Made by a program: the position numbers and the translations under genes
The notes under the pieces: model-generated
Told to the model about the DNA's origin: nothing
Database searches by the model: none
What the model saw: the letters and a program-made list of their open reading frames with translations, nothing else
Assembly: GCA_963826115.1 (NCBI GenBank)
Contig: CAWGVS010000012.1
Span: forward strand, 704,001 to 768,000
Direction of reading: 5' to 3'
DNA: 64,000 nucleotides
Origin: an uncultured Candidatus Rokubacteria bacterium
Lineage (GTDB): Bacteria > Methylomirabilota > Methylomirabilia > Rokubacteriales > DASRDR01
Shown: piece after piece, positions 1 to 64,000 of the stretch
Layout of the letters: the number at the start of each line of letters is the position of its first letter
Numbering within the stretch: position 1 is the first letter of the stretch

Positions 1-81
1 CGCCGTCACGCCCTCCTGGGCGAGGACCGTCTCGGCGAGGCGCGCCGACAGGTGGAACAGCCGCTCGCGGCTCCACCTCAT
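1..81 (-). CDS. DUF507-family protein, 5' part (runs off window start)
   Basis: ATG at 81 overlaps the stop of the upstream DUF507 ORF (TGATG); translates MRWSRERLFHLSARLAETVLAQEGVTA; DUF507 genes commonly occur in tandem pairs. Confidence 0.55.
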   Translation of the reverse strand, partial: MRWSRERLFHLSARLAETVLAQEGVTA

Positions 82-377
82 CACAGGACGAACCCCCGGT
101 CGCGGGCGAGCTTCTCCCGGGCCTTGTTGAAGAGCTGCCGGTAGTCGAGCCCCTTCTCGCGGATGTCCCGCGCGTGCTCCTGGAGGAGCCGTCGCGCGTC
201 GACGTCGAGTTGCTCCTCCGCCGCGAGGTTCTCCACGATCACGCGCTGGATCGCCTGCTTGACCCGCGTCTCGTCCTTGGCATCGATGAAGCGGCGGCCC
301 ACGAGGCGCTTCACGATCTCGGCGCCGATGCGGCCGGCGATCTCCTCCCGCCCGCGCACGCTAGTCACTCCCCGCAA
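81..377 (-). CDS. DUF507-family protein
   Basis: 98 aa ending ...EEQLDVDARRLL...DYRQLFNKAREKLARDRGFVL, the characteristic DUF507 C-terminus; start uncertain. Confidence 0.7.
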   Translation of the reverse strand: MRGVTSVRGREEIAGRIGAEIVKRLVGRRFIDAKDETRVKQAIQRVIVENLAAEEQLDVDARRLLQEHARDIREKGLDYRQLFNKAREKLARDRGFVL

Positions 378-855
378 CGAGGTGCTCGAACGGCTCGGGG
401 CCGGCGTCGTTCCACTCGACCTGCGGCGCCCGGTCGGGCGGGGTGCCTTCGATGAGCCAGGACTCCGAGACGCGGTAGCTCACCCGCCGGCGGGTGAAGG
501 CCTCCCCGTCGTGGTAGTAGAGCCACCCCGTCCGCCGCCAGCCGATGCCGCGCGTCTCGACGCGAACCCGGCGCACCTCCAGGTCGAACACGGCCAGCCC
601 GTGTCCGGCCGGCGTCTCCGTGTAACGCCGGTCGATCCGGGCCCGGCGGAGCGCGCCCAGGAATCCCTCGTAGGTCGTGGTCGCGAAGGGCTGGCCGAAG
701 AAGAAGCGCTGCGCGGCGACCAGGAGGTCGGGGATGGTCTCGGGATCGGCGTCCAGCGCCCCGACGAGCGCAGGCACGCGCCAGGGGCGCGCGAGCCCGC
801 TCACCCGGCGCTGCTTGTCGCGGAGGCAGACCCGCACGAGTCCAGGCTGTCCCAT
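361..855 (-). CDS. hypothetical protein
   Basis: 164-aa ORF with protein-like composition, co-directional between atpC and the DUF507 pair; no family recognised. Confidence 0.6.
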   Translation of the reverse strand: MGQPGLVRVCLRDKQRRVSGLARPWRVPALVGALDADPETIPDLLVAAQRFFFGQPFATTTYEGFLGALRRARIDRRYTETPAGHGLAVFDLEVRRVRVETRGIGWRRTGWLYYHDGEAFTRRRVSYRVSESWLIEGTPPDRAPQVEWNDAGPEPFEHLVAGSD

Positions 856-979
856 CTCGACGCCCGAAACCCCCGATTGAGCCTACTCAGCGCCCCCGGG
901 GGTGTCAAGGCGCGCCCCCGGCCGGGTCCTCCGGGAACTCGCGCCCGCGGCGCCCGGCAGACCGGCCCGCGGAAGGCGC

Positions 980-1399
980 TCACGCGCCGCCGGGCCGTCG
1001 GCCCGCGGTCTGCAGCCGCGCGCGCGCCCGGGCGAAGGACGCGAGCGCCCGATCGACGTTGGTCTCCTCGACCACCGCGGACCGGAGCCGCTGCTCGGCC
1101 CGCTCCCCGGCCGCGCGGGCGCGAGCCACGTCGATCTCCTCCGGCCGCTCGGCGCTCTCGCTGAGGATCGTCACGTGGTCGGGCCCGACCTCGGCGAAGC
1201 CGCCGCTGACCGCCAGGTGGTGCTCCTCGCGCCCCGTCCGGTACATCACCTCGCCGGTCCCGACGAGGCTCAGGAGCGCGGCGTGCCCGGGGAGCACGCC
1301 GAACGAGCCCTCCGACCCGGGGACGACGACCTCATCGACCTCGCCCGACACCACGAGCCGCGTCGGGGTCGCCACCTCCAGCTTGAGCCGGTCCGCCAT
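980..1399 (-). CDS. atpC: ATP synthase F1 epsilon subunit
   Basis: LEVATPTR...PGSEGSFGVLPGHA...SGGFAEV motifs. Confidence 0.97.
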   Translation of the reverse strand: MADRLKLEVATPTRLVVSGEVDEVVVPGSEGSFGVLPGHAALLSLVGTGEVMYRTGREEHHLAVSGGFAEVGPDHVTILSESAERPEEIDVARARAAGERAEQRLRSAVVEETNVDRALASFARARARLQTAGRRPGGA

Positions 1400-1413
1400 C
1401 GGCAGGTCCGCCC

Positions 1414-3730
<2,317 letters not shown>

Positions 3731-3751
3731 TGGCCCGGGCGGTCTCTCGTC

Positions 3752-5277
<1,526 letters not shown>

Positions 5278-5281
<4 letters not shown>

Positions 5282-5838
5282 GCCGCTCCCCCTGCTCCCT
5301 TGGTGATGCGCTCTCTGAGGGCCGCCAGCTGGCCCGCTACACTCATGTCCAGAACCCGGCTGTCCACCTCGGCGACGAAGCCGGCGAGGAGCCCCGCGTC
5401 GACCTCCGTGTCGAGGAGCACCGTCTTCCCGAGCCGCCGCCCGAGGCGCTCGCGGAGCGCGGTGCGCTCGGCGTCCGACAGGGCCGCGGCGCTGCGCACG
5501 CGCGCCCGGATCCGCCCCGCCGCCTCGTCGACGCTCGCGCGATAGGCGGCGAGGATCTCCCCGAGGACGTCGAGGCGCCGCCGCTGCGCGACGAGCGCCA
5601 GGAAGTTCCGTGTGAGCGGCGACATGCCGAGCCGCCCGGCCACCTCGAGGACGATGGCCCGTTTCGTCGACGCCTTCACCCACGGCCGGAGCAGGGCCTC
5701 GCGGAGCTGGGGCTCCGTGGCGAGAAGCTGCTCGAAGGTGGCGAGCTCGTCCGTGACGGCGTCGGCGCGGCGGGCCTCGCTCGCGAGCGCGTGGAGCGCC
5801 CGGGCGTAGCGACGCGCGACCCCGGCGTCCTGCTTCAC
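5278..5838 (-). CDS. atpH: ATP synthase delta subunit
   Basis: [10 protein letters not shown]-terminus; position between atpF and atpA. Confidence 0.95.
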
Positions 5839-6446
5839 GCCGGCTCGATCCGGGCCAGCGCCTCCCGGACGAGCCGCTGATGGTCGTCGTCGGTGAGGCT
5901 CTTGCGGATGAGGCGCTCGGCGATCTGGGTGGCGAGCACGCCCACCTCCGCCCGGAGCTCGGTCCGCGCCCGCCGGACCTCCTGACCCACCTGCGCCTGG
6001 GCGGCCTCGAGGAGCCGCGCGGCCTCCTGGCGGGCCTCGGCGCCGAGGCGCTCCCGGAGCTCCCCGGCCTCCCGTAGCGCGCGCTCGCGAAGGGCCTGGG
6101 CCTCCGCCTGCGCGGCGCGGATCCGCTCCTCCATCGCGCCGAGCGCCTGCTGCGCCTCCTCGCGGGCCGCCTTGGCTTCCGCGAGCTGCTGCTCGATCGC
6201 CGAGGTGCGGCCCTCGAGCGCGGCGAGGAGCGGCCGGTACATGAGCTTGTAGAGGGCAGCCAGGAGGAGGAGGAAGCTGATGAGCTGGACGCCGAGCGTC
6301 CAGTTGATCTCGATGAGGCTCCCGCCGCCTTCCGCCTCGGACGCCACCGCCAAGACGGGCGCGGTCAGCATCAGCGCACCCAGGACGAGTGCCTGCCTCA
6401 CGATCGCGCCGGCGCGCAGACTCACCACCAACCGGTTCCCTGTCAT
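5835..6446 (-). CDS. atpF: ATP synthase F0 b subunit with N-terminal extension
   Basis: [36 protein letters not shown] segment plus coiled coil; start put at ATG 6446 (uncertain). Confidence 0.92.
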
Positions 6447-6500
6447 GTCAGCCTCGCGGGCGGGGGGTGTTGTGAAAAAAAGGGCAAGCAGCCCCTCAAG

Positions 6501-6530
6501 GGGATACCACGCCCATCGGAAATGTGTCAA
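6501..6530 (-). promoter_or_regulatory. putative sigma70 promoter for atp operon
   Basis: TTGACA (6530-6525), 18 nt, TATCCC (6506-6501), upstream of atpF; weak -10. Confidence 0.45.
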
Positions 6531-7612
6531 GCGGCGCACGCGATCACGCCGCCGCCGACGACCGCCTCGCCCCGGTACCAGACGACGGACTGTCCCGGCG
6601 TGATCGCGTACTGGGGCTCGCGCAGCGTGACTTCGACACGGCGGGCGTCGCCGGTCGGGCTCAGGCGGGCGGGGACGCGGGGCGCGCGGTGGCGGACGCG
6701 CGCCTCGACGTCGAGCGGCTCCACGAGGTCGGGCACGGCGATCCAGTTCACCTGCTCGGCGACCAGCCGCGTCGCCCGGAGGGCGGCCCGCGGGCCGACG
6801 ACGACCGCGTTCCGCCGCGGGTCGAGCCGGACGACGTAGGCCGGGGACGCCCCCAGCCGGCCGAGACCCCGGCGCTGGCCCACCGTGTAGCCGCCGAGCC
6901 CGGTGTGGACGCCCACCTCGTGGCCCGCCTCGTCGACGACGGGCCCCGGCCGGAAGGCCTCGGGCGCCCGCGCTTGCAGAAACGCGCGGTAGTCCCCGCT
7001 CACGAAGCAGAGCTCCTGGCTCTCCGGCATGGCCGCCGTCGCGAGCCCCCGCGCCCGCGCCCACGCGCGCACCTCGGGCTTGGCGAGCCCGCCCACCGGA
7101 AAGCGCGCGCGCCGGAGCTGCGCCTGGGTGAGCGGCCACAGGAAGTAGCTCTGGTCCTTCGCGAGGTCGCGCGCGGTGAGGAGGCAGATGCGCCCGCTCC
7201 GGGGATCCGGCGCGACCCGCGCGTAGTGCCCCGTCGCGACGGCGTCCGCGTCCCAGGCGAGCGCGCGCTCGAGGAGCGTGCCGAACTTGATCTCGCGGTT
7301 GCAGACCACGCAGGGGCTCGGCGTCCGCCCCGCCGCGTACTCGCGGGTGAAGTCCGCGATCACCCGCTCCCCGAACTCGCGCTCGTGGTTCAGGAGGTAA
7401 TAGGGGATCCCGAGGCGTCGCGCGACCTGCCGGGCCCCCTGCGCCGTCGCGGGCGAGCAGCAGGAGCCGAATCGCGCGGCCGCATCCGTCGGCGCCTCCC
7501 AGGCGGCGGTGCGGAGCGTCACCCCGACCACCTCGTGGCCGGCCTCCCGGAGCAGGGCGGCGGCGACCGAGCTGTCTACACCTCCACTTAATCCGACTAT
7601 AATTGATTTCAT
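6527..7612 (-). CDS. mnmA: tRNA 2-thiouridylase MnmA
   Basis: SGGVDSS PP-loop, GRTPSPCVVCN, ATGHYAR, KDQSYFL, YTVGQRRGL, ITPGQ. Confidence 0.98.
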   Translation of the reverse strand: MKSIIVGLSGGVDSSVAAALLREAGHEVVGVTLRTAAWEAPTDAAARFGSCCSPATAQGARQVARRLGIPYYLLNHEREFGERVIADFTREYAAGRTPSPCVVCNREIKFGTLLERALAWDADAVATGHYARVAPDPRSGRICLLTARDLAKDQSYFLWPLTQAQLRRARFPVGGLAKPEVRAWARARGLATAAMPESQELCFVSGDYRAFLQARAPEAFRPGPVVDEAGHEVGVHTGLGGYTVGQRRGLGRLGASPAYVVRLDPRRNAVVVGPRAALRATRLVAEQVNWIAVPDLVEPLDVEARVRHRAPRVPARLSPTGDARRVEVTLREPQYAITPGQSVVWYRGEAVVGGGVIACAA

Positions 7613-7646
7613 TCGAATTAAATCGCTGTAGTTGCGCTCGGCTGTG

Positions 7647-8534
7647 TCAGGGGGGCCCCGTCAGCCGTGCATGGATCCGCTCCAGCTCGGCCGCCGTCGT
7701 TGGGGCGCTGCTCGTGAGATGCCCGTGGATCCGCTCGAGCTCCGCGGCCGAGGTGAATGGGAGCTCGATCCGGCCGCGCGACAGGTTCCCGACCACGCGG
7801 ACGCGCGTGCCGAGCGCCAGGCGAAGCTCCTCTTCCAGGGCCTCGACTTCCGGGGCTCGGCGACGCGGCTTCGCCCGCGTGGGTCGCCGCGCCTGGACGC
7901 CGGCCTCGGTCGCGCGCACGGACCAGTCCTGGGCAAGGATTCGCTCGCGGAGCCGCAGCTGCGCTGCGGGCGAGGGCAGCCCGAGGAGGGCGCGCGCGTG
8001 CCCCATCGTGAGCCGTCCCGCTCGCAGGTCCTCCTGGATCGGCTCCGGCAGCCGGAGCAGCCGGAGGGCATTCGCAATCGACGAGCGGTCCTTCCCGAGC
8101 CGCCGGGCGAGCTCCTCCTGGGTCCAGCCGAACTCGGCGAGGAGGCGCTGGTAGGCCTGCGCGGCCTCGACCGGGTTCAGGTCCTCGCGGAGCAGGTTCT
8201 CCACGAGCCCGAGCTCCAGGGCCTCCGCGTCGCTGGCCTCGCGCACGATCGCCGGTACCCGGCTGAGGCCGGCCTGCTGGGCGGCCCGCCACCGACGCTC
8301 GCCCACGAGGATCTCGAACTGCGCCCCCCGCGGCCGGACCACGAGGGGCTGGAGGATGCCCGTCGAGCGGATCGACGCCGCGAGCTCGTCGAGCGCCTGG
8401 GTGTCGAAGTGCCGGCGTGGCTGCTGCGGGTTCGGGATCAGGCTCTCGAGGGGGAGCTCGCGTAGCCTGACGCCGTCCTCGGTCTCAGCCGGTGGTAGGA
8501 GGGCGCCCAGACCGCGTCCGAGTGCGCGTTTCAT
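7647..8534 (-). CDS. parB: chromosome partitioning protein ParB/Spo0J
   Basis: MKRALGRGLGALL, QPRRHF, GERRWRA, ENLLREDLNPVE, HTH. Confidence 0.97.
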   Translation of the reverse strand: MKRALGRGLGALLPPAETEDGVRLRELPLESLIPNPQQPRRHFDTQALDELAASIRSTGILQPLVVRPRGAQFEILVGERRWRAAQQAGLSRVPAIVREASDAEALELGLVENLLREDLNPVEAAQAYQRLLAEFGWTQEELARRLGKDRSSIANALRLLRLPEPIQEDLRAGRLTMGHARALLGLPSPAAQLRLRERILAQDWSVRATEAGVQARRPTRAKPRRRAPEVEALEEELRLALGTRVRVVGNLSRGRIELPFTSAAELERIHGHLTSSAPTTAAELERIHARLTGPP

Positions 8535-9312
8535 CACGTCCCAGGACCTCCTTCGCCAGCTCCAGGTACGCGATCGCCCCGGGCGATCGGATGTCGTACT
8601 GGAGGATGGACCGCCCGTGGCTGGGCGCCTCGGACAGGCGGACATTCCGCGGAATCACGGTCGTGAACACCTGGCCCTTGAAGTAGCGCTCGACCTCCGC
8701 CCGGACCTGGGCCGTCAGCGTCGTCCGGCCGTCGAACAGCGTGAACACGATCCCCTCGATCTCGAGCGCGGGGTTCGCCCGGGTCCGGACGGTCTCGAGC
8801 GTCCGGACCAGCTGGGCCAGCCCCTCCAGCGCAAAATACTCGCACTGGAGCGGGATGAGCACCCCCTCGGCGGCGACGAGCGCATTCAGGGTCAGGAGCC
8901 CGAGCGAGGGGGGACAGTCGATCACCACGTAGCGGAACCGGGACCGAATCGGCTCCAGCGCCCCCCGTAGACGGCTCTCCCGGCTAGCCATCGTGGCCAG
9001 ATCCACCTCGACACCAACCAGGTCCGGATTCCCCGGCATGAGGGTGAGTCCCGGGATGGCGGTCTCCCGGAGACTTTCCCCGGCGGGCCGGCCCTCGGCC
9101 AGGACCTCGTAGATCGTACCGCCCTCGTCCCGCGTACCCTCGGGCGTGAGTCCCGCAGTCGCATTCGCCTGGGGATCGAGATCCACCAGCAGGGTGGGCC
9201 GGTCGGCGACGGCGAGGGCGCTCGCCAGACTGACGGCCGTCGTGGTCTTCCCGACGCCGCCCTTCTGGTTCACGACCGCGATGCTACGGCTCTGCTGTGC
9301 GCCCTGTTCCAC
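8485..9312 (-). CDS. parA: chromosome partitioning ATPase ParA/Soj
   Basis: NQKGGVGKTTT, DLDPQANAT, IDCPPSLGLLT, IPRNVRLSEAPSHG. Confidence 0.98.
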   Translation of the reverse strand: MEQGAQQSRSIAVVNQKGGVGKTTTAVSLASALAVADRPTLLVDLDPQANATAGLTPEGTRDEGGTIYEVLAEGRPAGESLRETAIPGLTLMPGNPDLVGVEVDLATMASRESRLRGALEPIRSRFRYVVIDCPPSLGLLTLNALVAAEGVLIPLQCEYFALEGLAQLVRTLETVRTRANPALEIEGIVFTLFDGRTTLTAQVRAEVERYFKGQVFTTVIPRNVRLSEAPSHGRSILQYDIRSPGAIAYLELAKEVLGRDETRTRTRSGRPPTTG

Positions 9313-9916
9313 GTGGAACGTCTGCCTCCCGGGCCGTCCCGCGAATTATAAGAAACCGGCGTCGCCAGGACAATTCCCCTGGGAGGTCCAGGACCACCTC
9401 GCGCCGCGTCCCCGGGCCCGTCCCGGTCGGCCCCACCGATACGACGAGGTGCCCGGCCGGCGCCAGGAAGGGCGCCGCCAGCGCCGCGGCGGACGCCCCG
9501 GGGGCCACCGCCCGCATCGTCACGGTCTGGAATCGGCCCGCAAGCGGGCCGCCGGCCAGCGCCTCCGCACGCCCCCAGTGGACCGCGACCCCCCCAAGGC
9601 CGAGCTCGCGGACCATGTGCCGCAGGAAGTTCGCGCGTCGCCGCGTGGCATCGAGGAGCTCGACCTCCCATTCCGGCCGCGCCAGCTTCAGCACGAGCCC
9701 GGGCACGCCCGCCCCGCTTCCGACGTCCAGGAGCGGCGCCGCCGGGGCGGGGAGCACCGTGAGCCACATGAGGGACTCCAGAACCAGGTGCTGGAGCCGC
9801 GCCAGCCGCGTCCGGTAGGCTGTCAGGCCACCCACGCGCTGCCAGCGCTCGAGCTCGTCCAGGTACCGCGTCACCGCCCCCGGGAATGTCGGGGGCAGCG
9901 TCAGGCCGAGGGCCAC
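9284..9916 (-). CDS. rsmG: 16S rRNA m7G527 methyltransferase RsmG (GidB)
   Basis: HLVLESL, LDVGSGAGVPGL, GRAE, TMRAVA; located upstream of parA; start uncertain. Confidence 0.92.
   Translation of the reverse strand: MALGLTLPPTFPGAVTRYLDELERWQRVGGLTAYRTRLARLQHLVLESLMWLTVLPAPAAPLLDVGSGAGVPGLVLKLARPEWEVELLDATRRRANFLRHMVRELGLGGVAVHWGRAEALAGGPLAGRFQTVTMRAVAPGASAAALAAPFLAPAGHLVVSVGPTGTGPGTRREVVLDLPGELSWRRRFLIIRGTAREADVPRGTGRTAEP
9305..9320. promoter_or_regulatory. parS centromere site
   Basis: TGTTCCACGTGGAACG, 15/16 match to the palindrome TGTTCCACGTGGAACA, next to parAB. Confidence 0.9.
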
Positions 9917-9992
9917 TCCCGCCCGCCGGATCGCCCCGTCGACATCGACGGGCCCCGGCTCGCGCGGCGCGTGGCGCGCGGACGGCCGGCGG

Positions 9993-11732
9993 TCAGGCGC
10001 GCCCGGCCTCCCGCTCCGCGAGCTTGGCGGTCGCGGCGCTCCGGTCGATCAGGTACTGCTGCAAGATGGACAGGCAATTGTTCACGAGCCAGTAGAGCAC
10101 CAGCCCCGTGGGGAACTCGAGGAACATGAACGTGAAGACCACGGGCATGATCAGCATGATCTGAGCCTGGCGCGGGTCCCCGACGGTGGGCGTCATCTTC
10201 TGCTGGATCAGCATCGAGATGCCCATCAAGATCGGCAGGACGTAGTACGGATCCTTCTTCGACAGGTCGGTGATCCAGAACATGAAGTGCGCCCCCTGGA
10301 GCTCGACCGAGTACTGGAGCGTCAGGTAGAGCGCGTAGAAGATCGGAATCTGAACGACCATCGGCAGGCAGCCGCCCATGGGATTCACACCGTGCTTCCG
10401 GAAGAGCTCCATCTGCTCGCGCTGGAAGCGCTGGGGATCCGAGCGGAACTTCGAGCGCAGCGCGTTCAGCTGCGGCTGGATGGTCTGCATCGCCTTCATC
10501 GACCGCATGCTCTTCAGGCTGAGCGGGTAGAACAGGACCTTTACCAGCACGGTGAGCAGGATGATCGCGACGCCGTAGTTCTGGCCGGGCAGGTGGGTGC
10601 CGAAGAAGTTCAGGAGCCAGAGGAGCGGCACGCAGAACCACCACATCGGGAACAGCACCCAGAGGAAGTGCCCGTAGTTCCGGGCCTGCGCGGCCTCCAG
10701 GCCGACCCCGACGCTCCGGAGGCGGACCCACTCCTTGGGGCCGACGTAGACGGTCTCCGTCCCCTGCCAGGTCTGGCCGGCCCCGACTCGGACCTCATGG
10801 AAGGCGAGCCCCACCTGGGCAACATCGCGCGCGCGGCCCCGGGCCAGCCCTGCGCCCGGCCCGCCGATCAGCGCCGCGATGAAGTGGTCGGTCTCGAGGG
10901 CCGCCCACCGCCGGTCCGCGGAGACGATCGCGTCCGGCACGAGGTGTGAGTCCTTGAGCTCGGGGCCTCCGGGGGATTCCTTCGCGTCCTTCAGGACCGG
11001 CTGCGGCGCCTCATAGGCATCGGGATCCGCGCCGGGCCGATCGACCAGGATCCGACCCAGGAGATGCCGGCCGTCCTTGCCCTCGCCGAACGTGTGCCAC
11101 GGCTGGTCCGGCGTGGCTCCGGGCTCCGACACGGGCGTCGCCCAGTACATGAGCACATCGATGGGACCGGCCCCGCGGGGCCCGCCTTCGATCTGGAAGT
11201 CGACCGGCATCGCGTACGAGTCCGCGCGCAACGTGAGCGTGCGTCGGATCCGCAGTCCGTCCGCCGTTGCCCCGGTGAAGCCGAGGCGGGCCTCGGGGGC
11301 GGTCGCCGTGACCTCCACCCGCGCGACGTCGGGTCGGAGGGCCACCAGCTCCAGGCCTTGTCCCGGACGCTGGATCGCCACCGTGAGCGGCCGAAGAGCG
11401 CCCTCCACGACGAGGCGCTTCGGCCCGCGGAGCTCGATGGTCCACGCGGTCACGCTGCCGTCCGCCGCGAAGCTCGCGTGGTAGAGCGGCGTGACGACCT
11501 CGGCGACCGGCGTCGCGCCGCCGCTGGCGCGGGGCACCGCGGCCGGCTGCGTCGCGCCGCCGGGGCCTCCCGTGGCCGGGCCCGTGGCCGGGGTGGTCGC
11601 GGCCGGAGCCGCGGCGGTCGGGGACGCGGGATGCTCCGCCGGGGGCGGGGTGGATGCCCCGAACCAGAGCTGCCAGCCCAGGACCACGGCGACCGACAGG
11701 GCGATCGCTATAAGTGCGCGTTTTTCCATCAC
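9993..11732 (-). CDS. yidC: membrane protein insertase YidC
   Basis: NYGVAIILLT, NPMGGCLPMVVQIPIF, WITDLSKKDPYYVLP, GLVLYW. Confidence 0.98.
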   Translation of the reverse strand: MMEKRALIAIALSVAVVLGWQLWFGASTPPPAEHPASPTAAAPAATTPATGPATGGPGGATQPAAVPRASGGATPVAEVVTPLYHASFAADGSVTAWTIELRGPKRLVVEGALRPLTVAIQRPGQGLELVALRPDVARVEVTATAPEARLGFTGATADGLRIRRTLTLRADSYAMPVDFQIEGGPRGAGPIDVLMYWATPVSEPGATPDQPWHTFGEGKDGRHLLGRILVDRPGADPDAYEAPQPVLKDAKESPGGPELKDSHLVPDAIVSADRRWAALETDHFIAALIGGPGAGLARGRARDVAQVGLAFHEVRVGAGQTWQGTETVYVGPKEWVRLRSVGVGLEAAQARNYGHFLWVLFPMWWFCVPLLWLLNFFGTHLPGQNYGVAIILLTVLVKVLFYPLSLKSMRSMKAMQTIQPQLNALRSKFRSDPQRFQREQMELFRKHGVNPMGGCLPMVVQIPIFYALYLTLQYSVELQGAHFMFWITDLSKKDPYYVLPILMGISMLIQQKMTPTVGDPRQAQIMLIMPVVFTFMFLEFPTGLVLYWLVNNCLSILQQYLIDRSAATAKLAEREAGRA

Positions 11733-11748
11733 TTTATTCGATTGGTCC

Positions 11749-12108
11749 TCATTGGCGTCGAGTCGTCTGCACGAGGGCCCCGGCCACCGCGTCCACGAGC
11801 TGGGGAAAGGGGCTCGAGAGCGCCGCGTGCCGGGCGATGAAGCAGAGCCGCAGGCCGTCCGGTGGGACTAGATCCCGCTGCCGCCGGTAGGCTTCCCGGA
11901 GGCGCCGACGCGCGCGGTTCCGGACCACGCTACCCCCGAGCCGACGGCTCACGGCGAAGCCAACGGCGCGCGGGCCCGGCTCTCGACGCCAGAGCAGTAC
12001 GAACGCCGGGGCCTCCACGCGCGCCCCGCGTCGGAAGAGTCGGTCGAACTCGGCTCGGGACCGGAGCCGCTCCGCCCGCGGCAATCCCGCGGGCGCCGCC
12101 CCGGGCAC
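11749..12108 (-). CDS. rnpA: ribonuclease P protein component
   Basis: ERLRSRAEF...GFAVSRRLGGSVVRNRARRRLRE (RNR motif); probable GTG at 12108. Confidence 0.93.
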   Translation of the reverse strand: MPGAAPAGLPRAERLRSRAEFDRLFRRGARVEAPAFVLLWRREPGPRAVGFAVSRRLGGSVVRNRARRRLREAYRRQRDLVPPDGLRLCFIARHAALSSPFPQLVDAVAGALVQTTRRQ

Positions 12109-12113
12109 TGCGT

Positions 12114-12248
12114 CTAGCCTGTCAGCCGGCGTCGCCCCTTGGCGCGCCGCCGCTTCAACACCTTTCGGCCGCCCTTCGTCGACATACGCGCCCGGAACCC
12201 GTGGGTCTTGGCACGCCGCCGCCGGTTCGGTTGGAACGTCCGCTTCAC
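12114..12248 (-). CDS. rpmH: 50S ribosomal protein L34 (missed by the ORF track)
   Basis: GTG start, [44 protein letters not shown], with AGGAGG SD upstream. Confidence 0.98.
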
Positions 12249-12287
12249 GACTTCCTCCTAGGTGCGTGTTGGGCGCACAGCCCGCCC

Positions 12288-12317
12288 ATCCTACAGATGC
12301 GCTGCGGACCGCGTCAA
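12288..12317 (-). promoter_or_regulatory. putative sigma70 promoter for rpmH operon
   Basis: TTGACG, 18 nt, TAGGAT on the minus strand. Confidence 0.55.
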
Positions 12318-12484
12318 GCACGAGGCCGTCGAGGCCCCCGGTCGTGCGCGGTTGCCGGTCCCGAGACCCCGTGCTATGGTGGGCCGCCCGACGGGGGGAG
12401 CGGTAGGCGCGTCCGCGCCGCCGCGGCTCCTGCGCCGGGCAGGCGATTCGAGTGCGTCAGGCGACGACGGCAGGGCTCCCGGAG

Positions 12485-12516
12485 TTATCCACCGCCGTGG
12501 ATAAGTGTGTGCGTAA
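12485..12516. promoter_or_regulatory. DnaA boxes upstream of dnaA
   Basis: TTATCCACC (12485-12493), inverted TTATCCACG (12496-12504), degenerate TTACGCACA (12508-12516); extended -10 TGCTATGGT at 12372-12380. Confidence 0.8.
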
Positions 12517-12541
12517 CTCGCTCCCGTAGGAAGGTCCCACC

Positions 12542-13846
12542 ATGCGCGACGATATCCACGAGCAGCTCCTGGGCGCCCTCGAGGGGAAGCTCTCGACCGA
12601 GACGCTCGACACCTGGATCCGCCCGCTCCGCGTCCTGGACGTTCGGGACAACCGTGTGGAACTCAGCGTCCCTAATAAGTATTTTCGTCAGCATCTCGAG
12701 CAGCACTACCTCGAGCCCCTGCGGGCGGCCACCGTCCAGGTGGCCGGGCCCCGGGCCCAGCTGGTCCTGACGATCGACCGCACCGCGACCTTGGCGCCCC
12801 CGCCCGCGCCCGTACCGATCGCAGCCGCACCGGATCTCGATCCCCGTTACACGTTCGAGACATTCGTCGTCGGCTCGTCGAACCAGTTCGCTCAGGCCGC
12901 CTGTCTCGCGGTCGCCGAGTCCCCGGCCATCGCGTACAACCCCCTCTTCATCTACGGCGGGGTGGGCCTGGGCAAGACCCATCTCCTCCAGGCCATCGGC
13001 CACCGGCTGTCCCAGAGCCATCCCCACTTCCGGATCCAGTACCTCTCGAGCGAGAAGTTCACGAACGACCTGATCTCGGCGATCCGCCACGACAAGACCC
13101 CGGAGTTCCGGCAGCGCTACCGGACGATCGATCTTCTCCTGATCGACGACATCCAGTTCCTCTCCGGCAAGGAGCGCACCCAGGAAGAGTTCTTCCACAC
13201 CTACGAGGACCTCATGCCCAAGCGGCAGATCGTCCTCTCGAGCGACCGGTCGCCGAAGGAGATCCCGGACCTCGAGGAGCGCCTCCGCTCGCGGTTCCTC
13301 TCGAGCATGCTGGCGGACATCCAGCCGCCCGAGTTCGAGACCCGCGTCGCGATCCTCAAGAAGAAGGCCGAGCTCGACCGCGTGGCCCTCCCGGACGACG
13401 TCGCCTACTTCATCGCCAACCGCGTGAAGTCGAACATCCGCGAGCTCGAGGGCTCCCTGGTCCGGATCCGGGCCTTCTGCAACCTCACCGGCCGGCCCCT
13501 CACCCTCGACCTCGCCCAGGAGGTCCTCGCCAACATCTGGGGCGCCGAGGAGCACCTCGTCACCATCGACGACATCCTCCGCCGCGTCGCCGAGGTGTTC
13601 CACGTCAAGCCTCAGGACCTCCGCGCCAAGACCCGGACCAAGGCGGTCGCCTTCCCCCGCCAGCTCGCGATGTATCTCGCGCGGCAGCTGACGAGCGACT
13701 CCTACGCCGACATCGGCCGGGGCTTCGGCGGCAAGGACCACACGACCGTTCTCCACGCCGTGAACAAGATCGACGCGCTCCTCCAGCAGGACGCCAAGCT
13801 CCGGCGCACGCTCGACCACATCATCAACACCATCCGCCTCGCGTGA
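12542..13846 (+). CDS. dnaA: chromosomal replication initiator DnaA
   Basis: YNPLFIYGGVGLGKTHLL, LLIDDIQF, SNIRELEG, GGKDHTTVLHA. Confidence 0.99.
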   Translation: MRDDIHEQLLGALEGKLSTETLDTWIRPLRVLDVRDNRVELSVPNKYFRQHLEQHYLEPLRAATVQVAGPRAQLVLTIDRTATLAPPPAPVPIAAAPDLDPRYTFETFVVGSSNQFAQAACLAVAESPAIAYNPLFIYGGVGLGKTHLLQAIGHRLSQSHPHFRIQYLSSEKFTNDLISAIRHDKTPEFRQRYRTIDLLLIDDIQFLSGKERTQEEFFHTYEDLMPKRQIVLSSDRSPKEIPDLEERLRSRFLSSMLADIQPPEFETRVAILKKKAELDRVALPDDVAYFIANRVKSNIRELEGSLVRIRAFCNLTGRPLTLDLAQEVLANIWGAEEHLVTIDDILRRVAEVFHVKPQDLRAKTRTKAVAFPRQLAMYLARQLTSDSYADIGRGFGGKDHTTVLHAVNKIDALLQQDAKLRRTLDHIINTIRLA

Positions 13847-14036
13847 GCCGCGTCCTCCCCACCGGTCCCCCGCGCGTCCCGGGCCTGTCCACCACCGTCC
13901 CCCGACTTATCCCCATCGCCGCGCTCCGTGCGCACCCGCACAGGTCAGGCGCCGCGCGACCGCGACCGCGTTGTCCCCAGCCCCTACGTCTCCTCCGACG
14001 ACTGCTTTTTCTTTCTCAGGAGGGTTACTAAGCCCA
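13847..14036. other. oriC (dnaA-dnaN intergenic region)
   Basis: DnaA-box variants TTATCCCCA (~13907) and TTGTCCCCA (13971-13979), followed by GCCC, degenerate trinucleotide repeats and a T-rich tract. Confidence 0.8.
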
Positions 14037-15146
14037 ATGGACTTCCAGGTCGCTCGCGAGCCCTTGCTCCGTGCACTGCAGCTTCTCCAGAACATCGTCG
14101 AGCCTCGCCAGACGCTGCCGATCCTGGCCAACGTCCTGATCGAGGCACGCGAGGGCGGGCTCCGGCTGGCGGCGACGGACCTCGAGGTCGGGGCGCGGGT
14201 CGCGGTGCCGGGCACGGTCAGCCGGCCGGGGGCCATCACGCTCGCGGCCCGAAAGCTGGTCGAGCTCGTGCGGGAGCTGCCGGCCCAGCCGGTGACGTTC
14301 AGCCTCCTCGACAACGGCTGGGTCAAGATCACGTGCGGCGCGGCCCGGTTCAGCCTGGTGGGGTTGCCGGCCGACGAGTACCCGCCGCTCGACGTCAACG
14401 CGGCCGAGGGGAGTCTCGGCGTGGAGGCGGGTCTTCTGCGCACGATGGTCGGCCGGACGAGCTACGCGATGTCGCAGGACGAGAGCCGCCCTTTCCTGAA
14501 CGGGCTCTACCTCGCCGCGCGGAAACAGGAGCTCCGGCTGGTGGCGACCGACGGGCACCGGCTCGCCCTCGCGCGGAGCGCGGTGGACTCCGCGGCGGAG
14601 ATGGCGGGCATCGTGCCGCGGAAGGCGGTCCAGGAGCTCACGCGGGTCCTGGGCGGCGCCGAGCGGGTCGACATCGCGATCGGCGAGAGCAAGTTCTTCG
14701 TGCGCACCGAGGGTTTCGAGCTGGTCTCGAAGCTGGTGGAGGGACAGTTTCCGAACTACGAGCAGGTCATCCCGAAGTCCTCACCGCTTCGGCTCGTGGT
14801 CGAGCGCGAGCCGCTCCTGGCGGCGATCCGGCGCGTTGCCGTGGTCGCCGACGACCGGACGCGCCCCGTCAAGCTCACGGCCAGCGAGGGGCAGGTACGG
14901 CTCTCCGCCCAGAGCCAGGAGCTCGGCGAGGCCGAGGAGACCCTGCCGGCGGAATTCGCCGGGGCCGAGCTGACCATCGGGTTCAACGCGCGCTACGTCC
15001 TCGATGCGCTCGGCCCGATGGATCACCAGTGGACGGTCGTGGGCCTGAAAGACGGCTTGAGCCCGGGCGTGCTCGTCGGCGCCGCGGCGAAGGACGGCGC
15101 GCCGGATGACGCGTATCGCTGTGTTATAATGCCGATGCGTATGTGA
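14037..15146 (+). CDS. dnaN: DNA polymerase III beta clamp
   Basis: ATDLE, VATDGHRLA, KLVEGQFPNYEQVIP, IGFNARY, VIMPMR. Confidence 0.98.
   Translation: MDFQVAREPLLRALQLLQNIVEPRQTLPILANVLIEAREGGLRLAATDLEVGARVAVPGTVSRPGAITLAARKLVELVRELPAQPVTFSLLDNGWVKITCGAARFSLVGLPADEYPPLDVNAAEGSLGVEAGLLRTMVGRTSYAMSQDESRPFLNGLYLAARKQELRLVATDGHRLALARSAVDSAAEMAGIVPRKAVQELTRVLGGAERVDIAIGESKFFVRTEGFELVSKLVEGQFPNYEQVIPKSSPLRLVVEREPLLAAIRRVAVVADDRTRPVKLTASEGQVRLSAQSQELGEAEETLPAEFAGAELTIGFNARYVLDALGPMDHQWTVVGLKDGLSPGVLVGAAAKDGAPDDAYRCVIMPMRM
15122..15130 (+). promoter_or_regulatory. extended -10 promoter inside the dnaN 3' end (recF-gyrB-gyrA)
   Basis: perfect TGnTATAAT in a very GC-rich background. Confidence 0.6.
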
Positions 15147-15163
15147 GGGGAGGCCCGCCCAGG

Positions 15164-18669
<3,506 letters not shown>

Positions 18670-18709
18670 TCCCCGCGCGGCGCTGCGCGGGACCCCGCAG
18701 GAGTGCTTG

Positions 18710-22424
<3,715 letters not shown>

Positions 22425-23391
22425 GCCGGCCCCGCGGCGCCCGCGCCGTGGGCGCGAGCGGCCGGCCACGCGCTGAGGACCGCCAGGACGGCCCGCGCGG
22501 CGCCCGACAGGAACGCCCGCCGGCGCTGGACCAGGACGATCGGGACCGTGGCCCGGAGGGCCGGGGCCCGCAGGATCGTGAGCGTGCCCGTCCGGAGCTC
22601 CTCGTCGACGCTGCTCGCCTGAAGGAGCGCCAGCCCGAAGCCCGCCTCGACCATGCGCTTCTGCGCAGTGAGGCTGTCGATCCACACCCGGTCGCCGGGC
22701 GGGACGCCGCTCGCGGCCAGGCTCCGCTCGACCGCCGCGGCGGAGGGCTCGGCTCCGCCCCCCGCGGGCGGGGGAAACGTGATCCAGCGCTCGCCCGCCA
22801 GCGCGGCAGGGCTGACGCGCCGAGCCCGAGCGAGCCGGTGATGGGGCGCGCACACGGGCACGAGGGGCTCGTCGTGGAGCGTGGTGGACAGGAGGTCGGG
22901 ATGGGGATCGACCCCGTACCGCAGGCCGAGCGTGGCGTCCCCGCGCCGGACGAGCGCGCTCACCTCCGGGCTGAGCGCCGTACGGAGGCGCAGGTCCACC
23001 CCGGGATGCGCGTCCCGAAAGCGCCGCAGGGCGGCGGTCAGGGGCGAGCCGGCGAGGGTGCCCACCAGGGCGAGCGTCACCGCCCCGCGGTCGGCGGCCC
23101 GGAGGGCGGCCACGGCGTCGACGGCGTCGCGCATCGCGGCGAGCAGCGCCTCGGCGGGCGAGAGGAACGCGCGCCCCGCGTCGGTCAGGACCACGCCGCT
23201 CCGGATGCGCTCGAAGAGCGGCGCGCCGACCTCGTGCTCGAGGAGGCGCACGCGGCGGCTGATCGCCGGCTGGGACAGGCGGAGCGCCACGGCCGCCCGC
23301 GTGAAGCCGCCCTTCCGCACGATGGTGACGAACGCCTCGACGTGGTCGAGCTCCACGCCCATCAGGATAGCGAATCGTCCGGAGAAGCACT

Positions 23392-23406
23392 ATGCATTGG
23401 ACTCAT
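23392..23406. promoter_or_regulatory. putative LysR box
   Basis: ATGCATTGGACTCAT (ATG-N9-CAT, T-N11-A) in the divergent intergenic region. Confidence 0.5.
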
Positions 23407-23448
23407 GGCCGCGCCGCCTCGTATCGTGCCGGTCAGGAGGACCCGCCC

Positions 23449-24252
23449 ATGAGAGCCAACGACGTCCGATCCGCCGAGGCGCTGCGCCACGGCGCCTACG
23501 TGTGCTTTCGCGCGCCGGCCCCGGTCCGGTCGGCACTCGCGGCCGCCCCCATCCCGGCGCTGGCGGCGCGCCTCGGGCTGGCCAACGAGTTCCAGGCCGC
23601 CGGCGGCGACCCGCCGGCGTCGGTGGCCTTCCTCCGCCGCGTGCACGCCGTGCCCGGCGGCCGTCCGGACGACGGGCTCCTCCACGCGGACGCGGTCGTG
23701 CACGTCGCGGCCGCGACCGCGGCCCCGGTCGCCGAGTTCTGCGCGGAGCTCGCGCGGCTCCTCGGCCCCACGGCGTCGCCGCGCGCCCTGGGCGGGGTCG
23801 TGCGCCCCATGACCTATACCGGGAACGCGATGTTCAACTTTTCCTACGCGCACCGCGTGCTCCAGGGGCCGGGGCCGGCCATGCCCAACGCCTTCCTGAT
23901 CCCGATGAGCAAGACGGCGGAGTGGTGGGCGAAGGACTGGATGGAGCGCCACACGTACTTCCTGCCGCGCTACGACGGGGGGCGCAGGGTGAGCGAGGGC
24001 CACGCGCTCGCGGCCGCCGCGGGCGTGCCGAGCCTCCTCCGCCGCACCTACAAGCATCCGACGGAGCCCGCGCCCGCGGATGCCTACGACTTCGTCACCT
24101 ACTTCGAGTGCGCCGACGCCGACGTCCCGACGTTTCACGCGGTCTGCGCGGCCCTCCGGGACGTCCGGCGGAACCCCGAGTGGGCGATGGTCGAGGAGGG
24201 CCCGACGTGGCACGGGCGGCGCGTCGGCACCTGGGCCGAGCTGTTCGCGTGA
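23449..24252 (+). CDS. chlorite dismutase-family heme protein
   Basis: AGGAGG SD; LIPMSKTAEWW, H-x12-R, DFVTYFE, LR...PEW motifs resemble the Cld C-terminal domain. Confidence 0.7.
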   Translation: MRANDVRSAEALRHGAYVCFRAPAPVRSALAAAPIPALAARLGLANEFQAAGGDPPASVAFLRRVHAVPGGRPDDGLLHADAVVHVAAATAAPVAEFCAELARLLGPTASPRALGGVVRPMTYTGNAMFNFSYAHRVLQGPGPAMPNAFLIPMSKTAEWWAKDWMERHTYFLPRYDGGRRVSEGHALAAAAGVPSLLRRTYKHPTEPAPADAYDFVTYFECADADVPTFHAVCAALRDVRRNPEWAMVEEGPTWHGRRVGTWAELFA

Positions 24253-24608
24253 GCCTACCGCCGGCGCGCTGCGGCCCTGCCGGGCCGACCGCGCGGGCTC
24301 CTGCGACGAACGGGTCCCGTGCTCGGGGCGAGGGTGATGGTCGAGGAGGCCGCTTGCGACGAGCGTCGGGATCGACACACCATGGCAACGGTGCGTTCGC
24401 GTTCCCAGGCACCGCCGCCGCATGGAGAGCAGAGCGAGGAGGCGAACCTCGGACGGCATCAACGCGTCGCGCTGCGCGTTCGGCGGACTCGCCGGGCGGT
24501 TAGGCTGGTCGCCGTGGCTCGCCCAGGAACAGCCCGCCGTCCGGCCGGAATAGCTGCCGAGGCTCCGCGCCGGGTCGAGCTCCGGCCTCCCACCGGCCGG
24601 TGGACGCG

Positions 24609-25664
24609 ATGATCTCGCCGGGTCCCGAGGGGCGGGCACCGGACGAGCCGCGGACGCTGACCGTGTTCACCGGGTCCGGCCTGAGCAATCGCTTGCGGGT
24701 CCTAGTGTCCGGCCTCGCGCTGGCCGAGGCCACGGGCCGCGCGCTCACCATGCTCTGGCCCCGGTCGCCGGCCTGTGGCGCCGCTTTCCGCGAGCTGTTC
24801 ACGAACGACTGGCCGGTGGTCGACATCGACAAGATTCCGCGGGAGCTGGCCGGGGCACACCGACGGAAGCCCCGGGGCCGCCACAAGATCGGGGACCTCC
24901 TCGAAGCCCCCGAGCCTCACCTCGTGGTGCGGTCCTCCCACTGGTTGATCGCCTCCGCGAGCTACCCCGCCCACCGAGCCCTGGCCGCCCGGTGCGTGGA
25001 GCTGCTCGGGCAGCTCGAGCCGACCTCGCCCATCAGGGACCGGGTTGCGGCGTTCCGGGCGCAGCACTTCCGCCCACTCATGATCGGGGTGCACGCCCGC
25101 CGCGGCGATTTCCTCGAGGCCCGCCCCGACCGGGCGTGGAACACGGGGCAGATCCTCGCGGCAGTCGACCGGTTTCTGGTCGAGAGACCCGAGGCCGGGA
25201 TCCTGCTCTGCACCGACGACGGCGCTCCGGGGCCGCGCGGAGAGCCCACGGTCCGCGAAGGCGTGCGCGAGATTCTGCGGGCCCGGTACGGCGACCGGCT
25301 AGTCGAGACGTCCCCGAGCAGCCTGGACCGCCGGACGCCCGCGTCGATCCAGGACGCGCTGGTGGACCTGCTCCTCCTGCGGGCGACCGACGCCTTCGTC
25401 GGGACCTTGTCCAGCACGTTCTCGGACCTCGCCACTTACGGGCGGGCCGTCCCCAGCGCCCGGGTATGGGGGATGTCGCCCGCCTCTCGCTGGCTCTACC
25501 GCATCGCCCGGTTCACGGGCATCCGGCTCGGCGCGCGCGTCCTCCGCCAGGTCCTGGGCGTGGACGTGCACGGACCGACCGTCGCGCGCTACGTCCAGGC
25601 GGAGCTGCCAAGCCGGCTCCGCTGGTGGCGAAGGGATCGGCGCCGCCCCCGCAGCCCCGACTGA
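24609..25664 (+). CDS. fucosyltransferase-like glycosyltransferase (GT11/GT23/NodZ/O-FucT fold)
   Basis: GLSNRL, IGVHARRGDF, LCTDD, ALVDLLLL...FVGTLSSTFS. Confidence 0.75.
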   Translation: MISPGPEGRAPDEPRTLTVFTGSGLSNRLRVLVSGLALAEATGRALTMLWPRSPACGAAFRELFTNDWPVVDIDKIPRELAGAHRRKPRGRHKIGDLLEAPEPHLVVRSSHWLIASASYPAHRALAARCVELLGQLEPTSPIRDRVAAFRAQHFRPLMIGVHARRGDFLEARPDRAWNTGQILAAVDRFLVERPEAGILLCTDDGAPGPRGEPTVREGVREILRARYGDRLVETSPSSLDRRTPASIQDALVDLLLLRATDAFVGTLSSTFSDLATYGRAVPSARVWGMSPASRWLYRIARFTGIRLGARVLRQVLGVDVHGPTVARYVQAELPSRLRWWRRDRRRPRSPD

Positions 25665-25920
25665 GCCGCGGATCCCAGGCCAGGCGGTGGACGAAGACCG
25701 GGCGCAGGAAAGGCCCACGCGGAGACGCGGAGCGTCGACGGCGCGCTCATCCGGACGCGGAAGATCCTGCTTGCCTTCGAGGCCGAGCGACCTGGCGGCG
25801 CGGGCATTCCATCCTGACCATGACTCGGCGCCGCGCCCATCTCGCGCCGCGCCACCTCCGGAGCCCATGGCGCGGCTCGAGGGCCTCGCTCCTGCGCAGG
25901 CCGCGGCGGCCAGCGCGCAC

Positions 25921-25998
25921 GACGCTATACTCGGGGGGCCACGGCCGGGAAGTCTGCGGAATGCCGCCACCGGAGGGTGGCCGAGCGGTTGAAGGCGC
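25921..25998 (+). repeat. diverged copy of tRNA-Ser(TGA) promoter, leader and 5' 27 nt
   Basis: aligns end to end with 28439-28517 (GACGCTATACTCG...GGGAAGTCyGCGGAATGCCG...ACCGGAGGG(G)TGGCCGAGCGGTTGAAGGCGC). Confidence 0.9.
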
Positions 25999-26080
25999 AC
26001 CTCGTCCCGCCGTGGGCCGCGAGCGAAGTCGGCGCGCGGCGCCGTTCGGCAGGAAGGTCGCGGCAGCGCGAGGGAGAGCA

Positions 26081-28022
26081 ATGATGGACGGGGCGGGCGT
26101 CGAACCGCCGACCCCGGGGACGGTGACGGCGCCGGGCGAGGGCGCCGCCGCGACCGCCGGTCCGTCCGCCCCGCCGCCGGCGGCCGCCGGGGGGGTGACG
26201 CGGTGGCTCCGGGCCGACCCGATCCTGACCGACGACCGGGGCTGGGCGCTCAACCTCGCGATCTTCCGGATCGTGTTCCTCGTCGGCGGGGCGCTCCCGG
26301 TCGCCCTGTACGTCCTCCGCTGGAGCCTGTGGATCCTGCCCGGACTCCCCCGCTCGGTGTGGCGCCCCGTGTCGTTCTACGCGCTGCTCCCGCTCGAGAT
26401 GCTCGCGAGCCCGGCGCTCGCGCGGACCCTGGCGGTCGCCTACGTGGCCCTGATCCTCCTGGGGGCCGTCGGATTCTGCACTCGCTGGACGCTTGGCCTG
26501 GCGGCGGTGGTGTCGCTGTACGTCGTCGGTCTGCCCATGAACCAGGGCAAGGTCGACCACTTCCACCACGTGGTGTGGTTCGCCGCTCTTCTGGCCGTGG
26601 GCCCGTCCGCCCGCTTCCTCTCCGTCGACGCGCTGCGGGACGCCGTGCGCGCGGCCGATCGCGGGCGCATCGAGAACGAGCCTACCCGGGGGGCCGCCCT
26701 GCTGACCTTGCGGTTCATCTGGGCCCTCGTCGGCCTGATCTACGTGGGCCCGGGGCTGATGAAGCTCCACGGGGCGCTCACGGGCGGCTGGGCGACGCCC
26801 GAGAGCCTCCAGGGCATCCTGCACGGTCGCTGGCTCAACCTGTACCTGCACTCGCCGGATCCCTTCACGCCGCCCGCCTTGCTCGGGAGTGTGCCGGCGC
26901 CGCTCCTCACGGCGGCCGGGCTGGGCGTCGTGGCCTTCGAGGTCGGCGTCATCGGCCTTATCTGGCTTCGCCCCGTGCGGCCCTTCGTGGCGCTGGCGGG
27001 TCTGGCGTTCCACCGCGGCAGCCGGCACGTGCTCAGCATTCCCTTCAGCTTCCTGACTCCGGCGTACGTGGGCCTGTTCGACTGGAGCGCCATCGGGCGG
27101 AGGCTCACGCGGCGGCTTGGCGGAGCGCCGCTGGTCGTGCTCTACGATGGCCGATGCCGTCTCTGCCGGCGCGCGATGGCGCTCCTCCGCGCGCTCGACG
27201 CGTTCGACGCGATCGAGGCGGTGGCGGCGGACGAGCCGCGGCGCGGCCACTACCCGGAGGTCACCGATCGAGGCGCTGTCCCACGACCTCTACGCGGTCT
27301 CGGCGGGCGCCTCGGCGCGGGGCTACGACGCCTACGTGAGGATCGCCCGCCGGATCCCGCTGCTCTGGCCCGCCGCCCTCGTCCTGGCCCTTCCGGTCGT
27401 GGCCACGAGGGGGCGTCGCCTGTATCGCGCGGTCGCCGACGCGCGCGCCTGCGCCACCGCGCCGCTGGCGATGGGTCCCGCCGCCTCGATCTCCCGCCGA
27501 GAGGCCGTGCTGGCGGTCGGCGCCGCGCTCGTGGCGGGCCAGGCGGTCGTGAGCGGGGCGCAGTTCCTCGCCTGGACCACCGGCGGCCGGGCGGCGCAGG
27601 CATGGTGGGCACCGATCTCGTGGCCCTTCGACCACTACCCCCGATTTGTCCCCGAGGGACCCCGGCGTCGGATCGAGATCTGGGAGCCCCGGCTGGTGGC
27701 GCGCGACGGCCGCGAGGTTCGGTTCCCGCCGGAAGCCTTCGCGGGCGCGTTCGGGAGCGCGGCCCGGACGGCCAGCGTCATCCGGCCCGCCGTGAGCCTG
27801 GCGGATTCGGAGCGTCGGCGTGCCCGGTCGCTCGACCTGGTCCGGACCCTGTGGCGGCACGTCCCGCCCGCGCTGCGGGCTGGCTCGGTGGAGGTGCGCG
27901 TCTACGCCGCCTCTTACCGTGTCGCCGCGCCGCCCCCGGTCATCGAGAGCGAGCGTCTCCTCGACCGCTTCGACCTGGCCGAGGTGGCGGCGGCGCCGGG
28001 CCGCCCGCCGGGCGGGTCCTAG
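26081..28022 (+). pseudogene. HTTM-like membrane domain plus DCC1/DUF393 thiol-disulfide oxidoreductase, with one frameshift near 27266-27269
   Basis: LAIFRI, GKVDHFHH, FEVG, FH motifs; YDGRCRLC; the DCC1-like continuation EALSHDLYAV...GYDAY...LWP...LYRAVA lies in the +1 frame. Confidence 0.7.
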
Positions 28023-28189
28023 GCGGTCCGCGCCGGCGCCGTCCGGCCGGGGCGCCGGATGTTCCGCCAGGAGGTGCGAGGCGCGCTCCGAGCGGGCGTC
28101 TGGAGGAGCTCGCTGCCCGTCGCGGCGTGAATCAGCGTCGGGCTCGGTACGTGTTCAGGGTCACGGCGGCGCGAACGCGCGCGCATCCC

Positions 28190-28313
28190 CTACTGACGGT
28201 GAAGCACACCGATCAGCACGCCCGCACCATCCCTCAGGGCGTGCGCAATCGCGAACGGGATCAACCGGTGAAGTCGCAGATACACGAGCGTTGCGAAGAC
28301 GAAGAGCGGGATC
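28190..28313 (-). pseudogene. C-terminal fragment resembling a CPBP/Abi intramembrane protease
   Basis: IPLFVFATLVYLRLHRLIPFAIAHALRD resembles the final CPBP His motif; no coherent N-terminus. Confidence 0.4.
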
Positions 28314-28335
28314 GGCGACACGGACCGACGGGCCG

Positions 28336-28440
28336 TGCTTCTGCAAGGCCAACCGCTCCGTGGACCGTGGGCACCGCCCGGCCACCGACACCGTGACGGG
28401 GCTGATCTGGCTGAAGCAGCCGAACTGCCAGGGCACATGA
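28336..28440 (+). pseudogene. DUF1566 (Lcl-like) domain fragment
   Basis: RSVDRGHRPATDTVTGLIWLKQPNC resembles the RF.D.G.GTVTD..TGL.W motif; truncated at the repeat boundary. Confidence 0.5.
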
Positions 28441-28489
28441 CGCTATACTCGAAGCGCGGCCTCAGGGAAGTCCGCGGAATGCCGGGACC

Positions 28490-28578
28490 GGAGGGGTGGC
28501 CGAGCGGTTGAAGGCGCCGGTCTTGAAAACCGGTATGGGCGCAAGCCCTCGGGGGTTCGAATCCCTCCCCCTCCGCCA
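28490..28578 (+). tRNA. tRNA-Ser(TGA)
   Basis: GGAGGGG/CCCCTCC stem, CCGGT-CTTGAAA-ACCGG, long variable arm, TTCGAAT, CCA. Confidence 0.97.
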
Positions 28579-28648
28579 TCCGCGCGCCCGCGACGGCCCG
28601 CCGAGTTGACAAAGATTCGGCCCGCCCGGAAGATGGGGCGCTGCGCAT

Positions 28649-28742
28649 GGAGAGGTGGCCGAGTCGGCCGAAGGCAACCGCCTGCTAAGCGGTTACCGGG
28701 TGTTGAGCCTGGTCCCGGGTTCGAATCCCGGCCTCTCCGCCA
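28649..28742 (+). tRNA. tRNA-Ser(GCT)
   Basis: GGAGAGG/CCTCTCC, ACCGC-CTGCTAA-GCGGT, CCA; TTGACA at 28606-28611 upstream. Confidence 0.97.
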
Positions 28743-28760
28743 ATCTTCCAGCGGTTGGGC

Positions 28761-28837
28761 GCGCCCATAGCTCAGTTGGATAGAGCGTCGGACTACGAAT
28801 CCGAAGGTCGCAGGTTCGAATCCTGCTGGGCGCACCA
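28761..28837 (+). tRNA. tRNA-Arg(ACG)
   Basis: GCGCCCA/TGGGCGC, TCGGA-CTACGAA-TCCGA, CCA. Confidence 0.97.
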
Positions 28838-29086
28838 ATTCCGAGCCATCCTCCCACGCATCCAGGCCCCCGCCGGCGTGCCCCGGCGTCATCCGATGGA
28901 CAAGTCGGACACCCGCGCGTCCACCAGGGCGCGGAGCTTGGCTACGGCTGGGTGATCACGGGGGATCGAGAAACCGCCGGATGACGGCGCCGCGGGCCGA
29001 TCCCGAGGGGGCGTGCGTCCTCTTCGGAGCCCGCACGGTCTCCTGAAGACCGGCGGCGCAACGGGAGGCGGCCCGCGCGTTTCGGC

Positions 29087-29539
29087 CTAGCCGAGCACCC
29101 GCTCGAGCCGCCGCGCGATCTCCGCCTTCGGCTGCACGCCGACCAGCCGGTCGACCTCGCGGCCCTGCCGGAGGACGAGGAGCGTCGGGATGCTCTGGAC
29201 CCCGAACCGCGCGGCAACCCCGGGGTTCTCGTCCACGTTCAGCTTCGCCACCCGCACGCGTCCGGCCAGCTCGTCGGCCAGCTCCGCCACCACCGGCGCG
29301 ACCATCCGGCACGGCCCGCACCAGGGCGCCCAGAGGTCGAGCAGCACCGGGAGCGGCGAGCCCTCGACCTCCGCGGCGAAGGTCGCATCGGTGACCGTGA
29401 CCGGCGCCGCGCCCACGGGGAGCCGCGTCCGGCAGCGTCCGCAGCGCGGCGCCAGACCCTGCGCGACCTTCGCCCAGGGCACGCGGTTGGCGGCCCCGCA
29501 CGCCGGACACGGGATGAGGCGCGCGTCGTCGGCCGCCAT
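29087..29539 (-). CDS. trxC: thioredoxin 2 (zinc-finger thioredoxin)
   Basis: CPAC...CGRC zinc finger plus WAPWCGPC. Confidence 0.93.
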   Translation of the reverse strand: MAADDARLIPCPACGAANRVPWAKVAQGLAPRCGRCRTRLPVGAAPVTVTDATFAAEVEGSPLPVLLDLWAPWCGPCRMVAPVVAELADELAGRVRVAKLNVDENPGVAARFGVQSIPTLLVLRQGREVDRLVGVQPKAEIARRLERVLG

Positions 29540-29717
29540 CGCGGGCATTGTGCGCGCCGCTCGCACGGGGCGTCAATCGTCCGCGAGTCATTCGCGAGGC
29601 GATCGGCCCGGCGCCGAAGCAGAACGTCTACGTGCGGAGCGCCGACTCGCACGCCGCGCGGGGGACCCCCCGCGCGCCCTCCCCGAGGACCAGCGGGCGC
29701 GGGTATACTTGGCCACC

Positions 29718-30302
29718 ATGTCCTTCGGAGATACACTACGGGAGCACGGGCTGCCGGGTTCCGTCCCGCTCGGCTCGCCGTCCCCTCCGCCCGAGGCCAC
29801 GAGCGTCCATGAGCCCTTCATGCAGCTCGCGCTCGCGGAGGCGCGGCAGGCCGCCGCGGCCGGGGAGGTGCCGGTAGGCGCGGTGGTGGTCCTGGAAGGC
29901 GCGGTCGTCGGGCGGGGGCATAACCGCCCCGTCGCCACGTCGGATCCGACGGCGCACGCGGAGGTCGAGGCGTTGCGCGACGCCGGTCGGCGCGTCGGGA
30001 ACTACCGGCTGACGGGGGCGACCCTGTACGTGACGGTCGAGCCGTGCCTCATGTGCGCGGGGGCGTGCGTGCACGCGCGGCTGGGGGCGCTCGTCTTCGG
30101 CGCGCCGGACGAGAAGGCCGGGGCGCTCGTGAGCCGCGCCCGGGTGCTGGACGAGCCCGCGTGGAACCATCGCGTGCGCGTCACAGGGGGCGTGCTCGCC
30201 GCGGAAGCGGGCGCGCTGATGCAGGCGTTCTTTCGGGAGCGACGTGTGGAGGGGTACCGAAGTGGTCGCACCGGGCTCGACTCGAAATCGAGTTGGGGGT
30301 GA
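29718..30302 (+). CDS. tadA: tRNA adenosine(34) deaminase
   Basis: GEVPVGAV, DPTAHAE, TVEPCLMCAGA; start could be 29718 or 29820. Confidence 0.93.
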   Translation: MSFGDTLREHGLPGSVPLGSPSPPPEATSVHEPFMQLALAEARQAAAAGEVPVGAVVVLEGAVVGRGHNRPVATSDPTAHAEVEALRDAGRRVGNYRLTGATLYVTVEPCLMCAGACVHARLGALVFGAPDEKAGALVSRARVLDEPAWNHRVRVTGGVLAAEAGALMQAFFRERRVEGYRSGRTGLDSKSSWG

Positions 30303-30341
30303 TGAGCCCCCACGTGGGTTCGAATCCCACCCCCTCCGCCA
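30248..30341 (+). tRNA. tRNA-Ser(CGA)
   Basis: GGAGGGG/CCCCTCC, CTCGA-CTCGAAA-TCGAG, long variable arm, CCA. Confidence 0.96.
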
Positions 30342-30392
30342 TTTTTCCGTCACGGGGTGCGGCTGACGCGCCGTTGACGTCAGCCGGGCCGG

Positions 30393-30486
<94 letters not shown>

Positions 30487-30527
30487 CCCCGCTCCGGGCG
30501 GCGAGGTCGGACCGAGCGTGATCGAGC

Positions 30528-30801
30528 GTGGCCGTGCTAGGCGGGGAGGTAGCGGTGCCCTGTACTCGCAATCCGCTCCAGCGAGGCGGAATCCCCGCCC
30601 GAGGTGCCGGCGTGTTGAATTGAGCCCCGAGGAGTGGCGATGAGGGCTGGGCCCCACGCGACGAGAATCTGCCAACCCCGCCAGGCCCGGAAGGGAGCAA
30701 CGGTCCGCAGACACTCTCGTGTGCCGTGGGATTCCCTGGCCGGAGTTATCTCCCCGGGGAGATCGCAGGACGTCGGTTATCGACGGCGGGTGCACGGCCA
30801 C
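30528..30801 (+). ncRNA. ffs: large (Alu-domain) signal recognition particle RNA
   Basis: 5' GCCGTGCTAGGCGGGGAGGTAGCGGTGCCCTGTA resembles Bacillus scRNA; helix 8 CAGGCCCGGAAGGGAGCA; termini GTGGCCGTGC/GCACGGCCAC pair; upstream of dnaX. Confidence 0.92.
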
Positions 30802-30839
30802 TTTTTCCACGACGAGCCCGCGGCCGCGCGGAGCGCCTG

Positions 30840-32633
30840 GTGAGCTACCAGGTTCTCGCGCGGCGCTGGCGCCCCCTCACCTTCGACGCGGTCGTCGGCC
30901 AGGGGCCGATCGTCCGCACCCTCCGGAACGCGCTCGCCCAGGAGCGCATCGCCCACGCGTACCTGTTTGCCGGGCCTCGGGGCGTCGGGAAGACGACCAC
31001 CGCGCGCCTCCTCGCGATGGGTCTGAACTGCGAGGGCGCGGCGGCGGGCGCCGGGCGCCCGTGCGCCACGTGCGAGCCCTGCCGGGAAGTGGCGGCCGGC
31101 CGCGCGCTCGACGTGCTGGAGATCGACGGGGCCTCGAATCGCGGCATCGACGAGGTGCGCGCGCTCCGCGAGAACGCGCGCTATGCGCCGGCGCGCGGGC
31201 GGCGCAAGGTGTACATCATCGACGAGGTCCACATGCTGACGGAGCCGGCCTTCAACGCGCTCCTCAAGACGCTCGAGGAGCCGCCGGCCCACGTCGTCTT
31301 CGTCCTGGCCACCACCGAGGCGCGGCGCCTGCCGCCGACGATCCTCTCGCGCTGCCAGCGATTCGACTTCCGGCCGATCGCGAGCGTCGAGATCGGCGAG
31401 GCCCTCCGGCGGATCCTCGCGGAGGAGAAGGTGCCCGCGGACGCCGTGGAGCCGGACGCCCTCCGGCTCCTCGCGCGGGCGGCGGACGGGAGCCTCCGCG
31501 ACGCGCTCTCGCTCCTCGACACCGCCCTCGCCTACGGGGAGGGCCGCGTCCAGGCCAAGACCGTGGAGGAGCTCCTCGGGAGCGGCGGCGCCGAGGCTGC
31601 GTGGGCGCTCGCCGGCGCGCTCGTCCGCCGAGCGGCGCCGGACGCCCTCCAGCGGATCGCCGAGGCCGCCGCGGCCGGGCTCGACCTGTCGCTCCTCTGC
31701 GAGGAGACGATGGAGGTCCTGCGCCGGGCCTTCCTGGTCGCGGTCACCGGAACGGCCGGGCCCGACGCGACGCAGGACGAGACGGCGCGGCTCACGGCGC
31801 TCGGGACCGAGGCGGGCCAGGGCGACACCGATCTGCTTCTCCTCCTGAAGGGGCTCCTCGACGCCGAGGCCGAGATGCGGAAGTCCCCGCACCCGCGCGT
31901 CGACCTCGAGATCGCCACCGTGCGCCTCTGCCATCGTCCGCAGGCGGCGTCGATCGAGACGGTGCTCGCCCGGCTCGAGCAGGCCGAGGCGCGGCTCCGC
32001 GGTTACGGCGGCGCCGCCGAGCTGGCCGCCCCCGTCCAGCCGGATCTCCTCGCGGGCCCCCCGCCCGAGCCGGCGCTCCCGCGGCCGGTGGCGGTCCCGC
32101 GCCCGGGCGAACGCATCCCGGCGCCCGCGCCGCGCGCCGCCGCCCCGCCGGTCCGCGAGGCGCCGATGCCCGGCCGCCCGGTCGGCGGCCCCGCGACGCC
32201 GGGTCCGAGCGCGCCGCCGGCCCCGCGCTCCGTGCCGCGGAACGCCGCCGAGGCGTGGGCGGCCATCGTCGCCGAGGTGATCCGCGTCCGGCCGACGCTC
32301 GGGCACCTCCTGTCGGAAGGGGTGGTGGTCGACGAGGCGGAGGGCCGGCTCACCGTCGCGGTGCCGAACGGCAGCGCGTTCGTCAGCGATCAGCTGAAGA
32401 AGGCGGAGAACCGGGAGCTCGTGCTCGAGACGGCGCGGCGCGTCCAGCCCGGGCTCCGCGACGTGGCGTTCACCGCCGGCGTGCCGGCGGCGAGCGTGCC
32501 CGGCGGGACGCATCCGGTGGTCCAGGCCGCGATGGAGTTGTTCGAGGGAGACATCACCCAGGTCCGACCCGCTCCCGGCGCGCGCCCCATCGCGGCCGCC
32601 GAGCCGGCGGGCGGCGGCGGGGAGGCCCCATGA
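30840..32633 (+). CDS. dnaX: DNA polymerase III gamma/tau
   Basis: SYQVLARRWRP, GPRGVGKTT, EIDGASN, IIDEVHML, SRCQRF. Confidence 0.98.
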   Translation: MSYQVLARRWRPLTFDAVVGQGPIVRTLRNALAQERIAHAYLFAGPRGVGKTTTARLLAMGLNCEGAAAGAGRPCATCEPCREVAAGRALDVLEIDGASNRGIDEVRALRENARYAPARGRRKVYIIDEVHMLTEPAFNALLKTLEEPPAHVVFVLATTEARRLPPTILSRCQRFDFRPIASVEIGEALRRILAEEKVPADAVEPDALRLLARAADGSLRDALSLLDTALAYGEGRVQAKTVEELLGSGGAEAAWALAGALVRRAAPDALQRIAEAAAAGLDLSLLCEETMEVLRRAFLVAVTGTAGPDATQDETARLTALGTEAGQGDTDLLLLLKGLLDAEAEMRKSPHPRVDLEIATVRLCHRPQAASIETVLARLEQAEARLRGYGGAAELAAPVQPDLLAGPPPEPALPRPVAVPRPGERIPAPAPRAAAPPVREAPMPGRPVGGPATPGPSAPPAPRSVPRNAAEAWAAIVAEVIRVRPTLGHLLSEGVVVDEAEGRLTVAVPNGSAFVSDQLKKAENRELVLETARRVQPGLRDVAFTAGVPAASVPGGTHPVVQAAMELFEGDITQVRPAPGARPIAAAEPAGGGGEAP

Positions 32634-32947
32634 AGGGATTCGGGAATCTCGTCAAGGAAGCCCAGAAGCTCCAGGCGCAGCTCGAGGCGCTGAAGGAAGA
32701 GGTGGGAAAGAAGAAGGTCGAGGCCTCGGCCGGCGGCGGGATGGTGGTGGTCGAGGCCAATGGTAACCAGGAGCTGGTGTCGATCCGGATCGACCGCGAG
32801 GTGGTGACGCCCGACGATCCGCAGATGCTGGAGGACCTCGTCCTGGCGGCGGCCAACGAGGCGCTCCGCAAGGCCCGCGAGCTGGTCGCGGGCGAGATGG
32901 CGAAGGTCACGGGGGGGCTGGGCGGCAAGCTGCCCGGGCTCATGTAG
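32630..32947 (+). CDS. ybaB: YbaB/EbfC nucleoid-associated protein
   Basis: AQKLQ...ASAGGGMV...[13 protein letters not shown]; lies between dnaX and recR. Confidence 0.95.
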
Positions 32948-32954
32948 AGGGCGC

Positions 32955-33554
32955 GTGGCCGCGCACCCGCCCGCCGTCGCCCGGTTGATCGAATCGCTCC
33001 AGCGCCTGCCGGGCATCGGCCCGAAGACGGCCCAGCGCCTCGCCTTCCACCTGCTGAAACAGTCGACCGCCACCGTTCAGGATCTCGCCGACGCGCTCGT
33101 CGACGTCAAGGCGAGCGTCGTCCACTGCTCGCGCTGCTTCAACGTGACGGACCGCGACCCGTGCGGCATCTGCGACGACCCGGCTCGCGACGAGGCGGTG
33201 CTGTGCGTCGTCGAGGAGCCGAACGACCTGGTCGCGATGGAGCGGACCGGCGAGTTCCGGGGGCGCTACCACGTGCTCCTGGGGGCCCTGTCCCCGCTCG
33301 ACGGGATCGGGCCGGATGAGCTCAAGGTGCGGGAGCTCCTGGCCCGGGTCGAGGCGAATCACGTGCGCGAGGTGATCCTGGCGACGAACCCGAACGTCGA
33401 GGGAGACGCCACCGCGCTCTACCTCGCGAAGCTCCTCCGGCCCCTCGGGCTCCGGATCACGCGCATCGCGCGCGGGCTCCCCGTCGGCGGCGACCTCGAG
33501 TACGCGGACGAGGTGACGCTCTCGCGAGCGCTCGAGGGCCGCCGCGAGATGTGA
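32955..33554 (+). CDS. recR: recombination protein RecR
   Basis: [14 protein letters not shown]4 zinc finger, [22 protein letters not shown]. Confidence 0.98.
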
Positions 33555-33566
33555 CGGCGGCGGCCG

Positions 33567-33923
33567 CTAGCCGCCGGTGAAGAAGCGCTTGATGGACCGG
33601 CCCGCGGACTTCATGCCCTCCCAGACGGACACCCCGAAGCCCTTCGCGCTCTGGCCGACCTTCTCGGCCGCGGGCTTGGTTTCCTTCCCGGCCTCCGCCG
33701 CCCGGTGGCCCACTTCCTTGGCGCCTTCGGAGACCGTCTTGCCGATGCCTTTGGCGGTCTCCTCGACGCCCTTCCCGATCTTCTTCGCCCCCTCGACCAC
33801 CTCACCCGTGCCCTTGGACGGCTGGGCGGCGGCCGCGCCGGGGAGTCCGGCGAGGAGGAGCGCGGCGAGGGCGACGCCGAGCGCGCGGCGGCAGGGGGAG
33901 AAGGAATGCGGTCGTCCCGGCAT
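33567..33923 (-). CDS. small exported, Lys/Gly-rich repetitive (LEA-like) protein
   Basis: GGAGG SD before ATG 33923, signal peptide ending AAAQ, amphipathic repeats GAKKIGKGVEETAKGIGKTV. Confidence 0.7.
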   Translation of the reverse strand: MPGRPHSFSPCRRALGVALAALLLAGLPGAAAAQPSKGTGEVVEGAKKIGKGVEETAKGIGKTVSEGAKEVGHRAAEAGKETKPAAEKVGQSAKGFGVSVWEGMKSAGRSIKRFFTGG

Positions 33924-34015
33924 GTGGGCACCTCCGGTGATGGCCGTCTTTCTCATCGTAGCACCCAGGGCCGGCGCGCCCGGCGACTGACTCCGCGCGG
34001 GCGCGAGGGTCCGAG

Positions 34016-34306
34016 ATGGGGCGCATGCTGGTCGAGTGGGCCGAGACGCTCCTGTTCCTCCTGGCCGGGGGCGTCCTGATCGGCGCGGTGGCCCACCTCC
34101 TCGGCTGGCTCCTCGCCCGGCGGCGGACCGCGGAGCTCGTGTGGCGGGCCTGGAACGTGCTCGGCGCCCTGCTCCTCGGGATCGGGATCCTCGGCATGGG
34201 GTACGCGTGGGTGGAGCTCGGCCTCCAGTCCGGCTGGGGGAGCCTCCTCCTCGGCCTGGGGCTCCTCCTCGCCTCCGCCGGGCTCTGGATGCTCGTCCCG
34301 GTCTAA
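34016..34306 (+). CDS. small hypothetical membrane protein (about 3 TM)
   Basis: 96-aa hydrophobic ORF. Confidence 0.7.
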   Translation: MGRMLVEWAETLLFLLAGGVLIGAVAHLLGWLLARRRTAELVWRAWNVLGALLLGIGILGMGYAWVELGLQSGWGSLLLGLGLLLASAGLWMLVPV

Positions 34307-34360
34307 GCCGCGGGCGCGAGGTTCCGCCGCTCGCGCGGCTGGGTTACAATGCGCGGGCAT

Positions 34361-34697
34361 TCCCCGGTAGCTCAATTGGTAGAGCACGCGGCTGTCGAGT
34401 CGGCAGCGTCCCGGCCGAAAGGCGGGATGGAAAAGCGGGTGAATTCAGGGAACCCTACGTCCGCGAGGATAGGGGAACCCTGAGCGAAGCCCTCGGGCGG
34501 ACGCCGCCCGGGGGACCGTGCAGAGACTAGACCGCAAGGTCGTACTCCGGGGCCCGGGTCGCGGGCGCCGGGGGAAGCGCCCGCCCCCTACGGACGCCCG
34601 ACGGGCGTCTACGGGGATGAGATAGTCCAAGCCCCGCGGAAACGCGGGGGCCCTTGTAACCGCGGGGTTGCAGGTTCGAGACCTGCCCGGGGAGCCA
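34361..34697 (+). tRNA. tRNA-Asn(GTT), intron-containing; exons 34361-34395 and 34657-34697
   Basis: Joined exons give a 76-nt cloverleaf TCCCCGG...CGCGG-CTGT^TAA-CCGCG...CCGGGGA-G-CCA; -10 TACAAT at 34345-34350. Confidence 0.92.
34396..34656 (+). ncRNA. group I self-splicing intron (261 nt)
   Basis: P1 with U-G wobble, GAATTCAGGGAA / AACCCTGAGC (P/Q), CAGAGACTAG / GAGATAGTCC (R/S, P7), GAAA-capped P9, terminal G. Confidence 0.92.
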
Positions 34698-34767
34698 ATC
34701 GCCCGAGGGCCGTCGGCGGTGACGCCGGCGGCCTTCGTGCGTCCGGGGGGGCCGGAGCGGCCGACCG

Positions 34768-35334
34768 TCAGCGCGCGGGCGCGCCGCCGATCAGCGCGGG
34801 CGCCGTGGTGACCGTCGCGAGGAACCCGTTCAGGCTCCCGAGGTGTGTCCGGTGCACCTGGTCGTGCGGCACCACGACCCCGTCGGGTCCCTTGACCGAC
34901 ATCGCGGCCATGGCATCCGAGGCCATGAGGACCTTGAAGCCCCGATGGGCGGCCTCGCGCGCGGTGGTGTCGCAGCACATCTGCGTCATGAACCCCGAGA
35001 CGATCACCTGCTCGATCCCGTGCCGGCGGAGGTGCGCCTCGAGGTCGGTGTTGGTGAACGACCCGGGCAGGTGCTTGGTGACGACGGGCTCGCCCGCGGC
35101 GGGCCGGGCGGCCGGATGGATCTCGAGGGCCGGACTGCCGGGCGCGAACGTGGTGGGATTCGGGCGCCGGCTCTCGTGCACGACGTGGACGACCGGGACG
35201 CCCGCGCCGCGCGCCCACGTGAGGAGATCGGCGATGCGCTCGACGGCGGCGGGGCCGCCGGGGAGGACGACCTTCCCAATCGGCGCGAAGTACTCCTGCT
35301 GAGCGTCAATAACGAGAAGCGCCGTCCTGTCCAT
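34768..35334 (-). CDS. isochorismatase-family cysteine hydrolase
   Basis: ALLVIDAQ, KHLPGSF, GFMTQMCCDTTAR. Confidence 0.93.
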   Translation of the reverse strand: MDRTALLVIDAQQEYFAPIGKVVLPGGPAAVERIADLLTWARGAGVPVVHVVHESRRPNPTTFAPGSPALEIHPAARPAAGEPVVTKHLPGSFTNTDLEAHLRRHGIEQVIVSGFMTQMCCDTTAREAAHRGFKVLMASDAMAAMSVKGPDGVVVPHDQVHRTHLGSLNGFLATVTTAPALIGGAPAR

Positions 35335-35504
35335 CGGGGGGCCTCGCTTTCCGGCGGCGGGCGCCGCGCGGGCGCATGCTACCATGCCGCCTCGGTGGAC
35401 CACTCGCTCGGGACCAGCGGCTTCGGCGGCGTCTCGGGCGTGGTCTCTCTCGCCGCGGCGCCGGCGGCGGTCCCCGCATCGCGCCCGAACGGACGGCGCC
35501 CCGC

Positions 35505-35873
35505 GTGAGCCTCGACCACGCGCGCCAGGAGCCCGGGGGCCGCACGAGTCGCGGCGCCCACGGGCACGGCCATGGTCACGGCCACCACCACGGCGAGGGG
35601 CGCCCGCACCGCGGCCGCCGTGGGTTCATGACCGGCGTGCTCCTGATGGCCGGCAGCTTCCTCGTCTACCCCGCCTATCCGTTCCTGGTCCTCTGGCCGG
35701 TCGGCGAGCGCACGCGCGTGGAGATCACGCTGGTGGCGGCGGCCGTGTCGTGGGCGGTGTTCGGCGCCGGGCTGTACCTCGCGGGCCGGCGCGGATGGGT
35801 GTGGCTGAGGCGGCGGTGGAAGGGGCGTCATCACCACCACGTCGCGCCGCCGCCCCCCGCCGCGCCCCCGTGA
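35505..35873 (+). CDS. His-rich small 2-TM membrane protein
   Basis: HGHGHGHGHHH N-terminal tract, two hydrophobic helices, ...LYLAGRRG and C-terminal HHHH; start uncertain. Confidence 0.6.
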   Translation: MSLDHARQEPGGRTSRGAHGHGHGHGHHHGEGRPHRGRRGFMTGVLLMAGSFLVYPAYPFLVLWPVGERTRVEITLVAAAVSWAVFGAGLYLAGRRGWVWLRRRWKGRHHHHVAPPPPAAPP

Positions 35874-35898
35874 TAGACTCCCCGCCGGACGGCCCACC

Positions 35899-37476
35899 AT
35901 GCTCGATCTCCTGATCGCGGGCGGCCTCGTCGTCGACGGCTCCGGCAACCCCGGCTACCACGGCGCGGTCGGCATCGAGGGTGAGCGGGTCCGGCTCTTC
36001 CGGGGCGCGCTCGACGGCATCCAGGCCCACCGGACGCTCGACGCGACGGGGCGCGTCGTCTGCCCCGGCTTCATCGACATGCACGCGCACTCCGGCCTCG
36101 TGATCCTGGCCGAGCCGCGCCACGAGCCGAAGGTCCGCCAGGGCGTGACCACCGAGGTCATCGGCATCGACGGGTGCTCCTACGCGCCGTTCCACTCGCA
36201 CGCCGACCTCGAGCAGTTCGTCGAGATCAACGCCGGCCTGGACGGCTGCCCGCCGCTCCCGGGGCGCTGGGCGACGGTCGAGCAATACCTCGACCTCTTC
36301 ACGAACCGGGTGGCGGTCAACATCGTCTACCTCGTGGGGAACTCGCCGCTCCGGGTCTGCGCGGTCGGCTGGGACGACCGCCCCGCGCGGCCGGCCGAGC
36401 TCCAGAACCAGCGCGCCCTCCTCCGGACGGCCATGGAGGAAGGCGCCTGGGGGATGTCGACCGGGCTCGACTACCCGCCGGGCAGCTACGCGGACACCGA
36501 CGAGCTCGTCTCGCTGTCGGAGGAGGCGACCCGGCTGGGCGGGATCTACCACACGCACGTGCGCTACAGCCTCGGCGACCGCTTCCTCGACCCCTTCCGT
36601 GAGGCGCTCGAGATCGGCCGGCGGGCCCAGATCCCGGCGCACATCACGCACTTCTACCAGCGGACGACCGCGCCCGGCGGCGCGACCGAGATGCTCGGCC
36701 TGGTGGAGGACGCGCGCGAGTCGGGGCTCGACGTGACCTTCGACGGCTATCCGTACGCGTACAGCTCGACGCGGCTCAACATCGTGATCCCGCAGTGGGC
36801 GTTCGACGGCGGCCTGCCCGCACTCCGCCGCAACCTCGCCGACCCCGCGGCGCGGGCGCGGATGAAGAACGAGATGGGCCCCCGCGCGGCCTCGTGGCAC
36901 GAGATGTGGGTGACCCATTTCAAGCGGCCGGAGCACCACCGCTTCGAGGGCCGCTCGGTCGCCGAGGTCGCCGAGCTGATGGGGCTCGACGTCGTCGACG
37001 CGATCTGCGAGCTGCTCCTGCTGGAGGACCAGCAGGTCTCGTACGTCTCGGCCGGCGCGAACATGGCGACGATGCCGAAGTTCGTGAGCCATCCCCTCTA
37101 CATGGTCGGGAGCGACGCGGTCCTGATCGGGGACTACCCGAGCCCGCGGACCTACGGCGCTTTCCCGGTGATCCTGGGGCAGTTCGTCCGCGACGAGGGC
37201 TGGCTTGGGCTGCCCGAGGCCATCCGGAAGATGACGTCGTTCCCCGCCCAGCGCCTCGGCCTCCCCGACCGCGGGCTCCTTCGCGACGGGTTCAAGGCCG
37301 ACGTCGTGGTCTTCGACGCGGAGACCGTGAAGGCGCCGGCCACCCGGCGGGAGCCGAAGCAGTTTGCGATCGGCATCGAGCACGTGATCGTCAACGGCCG
37401 GGTCGTCGTGGACCGGGGCCACCACACCGGCGCCCTCGCCGGACGGGCCCTCCGGCGCGGGCGCCCCTCCACCTAG
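35899..37476 (+). CDS. N-acyl-D-amino-acid deacylase family amidohydrolase
   Basis: PGFIDMHAHS, QGVTTEVIG, STGLDYPPG, PRTYGAFP, KMTSFPA. Confidence 0.93.
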   Translation: MLDLLIAGGLVVDGSGNPGYHGAVGIEGERVRLFRGALDGIQAHRTLDATGRVVCPGFIDMHAHSGLVILAEPRHEPKVRQGVTTEVIGIDGCSYAPFHSHADLEQFVEINAGLDGCPPLPGRWATVEQYLDLFTNRVAVNIVYLVGNSPLRVCAVGWDDRPARPAELQNQRALLRTAMEEGAWGMSTGLDYPPGSYADTDELVSLSEEATRLGGIYHTHVRYSLGDRFLDPFREALEIGRRAQIPAHITHFYQRTTAPGGATEMLGLVEDARESGLDVTFDGYPYAYSSTRLNIVIPQWAFDGGLPALRRNLADPAARARMKNEMGPRAASWHEMWVTHFKRPEHHRFEGRSVAEVAELMGLDVVDAICELLLLEDQQVSYVSAGANMATMPKFVSHPLYMVGSDAVLIGDYPSPRTYGAFPVILGQFVRDEGWLGLPEAIRKMTSFPAQRLGLPDRGLLRDGFKADVVVFDAETVKAPATRREPKQFAIGIEHVIVNGRVVVDRGHHTGALAGRALRRGRPST

Positions 37477-37486
37477 GATCGTCGCC

Positions 37487-38626
37487 GTGAACTTCGACCT
37501 CACCGAGCCTCAGCGCCAGATTCGCGACCTGTGCCGCGACTTCGTCGAGCGCGAGATCCGGCCGCGCGCGGCGGAGATCGACCGCTCGGACGAGTTCCCG
37601 TGGGACCTCTACAAGCGCATGGCGGAGCTCGACCTCCTCGGCATGACCGTGCCCCCGGAATACGGAGGCTCGGGCGCCGACACCGTGAGCTGGTGCATCG
37701 CCCAGGAGGAGCTCGCGCGCGGGTCCGCGGTGGTCTCGGACGCGCAGCTCCTCTGCAAGCTCATGTGCGACATGCTGCTCGCCAACGCCGCGGACGCGCA
37801 GAAGCGCCGCTACCTCCCCGCGATGGTGCGCGGCGAGAAGATCTGCTGCATCGCGCAGACCGAGCCCGGCGCGGGCTCCGACGTCGCGGGGGTGCAGACC
37901 ACCGCCCGGCCGAGCCCGGACGGCGGCTGGGTGCTGAACGGCACCAAGCGCTTCATCACCGAGGCGCTCCTCTGCGACCTGGCCGTGGTCGTCGCGACGA
38001 CCGACCGGACCAAGGGACGGGAGGCGATCGCACTCTTCCTGGTGGAGATGGGCGTGCCAGGCTTCTCGCGGGGCGGCAAGGAGCACCTCCTCGGGATGCG
38101 CGGGCTCGCGACCGGCGAGCTCGTCTTCGACGAGTGCCGGGTGCCGGCGGACGCCCTCATGGTCCCGCCGGGCGCGGGCTTCCGCCGCGCGATGATCTCG
38201 CTCGACAGCGGGCGGATCGGGATCGGCGCCCAGGCGGTGGGCATCGCGCAGGCCGCCATGGAGGCGGCGATCCGCTACGCGAAGGAGCGCTCGGCCTTCG
38301 GCCAGCCGATCGCCGGCTTCCAGGCCATCCAGTTCATGCTGGCCGACATGTCGGCGGCGATCGAGGGCGCGCGGCTCCTCCTGCGCCGGGCCGCCTTCCT
38401 CAAGGACCAGGGGCGGCCCATCATCCGCGAGGCCGCGGAGGCGAAGCTGGTCGCCGCCGACATGGCCCAGCGGGTCGTGACCGACGCCCTCCAGATTCAC
38501 GGGGCCGCCGGCTTCTCGACCGAGTTCCCGCTCGAGCGGCTCTACCGGGACGTCCGCGTCTACCAGATCTGGGAGGGCACGAGCCAGATCCAGCGGGTCG
38601 TGATCAGCCGCCAGCTCTTGAAGTAA
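37487..38626 (+). CDS. acyl-CoA dehydrogenase
   Basis: TEPGAGSD, LNGTKRFIT, QIHGAAG, IWEGTSQIQR. Confidence 0.95.
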   Translation: MNFDLTEPQRQIRDLCRDFVEREIRPRAAEIDRSDEFPWDLYKRMAELDLLGMTVPPEYGGSGADTVSWCIAQEELARGSAVVSDAQLLCKLMCDMLLANAADAQKRRYLPAMVRGEKICCIAQTEPGAGSDVAGVQTTARPSPDGGWVLNGTKRFITEALLCDLAVVVATTDRTKGREAIALFLVEMGVPGFSRGGKEHLLGMRGLATGELVFDECRVPADALMVPPGAGFRRAMISLDSGRIGIGAQAVGIAQAAMEAAIRYAKERSAFGQPIAGFQAIQFMLADMSAAIEGARLLLRRAAFLKDQGRPIIREAAEAKLVAADMAQRVVTDALQIHGAAGFSTEFPLERLYRDVRVYQIWEGTSQIQRVVISRQLLK

Positions 38627-38726
38627 CGGCGGGGTCAGACCTCGCCGTCCGGACACCGCGGGGGCATCGCGGCGAATTGTTTCGAACGCGAAGCCGGACC
38701 CCACCACCCAAAGCGAGGATGGTCCA

Positions 38727-39509
38727 GTGAGCACTCTGACGCCCACGAAGAACCTGCTCGATCTCTCCGGCCGCGTCGCCGTCGTGACCGGCGGCACCAA
38801 GGGCATCGGGGAGGCGATCGTTCGCCACCTCGCCGCCGCCGGTGCTCGCGTCACCGCCGTGAGCCGCTCGGCGCCCGGAGCCGCCTCGGGGTCGCCCCGG
38901 GACGGCGAGGTCGTCACGCTTGCCGCCGACGTCGCCCGGAAGGCCGACGTCGACCGCGTGGTCGAGACGGTCGTCGCCCGCCACGGGACCGTGGACATCC
39001 TGGTCAATTGCGCGGGCACCGCGAAGCGCGCGCCGGCCCTCGACCAGGCCGAGGCGGACTGGGAGTACATGATCGAGTTGAACTTGAAGGGCACGGCGTG
39101 GGCGTGCCGGGCGGTGGCGCCCATCATGCGCCGGGCCGGCCGCGGGCGGATCGTCAACATCACGTCGATCGGCGCGGAGTTCGGGCTCGTCAACCGCGCC
39201 GCCTACTGCGCGACGAAGGGCGCGGTCGCCCAGCTGACGCGCTGCCTCGCGCTCGAGTGGGGCCCCTACGGAATCACCGTGAACGCGGTCGGCCCCGGGG
39301 TCACGGTGACGCCGCTGGTGCGGCCGTTCCTCGACGCCAATCCCGGCAAGGAAGACCTGATGAACCGGAAGATTCCGCTCGGCCGCCTCGGGAAGCCCGA
39401 GGACATGGCGGGGGCCGTCGCGTTCCTGGCGTCGGACCTCGCCGCCTACATCACCGGCCAGACCATCTACGTCGACGGCGGGTGGGGCGTTGGCGACCGC
39501 GACTGGTGA
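38727..39509 (+). CDS. short-chain dehydrogenase/reductase
   Basis: TGGTKGIG, NCAG, YCATK, VDGG. Confidence 0.95.
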   Translation: MSTLTPTKNLLDLSGRVAVVTGGTKGIGEAIVRHLAAAGARVTAVSRSAPGAASGSPRDGEVVTLAADVARKADVDRVVETVVARHGTVDILVNCAGTAKRAPALDQAEADWEYMIELNLKGTAWACRAVAPIMRRAGRGRIVNITSIGAEFGLVNRAAYCATKGAVAQLTRCLALEWGPYGITVNAVGPGVTVTPLVRPFLDANPGKEDLMNRKIPLGRLGKPEDMAGAVAFLASDLAAYITGQTIYVDGGWGVGDRDW

Positions 39510-39945
39510 GGCGGCCGCCCGCGACTGGGGGCCCGCGCTCCGGGCGATCCCCCTGGGTCACACGGAGTCGGTCCGGAAGACGATCGGCGAGACCGACGTG
39601 TACCTCTTCGCCGGCATCACCGGCGACTTCTCGGGGGTGCACGTCGACGAGGAGTTCGCGAAGGGGACGCGCTTCGGCGGGCGCATCGCTCACGGCGCCC
39701 TCCTGGTGGGCTTCGTCTCCACGGTGATGGCCCGGATGACGGCCCTTCTCCCGCCCCCCGGCGGCGTCTCCACCCGCTACGAGGTGAAGTTCGTCGGGCC
39801 GGTCCGGATCGGCGACACCGTGACCACGGCGCTCACGCTCGCCGAGACGCGGCCCGAGCGGCGCGAGCTCGTCTTCCGCGCGCGCGCGTCGAACCAGCGC
39901 GGCGAGACCGTCCTCGAGGGGCAGACCGTCATGAAGCTCATCTAG
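39490..39945 (+). CDS. MaoC-like (R)-hydratase
   Basis: FAGITGDFSGVHVD...RIAHG...FVGPVRIGD; start uncertain. Confidence 0.9.
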   Translation: MATATGEAAARDWGPALRAIPLGHTESVRKTIGETDVYLFAGITGDFSGVHVDEEFAKGTRFGGRIAHGALLVGFVSTVMARMTALLPPPGGVSTRYEVKFVGPVRIGDTVTTALTLAETRPERRELVFRARASNQRGETVLEGQTVMKLI

Positions 39946-40032
39946 CGCGCGGAGCGCCCGCGGCGGGCCGGCCGCGGCGGGGCCGCGTGCTATACTCCGG
40001 GCACCGAGCCAGCTCCTCGCGAGGAGGTGTCC

Positions 40033-41505
40033 ATGTCGTCACGCCCCCGCCCCGACCGGGCGCGGCTGCGCGCGGCGTTCCAGGCGATCGTCGGCCCGGA
40101 CGGCGTGCTGACGGAGCCGGACGAGCTGCTCGTCTACGAGTCGGACGGGCTCACCATCTTCCGCGCCACCGCCGACGCGGTGGTCTTCCCGCGGTCCACC
40201 GCCGAGGTCGCCGCCTGCGTCCGGCTGGCCAACGCGGAAGGCCTCCCGTTCGTCGCGCGCGGCGCCGGGACCGGCCTCGCCGGCGGGTGCCTGCCGGCGG
40301 AGGGCGGCGTCGTCATCGCCGTCACTCGCATGGCGCGGATTCTCGAGGTCGACTACGAGAACCAGCTCGCCGTCGTCGAGCCGGGGCTGGTGAACCTCCA
40401 CCTCTCCCAGGCGCTCGCGCCGCGCGGGTTCTACTACGCCCCCGACCCCTCGAGCCAGCTCGCCTGCACGATCGGCGGCAACGTCGCGAACAACTCCGGC
40501 GGCCCGCACACGCTGAAGTACGGGGTCACGACGAACCACGTGCTCGGCGTCGAGGTGGTCCTGCCCGACGGTGAGGTCGTGTGGCTCGGGGGCAAGGTGC
40601 GCGACCCCCAGGGCTACGACCTGGTCGGCCTCTTCGTGGGCTCGGAGGGGACCTTCGGCATCGTCACCAAGGTCGTGGTGCGGATCGTGCGCCGGCCGCC
40701 CGCCGTCCGCACGCTCCTCGCGGTGTTCGACCAGCTCGACCAGGCGTCGCAGACCGTAGCGGCCATCACGGCGCGCGGGCTCACGCCCGCCGCGATCGAG
40801 ATGATCGACCAGCTCACCATCCAGGCCGTCGAGGACGCGTTCGGCGCCGGGTACCCGCGCGACGCGGCGGCGGCACTGCTCATCGAGCTCGACGGGCTCG
40901 AGGTCGGGCTCGACGAGGAGGCCGAGCAGGTGGTCGCGGCCTGCCGCGAGACCGGCGCCCGCGAGATCCGGCGCGCCGCGAACGAGGCGGAGCGGCAGCT
41001 CCTGTGGAAGGGGCGGAAGCACGCGTTCGGCGCCTACGGGCGCGTGGCCCCCGCGTACATGGTGATGGACGGCGTGATCCCGCGGACGCGCCTCCCCGAG
41101 ATCCTGCGCCGCATCGAGCGGATCGTGACGACCCACGATCTCCGGGTCGGCAACGTCTTCCACGCCGGCGACGGGAACCTCCACCCGAACATCCTCTACG
41201 ATCCCCGGCGGCCGGGCGAGGAGGCGCGCGTCCTGACCGCAGGCGCCGAGATCATGCGCGCCTGCGTGGACGTGGGCGGCACGATCTCGGGCGAGCACGG
41301 CATCGGGCTCGAGAAGCGCGACTTCATGCCGTGGATCTTCTCCGAGGCCGACCTCGCCACGATGGCCGCGGTGAAGGGGGTGTTCAATCCCACGGGCCGG
41401 TGCAACCCCGGCAAGATCTTTCCGACCAAGAAGTCGTGCGCGCCGGGCGAGATCGCCTACCAGCCGCATCCGCTCGAGGCCAGCGGGCTGATCCAGCGCC
41501 TCTGA
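40033..41505 (+). CDS. glcD: glycolate oxidase FAD subunit GlcD-like
   Basis: RGAGTGLAGG, PDPSSQ, GSEGTFG, HAGDGNLHP, GEHGIG; extended -10 TGCTATACT and GGAGG upstream. Confidence 0.9.
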   Translation: MSSRPRPDRARLRAAFQAIVGPDGVLTEPDELLVYESDGLTIFRATADAVVFPRSTAEVAACVRLANAEGLPFVARGAGTGLAGGCLPAEGGVVIAVTRMARILEVDYENQLAVVEPGLVNLHLSQALAPRGFYYAPDPSSQLACTIGGNVANNSGGPHTLKYGVTTNHVLGVEVVLPDGEVVWLGGKVRDPQGYDLVGLFVGSEGTFGIVTKVVVRIVRRPPAVRTLLAVFDQLDQASQTVAAITARGLTPAAIEMIDQLTIQAVEDAFGAGYPRDAAAALLIELDGLEVGLDEEAEQVVAACRETGAREIRRAANEAERQLLWKGRKHAFGAYGRVAPAYMVMDGVIPRTRLPEILRRIERIVTTHDLRVGNVFHAGDGNLHPNILYDPRRPGEEARVLTAGAEIMRACVDVGGTISGEHGIGLEKRDFMPWIFSEADLATMAAVKGVFNPTGRCNPGKIFPTKKSCAPGEIAYQPHPLEASGLIQRL

Positions 41506-41529
41506 GGCGCGCGCGGCGCGCCGCCCGGC

Positions 41530-42873
41530 ATGACCACCGCCCTGCTCCAGACCCTCGCCGAGATCGTCGGGCCGGCGCACTGTCTCGCCGGCGCCGACCG
41601 GGCCCCCTACGTCGTGGACGGGCGGACGCCCTGTGGCGTCGTCCTCCCGGGCTCGGCCGACGAGGTGGCGCGCGCCGTGCGGGCCGCCGGGGCCGCCGGG
41701 GTGCCGGTGCTCCCGTGGGGCGGCGGGACCCAGATGTCGCGGGGCGCCCCGCCGCAGGACGGGGCGCTCGTCGTCAGTCTCCGGCGGATGAGCCGCGTCG
41801 TCGAGCACGAGCCGGGCGACCTCACGGCGACGGCGGAGGCCGGGATCACGTTCGATGCGCTCGAGCGCGCGCTCGGCGCGCGCGGCCAGTGGCTGCCGCT
41901 CGATCCGCCCGCGCCGGCGGAGGCGACGCTCGGCGGCGCGCTCGCCGCCAACAGCGCGGGCCCGCGCCGGCAGGGGTACGGCACCGCGCGTGACCTCGTG
42001 ATCGGCATCCGCGTGGTGGCGGCCGACGGCCAGGTCGTGCGCGCCGGCGGGAAGGTCGTGAAGAACGTGGCCGGGTACGACCTCGCGAAGCTCTACATCG
42101 GCTCCCACGGGACGCTCGGGATCATCGTGGACGCGACCGTGAAGCTCCGGCCCCGGCCGGAGACGGAGGGCGCCTGCTGGGCCGTGTTCCCGTCGCTCGA
42201 CCTCGCGGCGGCTGGCGCGACGCTCCTCGCCGGCTCCGAGCTCGGCCCGGTGGCGCTCGCGCTCTTGGACGCGGGGGCCGCGCGCGCCGCCGCGCCGGCC
42301 ATCGGCCTCGCGGCGGGCGGTGGGCCCGCCGTCCTGGCCGCGTACGATGGGCTCGGGCGCACGGTCGCGTGGCAGGCGGAGGAGACGACCCGGCGGCTCC
42401 GCGCCGCCGGCGCCCGGGCGGTCGAGGTCCTCGACGCTCCCGCCACCACGCGCGCGCTCGAGGTGGTGCGTGAGGCGCGCCATCTCCTCGCGAATCCGAT
42501 GGCGGTCGCGACGGCGGGCCTCCTGCCGGCGGACCTCGGCGCGTACATCGACGGCGCGCTGGCGACGGCGCGCGCCGCGGGGTTCGAGGCCGCCGCCGTC
42601 GCGCAGGCCGGCCACGGGCTGGTCACGCTCCTCCTCGCCCCGGCCGGCGCGGCGCGGCCGGGCGCGGTGGCGGCGGGCGTGCTCGCGGCGTGGCGGGACG
42701 CGGCGCGCGCCCGAGCCGGGCACCTCACGATCGAGTGGGCGCCGCTCGGCGTGCGCGAGGCGTGCCCGGTGTGGGACCCGCCCGGGCCGAGCGTCGCGCT
42801 CATGCGCGGGCTGAAGGCGAAGCTCGATCCCGCGGGCGTGCTGAACCCCGGGCGCTTCGTGGCGGGCATCTGA
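41530..42873 (+). CDS. glcE: glycolate oxidase subunit GlcE-like
   Basis: GGKVVKNVAGYDL, GSHGTLG, DPAGVLNPGRF. Confidence 0.88.
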   Translation: MTTALLQTLAEIVGPAHCLAGADRAPYVVDGRTPCGVVLPGSADEVARAVRAAGAAGVPVLPWGGGTQMSRGAPPQDGALVVSLRRMSRVVEHEPGDLTATAEAGITFDALERALGARGQWLPLDPPAPAEATLGGALAANSAGPRRQGYGTARDLVIGIRVVAADGQVVRAGGKVVKNVAGYDLAKLYIGSHGTLGIIVDATVKLRPRPETEGACWAVFPSLDLAAAGATLLAGSELGPVALALLDAGAARAAAPAIGLAAGGGPAVLAAYDGLGRTVAWQAEETTRRLRAAGARAVEVLDAPATTRALEVVREARHLLANPMAVATAGLLPADLGAYIDGALATARAAGFEAAAVAQAGHGLVTLLLAPAGAARPGAVAAGVLAAWRDAARARAGHLTIEWAPLGVREACPVWDPPGPSVALMRGLKAKLDPAGVLNPGRFVAGI

Positions 42874-44213
42874 TGGCCGGGGGCGCGACCGTCACGCCGG
42901 CGCCCGGCGGCGCGCCGCCGGGAGTCCTCGCGGAGCTCGAGTACGGCCAGCTCCTCCAGTGCGTCCACTGCGGGCTGTGCCTCCCGAGCTGTCCGACGTA
43001 CGCGGAGCTCGGCCAGGAGCCCGACTCGCCGCGCGGCCGCATCTACCTCATCAAGGCGCTGGCCGACGGCCGGATCGGGCTCTCCGACGCCGCGGCCGCC
43101 CACCTGTCGCTCTGTCTCGGCTGCCGCGCCTGCGAGACCGCGTGCCCCTCGGGCGTTCAGTACGGCCACCTGATCGAGGCCGGGCGCGCCGAGCTCGAGA
43201 CACGACGCCCGGGCTCTCCCCTGCGTCGCCTCGTTCGCCGCGTTGCGTTCGGGACCCTCCTGCCCCGTCCCGCGCTCCTGCGCCTGGTCGCGGGCGCGCT
43301 CCGCGTCTACCAGCGGAGCGGGCTCCAGCGCCTGGTGCGAGCGAGCGGGGTCCTGCGCCTGTTCCCGGCGACGGTCGGAGCCTCGGAGGCTCTGCTCCCG
43401 CCGCTCCCGCCGGCCGGGGCGGGCGGTGCGCTTCCCGAGGTGACGACGGCCCGCGGCGCGCGGAAGGGATGCGTCGCGCTCCTCCACGGCTGCGTGCAGG
43501 ACGCGGTGTTCCGCCCGCACAACGAGGCGACGATCCGGTGCCTCACGCGCCAGGGCCTGGAGGTCCGGGTGCCGCGCGCCCAGGGCTGCTGCGGCGCGCT
43601 CCACGCCCACGCGGGCGAACCCGAGATGGCGCGCGCGCTCGCCCGCGCGACGATCGCCGCCTTCGAGGCGTCGGAGCTCGAGGCCGTCGTCGTCAACGCG
43701 GCCGGGTGCGGGGCGCACATGAAGGCGTACGGGCACCTCCTCCGCCACGACCCCGCGTGGACCGCGCGGGCGGCGGCCTTCGCGAAGAAGGTCGCCGACG
43801 TCACGGAGGTGCTCGCGCGGGTCCCGCTCGCGACGCCGCTCGGGCCGCTACCGCTCCGGGCGACGTACCACGACCCGTGCCACCTGGTCCACGGGCAGAA
43901 GGTCCGGAACGAGCCCCGCGCGCTTCTCCGCGCGGTGCCCGGGCTCGAGCTGGCCGAGCTCGGCGAGGCCGAGATGTGCTGCGGCTCGGCCGGGATCTAC
44001 AACCTCACCGAGCCCCAGATGGCGCAGCGGCTCCTCGACCGCAAGATGGCGCACGTCGAGGCGACGGGCGCCGAGACCGTGGTGACGGCGAACCCGGGGT
44101 GCATCCTCCAGCTCGCGGCGGGCCTCCGCGCCCGGGGCCGGAACGTGGAGGTGCTCCACGTCGTGGAGGTGCTGGACCGCGCGTACCAGGCCGCGGAGCG
44201 CCGGGCGCCGTGA
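42873..44213 (+). CDS. glcF: glycolate oxidase Fe-S subunit GlcF-like
   Basis: CVHCGLCLPSCPTY, CLGCRACETACPSGV, CCG domains. Confidence 0.9.
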   Translation: MAGGATVTPAPGGAPPGVLAELEYGQLLQCVHCGLCLPSCPTYAELGQEPDSPRGRIYLIKALADGRIGLSDAAAAHLSLCLGCRACETACPSGVQYGHLIEAGRAELETRRPGSPLRRLVRRVAFGTLLPRPALLRLVAGALRVYQRSGLQRLVRASGVLRLFPATVGASEALLPPLPPAGAGGALPEVTTARGARKGCVALLHGCVQDAVFRPHNEATIRCLTRQGLEVRVPRAQGCCGALHAHAGEPEMARALARATIAAFEASELEAVVVNAAGCGAHMKAYGHLLRHDPAWTARAAAFAKKVADVTEVLARVPLATPLGPLPLRATYHDPCHLVHGQKVRNEPRALLRAVPGLELAELGEAEMCCGSAGIYNLTEPQMAQRLLDRKMAHVEATGAETVVTANPGCILQLAAGLRARGRNVEVLHVVEVLDRAYQAAERRAP

Positions 44214-44740
44214 CGGACCCGGCCGCGCCGGGCCGCTCGCCCGTCGAGGAGCACAAGGCCCACGCGCCCGCGCGGGTGCGGTGCGTCGTGTGCACGGTCT
44301 CCGACTCGAAGACGCCGGAGACCGATACCAGCGGGCGGCTCATCCGCGAGCTCCTCGTGGCCGCCGGGCACGAGGTGGTCGGCCACCACCTGGTCAAGGA
44401 CGAGCCGAGTCAGGTCCACGCGGTGATCCATCAGGCGTGCGCCCATCCCTCCGTCCAGGTCCTCATCTTCACGGGCGGCACGGGCATCGCGCCGCGAGAC
44501 CAGACGTTCGAGGCGATCGACGCGCTCCTCGAGAAGCGGCTCCCGGGCTTCGGAGAGCTCTTCCGGTGGCTCTCCTACCAGGAGATCGGGTCGGCGGCGA
44601 TGCTGTCCCGGGCCCAGGCGGGCATCCGGGCCGGGCGCACGATCTTCTCCCTGCCCGGCTCGCCGGCGGCGTGCCGACTCGCCGTCGAACGCCTGATCCT
44701 CCCCGAGCTCTCGCACATCGCGGGGCTCCTCGGCCGCTGA
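44210..44740 (+). CDS. moaB: molybdenum cofactor biosynthesis protein MoaB/Mog
   Basis: TVSDS, DTSG, TGGTGIAPRD, LPGFGELFR, SRAQAG, LPGSP. Confidence 0.9.
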   Translation: MTDPAAPGRSPVEEHKAHAPARVRCVVCTVSDSKTPETDTSGRLIRELLVAAGHEVVGHHLVKDEPSQVHAVIHQACAHPSVQVLIFTGGTGIAPRDQTFEAIDALLEKRLPGFGELFRWLSYQEIGSAAMLSRAQAGIRAGRTIFSLPGSPAACRLAVERLILPELSHIAGLLGR

Positions 44741-44795
44741 TCTCGGATAGAGTGGGAGCGCACGGCCCGCGGGGCGGGGCGGCGAGGAGGACAAC

Positions 44796-45884
44796 ATGAG
44801 GGCAGCTCGGTGGGGAATCCTCGGCGTCGTCCTGACGGTCACGATGGCGGGGCCCGCCGGGGCGCAGCCGACGCCGCTCGGGTCGGACCCACTCTGGCGC
44901 GATGGGCCGGGCGTGACGCCGGAACCGGAGCTCCTCCGCCTCAACGCCGCGCTCACGCGGCTCGCCGACCAGCTGCGGCCAGCCCTGGTGCAGATCCGCG
45001 TCCAGCGGCCGATGGAGGAGCCGGAGTCCGAGGACGCCCCGCGGCGCGCGCTCGGATCGGGCTTCGTCATCCACCCGAGCGGGTACGTCGTCACGAACGC
45101 CCACGTCGTCGAGCGCTCGGCGACGGTGCAGGTGCGGCTCGCGTCGGGCAAGCGGCTCGCGGGCACGGTGATCGGGCGGGACCGCCGGGTCGATTTGGCG
45201 CTCGTCAAGGTGGAGGTCGTGGAGGCGCTGCCGGTCCTGCCCCTCGGCGATTCCGAGCGCCTCGCGGTGGGCGAGCTCGTCCTGGCCCTCGGGCACCCCT
45301 TCGGGCTCGAGCAGACCGTCTCGCTCGGCATCGTGAGCCGGAAGGGCGCGCCCCTCCAGGCCGCGGCGCCCGGCTTCGACTTCATCCAGACCGACGCGGC
45401 GGTGAATCCCGGGAACTCCGGCGGCCCGCTGGTCGACATGGGCGGGCGGGTCGTGGGCGTGAACACGATGGCCGCCCGCAACGGCTCCATCGGCTTCGCG
45501 ATTCCGATCAACCTCATCAAGACGCTCCTCCCCCAGCTCCTCGCCAAGGGCGCGGTGGAGTGGGGGTGGATCGGCGTCCGGATCGACGAGATCACCGAGG
45601 AGAACGTCCGCGACTACGGGCTCGACACGCCGCGCGGCGTCGGCATCGAGGGCGTGCTCCCGGGCCAGCCGGCGGCCCAGGCGGGCATCCGCGCGAAGGA
45701 CGTCATCCTCCAGGTCGACGGGCAGCCCATCGGGAGCCCGCGCGAGCTCCAGCGCGTCATCGCGACCGCGCCCGTGGGGACGCCCGTCCGCGTCTCGCTC
45801 TGGCGAGACGGTCAGGCGCAGGAGCTGACGGTGACGGTGGGTCGCTCTCCGGAGGAAGACGCGCCGCCGCGCGTGCCGCGCTGA
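44796..45884 (+). CDS. HtrA/DegP-family serine protease with one PDZ domain
   Basis: signal peptide, GSGF, TNAHV, IQTDAAVNPGNSGGPL. Confidence 0.95.
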   Translation: MRAARWGILGVVLTVTMAGPAGAQPTPLGSDPLWRDGPGVTPEPELLRLNAALTRLADQLRPALVQIRVQRPMEEPESEDAPRRALGSGFVIHPSGYVVTNAHVVERSATVQVRLASGKRLAGTVIGRDRRVDLALVKVEVVEALPVLPLGDSERLAVGELVLALGHPFGLEQTVSLGIVSRKGAPLQAAAPGFDFIQTDAAVNPGNSGGPLVDMGGRVVGVNTMAARNGSIGFAIPINLIKTLLPQLLAKGAVEWGWIGVRIDEITEENVRDYGLDTPRGVGIEGVLPGQPAAQAGIRAKDVILQVDGQPIGSPRELQRVIATAPVGTPVRVSLWRDGQAQELTVTVGRSPEEDAPPRVPR

Positions 45885-45900
45885 CGGGGGCGACCGGGCG

Positions 45901-47085
45901 TCAGCGCCCGGTCGGTTCCGGCGCGGCGCAGGCCTCGTCGCCCGCGGCGTGGATCGAGAGGTCGCGGATCGTGGGGGCCTCGCCGCAGAGCGGGCACTTC
46001 GGATCCTTCCGGAGCCGCACCTCGCGGAAGCGCATCCCCAGCGCGTCGTAGGTCAGGAGCCGCCCGATCAGGAGCTCCCCCTTGCCGAGGATGAGCTTCA
46101 CCGTCTCGGTCGCCTGCACCACCCCGATGAGTCCCGGGAGCACGCCCAGGACGCCGGCCTCGTTTCAGGACGGGACGAGGCCCGCGGGGGGCGGGACCGG
46201 GTACAGGCAGCGGTAGCAGGGCCCGCGCTCGGGGGCGAGGACGGTGACCATGCCCTCGAACTGGAAGATCGAGCCGTGGACGTTCGGCTTCCCGGCGAGG
46301 TAGCACGCGTCGTTGACGAGGTACCGCGTGGCAAAGTTGTCGGACCCGTCGACGATGACGTCGTAGTCCTTGATGATCCGCTCGATGTTGTCGACCGTGA
46401 TCCGCTCGGCGTACGGGACCACCGTCACGTCCGGGTTCAGCGCGGTGATCGTGTCGCGCGCGGATTCGACCTTCGGCCGCCCGACGTCCGACGTCCGGTG
46501 GAGCACCTGGCGCTGGAGGTTCGAGAGGTCCACCACGTCGTCGTCGACGACGCCGAGCGTGCCGACGCCGGCCGCCGCGAGGTAGAGCGCCGTCGGCGAG
46601 CCAAGGCCCCCCGCGCCGATCAGCAGCACCTTCGCGCGGAGCAGCGCCTTCTGCCCGGGCTCCCCCACCTGCGTCAGCATGAAGTGGCGGCTGTAGCGCT
46701 CCATCTGGTCCGCGGTGAGGGGCTGGTCCTTGACCAGGGGGAGCTTCAGATCCTTCCACCGCCGGATGCCCCCCGCCATCGAGGTCACGTTCGTGTACCC
46801 GAGGTCGTGGAGGACCTTGCCCGCGAGGAGGGAGCGGAGCCCGGAGAGGCAGTAGAGCGTGAGCGGCGTCTCCGGATCGGGGAACGCCTCCGGGACCTTG
46901 AACTCGAGGAACCCGCGGCTGATCGGCACGGCCCCCGCGACGGCGCCCTCCCGGTACTCGTCGGGGTCCCGCACGTCGATGAGGTTGACGGCCTCGCCGC
47001 GGGCGATGCGGCCCTGCACGTCCTCGACGGTGACCTCGGGGACGGCGCGCTTGGCGTCGGCGACCAGATCGCGATAGGTCTTCAT
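45901..47085 (-). CDS. moeB: rhodanese-MoeB/ThiF fusion (MoeZ-like) with in-frame UGA at 46165-46167; probable selenoprotein, 394 aa
   Basis: YCLSGLRS rhodanese, RYSRH, GAGGLGS, SNLQRQ, PCYRCLYP, then LVPS*NEAGVLGVLPG in the same frame, then CPLC. Confidence 0.88.
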
Positions 47086-47271
47086 GGCTCGGTGGCTCCT
47101 CGGGTGCCGGCGATGCCAGATGCAGGCTCCCTTGCGGCCCGCTCGGTCGTGGAGATTACCACATATCCCGATCGGGTCACGGGGGATATTTCCTCCTTGA
47201 GCGCCCCGGATGGCCGGCGCTACACTGAAGGGCCGGGCTAGAGTGCAAAATTGGATAATGTTGGCTGCTAG

Positions 47272-48369
47272 ATGCGGATCGCGATCGACGCGCGCCTGTG
47301 GGCGGAGCCCCGGAGCGGAATCGGCCGGTACACCCGGGCGCTGACCGACCATCTCCTCCGACTGGCCCCGGAGGAGACGTGGGTGCTCTACGTCGACCGG
47401 CCCCCGGGGCCGACCGGCCCCGGGGTAGAAGTGCGATGTCTGCCCTGGCCCCAGCGTCTCCTCTGGTCGCTTTGGCACGCTCCCCGCGACCTCCGCCGGC
47501 ATCCCGTCGATGTCTTCCACGGCGTGACGGGGTTCGAGCTGCCGGGTCGCGGGCCGTGGGCACTCGTCACGACCGTCCACGACCTCGTGCCGTTCCGCTT
47601 CCCCCACCTGGTGCCCGCGCGGCACCGCTGGGCGGTGCGGGCCCTCCTCGGGCCGGCGCTCCGTCGGGCCCGGCGCGTCATCGCCGTCTCGGAGGCCACG
47701 CGCGCCGAGCTCCTGGCGCGCTACCGGCTGCCGCCGGCGCGGGTCGTCGTGGTGCCCGAGGCGGCGGCGACCCACTTCGCGCCGCCTGCCCCCGACGCGC
47801 TCGCGAGGGCACGCGCGCGCTACGGGCTCGCGCGCCCGTACGTCCTCTTCGTCGGCCTTCTCGAGCCGAAGAAGAACCTCGAGGCCCTGCTCGCGGCGGT
47901 CGCCCGGCTCCGCCGGGACGGCGCGTGGGGCGACACGGAGCTCGTCGTCGTGGGCGCGCCCGGGTGGGGGCCGGCGCCGGCGGCGCGGGCCCACGCGCTC
48001 GGGCTCGACGGCGCGGTGCGCTTCGTGGGGCCGGCCCCGGACGCGGATCTCCCGGCGCTCTACGGCGGCGCCCTCGCCTTCGCGTTCCCGTCGCTCTGGG
48101 AGGGCTTCGGGCTGCCGGTGCTCGAGGCGATGGCGGCCGGCGCGCCGGTCGTCGCCTCGAACCGGGGCGCCCTCCCGGAGGTCACGGGGGGCGCGGCGCT
48201 CCTCGTCGAGCCCGCGCCCGATCCGCTCGCGGAGGGGCTCGCCCGGATCCTCGCCGACGCGGACCTCCGGGCGCGCCTCCGCGAGGCGGGGCTCCGGCGC
48301 GCCGCGGCGTTCTCCTGGGAGCGCACGGCGCGCGAGACGCTGGCGGTGTACCGCGGGGCGGCGGCGTGA
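47272..48369 (+). CDS. GT4 glycosyltransferase
   Basis: TVHDL, EPKKN, EGFGLPVLEAM. Confidence 0.93.
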   Translation: MRIAIDARLWAEPRSGIGRYTRALTDHLLRLAPEETWVLYVDRPPGPTGPGVEVRCLPWPQRLLWSLWHAPRDLRRHPVDVFHGVTGFELPGRGPWALVTTVHDLVPFRFPHLVPARHRWAVRALLGPALRRARRVIAVSEATRAELLARYRLPPARVVVVPEAAATHFAPPAPDALARARARYGLARPYVLFVGLLEPKKNLEALLAAVARLRRDGAWGDTELVVVGAPGWGPAPAARAHALGLDGAVRFVGPAPDADLPALYGGALAFAFPSLWEGFGLPVLEAMAAGAPVVASNRGALPEVTGGAALLVEPAPDPLAEGLARILADADLRARLREAGLRRAAAFSWERTARETLAVYRGAAA

Positions 48370-49820
48370 GCGTCGCGGGCGGGAGCGCGGAGCGGATCGC
48401 GCGCAACGCGGCCCTCAAGGTGCTGGTCCACGCGACGCGGCTCGGCTCGCTCGTCCTGGTCATCGTCACCGCGCGCGTGATCGGGCCCGCGGAGTTCGGC
48501 AAGTTCACGTTCGCGTACGCGCTGGCCACCATCCTCGGGGTGGCGATCGACTTCGGCATCACGGCCGTGCTCACCCGGTCGGTGGCCCGGGACCCCGGGG
48601 CGACCGCGGAGCGATGGGGCACGGCCGCGACGCTGAAGCTCGCGCTGACGGGAATCTTGGCGCCGCTCTACCTCGCGGCGCCGCTCGTCCTCCACCGGCC
48701 GTGGGACACGACCGCGGCGGTGTGGGGCCTCGGGCTGGCCATCGTGCTCCAGGGGCTCCTCGAGAACGCGGTCTCCGTCTTCACGGCCGTCCAGCGGATC
48801 GAGCACGAGCTCCGCGCGCGTCTGATCGAGAAGGTCGTGCTCGTGACGGCGGGGTTCGTCGCGCTCGGGCTGGGCGCGGGGCTCCTCGGCGTCGTGTTCG
48901 CGTTCGTCCTGGCGGCCGCGGTCTCGCTCGCGTTCGCCACGTGGCGCATCCACCGGCAGGTCGCGCCGCTCGGGCGCTGGTGGCGCCCCGCGGGCGCCCG
49001 CACGCTGGCGCGCGAGCTCGCCCCGATCGCCCAGGCGCAGTTCCTCGTCTACTGCACCGCGCGCCTGACGCCCGTGGCCGTGGCGCTCCTCGCCGGAGAC
49101 GACGCGGCCGGGCACTTCGGCGCGGCGTTCCGCGTCTACGACGTGGTCTGGGTGGTGCTCGCCAGCCTCGAGGGGGCCATCTACCCGGAGCTCGCCCGGA
49201 CACCGCCCGGGCACCCCCGCTTCCGCGCGCTCATGACGCAGGCGTGCGAGGCCCTCCTCCTCGTCGTGCTGCCGATCGCCCTCGGGCTTGCCGCGGGCGC
49301 GTGGTGGCTGACGCCGCGGATTTACGGGCCGGGGTGGGGGCCGACGGCGCCCGTGCTGGCGGTGCTGGGCACGGCGGTCGGCGCCGCGATGCTGACGCAT
49401 CTCCTCGGGCTCGTGCTCCTGGCGCTCGACCGGCCGCGCCGGCTGCGCGGGATCGCCGCGCTCACGTTCGTCACGGGCCTGGCGGTGATCCCCACGGGCG
49501 TCCTGATGGGCGGCGCGCTCGGCGGGGCCGTGGCGGTGCTCGTCGTGGAGGGCGTGAGCCTCGTGGCGAGCCTGGTGAGCGTCCGGCAGGTGGCCGGCGC
49601 GCCGCTCGGCCGGGGCGCCGTCAAGGGGCTCGCGGCCGCCGCGGCCGCCGCCGGCGTGGCGACGCTCCTGCCCGCGGGGGTGGGCCGACTCGTGGGCGCG
49701 CTCCTCGCGTACGCGGTGGCCCTCGTCGTGCTCCGGCCGGTGCCGGGCGCCGTCTGTCTCCGCCTCGTGCGCGGGGCGCTCGGCCGCGCGGGCCCGCCCG
49801 CGGCGACCGGGGCGGGCTGA
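48366..49820 (+). CDS. Wzx-type oligosaccharide flippase
   Basis: IARNA...ARVIGPAEFGKF...DFG; many TM segments. Confidence 0.88.
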   Translation: MSVAGGSAERIARNAALKVLVHATRLGSLVLVIVTARVIGPAEFGKFTFAYALATILGVAIDFGITAVLTRSVARDPGATAERWGTAATLKLALTGILAPLYLAAPLVLHRPWDTTAAVWGLGLAIVLQGLLENAVSVFTAVQRIEHELRARLIEKVVLVTAGFVALGLGAGLLGVVFAFVLAAAVSLAFATWRIHRQVAPLGRWWRPAGARTLARELAPIAQAQFLVYCTARLTPVAVALLAGDDAAGHFGAAFRVYDVVWVVLASLEGAIYPELARTPPGHPRFRALMTQACEALLLVVLPIALGLAAGAWWLTPRIYGPGWGPTAPVLAVLGTAVGAAMLTHLLGLVLLALDRPRRLRGIAALTFVTGLAVIPTGVLMGGALGGAVAVLVVEGVSLVASLVSVRQVAGAPLGRGAVKGLAAAAAAAGVATLLPAGVGRLVGALLAYAVALVVLRPVPGAVCLRLVRGALGRAGPPAATGAG

Positions 49821-50971
49821 TGCACGTCGTCCTGGACGCCCGCTACATCGCGCGGCGCCAGTCGGGCGTCGGGTCGTACGCCCAGCGGCTCATCACCGGG
49901 CTCGCCACGATCGACCACGAGAACCGGTACACGTGCCTCGTGGCGGCCGACGGGCCGGGGCTGCCGGTCCGGCAGGCGAACGTCGCGGCGTCGCCGACGC
50001 GCGTGTCGTTCGAGGACCACCTCCGGGGCGACCTCTGGCTCCTCGGGTACCTCCCGTTCCGGCTGCGGGCCCTCGGGACCGACGTCTACCACGGCCCCGC
50101 GGTGTTCCTCCCGCACGTGAAGCTCGGCTTCCGCACCGTCGTGACCATCCACGACCTCGTGTCCTTCCTGTTCCCCGAGACCGTTCCACGCAAGTACAGC
50201 CTCTACATGCGTCTGATGACCCGCCTGGCCGCGCGGTCGGCGGACCGGATCATCGCGGTGTCCCAGGCGACGAAGGCCGATCTCGTCCAGACCCTCCGGG
50301 TGCCGCCGGCGAAGATCGTGGTCATCCACGAGGCGGTCGGCCCCGAGTTCGCGCGGGCCCAGACGCCCGAGGCCATCGAGGCGGTCGTCCGCCGCTACGG
50401 GCTCCGCCATCCGTACTGCCTGTTCGTCGGGAACCTCGAGCCGCGCAAGAACCTGCCGGGGCTGATCGAGGCGTTCGCCACGGTGCGGCGGCGGCTCAGC
50501 GCGACGGGGCCGGAGCCGCAGCTGGTCCTGGTCGGCACGCGGGCCTGGCTCCACGGCGGCATCTTCCGCGCCGTCGAGACGCACGGCCTCGCCGCCGCCG
50601 TCGCGTTCACCGACTACGTGCCGCTCGCCGACCTGCCGGCGCTCTACGCGGGCGCGACGTGTTTCGTCTTCCCGTCCCTCTACGAGGGCTTCGGGCTGCC
50701 GGTGCTCGAGGCGATGGCGGCGGGCGCCCCCGTGGTCGCGGCGCGCGCGGGATCGATCCCCGAGGTCGCGGGGGACGCGGCCCTCCTCGTCGACGCGCGC
50801 GCCCCCGGCGAGCTCGCGGGCGCGATCGAGGCGGTGCTCACCGACCCGGCGCTCCGGGACCGGCTGGTCGCGCGCGGGCGCGCGCGGGCGGCCACGTTCG
50901 AGTGGAACACGGTGGCCCGCCAGACGCTCGCCGTCTACGACGCCGTGTACGCGCGGGAGGGCGCGCGATGA
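49820..50971 (+). CDS. GT4 glycosyltransferase
   Basis: TIHDL, EPRKN, YEGFGLPVLEAM. Confidence 0.93.
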   Translation: MHVVLDARYIARRQSGVGSYAQRLITGLATIDHENRYTCLVAADGPGLPVRQANVAASPTRVSFEDHLRGDLWLLGYLPFRLRALGTDVYHGPAVFLPHVKLGFRTVVTIHDLVSFLFPETVPRKYSLYMRLMTRLAARSADRIIAVSQATKADLVQTLRVPPAKIVVIHEAVGPEFARAQTPEAIEAVVRRYGLRHPYCLFVGNLEPRKNLPGLIEAFATVRRRLSATGPEPQLVLVGTRAWLHGGIFRAVETHGLAAAVAFTDYVPLADLPALYAGATCFVFPSLYEGFGLPVLEAMAAGAPVVAARAGSIPEVAGDAALLVDARAPGELAGAIEAVLTDPALRDRLVARGRARAATFEWNTVARQTLAVYDAVYAREGAR

Positions 50972-52086
50972 AGGTCGCGCTCGACGCTCGGAAGATCGAC
51001 GATTTCGGCATCGGGACGTACATCCAGGGGCTGCTCGACGCGCTGCCGGCGGTCGGCCAGCCCGAGGCCCTCGTCGCGTACCTCCCGCCGGACCGCCCGC
51101 CGCCGCCCGCGGCCCGGGCCGGCTGGGGGGCGCGGGCCGCGTGGCAGCCAGTGGGCGCCCGCGCGTACTCCGTCCGCGAGCTCTGGCAGCTCGCGCTCGC
51201 CGCGCGCCGGGACCGCGTCGACCTCTACCACGCGCCGCACTACGTCTGCCCCCCGTGGCTTCCGTGCCCGGCGGTCGTGACGGTGCACGACCTGATCCAC
51301 CTGCGCTTCCCGGTGCGCCACCGGCATCCGCTCGCCCCCCTCTACGCGCGCGTGATGCTGCGGCTGACGGTCCGCCGCGCGCGCCGGCTCGTCACCGTCT
51401 CGGAGTCGACGCGCCGGGACCTCGTCGAGCGGCTCGGCGCGCGGCCCGAGCGGATCCGCGTGATCCCGAACGGCGTCGGCGCGCCCTTCGGGCCGGCGCC
51501 GGCCGACGGCGCCGCGACGGGGGCGCCGACGCTCGGCGAGCTCGGGGTGACGCGCCCCTACTTCCTCTTCGCGGGCAATCCCCTGCCCCACAAGAACCTG
51601 CCCCGGCTGCTCGAGGCGTTCGCGGGGCTCCCGCCGATGCTGGGGGGGCTCGTCCTCGTCGGGATCCCGCCCGCCGCGCGCGCCCACGTCGAGCGTCTCT
51701 GCGCGGCCCCCGGCCTCGGCGGCCGGGTGCGGATCCTGGCGCCCGTGCCGGCGCCCGCCCTGGCGCGCCTCTACCAGAGCGCCACCGTCGTGGTGGTCCC
51801 GTCGCTCTGGGAAGGGTTCGGCTTGGCCGCTCTCGAGGCGATGGCCTGCGGCGCGCCCGTGATCGCGGGGAACCGCGGCGGGCTGCCCGAAGTCGTGGGG
51901 GACGCGGGCTGTTTGGTCGACCCCACCGACGTTGACGCGCTGCGTGAGGCTATGTATACTCTGGCCGGCCGAGAACCTCTCCGCGCCGCGCTCCGAGCTC
52001 GTGGACTGGCCCGCGCGCGCGCATTCTCGTGGCGGCATGTCGCCGAGGCCACGGTCGCCGTCTACCGCGAGGCGCTGGAGGCCTGA
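50968..52086 (+). CDS. GT4 glycosyltransferase
   Basis: TVHDL, PHKN, EGFGLAALEAM. Confidence 0.93.
   Translation: MKVALDARKIDDFGIGTYIQGLLDALPAVGQPEALVAYLPPDRPPPPAARAGWGARAAWQPVGARAYSVRELWQLALAARRDRVDLYHAPHYVCPPWLPCPAVVTVHDLIHLRFPVRHRHPLAPLYARVMLRLTVRRARRLVTVSESTRRDLVERLGARPERIRVIPNGVGAPFGPAPADGAATGAPTLGELGVTRPYFLFAGNPLPHKNLPRLLEAFAGLPPMLGGLVLVGIPPAARAHVERLCAAPGLGGRVRILAPVPAPALARLYQSATVVVVPSLWEGFGLAALEAMACGAPVIAGNRGGLPEVVGDAGCLVDPTDVDALREAMYTLAGREPLRAALRARGLARARAFSWRHVAEATVAVYREALEA
51932..51960 (+). promoter_or_regulatory. internal sigma70 promoter
   Basis: TTGACG, 17 nt, TATACT inside the 3' end of the GT gene. Confidence 0.65.
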
Positions 52087-52102
52087 GGAACGTGGGTGAC
52101 TG

Positions 52103-53215
52103 ATGCGGGTCGCGCTGGTCCATGACTGGCTGACCGGCATGCGGGGGGGCGAGCGAGTTCTGGAGCGCCTCCTCGACCTCTTCCCCGCGGCAGACATCTT
52201 CACGCTCGTCCACGTGCGCGGGAGCGTCACGCCCGCCATCGAGGCGCGCCCCATCCGAACGTCCTTCGTTCAGCGCCTGCCCGGGGCACCCTGGCGGTTT
52301 CGCCAGTACCTGCCCCTGTTTCCGCTCGCCGTCCGGCGGTTCGACCTCCGCGGCTACGACCTCGTGCTGGCGACCAGCCACTGCGTCGCGGTCGGCGCGC
52401 GGCCGCCGGCCGGCGCGGCGCACGTGGTCTACTGCTTCACGCCAATGCGCTACGCGTGGACGTTCGAGGGCGCCTACGTCGGCCGCGTGCCGCCGCTCGC
52501 GCGGGGCGCGCTCCGCGCCGCGCTCGCGGGGCTCCGGCGGTGGGACCGCGCGGCGGGCCAGCGGGCCGGGCACATCGGGTGCATCTCCCGCCACGTGGCC
52601 GCGCGCATCCGGCGGGTGTGGGGCCGCGAGGCGCGGGTCGTCTACCCGCCGGTGCGGACCGACTTCTTCCGGCCGCTCGACGCCGGCCCGCCCGGCGACG
52701 CATATCTCTGCGTCTCCGCGCTCACGCCCTACAAGCGGATCGACGTGGCGGTCGACGCGTGCACGCGGCTCGGCCGGCGGCTCGACGTCATCGGCACGGG
52801 CCCGGAGCTCCCGCGGCTCCGCCGGCGCGCGGGGCCGACGGTGCGCTTCCTCGGCTGGCAGCCCGACGCGGCCGTGCGGGAGGCGGTCGCCCGCTGCCGC
52901 GCGTTCCTGTTCCCCGGCGAGGAGGAGTTCGGGATCGCGCCGCTCGAGGCGACGGCCGCCGGCCGGCCCGTCATTGCCTACGCGCGGGGCGCCTTGACCG
53001 AGACGGTCGTCGACGGCGTGACCGGGCTCTTCTTCCGCGAGCAGACCGCGGGCGCGCTGGAGGACGTCATCGAGCGCGCCGAGGTCACGGGCTGGAGCTC
53101 CGAGAAGATCCGGGCGCACGCGCTCCGCTTCGGCGAGGACGCCTTCCGGGCCGAGATGACCGCGTTCGTGGACGCGGCCCTCGGGGCGGGCCGGGAGGCG
53201 CGCGCCGCGTGCTGA
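52103..53215 (+). CDS. GT4 glycosyltransferase (WbaZ-like)
   Basis: HDWLTGMRGGERV, TPMRY, PYKRID, EEFGIAPLEA. Confidence 0.92.
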   Translation: MRVALVHDWLTGMRGGERVLERLLDLFPAADIFTLVHVRGSVTPAIEARPIRTSFVQRLPGAPWRFRQYLPLFPLAVRRFDLRGYDLVLATSHCVAVGARPPAGAAHVVYCFTPMRYAWTFEGAYVGRVPPLARGALRAALAGLRRWDRAAGQRAGHIGCISRHVAARIRRVWGREARVVYPPVRTDFFRPLDAGPPGDAYLCVSALTPYKRIDVAVDACTRLGRRLDVIGTGPELPRLRRRAGPTVRFLGWQPDAAVREAVARCRAFLFPGEEEFGIAPLEATAAGRPVIAYARGALTETVVDGVTGLFFREQTAGALEDVIERAEVTGWSSEKIRAHALRFGEDAFRAEMTAFVDAALGAGREARAAC

Positions 53216-54609
53216 AGGAGCGGCGCCTCTGGCTGGTCATGGCCCTCGCCGCCGGCGACGCGCTCGCCGGCGCCGTCGCGCTGATCGCGGCCTACTTCGT
53301 CCGCTTCCGGGCCGACATGATCCCGGCGCCCCTCGGCATCCCGCCGATGGAGCCCTACGTCGCGCTCCTCACGCTTCTGCTCCCGCTCCACGCGCTCTCG
53401 CTCCGCGTGGTGGGCCTCTACGAGTACCGGCACGAGCGCACCAAGGCCGACGAGGCCTTCGTCGTGCTCCAGGGCGTCACGCTCGCGACGCTCCTCCTCG
53501 TGGCGGGGACGTTCTTCTTCCGGAACTTTTCCTACTCGCGCGGGTTCATCGTGGTGTTCTGGGCGTTCGACGTCGTCGCGGTCTTCGGCGCCCGCCTCGC
53601 CATCCGCGACGTGGTGCGGGCCATGCGGCGCCACGGGCGGTTCGTCCGCCGCGCCCTCGTGGTCGGCGCCGGGGACCTCGGCCAGGAGGTCGTGCGCCGG
53701 CTCCGCGGGCACCCGGAGTTCGGCGTGCGCGTGGTCGGCTACCTGGACGACCGAATCCCGGTGGGCGAGCGCATCGAGGGCAAGGAGGTCCTCGGCGGCT
53801 GCGAGGCGGTCACGCGCGTCCTCGCCGACTACCGCGTGGACCAGCTCTTCCTGGCGCTCCCGCTGGAGGCGCACCACGAGGTGCTGAAGGTCCTGAACGC
53901 GATCGAGGGCGAGCTGGTCGACGTCAAGATGGTGCCCGACGTCCTCCAGTTCGTGACGCTCCGCGCGGCGGTGGAGGAGCTCGAGGGCCTGCCGGTGATC
54001 AGCCTCGCGCAGTCCCCCATCACCGGCTGGGCGCGGGTCCTGAAGCGGGTCACCGACCTCGCGCTCGCGACTGTGGGCCTGATCGTGCTCGCCCCCGTGC
54101 TCGGGCTGATCGCGCTCCTGATCCGGCTCGGCTCACCGGGCGCCGTGCTCTACAAGCAGGAGCGCACGGGACTCGACGGGCGCTCGTTCGACATCCTGAA
54201 GTTCCGCACGATGCCCGAGGGCACCGAGGAGGACACCGGCCCGGTGTGGGCGCGCCGCGGCGACCGCCGGCCGACCCGCCTCGGCCGGACGCTCCGGCGC
54301 TTCTCGCTGGACGAGCTGCCCCAGCTCTGGAACGTGCTCACCGGCGACATGAGCCTCGTCGGCCCCCGGCCGGAGCGCCCGTTCTTCGTCCACCAGTTCA
54401 AGACGCGGATCCCGCAGTACATGCTGCGGCACAAGGTCAAGGCCGGGCTCACCGGCTGGGCGCAGGTGAACGGGCTCCGGGGGGACACCTCGCTCGAGAA
54501 GCGCATCGAGTACGACCTCTACTACATCCAGAACTGGTCCCTGGCGCTCGACGTCAAGATCATGATCCTGACGTTCTACCGGGCGTGGCAGCACCGCCAC
54601 CTCGGATAG
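53209..54609 (+). CDS. undecaprenyl-phosphate sugar phosphotransferase (WcaJ-like)
   Basis: KFRTM, DELPQLWNVL, MSLVGPRPERP, GLTGWAQVNG. Confidence 0.95.
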   Translation: MLKERRLWLVMALAAGDALAGAVALIAAYFVRFRADMIPAPLGIPPMEPYVALLTLLLPLHALSLRVVGLYEYRHERTKADEAFVVLQGVTLATLLLVAGTFFFRNFSYSRGFIVVFWAFDVVAVFGARLAIRDVVRAMRRHGRFVRRALVVGAGDLGQEVVRRLRGHPEFGVRVVGYLDDRIPVGERIEGKEVLGGCEAVTRVLADYRVDQLFLALPLEAHHEVLKVLNAIEGELVDVKMVPDVLQFVTLRAAVEELEGLPVISLAQSPITGWARVLKRVTDLALATVGLIVLAPVLGLIALLIRLGSPGAVLYKQERTGLDGRSFDILKFRTMPEGTEEDTGPVWARRGDRRPTRLGRTLRRFSLDELPQLWNVLTGDMSLVGPRPERPFFVHQFKTRIPQYMLRHKVKAGLTGWAQVNGLRGDTSLEKRIEYDLYYIQNWSLALDVKIMILTFYRAWQHRHLG

Positions 54610-54626
54610 GCGCGAGGCGAACCAGG

Positions 54627-55688
54627 ATGCGCGGGCTGATCCTTTCGGGCGGGCGCGGGACGCGGCTCCGGCCGATCACCTATACGTCGGCCAAGCAGCT
54701 GGTGCCGGTCGCGAACAAGCCCATCCTGTTCTTCGGGCTCGAGGCGCTCGCCGCGTCCGGTCTCACCGAGATCGGGATCGTCGTGGGCGACACCCACCAG
54801 GAGATCCGCGACGCCGTCGGCGACGGGAGCCGGTGGGGCGTGCGGGTGACCTACATCCCCCAGACCGCCCCGCTCGGGCTGGCCCACGCGGTCCTGACCG
54901 CCGAGCCCTTCCTGCGGGGCCAGCCCTTCGTGATGTACCTCGGCGACAACCTGATCCGCGAGCCGCTCGCGCCGCTCGTCGCGCGCTTCCGGGCCGAGCG
55001 GCCCGCCGCCCAGATCCTGCTCGCCAAGGTGCCGAACCCCCAGGACTTCGGCGTCGCGGTCCTCGAGGCCGGCCGGGTCGTCCGCCTCGTCGAGAAGCCG
55101 CCCACGCCCCCGTCGGACCTCGCCCTCGTCGGCGTCTACATGTTCGACGACCACGTCTTCGACGCGGCCCGGGCGATCCGGCCGTCGGCGCGTGGCGAGC
55201 TCGAGATCACCGACGCCATCCAGTACCTCATCGACAGCGGCCGCGCGGTGCACCCGCACGTCATCGAAGGCTGGTGGAAGGACACCGGGAAGCTCGAGGA
55301 CCTCCTCGAGGCGAACCGCATCGTGCTCGACGCGCTCGACCCGCGCGTCGACGGCACCGTGGAGGCGTCGGAGGTCAGCGGGCGGGTGGTGGTCGAGGCG
55401 GGGGCCCGCATCGTGCGGAGCGTGGTGCGCGGCCCCGCGATCATCGGCCGGGGCGCGGTGATCGAGGACGCCTACGTGGGGCCCTTCACGGCGGTGGGCG
55501 ACGGCGTGACCATCCGCGGCAGCGAGGTCGAGCACTCGATCATCCTCGAGGGCTCCTCGATCACGGACGTGGGGGCGCGCGTCGAGTCGAGCCTGCTCGG
55601 CCGGGGCGTCCGTGTGTATCGCGGGGACACGAAGCCCCGCGCCTACAACCTGATGCTCGGAGACCGGAGCCAGGTCGGGCTCGTGTAG
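54627..55688 (+). CDS. glucose-1-phosphate thymidylyltransferase, long form
   Basis: GGRGTRLRP, KQLVPVANKP, RGELEITD, WKDTG, C-terminal beta-helix. Confidence 0.92.
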   Translation: MRGLILSGGRGTRLRPITYTSAKQLVPVANKPILFFGLEALAASGLTEIGIVVGDTHQEIRDAVGDGSRWGVRVTYIPQTAPLGLAHAVLTAEPFLRGQPFVMYLGDNLIREPLAPLVARFRAERPAAQILLAKVPNPQDFGVAVLEAGRVVRLVEKPPTPPSDLALVGVYMFDDHVFDAARAIRPSARGELEITDAIQYLIDSGRAVHPHVIEGWWKDTGKLEDLLEANRIVLDALDPRVDGTVEASEVSGRVVVEAGARIVRSVVRGPAIIGRGAVIEDAYVGPFTAVGDGVTIRGSEVEHSIILEGSSITDVGARVESSLLGRGVRVYRGDTKPRAYNLMLGDRSQVGLV

Positions 55689-55693
55689 GGCAC

Positions 55694-57073
55694 ATGACGG
55701 GCGCCGAGACGTACCGCGGCAAGGGCCTCCTCGTCGATCCGATCCACGGGTATCTCCTCTACACCCGGGCCGACGGGCTCGTCGCCGGCGAGGCCACCGA
55801 GCAGGACCTGATCGACGCGCCCTGGGTGCAGCGCCTCCGGCGGATCCCGCAGCTCCAGTCGGCGCGCTGGGTGTTCCCGACGGCCGAGCACAGCCGCTTC
55901 CCCCACGCGCTCGGCGCGATGCACGTCGCCGGGCGGTTCGCGCAGCAGCTCTGGCCGTCCCTCCGGGCCGTGTTCCCCGACGCCCCGTCGGCGCCGCTCG
56001 TGGAGGAGCTCCTCCGCGTGGCCGGGCTGCTCCACGACGTGGGCCACGGCCCGTTCGGGCACTTCTTCGACGACAACTTCCTGGCCGACATCGACCTCAC
56101 CCATGAGCTCGTCGGCCAGCGGATCATCCGGGAGGAGCTCGGGGACACGATCCGCGGGCTCCGGCGCAGCCCTCACGGCGTCTTCGCCGAGGGCGAGTCG
56201 ATCGAGCCGGAGTGGATCTGCTATCTCATGGGGAAGGGCTACACCCAGCCGGCTCCGGGGGACCCGCGGTGGCTCGCGTTCCTGAAGCCGATCCTGTCCG
56301 GCATCTACACGGCGGACAACCTCGACTACGTCCTCCGGGACGCCCACATGTGCGGCGTCGCGGTGGGGGCGGACCTCGACCGCATCATCTACTACAGCTT
56401 CTTCACGCCCGAGGGCCTGACGCTCGACCGGAGCGGGACCCAGGCCCTCATCATGTTCCTGACCGCCCGCTTCTACATGTACACGAACGTGTACTACCAC
56501 CGGACGACGCGCGCGATCGACCTCCACCTGAAGGAGATCTTCCGACCCACGATGCGGATCGTCTTCCCGTGGGACCTCCGGAAGGACCTCCAGCCCTACC
56601 TCCACCTCACGGAGTGGACGCTCCTCGAGGACGTGGGCCGCTGGCACGAGTCGGACGACGCGGAGCGCCGGGCCCTCGGCCGCGAGTGGCGACACGTCCT
56701 CGACCGGCGGATCCGGTGGCGCATGGTGCACGAGGAAGTCCTCGACGACGCCGAGATCCCGAGCTGGGCGGGCATGCGGCCGGAGTCCGTCGCCAGAGAG
56801 GTGCGGGCCGAGCTCCCGGCCGAGCTCCGGGACCTCGAGTTCCAGGTGGATCTCGCCTTCCAGGACCCGCGCCCGGAGAATCCGCTGGCGATGGGCGACC
56901 GGCAGATCTACGTCTACGACGGGGTCACGGGCCGCGTGTCGGCCGAGGCGCTCCAGGCCCTCTTCAAGTACCTCCCCGGCAAGGTCGCGCAGTGCCGGAT
57001 CTTCGCGCGGGACCACCGCCACGACGTCGCGCTCACCGAGGCGTTCCGGCGAGTGCTCCACCAGGGAGGCTGA
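55694..57073 (+). CDS. HD-domain phosphohydrolase, SAMHD1/dNTP triphosphohydrolase-like
   Basis: DPIHG, QRLRRIPQL, HSRFPHALG, LLHDVGHGPFGH, DNLDYVLRD, VYYH. Confidence 0.9.
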   Translation: MTGAETYRGKGLLVDPIHGYLLYTRADGLVAGEATEQDLIDAPWVQRLRRIPQLQSARWVFPTAEHSRFPHALGAMHVAGRFAQQLWPSLRAVFPDAPSAPLVEELLRVAGLLHDVGHGPFGHFFDDNFLADIDLTHELVGQRIIREELGDTIRGLRRSPHGVFAEGESIEPEWICYLMGKGYTQPAPGDPRWLAFLKPILSGIYTADNLDYVLRDAHMCGVAVGADLDRIIYYSFFTPEGLTLDRSGTQALIMFLTARFYMYTNVYYHRTTRAIDLHLKEIFRPTMRIVFPWDLRKDLQPYLHLTEWTLLEDVGRWHESDDAERRALGREWRHVLDRRIRWRMVHEEVLDDAEIPSWAGMRPESVAREVRAELPAELRDLEFQVDLAFQDPRPENPLAMGDRQIYVYDGVTGRVSAEALQALFKYLPGKVAQCRIFARDHRHDVALTEAFRRVLHQGG

Positions 57074-57077
57074 TCCA

Positions 57078-57572
57078 GTGGACCTCCTCGAGATCAAGGG
57101 GCGGATCGCGGTGGCCCTGGTGGAGTCGATCTTCCGCCGGGCGGGGTTCACCCTCGCCCCGCCGGTGGCCGTCGAGACGTCGCCGCGCCTCGGGCGCGAG
57201 GACCTCATCCCCGACTTCCAGGCGACGCCGCCGGCCGGCGAGGACGGCGCCACGGCGGGCCCGTGCGTCGTCGAGGTGCGCTACCGGCCCCAGGTGGGCC
57301 AGTACATCCTGATCGAGGGCCAGCGTGGCCCGCACTCCCTGTTCGCGGTCGCCAAGCGGCACTGGCCGAGCCTCGTGTTCGTCTTCGTGACCGATCACCC
57401 CGAGGCGGGGCGCTCGTGCTTCCAGGTCGTCGACATCGCGCCGTGGGCGATGGGCGCCGCGGTCTCGGCGCAGGACCTCCATGCCCACGGCGAGCTCCGG
57501 ATCTTCCGGCAGAACGTCGAGGAGCACGAGGCCCTGCTGCGACGGATGTTCGCCCTGCTGACCGGCGGCTGA
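57078..57572 (+). CDS. hypothetical protein, possible PD-(D/E)XK nuclease fold
   Basis: GRIA...E helix, PDF...VVEVRYR pattern. Confidence 0.55.
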   Translation: MDLLEIKGRIAVALVESIFRRAGFTLAPPVAVETSPRLGREDLIPDFQATPPAGEDGATAGPCVVEVRYRPQVGQYILIEGQRGPHSLFAVAKRHWPSLVFVFVTDHPEAGRSCFQVVDIAPWAMGAAVSAQDLHAHGELRIFRQNVEEHEALLRRMFALLTGG

Positions 57573-57604
57573 GCCGGCGCCCGCCCGACCGGAGGAGAGA
57601 ACGG

Positions 57605-58774
57605 ATGGAGAAGTTCCGCGGCGTGGACTACTACGGCGTCGACGCCCTGCTCTCGGACGAGGAGCGGATGGTGCGCGACGCGGTTCGGGACTGGGTCGAG
57701 GCGGAGTTCCTGCCGCTCGTGACCGAGCACCACCGGGCCGGCACCTTCCCGATGGCGGTCGTCCCCCAGCTGGGCGAGCTCGGCATCTTCGGCGCGAGCC
57801 TCAAGGGGTACGGCTGCGCGGGCCTGTCGAACGTGGCCTACGGGCTCATCATGCAGGAGCTCGAGCGCGGCGACTCGGGCCTCCGGTCCTTCGCCTCGGT
57901 GCAGAGCGGGCTCGTCATGTATCCGATCCACCGCTTCGGCTCCGACGCGCAGAAGGACCGGTGGCTGCCGGCGCTCCAGCGCGGCGCCGCGATCGGGTGC
58001 TTCGGGCTCACCGAGCCCGACCACGGGTCCGACCCGGGCGGGATGAGCACCCGGGCCGTCCGGCAGGGCGACCACTACGTGCTGAACGGCACCAAGCTCT
58101 GGATCACGAACGGCTCGGTGGCCGACGTCGCGGTGGTGTGGGCCAAGGACGAGGCCGGCGAGATCGGCGGCTACCTGGTCGAGCGGGGGACGCCGGGCTT
58201 CGGGGCCCTCGACATCCACGGCAAGTTCTCGATGCGGGCCTCGATCACCTCGGAGCTCGCCTTCCAGGACTGCCGCATCCCGCTGGCGAACCGCCTGCCG
58301 GGCGCCAAGGGGCTGAAGGGCCCGCTGGCGTGCCTCTCCCAGGCCCGCTACGGGATCGCCTGGGGCGCCGTCGGGGCGGCCCAGGCCTGCTACGACTGGG
58401 CCCTCCAGTACGCGCAGACGCGCGTCCAGTTCGGGAAGCCCATCGCGGGCTTCCAGCTCGTCCAGCGGAAGCTCGTGTGGATGATCACGGAGATCACGAA
58501 GGCCCAGCTCCTGTGCCTCCAGCTCGGGCGCCTCAAGGACGGCCCGGGCGTCCGCCCCCAGCAGATCTCGATGGCCAAGATGAACAACGTGGCCATGGCC
58601 CTCGAGACGGCGCGGATGGCGCGCGACATCCTCGGCGCCGCCGGGATCGTCGACGAGCACCCGATCATCCGGCACCTCCTGAACCTCGAGACCGTGATCA
58701 CCTACGAGGGGACGAACGACATCCACACCCTGATCATCGGGCGCGACATCACCGGGCTGGACGCCTTCGCCTGA
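57605..58774 (+). CDS. gcdH: glutaryl-CoA dehydrogenase-like acyl-CoA dehydrogenase
   Basis: ELERGDSGLRS, FGLTEPDHGSDP, TYEGTNDIHTLI. Confidence 0.85.
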   Translation: MEKFRGVDYYGVDALLSDEERMVRDAVRDWVEAEFLPLVTEHHRAGTFPMAVVPQLGELGIFGASLKGYGCAGLSNVAYGLIMQELERGDSGLRSFASVQSGLVMYPIHRFGSDAQKDRWLPALQRGAAIGCFGLTEPDHGSDPGGMSTRAVRQGDHYVLNGTKLWITNGSVADVAVVWAKDEAGEIGGYLVERGTPGFGALDIHGKFSMRASITSELAFQDCRIPLANRLPGAKGLKGPLACLSQARYGIAWGAVGAAQACYDWALQYAQTRVQFGKPIAGFQLVQRKLVWMITEITKAQLLCLQLGRLKDGPGVRPQQISMAKMNNVAMALETARMARDILGAAGIVDEHPIIRHLLNLETVITYEGTNDIHTLIIGRDITGLDAFA

Positions 58775-58782
58775 CGGCGGGC

Positions 58783-59661
58783 ATGGGCGACGACGCGGCG
58801 TTCCGGGCGGGGGAGGCCATCCTTCTGATCGACCTCCGGCGCGGGAAGCGCCACCTGGTGACGCTCCGCGCCGGCCAGGCCTTCCACTCCGACCGCGGGT
58901 TCATTCCGCACGAGACGCTCGTCGGCGCGCCCGAGGGCGTGGTGGCGGTCACCACGCGCGGGGCCCGGTACCTGGCGCTCCGCCCGACCCTGGCCGAGTA
59001 CGTGCTCGAGATGCCGCGGGGCGCCCAGATCATCTACCCGAAGGACCTCGCGACGATCGCCCTCTTCGCGGACGCGGGCCCCGGCCAGACGATCGTCGAG
59101 GCCGGCATCGGCTCGGGGGCCCTCACGCTCGTCCTGCTCCGGCTCGTCGGCCCGACGGGCCGCGTGGTCGCCTACGAGGTGCGGGAGGAGTTCGCGCGGC
59201 GCGCCCAGCGCAACATCGAGGTGCGCGTCGGCGCCGGCGTGCCCCTGACGGTCCGTCTCCAGGACATCTACCAGGGGATCGAGGAGCGCGAGGTGGACCG
59301 CGTCCTCCTGGACCTGCCCGAGCCCTGGCGGATGGTGGAGCCCGCGGCCCAGGCCCTCCGCGCGGGCGGCATCTTCTGCGCGTACGTGCCCACGATCCCC
59401 CAGTCCCAGCGGGTCCACGAAGCCCTCGCCGCCCACCCGGCCTTCGCGCTGGCCGAGACGTTCGAGACGCTCCTCCGCCCGTGGAACATCGCCGGCCTGT
59501 CCGTCCGGCCGGCCCACCGCATGGTCGCGCACACCGGCTTTCTCACCCTGGCCCGCCGCGTCCAGCCGGCCGCCGGCGGCAGCCCGGGGTCCGCGCCGCC
59601 CGACGTGTCCCCCGAGGACGCCGAGCCGGCGGCCGACGACCCAGGCCCGGAGGTGGCGTGA
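58783..59661 (+). CDS. trmI: tRNA (adenine-N1)-methyltransferase
   Basis: MPRGAQIIYPKD, EAGIGSGALT, LDLPEPW, HRMVAHTGFL. Confidence 0.93.
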   Translation: MGDDAAFRAGEAILLIDLRRGKRHLVTLRAGQAFHSDRGFIPHETLVGAPEGVVAVTTRGARYLALRPTLAEYVLEMPRGAQIIYPKDLATIALFADAGPGQTIVEAGIGSGALTLVLLRLVGPTGRVVAYEVREEFARRAQRNIEVRVGAGVPLTVRLQDIYQGIEEREVDRVLLDLPEPWRMVEPAAQALRAGGIFCAYVPTIPQSQRVHEALAAHPAFALAETFETLLRPWNIAGLSVRPAHRMVAHTGFLTLARRVQPAAGGSPGSAPPDVSPEDAEPAADDPGPEVA

Positions 59662-61019
59662 TGCTGGAGGGCTTCTTCAGGCTGAAGGAGCACGGCACCA
59701 CCGTCGGCACCGAGGTGGTGGCGGGCCTCACGACGTTCATGGTGATGGCCTACATCATCTTCGTGAACCCGGCGATCCTGTCCTTCGCCGGGATTCCCGC
59801 GCTCCAGCCCCAGGGCGTTCCGTTCGCGCCAACCCTCGCGGCCACGTGCCTGGTGGCGGCCCTGTCGACCGCCGCGATGGGCCTGGTCACGAACTATCCC
59901 CTGGCCGTGGCGTCGGGGATGGGGCTCAACGCCGTCGTCGCCTTCCAGCTGATCGCGGCGCAGAAGCTCCCGTGGCAGGCGGCCATGGGCGTGATCTTCC
60001 TCGAGGGCTGCGTGATCACGCTGCTGGTCCTGGCCGGCGTGCGGGAGGCGGTGCTGAACGCGATCCCGCTCGCGCTGAAGCGGGCGATCTCGGTCGGGAT
60101 CGGCCTCTTCATCCTCTTCATCGGGCTGAACAACGGGGGCCTCGTCCGGCCCGGCCAGGGCATCCCGGTCACCCTGGGCGCCCTCACGACCCCGCGGGTC
60201 CTGGTGGCGATCGCGGGCCTGCTCCTGACGCTCTTCTTCCTGGCACGGGGCGTCCGCGCGGCGCTCCTCCTCGGGATCCTGGGCACGACGATTCTCGCGA
60301 TCCTGGTCAACACGCTCCACGGCGGGAGCGTGTGGACGATGCCCGGCGTCGCGGTGATGCCGGGGACGGTCGTGGCCTGGCCGGACTTCTCGACGCTCGG
60401 CGCCGGGATCAACTTCGAGGTCTTCGTCCGGCTGGGCGTCCTGGCCGCGGTCCTCGCGATCTTCTCGATCATGCTGTCGGACTTCTTCGACACGATCGGC
60501 ACCGTGGTGGGCATCGGGGCGGAGGCGCGCTGGCTCGACAAGGAGGGGCGGCTGCCGCGCATGAACCGGGTGCTCATGGTCGACTCGCTCGCCGCCGCCC
60601 TCGGCGGCGCGGCCAGCGCGTCGTCGGCGACGACCTACATCGAGTCGGCGGCGGGGGTGGCGGCCGGCGGCCGGACCGGGCTCACCTCGGTCGTCGTCGC
60701 GATCTGCTTCGCGCTCGCCCTCTTCGTCGCGCCGCTCGCGGGCGTCGTGCCGCCGGAGGCGACGGCCCCGGCGCTCATCATCGTGGGCTACCTCATGTGC
60801 GCGATCGTCCGCGAGATCCCGTTCACGGACCTGGAGGAGGGCTTCCCGGCGCTCCTCACCATGACGCTCATGCCGTTCTCGTACTCGATCACCAACGGGA
60901 TCGGGGCCGGGTTCGTGAGCTACGTGGTCATCAAGCTGGTGCGGGGCCGGGCCGGCGCCGTCCACCCGCTGCTCTACGCGGCGGCGGCCGCGTTCGTTCT
61001 GTACTTCGCGCTGCACTGA
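59661..61019 (+). CDS. NCS2/AzgA-family purine permease
   Basis: AGLTTFMVMAYIIFVNP, GMGLNA, TYIESAAGVAAGGRTGL. Confidence 0.95.
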   Translation: MLEGFFRLKEHGTTVGTEVVAGLTTFMVMAYIIFVNPAILSFAGIPALQPQGVPFAPTLAATCLVAALSTAAMGLVTNYPLAVASGMGLNAVVAFQLIAAQKLPWQAAMGVIFLEGCVITLLVLAGVREAVLNAIPLALKRAISVGIGLFILFIGLNNGGLVRPGQGIPVTLGALTTPRVLVAIAGLLLTLFFLARGVRAALLLGILGTTILAILVNTLHGGSVWTMPGVAVMPGTVVAWPDFSTLGAGINFEVFVRLGVLAAVLAIFSIMLSDFFDTIGTVVGIGAEARWLDKEGRLPRMNRVLMVDSLAAALGGAASASSATTYIESAAGVAAGGRTGLTSVVVAICFALALFVAPLAGVVPPEATAPALIIVGYLMCAIVREIPFTDLEEGFPALLTMTLMPFSYSITNGIGAGFVSYVVIKLVRGRAGAVHPLLYAAAAAFVLYFALH

Positions 61020-61063
61020 GCCGCGGGGGTCGGGCTGGGGCCGTGTGTTAGGCTAATCCCCCT

Positions 61064-62974
61064 ATGGCCATGATGACCTGGATGCGGCGCGTCTCGCCGT
61101 ATCTGCTCGCCGCGGTGCTCCTCGCGTTCATCGTCAGCCTCGCCTACTTCGGCACCCAGAGTGGCTCGGGGGGCAAGGGCGGCGGCGGGGCCGCCGTGGT
61201 GACGGTCAACGGGGACGTCGTCTCGGCCGTGACGTTCGACCGCGCCTACCGGGCGGCGGTGGAGCAGACCCGGCAGATGGCCGGCGACCGCTGGACGGAG
61301 GAGCTGCCCCGGATGCTCCGCCTCCGCGAGCAGGTGGTCGAGCGCCTGGTCGAGGAGCGTCTCGTCGCCCAGGGGGCGGGCCGCGAGGGCGTCGTCGTCT
61401 CCGACGCCGAGCTCGCCGAGCAGATCGTCCGCATCGGCGCCTTCCAGGAGGGCGGACGCTTCTCCCGCGACCGCTACGTGCGCCTCCTCGCGATGACGCA
61501 GCCGCCGATGACGCCAGGGGACTTCGAGACGGACTTTCGGGCGGAGCTGGTTCGCCAGCGCCTGCAGGCCCTCATCACGGGCGGCGCGACCGTCTCCCCG
61601 GCCGAGGTCCAGCAGGCCTGGGAGGCCGAGCGGAGCCGGGTGAAGGTCGGCTACCTCCTGATCGCCACCGGGACGGGCGACGGGCTCCAGGTGACCGACG
61701 CGGAGCTCGAGGCCTACCACAAGGCCCACCCCGCGGAGTTCACGCAGCCCGAGCGCCGGCGCGTGCTCGCGGCGGTCCTGCCGACCGCGAGCGTGCCGGC
61801 CCCCGCCGTCTCCGACGCCGACATCGAGGCGGCCTTCAAGGCCCGCCGGAGCCAGTTCGAGCAGCCGGCGCGGACGAAGGTCTCGCACGTTCTGATCAAG
61901 GTGCCGGCCGTCGGCGGGAGCGCGGCCGAGGACCAGGCGCGGGCCCGCGCGGAGACGGCGCTCACCCGGATCCGCGGCGGCGCCGACTTCGCCGCGGTGG
62001 CCAAGGAGATGTCGGAGGATCCCTCCACGGCGGGCCGGGGCGGCGACCTCGGGCTGATCGCCCAGGGTGAGCTCGTGCCCGAGGTCGACAAGCTGATCCA
62101 GAGCCTGAAGGCGGGCGAGGTGGGCGGTCCCATCCGGAGCCCGTTCGGCTACCACGTCGTCAAGGTGTTCGAGGTCGTGCCGGGCTCGCGGAAGGAGCTG
62201 AAGGAAGTCGCGCCCACCCTCCGCGCCACGCTGGCCGCCGAGGGGCAGATCAAGGCCCACCGGGACCGGGCGCAGGAGGCCCAGCGGGCGCTCCTGGTCG
62301 CGAGCGACTTCGCGGCGGAGGCCAAGAAGCTCGGCCTCACCGTGCGCGAGGCGGGGCCGCTGCGCCGGGGCGACGCGGTGGAGGGCGTCGGGCGCGTCGC
62401 CGAGGCGAGCGACGCCATCTTCGCGCTGCCGCCCGACGGGGTGAGCAGCCCCGTGCGCGTGCCCGAGGGGTACGCCATCTTCCGGCTCCTCCAGATCGAG
62501 CCCGCGCGCCCGCTGCCGCTTGCCGAGGCGCGCGCCGACGTGACCCGCGCCGTGCGCCGCCAGAAGGCGGTCGAGGAGGCGAAGGGCCGCGCCTCGACGC
62601 TCGCGGAGGCGGTGCGGAAGGGCGAGGACCCGCGCGCGCTCGCGCGGCAGGGCACCGCGACCTACGCGGACGTGGGGCCGTTCTCGCGGGCCGAGCCGCT
62701 GGGCGACCGCGCGCTCGGCCAGGTCGTGGGCCCGGCCGCGCTCGGGCTCCCCGAGGGCGGCGTCGGCGGGCCGATCGAGGGCCCCGGCGGCTTCTACGTC
62801 GTGAAGCTCCTCGGGCGCGAGCGTCCCGATCCGGCGGCCTTCGAGGCGGCGCGGCCGCAGGTCGAGGCCCGCCTCCTCCGCGAGAAGCGCGCGCGCCTCT
62901 GGCAGGCGTGGCTCGCCGCCGCGCGCGCGGGCGCGAAGGTCGAGATCAACCGCGAGATCCTGGGCGAGGCCTAG
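61064..62974 (+). CDS. PpiD/SurA-type peptidyl-prolyl isomerase chaperone
   Basis: N-terminal TM, SurA_N region, parvulin SHVLI...GGDLG...SPFGYHVV. Confidence 0.9.
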   Translation: MAMMTWMRRVSPYLLAAVLLAFIVSLAYFGTQSGSGGKGGGGAAVVTVNGDVVSAVTFDRAYRAAVEQTRQMAGDRWTEELPRMLRLREQVVERLVEERLVAQGAGREGVVVSDAELAEQIVRIGAFQEGGRFSRDRYVRLLAMTQPPMTPGDFETDFRAELVRQRLQALITGGATVSPAEVQQAWEAERSRVKVGYLLIATGTGDGLQVTDAELEAYHKAHPAEFTQPERRRVLAAVLPTASVPAPAVSDADIEAAFKARRSQFEQPARTKVSHVLIKVPAVGGSAAEDQARARAETALTRIRGGADFAAVAKEMSEDPSTAGRGGDLGLIAQGELVPEVDKLIQSLKAGEVGGPIRSPFGYHVVKVFEVVPGSRKELKEVAPTLRATLAAEGQIKAHRDRAQEAQRALLVASDFAAEAKKLGLTVREAGPLRRGDAVEGVGRVAEASDAIFALPPDGVSSPVRVPEGYAIFRLLQIEPARPLPLAEARADVTRAVRRQKAVEEAKGRASTLAEAVRKGEDPRALARQGTATYADVGPFSRAEPLGDRALGQVVGPAALGLPEGGVGGPIEGPGGFYVVKLLGRERPDPAAFEAARPQVEARLLREKRARLWQAWLAAARAGAKVEINREILGEA

Positions 62975-62992
62975 GGCGAGGCCCGCCGGGCG

Positions 62993-63400
62993 ATGCGGCT
63001 CCGCCGCGCCCACGCCGACTTCCTCGCGCTCCAGCGCGTTGCCCAGGTGGCGACCGTCGACCGACGGGGCGTCCCCCACGTCGTGCCCGTGTGCCTCGTG
63101 GTGGACGGCGGGCGGCTCTACTTCGCGTCCGGGAAGTCCGGTCGGAAGATCGCGAACCTCCAGGCGAACCCGAACGTCGCCGTGAGCGCCGACGAGTACA
63201 CCGAGTCGTGGGGCCGGCTCCGGGGCGTGGTCGTCACGGGCGCCGCGCGGGTCCACGCCCGGAACGCGACGTTCCGCCGGATCCGCCGCCGGCTCTACGC
63301 GAAGTACCCGCAGTACCCCGCCGAGGCGGCGATCGGCGACCGGGACTCGGTCGTGATCGAGGTCACGCCCCGGCGCGTCTACGCCTGGGGCTTCGACTAG
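62993..63400 (+). CDS. pyridoxamine 5'-phosphate oxidase-like (split barrel) protein
   Basis: VATVDRRGVPHVVPV, KIANLQANPNV. Confidence 0.88.
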   Translation: MRLRRAHADFLALQRVAQVATVDRRGVPHVVPVCLVVDGGRLYFASGKSGRKIANLQANPNVAVSADEYTESWGRLRGVVVTGAARVHARNATFRRIRRRLYAKYPQYPAEAAIGDRDSVVIEVTPRRVYAWGFD

Positions 63401-63428
63401 CCGATCGCGCGCGGGGCCGCGCCGGCCC

Positions 63429-64000
63429 TCACTGCTGGTAGCCGTACAGGCGCCAGACGCCCTGCTCGCGCCGCGCGACCTCGAGCTCGCGCTCCCAGAC
63501 GAAGAGGCGGAGCCACTGGCCCACCACCGCGAGCTGCCCCGTCACCTCGCCCGTCGTCCAGACCCACGCGTGCGCGCCGACGAGGCGCACCTCGTCGAGC
63601 TGGACGCGCGCCCGCACCTGCTGGTGGACCTGGAGGAGCGTGACGAGCTGCGTGCGGATCGAACGCTTCCCGAAGGGGCCCGTCCAGTACTCCTCGGAGA
63701 TCTGGGCGAGGACGCCCTCGGCGTCCCGGGCCTCGAAGCGCGCGACGGCCTGCGCGAGGGCGGCGCGAATCTCTTCGACGACCGCGCGCGGGGCCGGCGC
63801 GCCGGGGCGCGGCTCCGGCGCCGGGGTGGCCGGGGCCGCCGGCGCCGCGGGCCCCGCCTTCGCGGGCGGCGGGCGCGAGGGGGCGGGTGGGCCGGGCGCG
63901 GCAGGCCGCGAGGGTGGCGGAGGGACCGTCTGGGCCCGGGCCGGCCACGCGCGGCCGAGCGGGAGCGCGAGCCCGGCGAGCGCCAGGAGGGCCCGGCGCC
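63429..64000 (-). CDS. exported protein with probable Tat signal, Pro-rich linker and NTF2-like domain (start lies beyond the window)
   Basis: Frame is open from the window end: RRALLALAGLALPLGRAWPARAQ, then PA-rich linker, then EEIRAALAQAVARFEARDAEGVLAQISEEY...WRLYGYQQ*. Confidence 0.65.
   Translation of the reverse strand, partial: RRALLALAGLALPLGRAWPARAQTVPPPPSRPAAPGPPAPSRPPPAKAGPAAPAAPATPAPEPRPGAPAPRAVVEEIRAALAQAVARFEARDAEGVLAQISEEYWTGPFGKRSIRTQLVTLLQVHQQVRARVQLDEVRLVGAHAWVWTTGEVTGQLAVVGQWLRLFVWERELEVARREQGVWRLYGYQQ

Follow-up and report, generated by a model that had tools for sequence, protein, structure and literature searches.

The sole tRNA-Asn(GUU) gene in a Candidatus Rokubacteria genome is split at anticodon position 35/36 by a group I intron

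A split tRNA gene was analysed in a stretch of 64,000 nucleotides (the window) from an uncultured Candidatus Rokubacteria bacterium of soil. The gene consists of two tRNA-Asn exons on either side of an insert, the boundaries of all three being read directly from the sequence (Table 1). When the exons are joined by their coordinates, ARAGORN returns a single tRNA-Asn(gtt) with a span of 1-76 and a normal cloverleaf, and the anticodon of the joined tRNA matches the tRNA body (Asn, gtt) once the insert is removed. The insert lies between anticodon nucleotides U35 and U36, within the loop C-U-G-U/U-A-A, and a rule-based search of the locus (L002) gives only one solution with U(-1), G(omega) and a 7-nt anticodon loop. 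Compared with tRNA-Asn genes of the same order that have no intron, the exons show 84-90% identity. An earlier note on this DNA had proposed that an intron splits tRNA-Asn(GUU) at 35/36, and the 76-nt tRNA-Asn(gtt) obtained on joining agrees with this.

The upstream neighbours of the gene are ybaB and recR, and downstream, on the opposite strand, lies a gene of the isochorismatase family. recR is also upstream in 17 other loci of the family (L003-L019) and in L023, and is not upstream in L020 or L021. The -10-like hexamer TACAAT is found at the same spacing in all 19 loci of the family (f1, L002-L020; TAGAAT in L014), and L021, from family f5 of the same order, has TAGAAT at this spacing. The relatives likewise have a hairpin 3' of the CCA, with sequence changes in both of its strands. 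A consensus scan identified no full sigma-70 site and no T-run terminator; the hexamer and the hairpin may act as promoter and terminator. Elsewhere in the window, four tRNA-Ser and one tRNA-Arg (28490-30485) are followed by a large bacterial SRP RNA (30532-30797, 173.7 bits). This RNA is overlapped by a 742-aa ORF (30719-32947) in which the only domain is a C-terminal YbaB, and which is probably an over-extended call.

Table 1. Features of the intron-bearing tRNA-Asn gene, in window coordinates. Counts of cells and of compensatory (both-sided) changes refer to 58 aligned introns.
Feature	Position	Strand	Details
Putative promoter, -10-like hexamer TACAAT	34345..34350	+	10 nt upstream of the tRNA 5' end
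tRNA-Asn exon 1	34361..34395	+	35 nt, 3' end CTGT; acceptor 5' strand, D arm, anticodon-stem 5' strand, C32 U33 G34 U35
P1	34391..34407 (34391-34397/34401-34407)	+	exon GCUGU and intron CG against internal guide CGGCAGC, 7 bp
Group I intron	34396..34656	+	261 nt, first nt C, last nt G, without own ORF; RF00028 match, RNAalifold, RNAfold, covariation
P2 hairpin	34410..34426	+	GAAA loop, one bulged G; compensatory 5/6 pairs
P3	34435..34441 / 34578..34584	+	99.8% of cells paired; both-sided changes in 3/7 pairs
P4 enclosing P5/P5a	34445..34483 (P4 34445-50/34478-83; P5/P5a 34453-34475)	+	GCGA loop in P5/P5a; 92.7% paired, 7/14 compensatory
P6 and P6a hairpin	34484..34521	+	P6a covaries in 9/9 pairs; also RNAalifold, RNAfold
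P7 5' strand	34523..34529	+	G, bulged A, GACUA (34525-29); pairs with 34623-34628
Extra hairpin 1, P7.1 position between P7 and P3'	34530..34541	+	GCAA loop; 3/4 compensatory, 85% of cells paired
Extra hairpin 2, P7.2 position between P7 and P3'	34545..34573	+	both-sided changes in 11/11 pairs, 84% of cells paired
P8 hairpin, internal loop	34585..34616	+	outer 4 pairs 98% paired, 2 compensatory; inner part variable, poorly aligned
P7 3' strand	34623..34628	+	UAGUC (34623-27) and C
P9.0 enclosing P9	34629..34655 (AAG 34629-31/CUU 34653-55)	+	P9.0 covaries in 3/3 pairs, 99.4% of cells paired
P9	34632-34649	+	GAAA loop; compensatory 5/7 pairs
Terminal G (omega G)	34656	+	last intron nt, directly 3' of the P9.0 3' strand
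tRNA-Asn exon 2	34657..34697	+	41 nt, 5' end TAACC, 3' end encoded CCA; U36 A37 A38, anticodon-stem 3' strand, variable loop, T arm, acceptor 3' strand, discriminator, CCA
Terminator-like hairpin	34708..34733	+	GC-rich, 11 bp, then UUCG; without U run

The Rfam Intron_gpI model (RF00028) aligns over model positions 1-253, which correspond to 34385-34649, with 35.3 bits and an E-value of 1.9e-7 (461 nt searched, 34300-34760, with E-value reporting). In a search of the whole genome the window locus is the sole match to this model (E 6e-7). The score is below the Rfam gathering score of 50, so the curated threshold is not reached, and a default Rfam scan of the window at gathering thresholds lists no intron. 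According to Williams 2020 (bioRxiv 10.1101/2020.01.27.920355), the Rfam seed contains no bacterial sequence, and a threshold of 18-20 bits was used there. The match is beyond chance, because the minimum free energy fold (RNAfold, -156.2 kcal/mol) has a z-score of -4.72 against 200 shuffles and reproduces all nested helices, and because covariation is strong. The full-length model match, the fold and the covariation together uphold the earlier identification of the insert as a group I intron.

RNAalifold, applied to 21 relatives, recovers the tRNA arms, P1-P6, both extra hairpins, P8 and P9, with compensatory changes in 21 of 91 pairs. Covariation was then counted in an alignment of 58 distinct Asn-site introns of up to 285 nt, 18 from relatives and 40 from public loci, on an explicit structure that includes the P7 pseudoknot and P9.0. 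Standard pairs occupy 92.4% of the 5928 cells. The shuffled mean is 79.6%, none of 500 shuffles reaches the observed value, and when the partners are slid only 36-47% are paired. Both-sided changes are present in 68 of the 107 pairs. The core helices P3, P4, P5, P6 and P8 are all backed by such changes; P7 is complementary yet invariant. The public loci were found by two P7-region motifs, after which a filter on U(-1), G(omega) and the match to the guide was applied. That P7 and four P1 pairs do not vary is hence in part a product of the selection and provides no covariation evidence. The acceptor, D and anticodon stems of the tRNA are preserved throughout the 58 sequences, with covariation in all four of the anticodon-stem pairs counted.

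The pairs of P1 are all standard and include a U34395·G34403 wobble that marks the 5' splice site. All 58 sequences preserve this U·G together with the four exon pairs, in part because of how they were selected, and the first intron pair of P1 covaries (AU 22, CG 19, GC 10, GU 4). P7, which is expected to be the guanosine-binding helix, forms six standard pairs in a pseudoknot with P3, invariant in 58 of 58 of these motif-selected sequences. The earlier note had named P1, P4, P7, a GAAA-capped P9 and a terminal G; all lie where it placed them, and the pairs that it listed are standard. The 46 nt between P7 and P3' are an insertion relative to the Rfam consensus, within which extra hairpin 1 lies. 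There is no P5abc-type extension. No convincing P10 pairing of exon 2 with the P1 loop can be drawn from the sequence. The 261-nt intron contains no homing-endonuclease ORF, nor any ORF of its own, and the two ORFs that overlap it (34036-34530 on the plus strand and 34445-35218 on the minus strand) have no Pfam family.

The P2 loop is GNRA-like throughout the alignment. The internal loop of P5 (34453-34475) is CCUACG...AUAGG in the window and exactly CCUAAG...UAUGG in L058 (alignment columns 107-155), a loop that we take to resemble the 11-nt GAAA-tetraloop receptor. The GAAA loops on P2 and P9, together with the receptor-like P5 loop, suggest loop-receptor docking.

The genome assembly is of 6.24 Mb in 12 contigs, with 99.09% completeness and 5.3% estimated contamination. 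Of 64 tRNAs called by ARAGORN in the whole assembly, none is a tRNA-Asn, and blastn with the two exons in turn detects each of them at this locus only, genome-wide. The genome-wide check for another tRNA-Asn that the earlier note had called for thus finds none. As that note had also expected, standard scans miss the gene: ARAGORN in default mode calls no tRNA at the locus, and the Rfam tRNA model has no match there at its gathering score. With its intron option ARAGORN calls a tRNA-Pro(cgg) with a 243-nt intron, which is wrong, and explicit joining of the exons was preferred. The same genome has one tRNA-SeC(tca), one 'tRNA-Pyl'(cta) and three tRNAs with irregular anticodon loops among the ARAGORN calls. 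Since there is no other tRNA-Asn in the genome, splicing must work for AAC and AAU to be read. The note had reasoned that splicing would be essential if this were the only Asn tRNA; a sole tRNA-Asn was found, from which we infer that its splicing is essential.

The sequence 34361-34697 was compared by BLAST with 40 relatives. The gene occurs at full length, intron included, in 18 of 20 genomes of the family (13 of 14 from the same genus and 5 of 6 from other genera), at 76-93% identity. For the other two, G012 and G019, there is no match to either an intron-bearing or an intron-less tRNA-Asn, which is to be read as not assembled or not found rather than as absence. Maximum-likelihood analysis of the 58 sequences places the family in a single clade (17 rows, support 100/98). 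L039, titled Methylomirabilota, nests inside the genus, and three loci titled Rokuibacteriota/Methylomirabilota are the sister of the family clade (99/98), a placement that makes the organism a bacterium of the Rokubacteria type (Methylomirabilota under the newer name). The intron and the tRNA gene are inherited vertically together within the family. In the order as a whole the distribution is patchy, with an intron-less tRNA-Asn in at least six genomes (G022, G030, G033, G036, G039 and G040). Outside the family but within the order, an intron is found in two genomes, G024, where it is of another sub-type located elsewhere in the tree, and G025, where it is cut by the contig end. A second, divergent intron-bearing tRNA-Asn was seen in a genome of the same genus (G002, contig C188; L023 504-833, minus strand). 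It is 68% identical and groups with Binatia-titled loci (99/98). Rather than a second copy of the gene, it probably represents a contig binned in error.

The steps proposed for splicing are based on established group I chemistry, from which we infer both the reactions and their order. The gene would be transcribed as one short unit. The guide at 34401-34407 would base-pair to the 3' end of exon 1, so that U35 lies in a U·G wobble, and free guanosine bound in P7 would attack after 34395. The terminal G34656, positioned by P9.0, would then occupy the same site, and the freed 3'-OH of U35 would attack after 34656, giving ligated exons with the loop CUGUUAA.

Six RNA runs matched, with small shares (0.11-0.18), and contigs from four soil metatranscriptomes (X15, X16, X17 and X19) were mapped on the region. 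Those of X16, X17 and X19 cover most of the intron. The 5' junction is bridged by one contig (X15 record 1) and the 3' junction by another (X19 record 30), both of them unspliced, which could be precursor RNA or carried-over DNA. The contigs of the four metatranscriptomes contain no spliced joint of the window lineage, a result that speaks neither for splicing nor against it. Some loose contig ends leave the sequence after 34395 and read on into TAACC; their anticodon stems are different ones, and they were assigned to the tRNA-Asn of other organisms, spliced or intron-less. The two joints listed in RNA contigs belong to other tRNAs. Contig depth is about zero in 34300-34347 and low beyond 34700 in X16, X17 and X19, and the uncovered parts are taken as no evidence. 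In X17 contigs adapter-like letters adjoin 34402 and 34698.

It is possible to read the insert as derived from a group I intron that no longer splices itself, being removed with the help of a host protein (a maturase or chaperone) or surviving as a decaying remnant in a dead tRNA gene. The sub-threshold Rfam score, the lack of a spliced junction of the window lineage in the RNA contigs and the lack of an evident P10 all lean this way. A dead gene, however, would be the only tRNA-Asn of its genome, would have been kept family-wide at 76-93% identity and would carry compensatory changes in every variable helix as well as in the tRNA stems. Loss of self-splicing is considered improbable, although it fares best among the alternatives, and dependence on a protein is conceivable. 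Removal by a protein endonuclease and a ligase, in the manner of archaeal bulge-helix-bulge introns, is very hard to credit: the location in the anticodon loop is one that protein-spliced tRNA introns share, but the insert has a full group I core with covariation, its boundaries follow the U(-1)/G(omega) rule, and the tRNA-splicing endonuclease family tRNA_int_endo (PF01974) has no match in this 99%-complete genome, whereas the control search was positive in four of four archaea. Equally little weight is given to an assembly chimera, or to chance tRNA-like halves around unrelated GC-rich sequence, as the contig number and estimated contamination of the assembly might allow, given that the same arrangement occurs independently in 18 other genomes of the family and at dozens of public loci, and that the stretch is present in metagenome and RNA-library contigs from several studies.

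The group I intron is thus confirmed from its sequence as real and structurally well supported, and its splicing activity is predicted. Taken as a whole, 34396-34656 is very probably a functional group I intron in the sole tRNA-Asn(GUU) gene, spliced by the proposed ribozyme route and inherited vertically within the family.

The window intron shares many properties with the classical bacterial tRNA introns, those of Ile2(CAU) in Azoarcus and the Burkholderiales, Arg(CCU), Leu(UAA) and fMet. These are likewise small, without an ORF and located in the anticodon loop, with a U(-1)·G in P1 and a terminal G, and GNRA loops on P2 and P9 are common to both. In its core strings the window intron agrees with those of tRNA(CAU) and Arg(CCU); the strings of the P7 region are identical in at least 32 tRNA(CAU) loci, mostly titled Burkholderiales and relatives, and in at least six cyanobacterial tRNA-Arg(CCU) loci. 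The window intron differs in its host, tRNA-Asn(GUU), and in its site, which is after loop nucleotide 4 (35/36) and not after nucleotide 5, 3 or 2. It also differs in having two covarying hairpins between P7 and P3', where the tRNA(CAU) and Arg(CCU) loci have a different element and the 205-nt Azoarcus intron, as we understand it, has nothing.

Two hairpins in domain 7 (P7.1 and P7.2) are described as a feature of subgroup IA2 in the available part of PMC4227781, and this is a likeness to the IA2 ribozymes of phages and IStrons. Compared with IA2, the window intron lacks the extended P9.1/P9.2 domain, having a single P9 and P9.0, its core strings are of the tRNA-intron type, and its host is a tRNA rather than a protein-coding gene. 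P5abc is stated to be absent in subgroup IC3 in the part of PMC11835236 that is available, and the database cited in Williams 2020 (bioRxiv 10.1101/2020.01.27.920355) places all four classical settings in IC3.

The four classical settings, Leu, Arg, fMet and Ile2, were extended by 17 more in Williams 2020. These settings are the same kind of object as the window intron and were mapped in the same way, with the exons setting the boundaries and with U(-1) and G(omega); in those terms the window intron would be 'Asn.4Ug'. 'Asn' is absent from the running text of that paper, outside which lies the table of the 17 types (an image), and its data set dates from January 2017. In the accessible part of the tRNAscan-SE 2.0 paper only the fMet and Ile2 cases are mentioned. 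No bacterial tRNA-Asn group I intron is named in the literature found, the coverage of which stops short of Table 1, Fig. 3 and the supplements of Williams 2020. The 'group I introns' of 22-49 nt in cyanobacterial Arg, Gly and Lys tRNAs that are reported in the available part of PMC5733544 are not relevant here.

A two-motif pattern scan of 185,579 species genomes identified at least 120 loci. The spacing of the pattern (75-105) favours introns with a long segment between P7 and P7'. A first exon finder, in which ARAGORN was applied to 26,442 joined candidates, gave too ambiguous a result, and its place was taken by a rule-based finder that uses the T arm, acceptor and anticodon-stem pairing, U33, U(-1), G(omega) and the guide match. 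It left 20 of the 120 listed loci unsolved, which were read by eye. Among the matches listed, tRNA-Asn is split at 35/36 in at least 62 loci (about 76 including those judged by eye), with titles from more than 10 phyla. The rule-based finder assigned at least 60 loci to tRNA-Asn with CTGT/TAA, and a further two with an ambiguous second solution, as well as at least 32 loci to tRNA(CAU) with CTCAT/AA and at least six to tRNA-Arg(CCU) with CTCCT/AA. By eye, at least 14 loci have tRNA-Asn halves that are truncated, masked or ORF-bearing, at least five are tRNA-Leu(UAA) with CU/UAAAA, and the host tRNA of one locus among the matches listed is unclear. The Leu loci with these P7 motifs (L069, L105, L119, L131 and L146, with Myxococcota/Deltaproteobacteria titles) are tRNA-Leu(UAA)-like, with a split that follows loop nucleotide 2, whereas in the classical Leu setting it follows nucleotide 3.

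The titles of the Asn loci include Rokubacteria/Methylomirabilota, Aminicenantes and other Acidobacteriota, Ignavibacteriota/Bacteroidota, Binatia, Deltaproteobacteria/Desulfobacteraceae, Elusimicrobia, Nitrospiraceae, WOR-3, Gemmatimonadota, Actinomycetota, a Thermostichales cyanobacterium and Paceibacterota, the last being a locus (L147) in which the Asn 35/36 arrangement was judged by eye; the earlier note had linked introns at this site mainly with Patescibacteria. Doubts attach to some of the titles ('uncultured Eubacteriales', a Klebsiella MAG and a Woesearchaeota MAG), and six of the listed loci are duplicates of relatives already counted. Owing to these titles, the duplicates and the selection by spacing, the counts are presence data and not frequencies. 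The earlier description of the organism as an unusual host for this site does not hold, because carrying the intron is normal in this lineage (18 of the 20 genomes of the family) and the same Asn site is occupied under the titles of many phyla.

Asn-site introns were also found on contigs titled as a Woesearchaeota archaeon (L144), Pseudomonadales (L126) and a Klebsiella pneumoniae MAG (L061). L144 and L126 group on long branches, and the flanks of L061 are nearly identical to those of the Deltaproteobacteria-titled L141; the three titles are probably binning errors. The same suspicion was raised for a Pacearchaeota case in Williams 2020 (bioRxiv 10.1101/2020.01.27.920355). Eight Asn-site introns from other phyla (L033, L043, L047, L056, L084, L096, L103 and L133) have an ORF in the P1 loop, upstream of the guide sequence, with a Cys-x2-Cys ... 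His-His ... Cys-x2-Cys-His ... His pattern. The ORF of L043 (1358-1843, minus strand) has a weak Pfam HNH match (E 0.0018, 18.8 bits, below the cut-off of 21.4). The ORF-bearing introns would be a mobile, homing-endonuclease-bearing form of the same intron family.

It is conceivable, if rather unlikely, that the Asn 35/36 introns are a distinct, old and largely vertical lineage, maybe undescribed, that combines a tRNA-type core with a covarying two-hairpin domain between P7 and P3', at a position otherwise described for subgroup IA. Their retention across whole families as the sole route to tRNA-Asn would then suggest that GTP-dependent splicing serves as a control point for its supply. The intron itself is ordinary in kind. 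It belongs to a widespread Asn-site family and changes nothing with regard to the group I principle; its interest is moderate and comes from the domain-7 hairpins, together with its use for annotation. The 58-sequence alignment provides a well-supported secondary structure, including P9.0 and the two domain-7 hairpins, for a compact (about 250-260 nt), GC-rich ribozyme family.

Unless the mapping of tRNAs is intron-aware, genomes of this lineage and, from the scan, of many uncultivated phyla will be annotated as being without a tRNA-Asn, and such false absence distorts statements on tRNA complement and completeness. For the organisms themselves, the decoding of AAC and AAU would depend on a ribozyme reaction, and those anticodon-loop modifications that need an intact loop could presumably be added only after splicing.

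Follow-up and report, generated by a model that had tools for sequence, protein, structure and literature searches.

The minus strand of the window (the whole 64,000-nucleotide stretch of DNA analysed here) contains at 47085-45901 a single rhodanese-MoeB frame of 394 codons, in which codon 307 is a TGA. Judging from sequence comparison, this UGA is almost certainly decoded as selenocysteine (Sec). The best explanation overall, which we hold with good confidence, is that the gene encodes an intact Sec-containing rhodanese-MoeB that would activate ubiquitin-like sulfur carriers through a selenoester on Sec307.

Gene structure and domains

The initial annotation had placed two separately called open reading frames in one frame, and the translation agrees with it: the gene (45901..47085, minus strand, stop included) gives 306 residues, a TGA at 46167-46165, 87 further residues and a final TGA at 45903-45901, with PPAGLVPS*NEAGVLGVLPG around codon 307. 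A likely ribosome-binding site, AGGAG (47096..47100, minus strand), was read from the sequence 10 nt 5' of the ATG. All the features described below are on the same strand. The N-terminal rhodanese domain comprises residues 19-112 (46750..47031; PF00581, E 4.2e-14), and its active-site Cys79, in the loop CLSGLRS, is encoded by a TGC (46849..46851) that is TGA in six other genomes. The ThiF/MoeB (E1-like) adenylation domain of residues 131-365 (45991..46695; PF00899, E 2.9e-87) runs across the in-frame TGA and covers profile positions 1-237 of 238, i.e. the domain is complete when the codon is read through. Alignment with E. coli MoeB (1jw9) and Uba4 located the glycine-rich nucleotide-binding loop GAGGLG (residues 157-162, 46600..46617). 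Two zinc CxxC motifs were also found by alignment: the first, C290-C293 (46207..46218), lies 5' of the TGA, while the second, C364-C367 (45985..45996), which had been expected downstream, is translated only on read-through. In the alignment, the TGA itself (46165..46167) falls on Cys187 of E. coli MoeB and on the loop cysteine of fungal Uba4 (6yub), and the predicted Sec would occupy the crossover-loop cysteine position, as originally proposed.

In the profile search the gene scored 535.6 bits against NCBIfam NF006444 (PRK08762; cut-off 449) over residues 4-374, and the N-terminal rhodanese with its cysteine, the glycine-rich loop and both CxxC motifs are all present, which places it in this family. 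The match is whole-length and has the same domain order, the difference being a predicted Sec for the loop cysteine. The score against MoeZ (NF005902) was 388 bits, below its cut-off of 647.

With htrA on one side and a glycosyltransferase operon on the other, the gene is on its own, and its neighbours therefore name no client. Gene neighbourhood was tried as a guide to the pathway and rejected: loci of the order show htrA/moaB, glycosyltransferase or nucleotidyltransferase genes, and two more distant loci (L052 and L054) have unrelated neighbours. moaB is nearby in 10 of 32 loci, which is a weak pointer.

Base call and distribution of the TGA codon

Both a check of the base in reads and a search for the TGA in relatives had been recommended. 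Public data from two studies (three runs) yielded four contigs that extend across codon 307, and none of them has an alternative letter at 46165-46167; a fourth run examined (X9) does not cover the codon. TGA307 is no assembly error. In a look for expression, the RNA runs contained only a small share of the sequence words, and the contigs assembled from them belong mostly to other organisms.

For the order (Rokubacteria-type), 41 genomes were searched, 38 matched, and the best 30 loci, our own included, were compared. All 30 carry TGA307, at identities down to 66%. Among 80 loci from the genome_contigs collection, 65 have Cys and two have TGA at codon 307; the other 13 are repeat Rokubacteria and were left out of later counts. 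The best 80 metagenome loci comprise 33 with TGA and 47 with Cys, and no other residue was found at this position. Across the phylum, 151 genomes gave 93 full-length matches, with one TGA in 87, two in three and none in three; the TGA position was checked for 14 regions of this set and for the 30-locus and genome_contigs set. Unpublished genomes (G085, G124 and G074) account for three of the 87 single-TGA rows, and no conclusion depends on them. The UGA is therefore conserved in independent genomes (at least one TGA in 90 of the 93 full-length matches) and is aligned in frame with a conserved Cys of homologues, both of which are criteria for a selenoprotein. A cysteine codon in the reads, or a TGA unique to this genome and lacking recoding machinery, had been named as findings that would speak against recoding; with TGA present in independent runs and in all 30 relatives, neither applies.

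The databases annotate the locus as two proteins of 306 and 80 residues. Both fragments are separate entries in the protein collection, where the full-length form is absent, and among the best 120 protein matches 72 stop at LVPS, 46 run to full length with a Cys and two end in another way. Such entries would suit a nonsense mutation, a sequencing error or a naturally split gene, all of which we regard as very improbable, since the same codon recurs throughout the order and in other phyla and is seen in independent runs, and since a stop here would halve one zinc site and delete the equivalent of MoeB residues 187-249, second CxxC included. Moreover, the codons of E309, A310 and G311, situated 3' of the TGA but ahead of the next start codon, show only synonymous variation in the 30 loci; this constraint at the protein level favours read-through and argues against a split gene.

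A FastTree tree computed from 177 rows (sites of codons 307 and 79 masked, duplicates and partial rows excluded, midpoint root) places all 72 TGA307 rows in one group of 81 with support 95, which also contains two nested Cys groups. The midpoint-rooted tree suggests one gain of Sec307 and two losses. As a separate observation, the full-length enzyme occurs twice in the single bin G130, once with Cys and once with TGA (L255 and L256), which is either a duplicate or a sign of a mixed bin.

The hairpin downstream of the TGA

The 8-bp hairpin described in the initial annotation, starting 12 nt 3' of the TGA and with G at loop position 2, was found as claimed: it reads GTCCTGGG-CGTGCT-CCCGGGAC at 46152-46131 on the minus strand. 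Eight pairs (one of them U-G) enclose a 6-nt loop, CGUGCU, which begins 20 nt past the codon, and this predicted upper stem-loop of a bacterial SECIS (46131..46152) spans codons V312-L319. The bSECIS-type rule, as given in the available part of PMC13188914, calls for a 3-9 nt loop whose first or second base is G, lying 16-37 nt after the UGA, on a stem of 4-16 bp at no more than -7.5 kcal/mol. By our own script of this rule (not bSECISearch itself) the hairpin passes, with an energy of -13.1 kcal/mol and a spacing of 20. Folding energy was discarded as proof of a SECIS, the z-scores against shuffles lying near zero (-0.18 to +0.61), i.e. ordinary for DNA of 72% GC. The significance of the hairpin rests on its conservation.

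The rule was passed by the TGA carriers at 30/30 loci of the order, 33/33 metagenome loci and 2/2 distant loci, and by 46 of 112 Cys homologues (27/65 and 19/47); the loci are related, so that these counts, like the conservation figures below, are descriptive. A fixed-register stem count, in which 0/65 Cys homologues had the stem, was set aside because it overstated the contrast given by the register-free rule. Within the gene, the rule is also satisfied after 29 of 371 codons, partly by the same hairpin seen from neighbouring codons. The codons of VLGVLPG tend to fold anyway, and what the aligned sequences indicate is that the TGA carriers fix the hairpin.

In fact, codons 312-316 are identical in all 30 loci and are the sole sites without synonymous change among 149, counted as the amino-acid-conserved four- or six-fold sites of the 30 order loci. 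Outside residues 308-320, none of 140 comparable sites is invariant, and the mean entropy there is 1.03 bits. For Pro317, 22 of the 30 loci use CCA, which makes a U-A pair; elsewhere, 17 of 794 Pro codons are CCA. Judged by this codon usage, the hairpin sequence is under selection. Four Cys-bearing copies within the order (G151, G155, G130:C197 and G143) have lost the invariant hairpin codons. Loss of selA was considered as the cause of the reversion to Cys and found no support, as selA is retained in each of the four genomes that carry a Cys copy.

Two further groups were observed. The metagenome group L174-L219 is a second TGA307 lineage with a shifted hairpin and a 7-nt loop, AGUUUUG. The nested Cys group of L167-L173, L186 and L213 largely retains the hairpin, as expected after a recent reversion.

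Selenocysteine machinery and genetic code

The genome from which the window comes (G000; 6.2 Mb, 99% complete, 5.3% contamination) was searched for the Sec genes, as had been advised, and all four were present outside the window: selA (C8:83339-84706, 576 bits), selB (C8:81424-83304, 348 bits), selC, i.e. tRNA-Sec with anticodon UCA (C8:85942-86039), and selD (C5:561687-562604, 393 bits), which has its own in-frame TGA in LSHGAG*ACK. A rough scan of the genome returned 92 TGA codons with coding-like flanks, of which 29 pass the SECIS rule, and by eye about 18 of those 29 occur within motifs typical of redox proteins or formate dehydrogenases, e.g. WATWUPYC, DYVUPWC and CNRTUH. By this inspection the genome is likely rich in selenoproteins. 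The approximately 18 further likely selenoprotein genes include thioredoxin/peroxiredoxin-like UxxC, AhpD-like CxxU, DsbA-like and formate dehydrogenase genes.

In the phylum, selA was detected in 135 of 151 genomes (G124 and G160 being counted in this tally). Twelve genomes with a TGA-bearing copy, the unpublished G085 and G074 among them, gave no selA match, which counts against the Sec reading. Five of these were rechecked: selD was found in all five (with its own TGA in four), selB in two and selC in one, and in G025, G029 and G099 no selA, selB or selC was found. Since selA, selB and selC form one block in G000 and these assemblies consist of 220-250 contigs, the missing block in these three genomes is likely an assembly gap.

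UGA can be read by a tRNA-Cys of the type selC*, and every homologue without the TGA has Cys at this position, which would agree with UGA307 being read as Cys (or, through a variant code, as Trp). This is hardly credible for G000. TGA is its main stop codon, terminating 3514 of 5258 genes (crude gene calling) and also the TGA307 gene itself; UGA is accordingly not generally reassigned, and the genome does not belong to genetic code 4 or 25, in which UGA is sense. The search for a UCA-anticodon tRNA-Cys, which had likewise been suggested, returned a single UCA tRNA, which has G73, an extended variable arm and the canonical shape of a tRNA-Sec; the anticodons of tRNA-Cys and tRNA-Trp are GCA and CCA, and selA and selD are intact. 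The initial annotation had left room for either a Sec-containing or an otherwise recoded enzyme: the former part gained from the sel machinery and from the conservation of codon and hairpin, and the latter is made unlikely by the canonical tRNA-Sec and the use of TGA as main stop. Elsewhere in the genome, at C12:686301-686373, ARAGORN called a tRNA-Pyl (CUA) whose mismatched D and anticodon stems suggest that the tRNA has decayed.

Proposed mechanism and candidate carriers

SelB and the downstream hairpin would read UGA307 as selenocysteine. The adenylation motifs are intact in the alignment and candidate Gly-Gly carriers occur in the genome, and from its sequence the protein is quite likely to adenylate a carrier with subsequent sulfur transfer. 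The relay can be modelled on yeast Uba4, whose loop Cys225, according to the available part of PMC6007339, forms a thioester with the carrier before transfer to the persulfide of the rhodanese cysteine. First, the ThiF domain would adenylate the C-terminal Gly-Gly of the carrier, as follows from the family. Second, Sec307 would attack the adenylate and form an acyl-selenoester, where Cys225 of Uba4 gives a thioester. Third, the carrier would be handed to a persulfide on rhodanese Cys79 and released as a thiocarboxylate. By this analogy, we somewhat favour Sec307 as the acyl acceptor. Sec is a stronger nucleophile than Cys.

A less probable arrangement is that Sec is inserted but that Sec307 serves otherwise, either resolving an acyl-persulfide or acyl-disulfide, a role that has been proposed for Cys184 of ThiF, or keeping the loop reduced, while the rhodanese persulfide attacks the adenylate directly. 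E. coli ThiF, in which the cysteine at the loop position (Cys184) makes an acyl disulfide (PMC12596934), agrees with this, as does E. coli MoeB, for which the available part of PMC6007339 describes the MoeB/MoaD reaction without a thioester, so that an acyl-accepting role of the loop residue is not obligatory. According to the portion available of PMC9312934, selenoproteins with an assigned function are also mostly redox enzymes. On the other side stands Uba4, which is rhodanese-fused: according to the same part of PMC6007339, a thioester is formed on its loop cysteine, which is not needed for a reductive cleavage.

For an enzyme acting through a Sec307 selenoester, G000 offers several potential clients. 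There are two ThiF-family genes for eight ThiS-family matches, including a MoaD adjoining MoaE and a ThiS adjoining a glycine-oxidase-like gene, and of the two ThiF-family genes the TGA307 gene alone carries a rhodanese. Given eight carriers and one rhodanese-bearing ThiF gene, the enzyme is likely a shared activator for MoaD in molybdenum cofactor synthesis, ThiS in thiamine synthesis and the carrier of the Mec-CysO-cysteine synthase type. This simplest reading follows by analogy from mycobacterial MoeZR, which serves MoaD and CysO (PMC3227635, available part), and G000 has both carrier kinds. The second ThiF-family gene, a Cys-only paralogue of 262 residues in a threonine-synthase-like/carrier cluster, could serve some of the carriers. 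One of the eight ThiS-family matches is the carrier of a Mec(JAB)-carrier-cysteine synthase-Rrf2 cluster in the C5:963549 region (L121), which represents the mycobacterial type of cysteine pathway and itself encodes no activating enzyme.

Relatives with two TGA codons

In six genomes, the rhodanese Cys79 position is TGA in addition to codon 307. Four of them belong to the order, G090 (L249), G106 (L251), G163 (L250) and G025 (L252). The fifth locus is labelled Deltaproteobacteria (L052, TGA at 1454 and 2138) and the sixth Planctomycetota (L054, TGA at 4232 and 4919), and the genomes of both possess selA and tRNA-Sec; G025 is among the genomes in which selA, selB and selC were not found. A hairpin passing the rule follows TGA79 in 6/6 double forms, versus 15/180 Cys79 copies, and TGA79 never occurs without TGA307 among the 186 loci spanning both sites. 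On the FastTree tree the double-TGA forms need two to four changes. We consider it very likely that double-Sec enzymes are real. TGA was found at the rhodanese and loop cysteines and not at the four zinc ligands, and the repeated change from Cys to Sec at exactly residues 79 and 307 suggests, as far as a sequence pattern can, that both are catalytic. No further double-TGA forms were present among the best 80 matches listed from metagenome contigs.

A carrier gene beside the selenocysteine genes

A ThiS/MoaD-like gene ending in Gly-Gly (C8:86097-86333; L130:10095-10334) is located 58 nt 5' of tRNA-Sec, followed in the order selC-DUF3105-unknown-selA-selB. tRNA-Sec lies within the approximately 1.5-kb flanks of this carrier in 18 of 30 relative loci, and carrier and selA are at most 10 kb apart on the same contig in 17 of the 25 genomes covered by both surveys. 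In the remaining eight, selA is on another contig (six), 47 kb away (one) or without a match (one). The linkage of carrier and sel genes is usual in the order, and we treat it as a lead only.

One may ask whether the enzyme loads this dedicated carrier with selenium and thereby feeds selenium metabolism. The linkage just described would fit such a role, as would the double-Sec forms, which would put selenium at both catalytic sites. We find this improbable, and equally so the full E1-rhodanese relay for selenium, which would combine a Sec307 selenoester, its transfer in the double-Sec relatives to a second Sec on the rhodanese, and a dedicated carrier from beside the sel genes that bears selenium in place of sulfur. 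The proximity of carrier and selA is absent in 7/7 genomes of other orders, two of which have the TGA-bearing enzyme, and the carrier was not found beside selC within the short flanks of two distant double-Sec genomes. Moreover, the carrier follows a lytic transglycosylase gene as constantly as it adjoins the sel block, so inherited gene order suffices to explain its position. SelD already provides selenium, and the ten best of 20 literature matches for "selenocarboxylate" were chemistry papers. The selenium-carrier step is the weak link of the whole selenium relay.

Comparison with known systems

With a ThiF/MoeB domain and a predicted Sec at the loop cysteine, the TGA307 gene belongs to a selenoprotein family predicted since 2005, the family itself being only predicted. 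As far as the available parts of the sources go, this MoeB family was predicted from 11 sequences in the Sargasso Sea survey of 2005 (PMC1088965) and comprised 19 sequences in GOS 2008 (PMC2398784); reviews of 2022 (PMC9312934) and 2026 (PMC13188914), the latter in its catalogue, where MBT7809913.1 represents the family, give one Sec for MoeB, and PMC1976440 has no MoeB selenoprotein in its data set. Neither a double-Sec MoeB nor a biochemical study of the MoeB selenoprotein family was found in the literature searched. The 2026 review also mentions, in the part available, a Methylomirabilota genome with 63 predicted selenoproteins (PMC13188914). The study underlying it may already list the TGA307 gene, and a Rokubacteria or double-Sec MoeB may already be listed by Deng et al. 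2026 or by deep-Sep.

The likeness to the Sargasso family, as described in the accessible sections of PMC1088965, is close. Sec is at the identical crossover-loop site in 9/9 proteins compared (of 11), GVLGVLPG is shared, and the hairpin core is near-identical. However, the rhodanese domain is C-terminal in those Sargasso proteins that are long enough, whereas it is N-terminal (PRK08762 type) in the Rokubacteria gene. The host of TGA307 is a soil bacterium of the Rokubacteria type. The 2026 table gives the family a single Sec, while six relatives of our gene carry the second TGA at the rhodanese cysteine. New here are the N-terminal rhodanese, this second TGA in six genomes and the carrier gene beside the sel block.

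Yeast Uba4 and mycobacterial MoeZR/MoeBR resemble the TGA307 enzyme in the fusion of an E1-like domain to rhodanese (PMC6007339 and PMC3227635, available parts), but their rhodanese is C-terminal and Cys is used, in contrast to the N-terminal rhodanese and predicted Sec of our enzyme. MoeZ proteins mostly have no second CxxC according to the same part of PMC3227635, whereas the TGA307 gene has it. E. coli MoeB (1jw9) and ThiF (1zfn, 1zud) share the adenylation domain, the two zinc CxxC motifs and the loop position of Cys187/Cys184; they have neither rhodanese nor Sec and obtain their sulfur from a separate protein.

These results correct an annotation error that runs across a large soil lineage, in which a likely central activator of sulfur carriers looks broken because databases store it as fragments of 306 and 80 residues. 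Catalogued selenoproteins are mostly redox proteins, and in the TGA307 enzyme Sec would act as the nucleophile towards an acyl group. MoeB, ThiF and Uba4 each use the loop cysteine differently, and the natural Cys/Cys, Cys/Sec and Sec/Sec versions make the question testable; the double-Sec relatives are the part that most deserves the attention of specialists.

Away from this gene, a reading of the translations at 7647-21139 of the window gave parB/parA, yidC, rnpA, dnaA, dnaN, recF, gyrB and gyrA, a set that makes it likely that the window includes the region of the replication origin.
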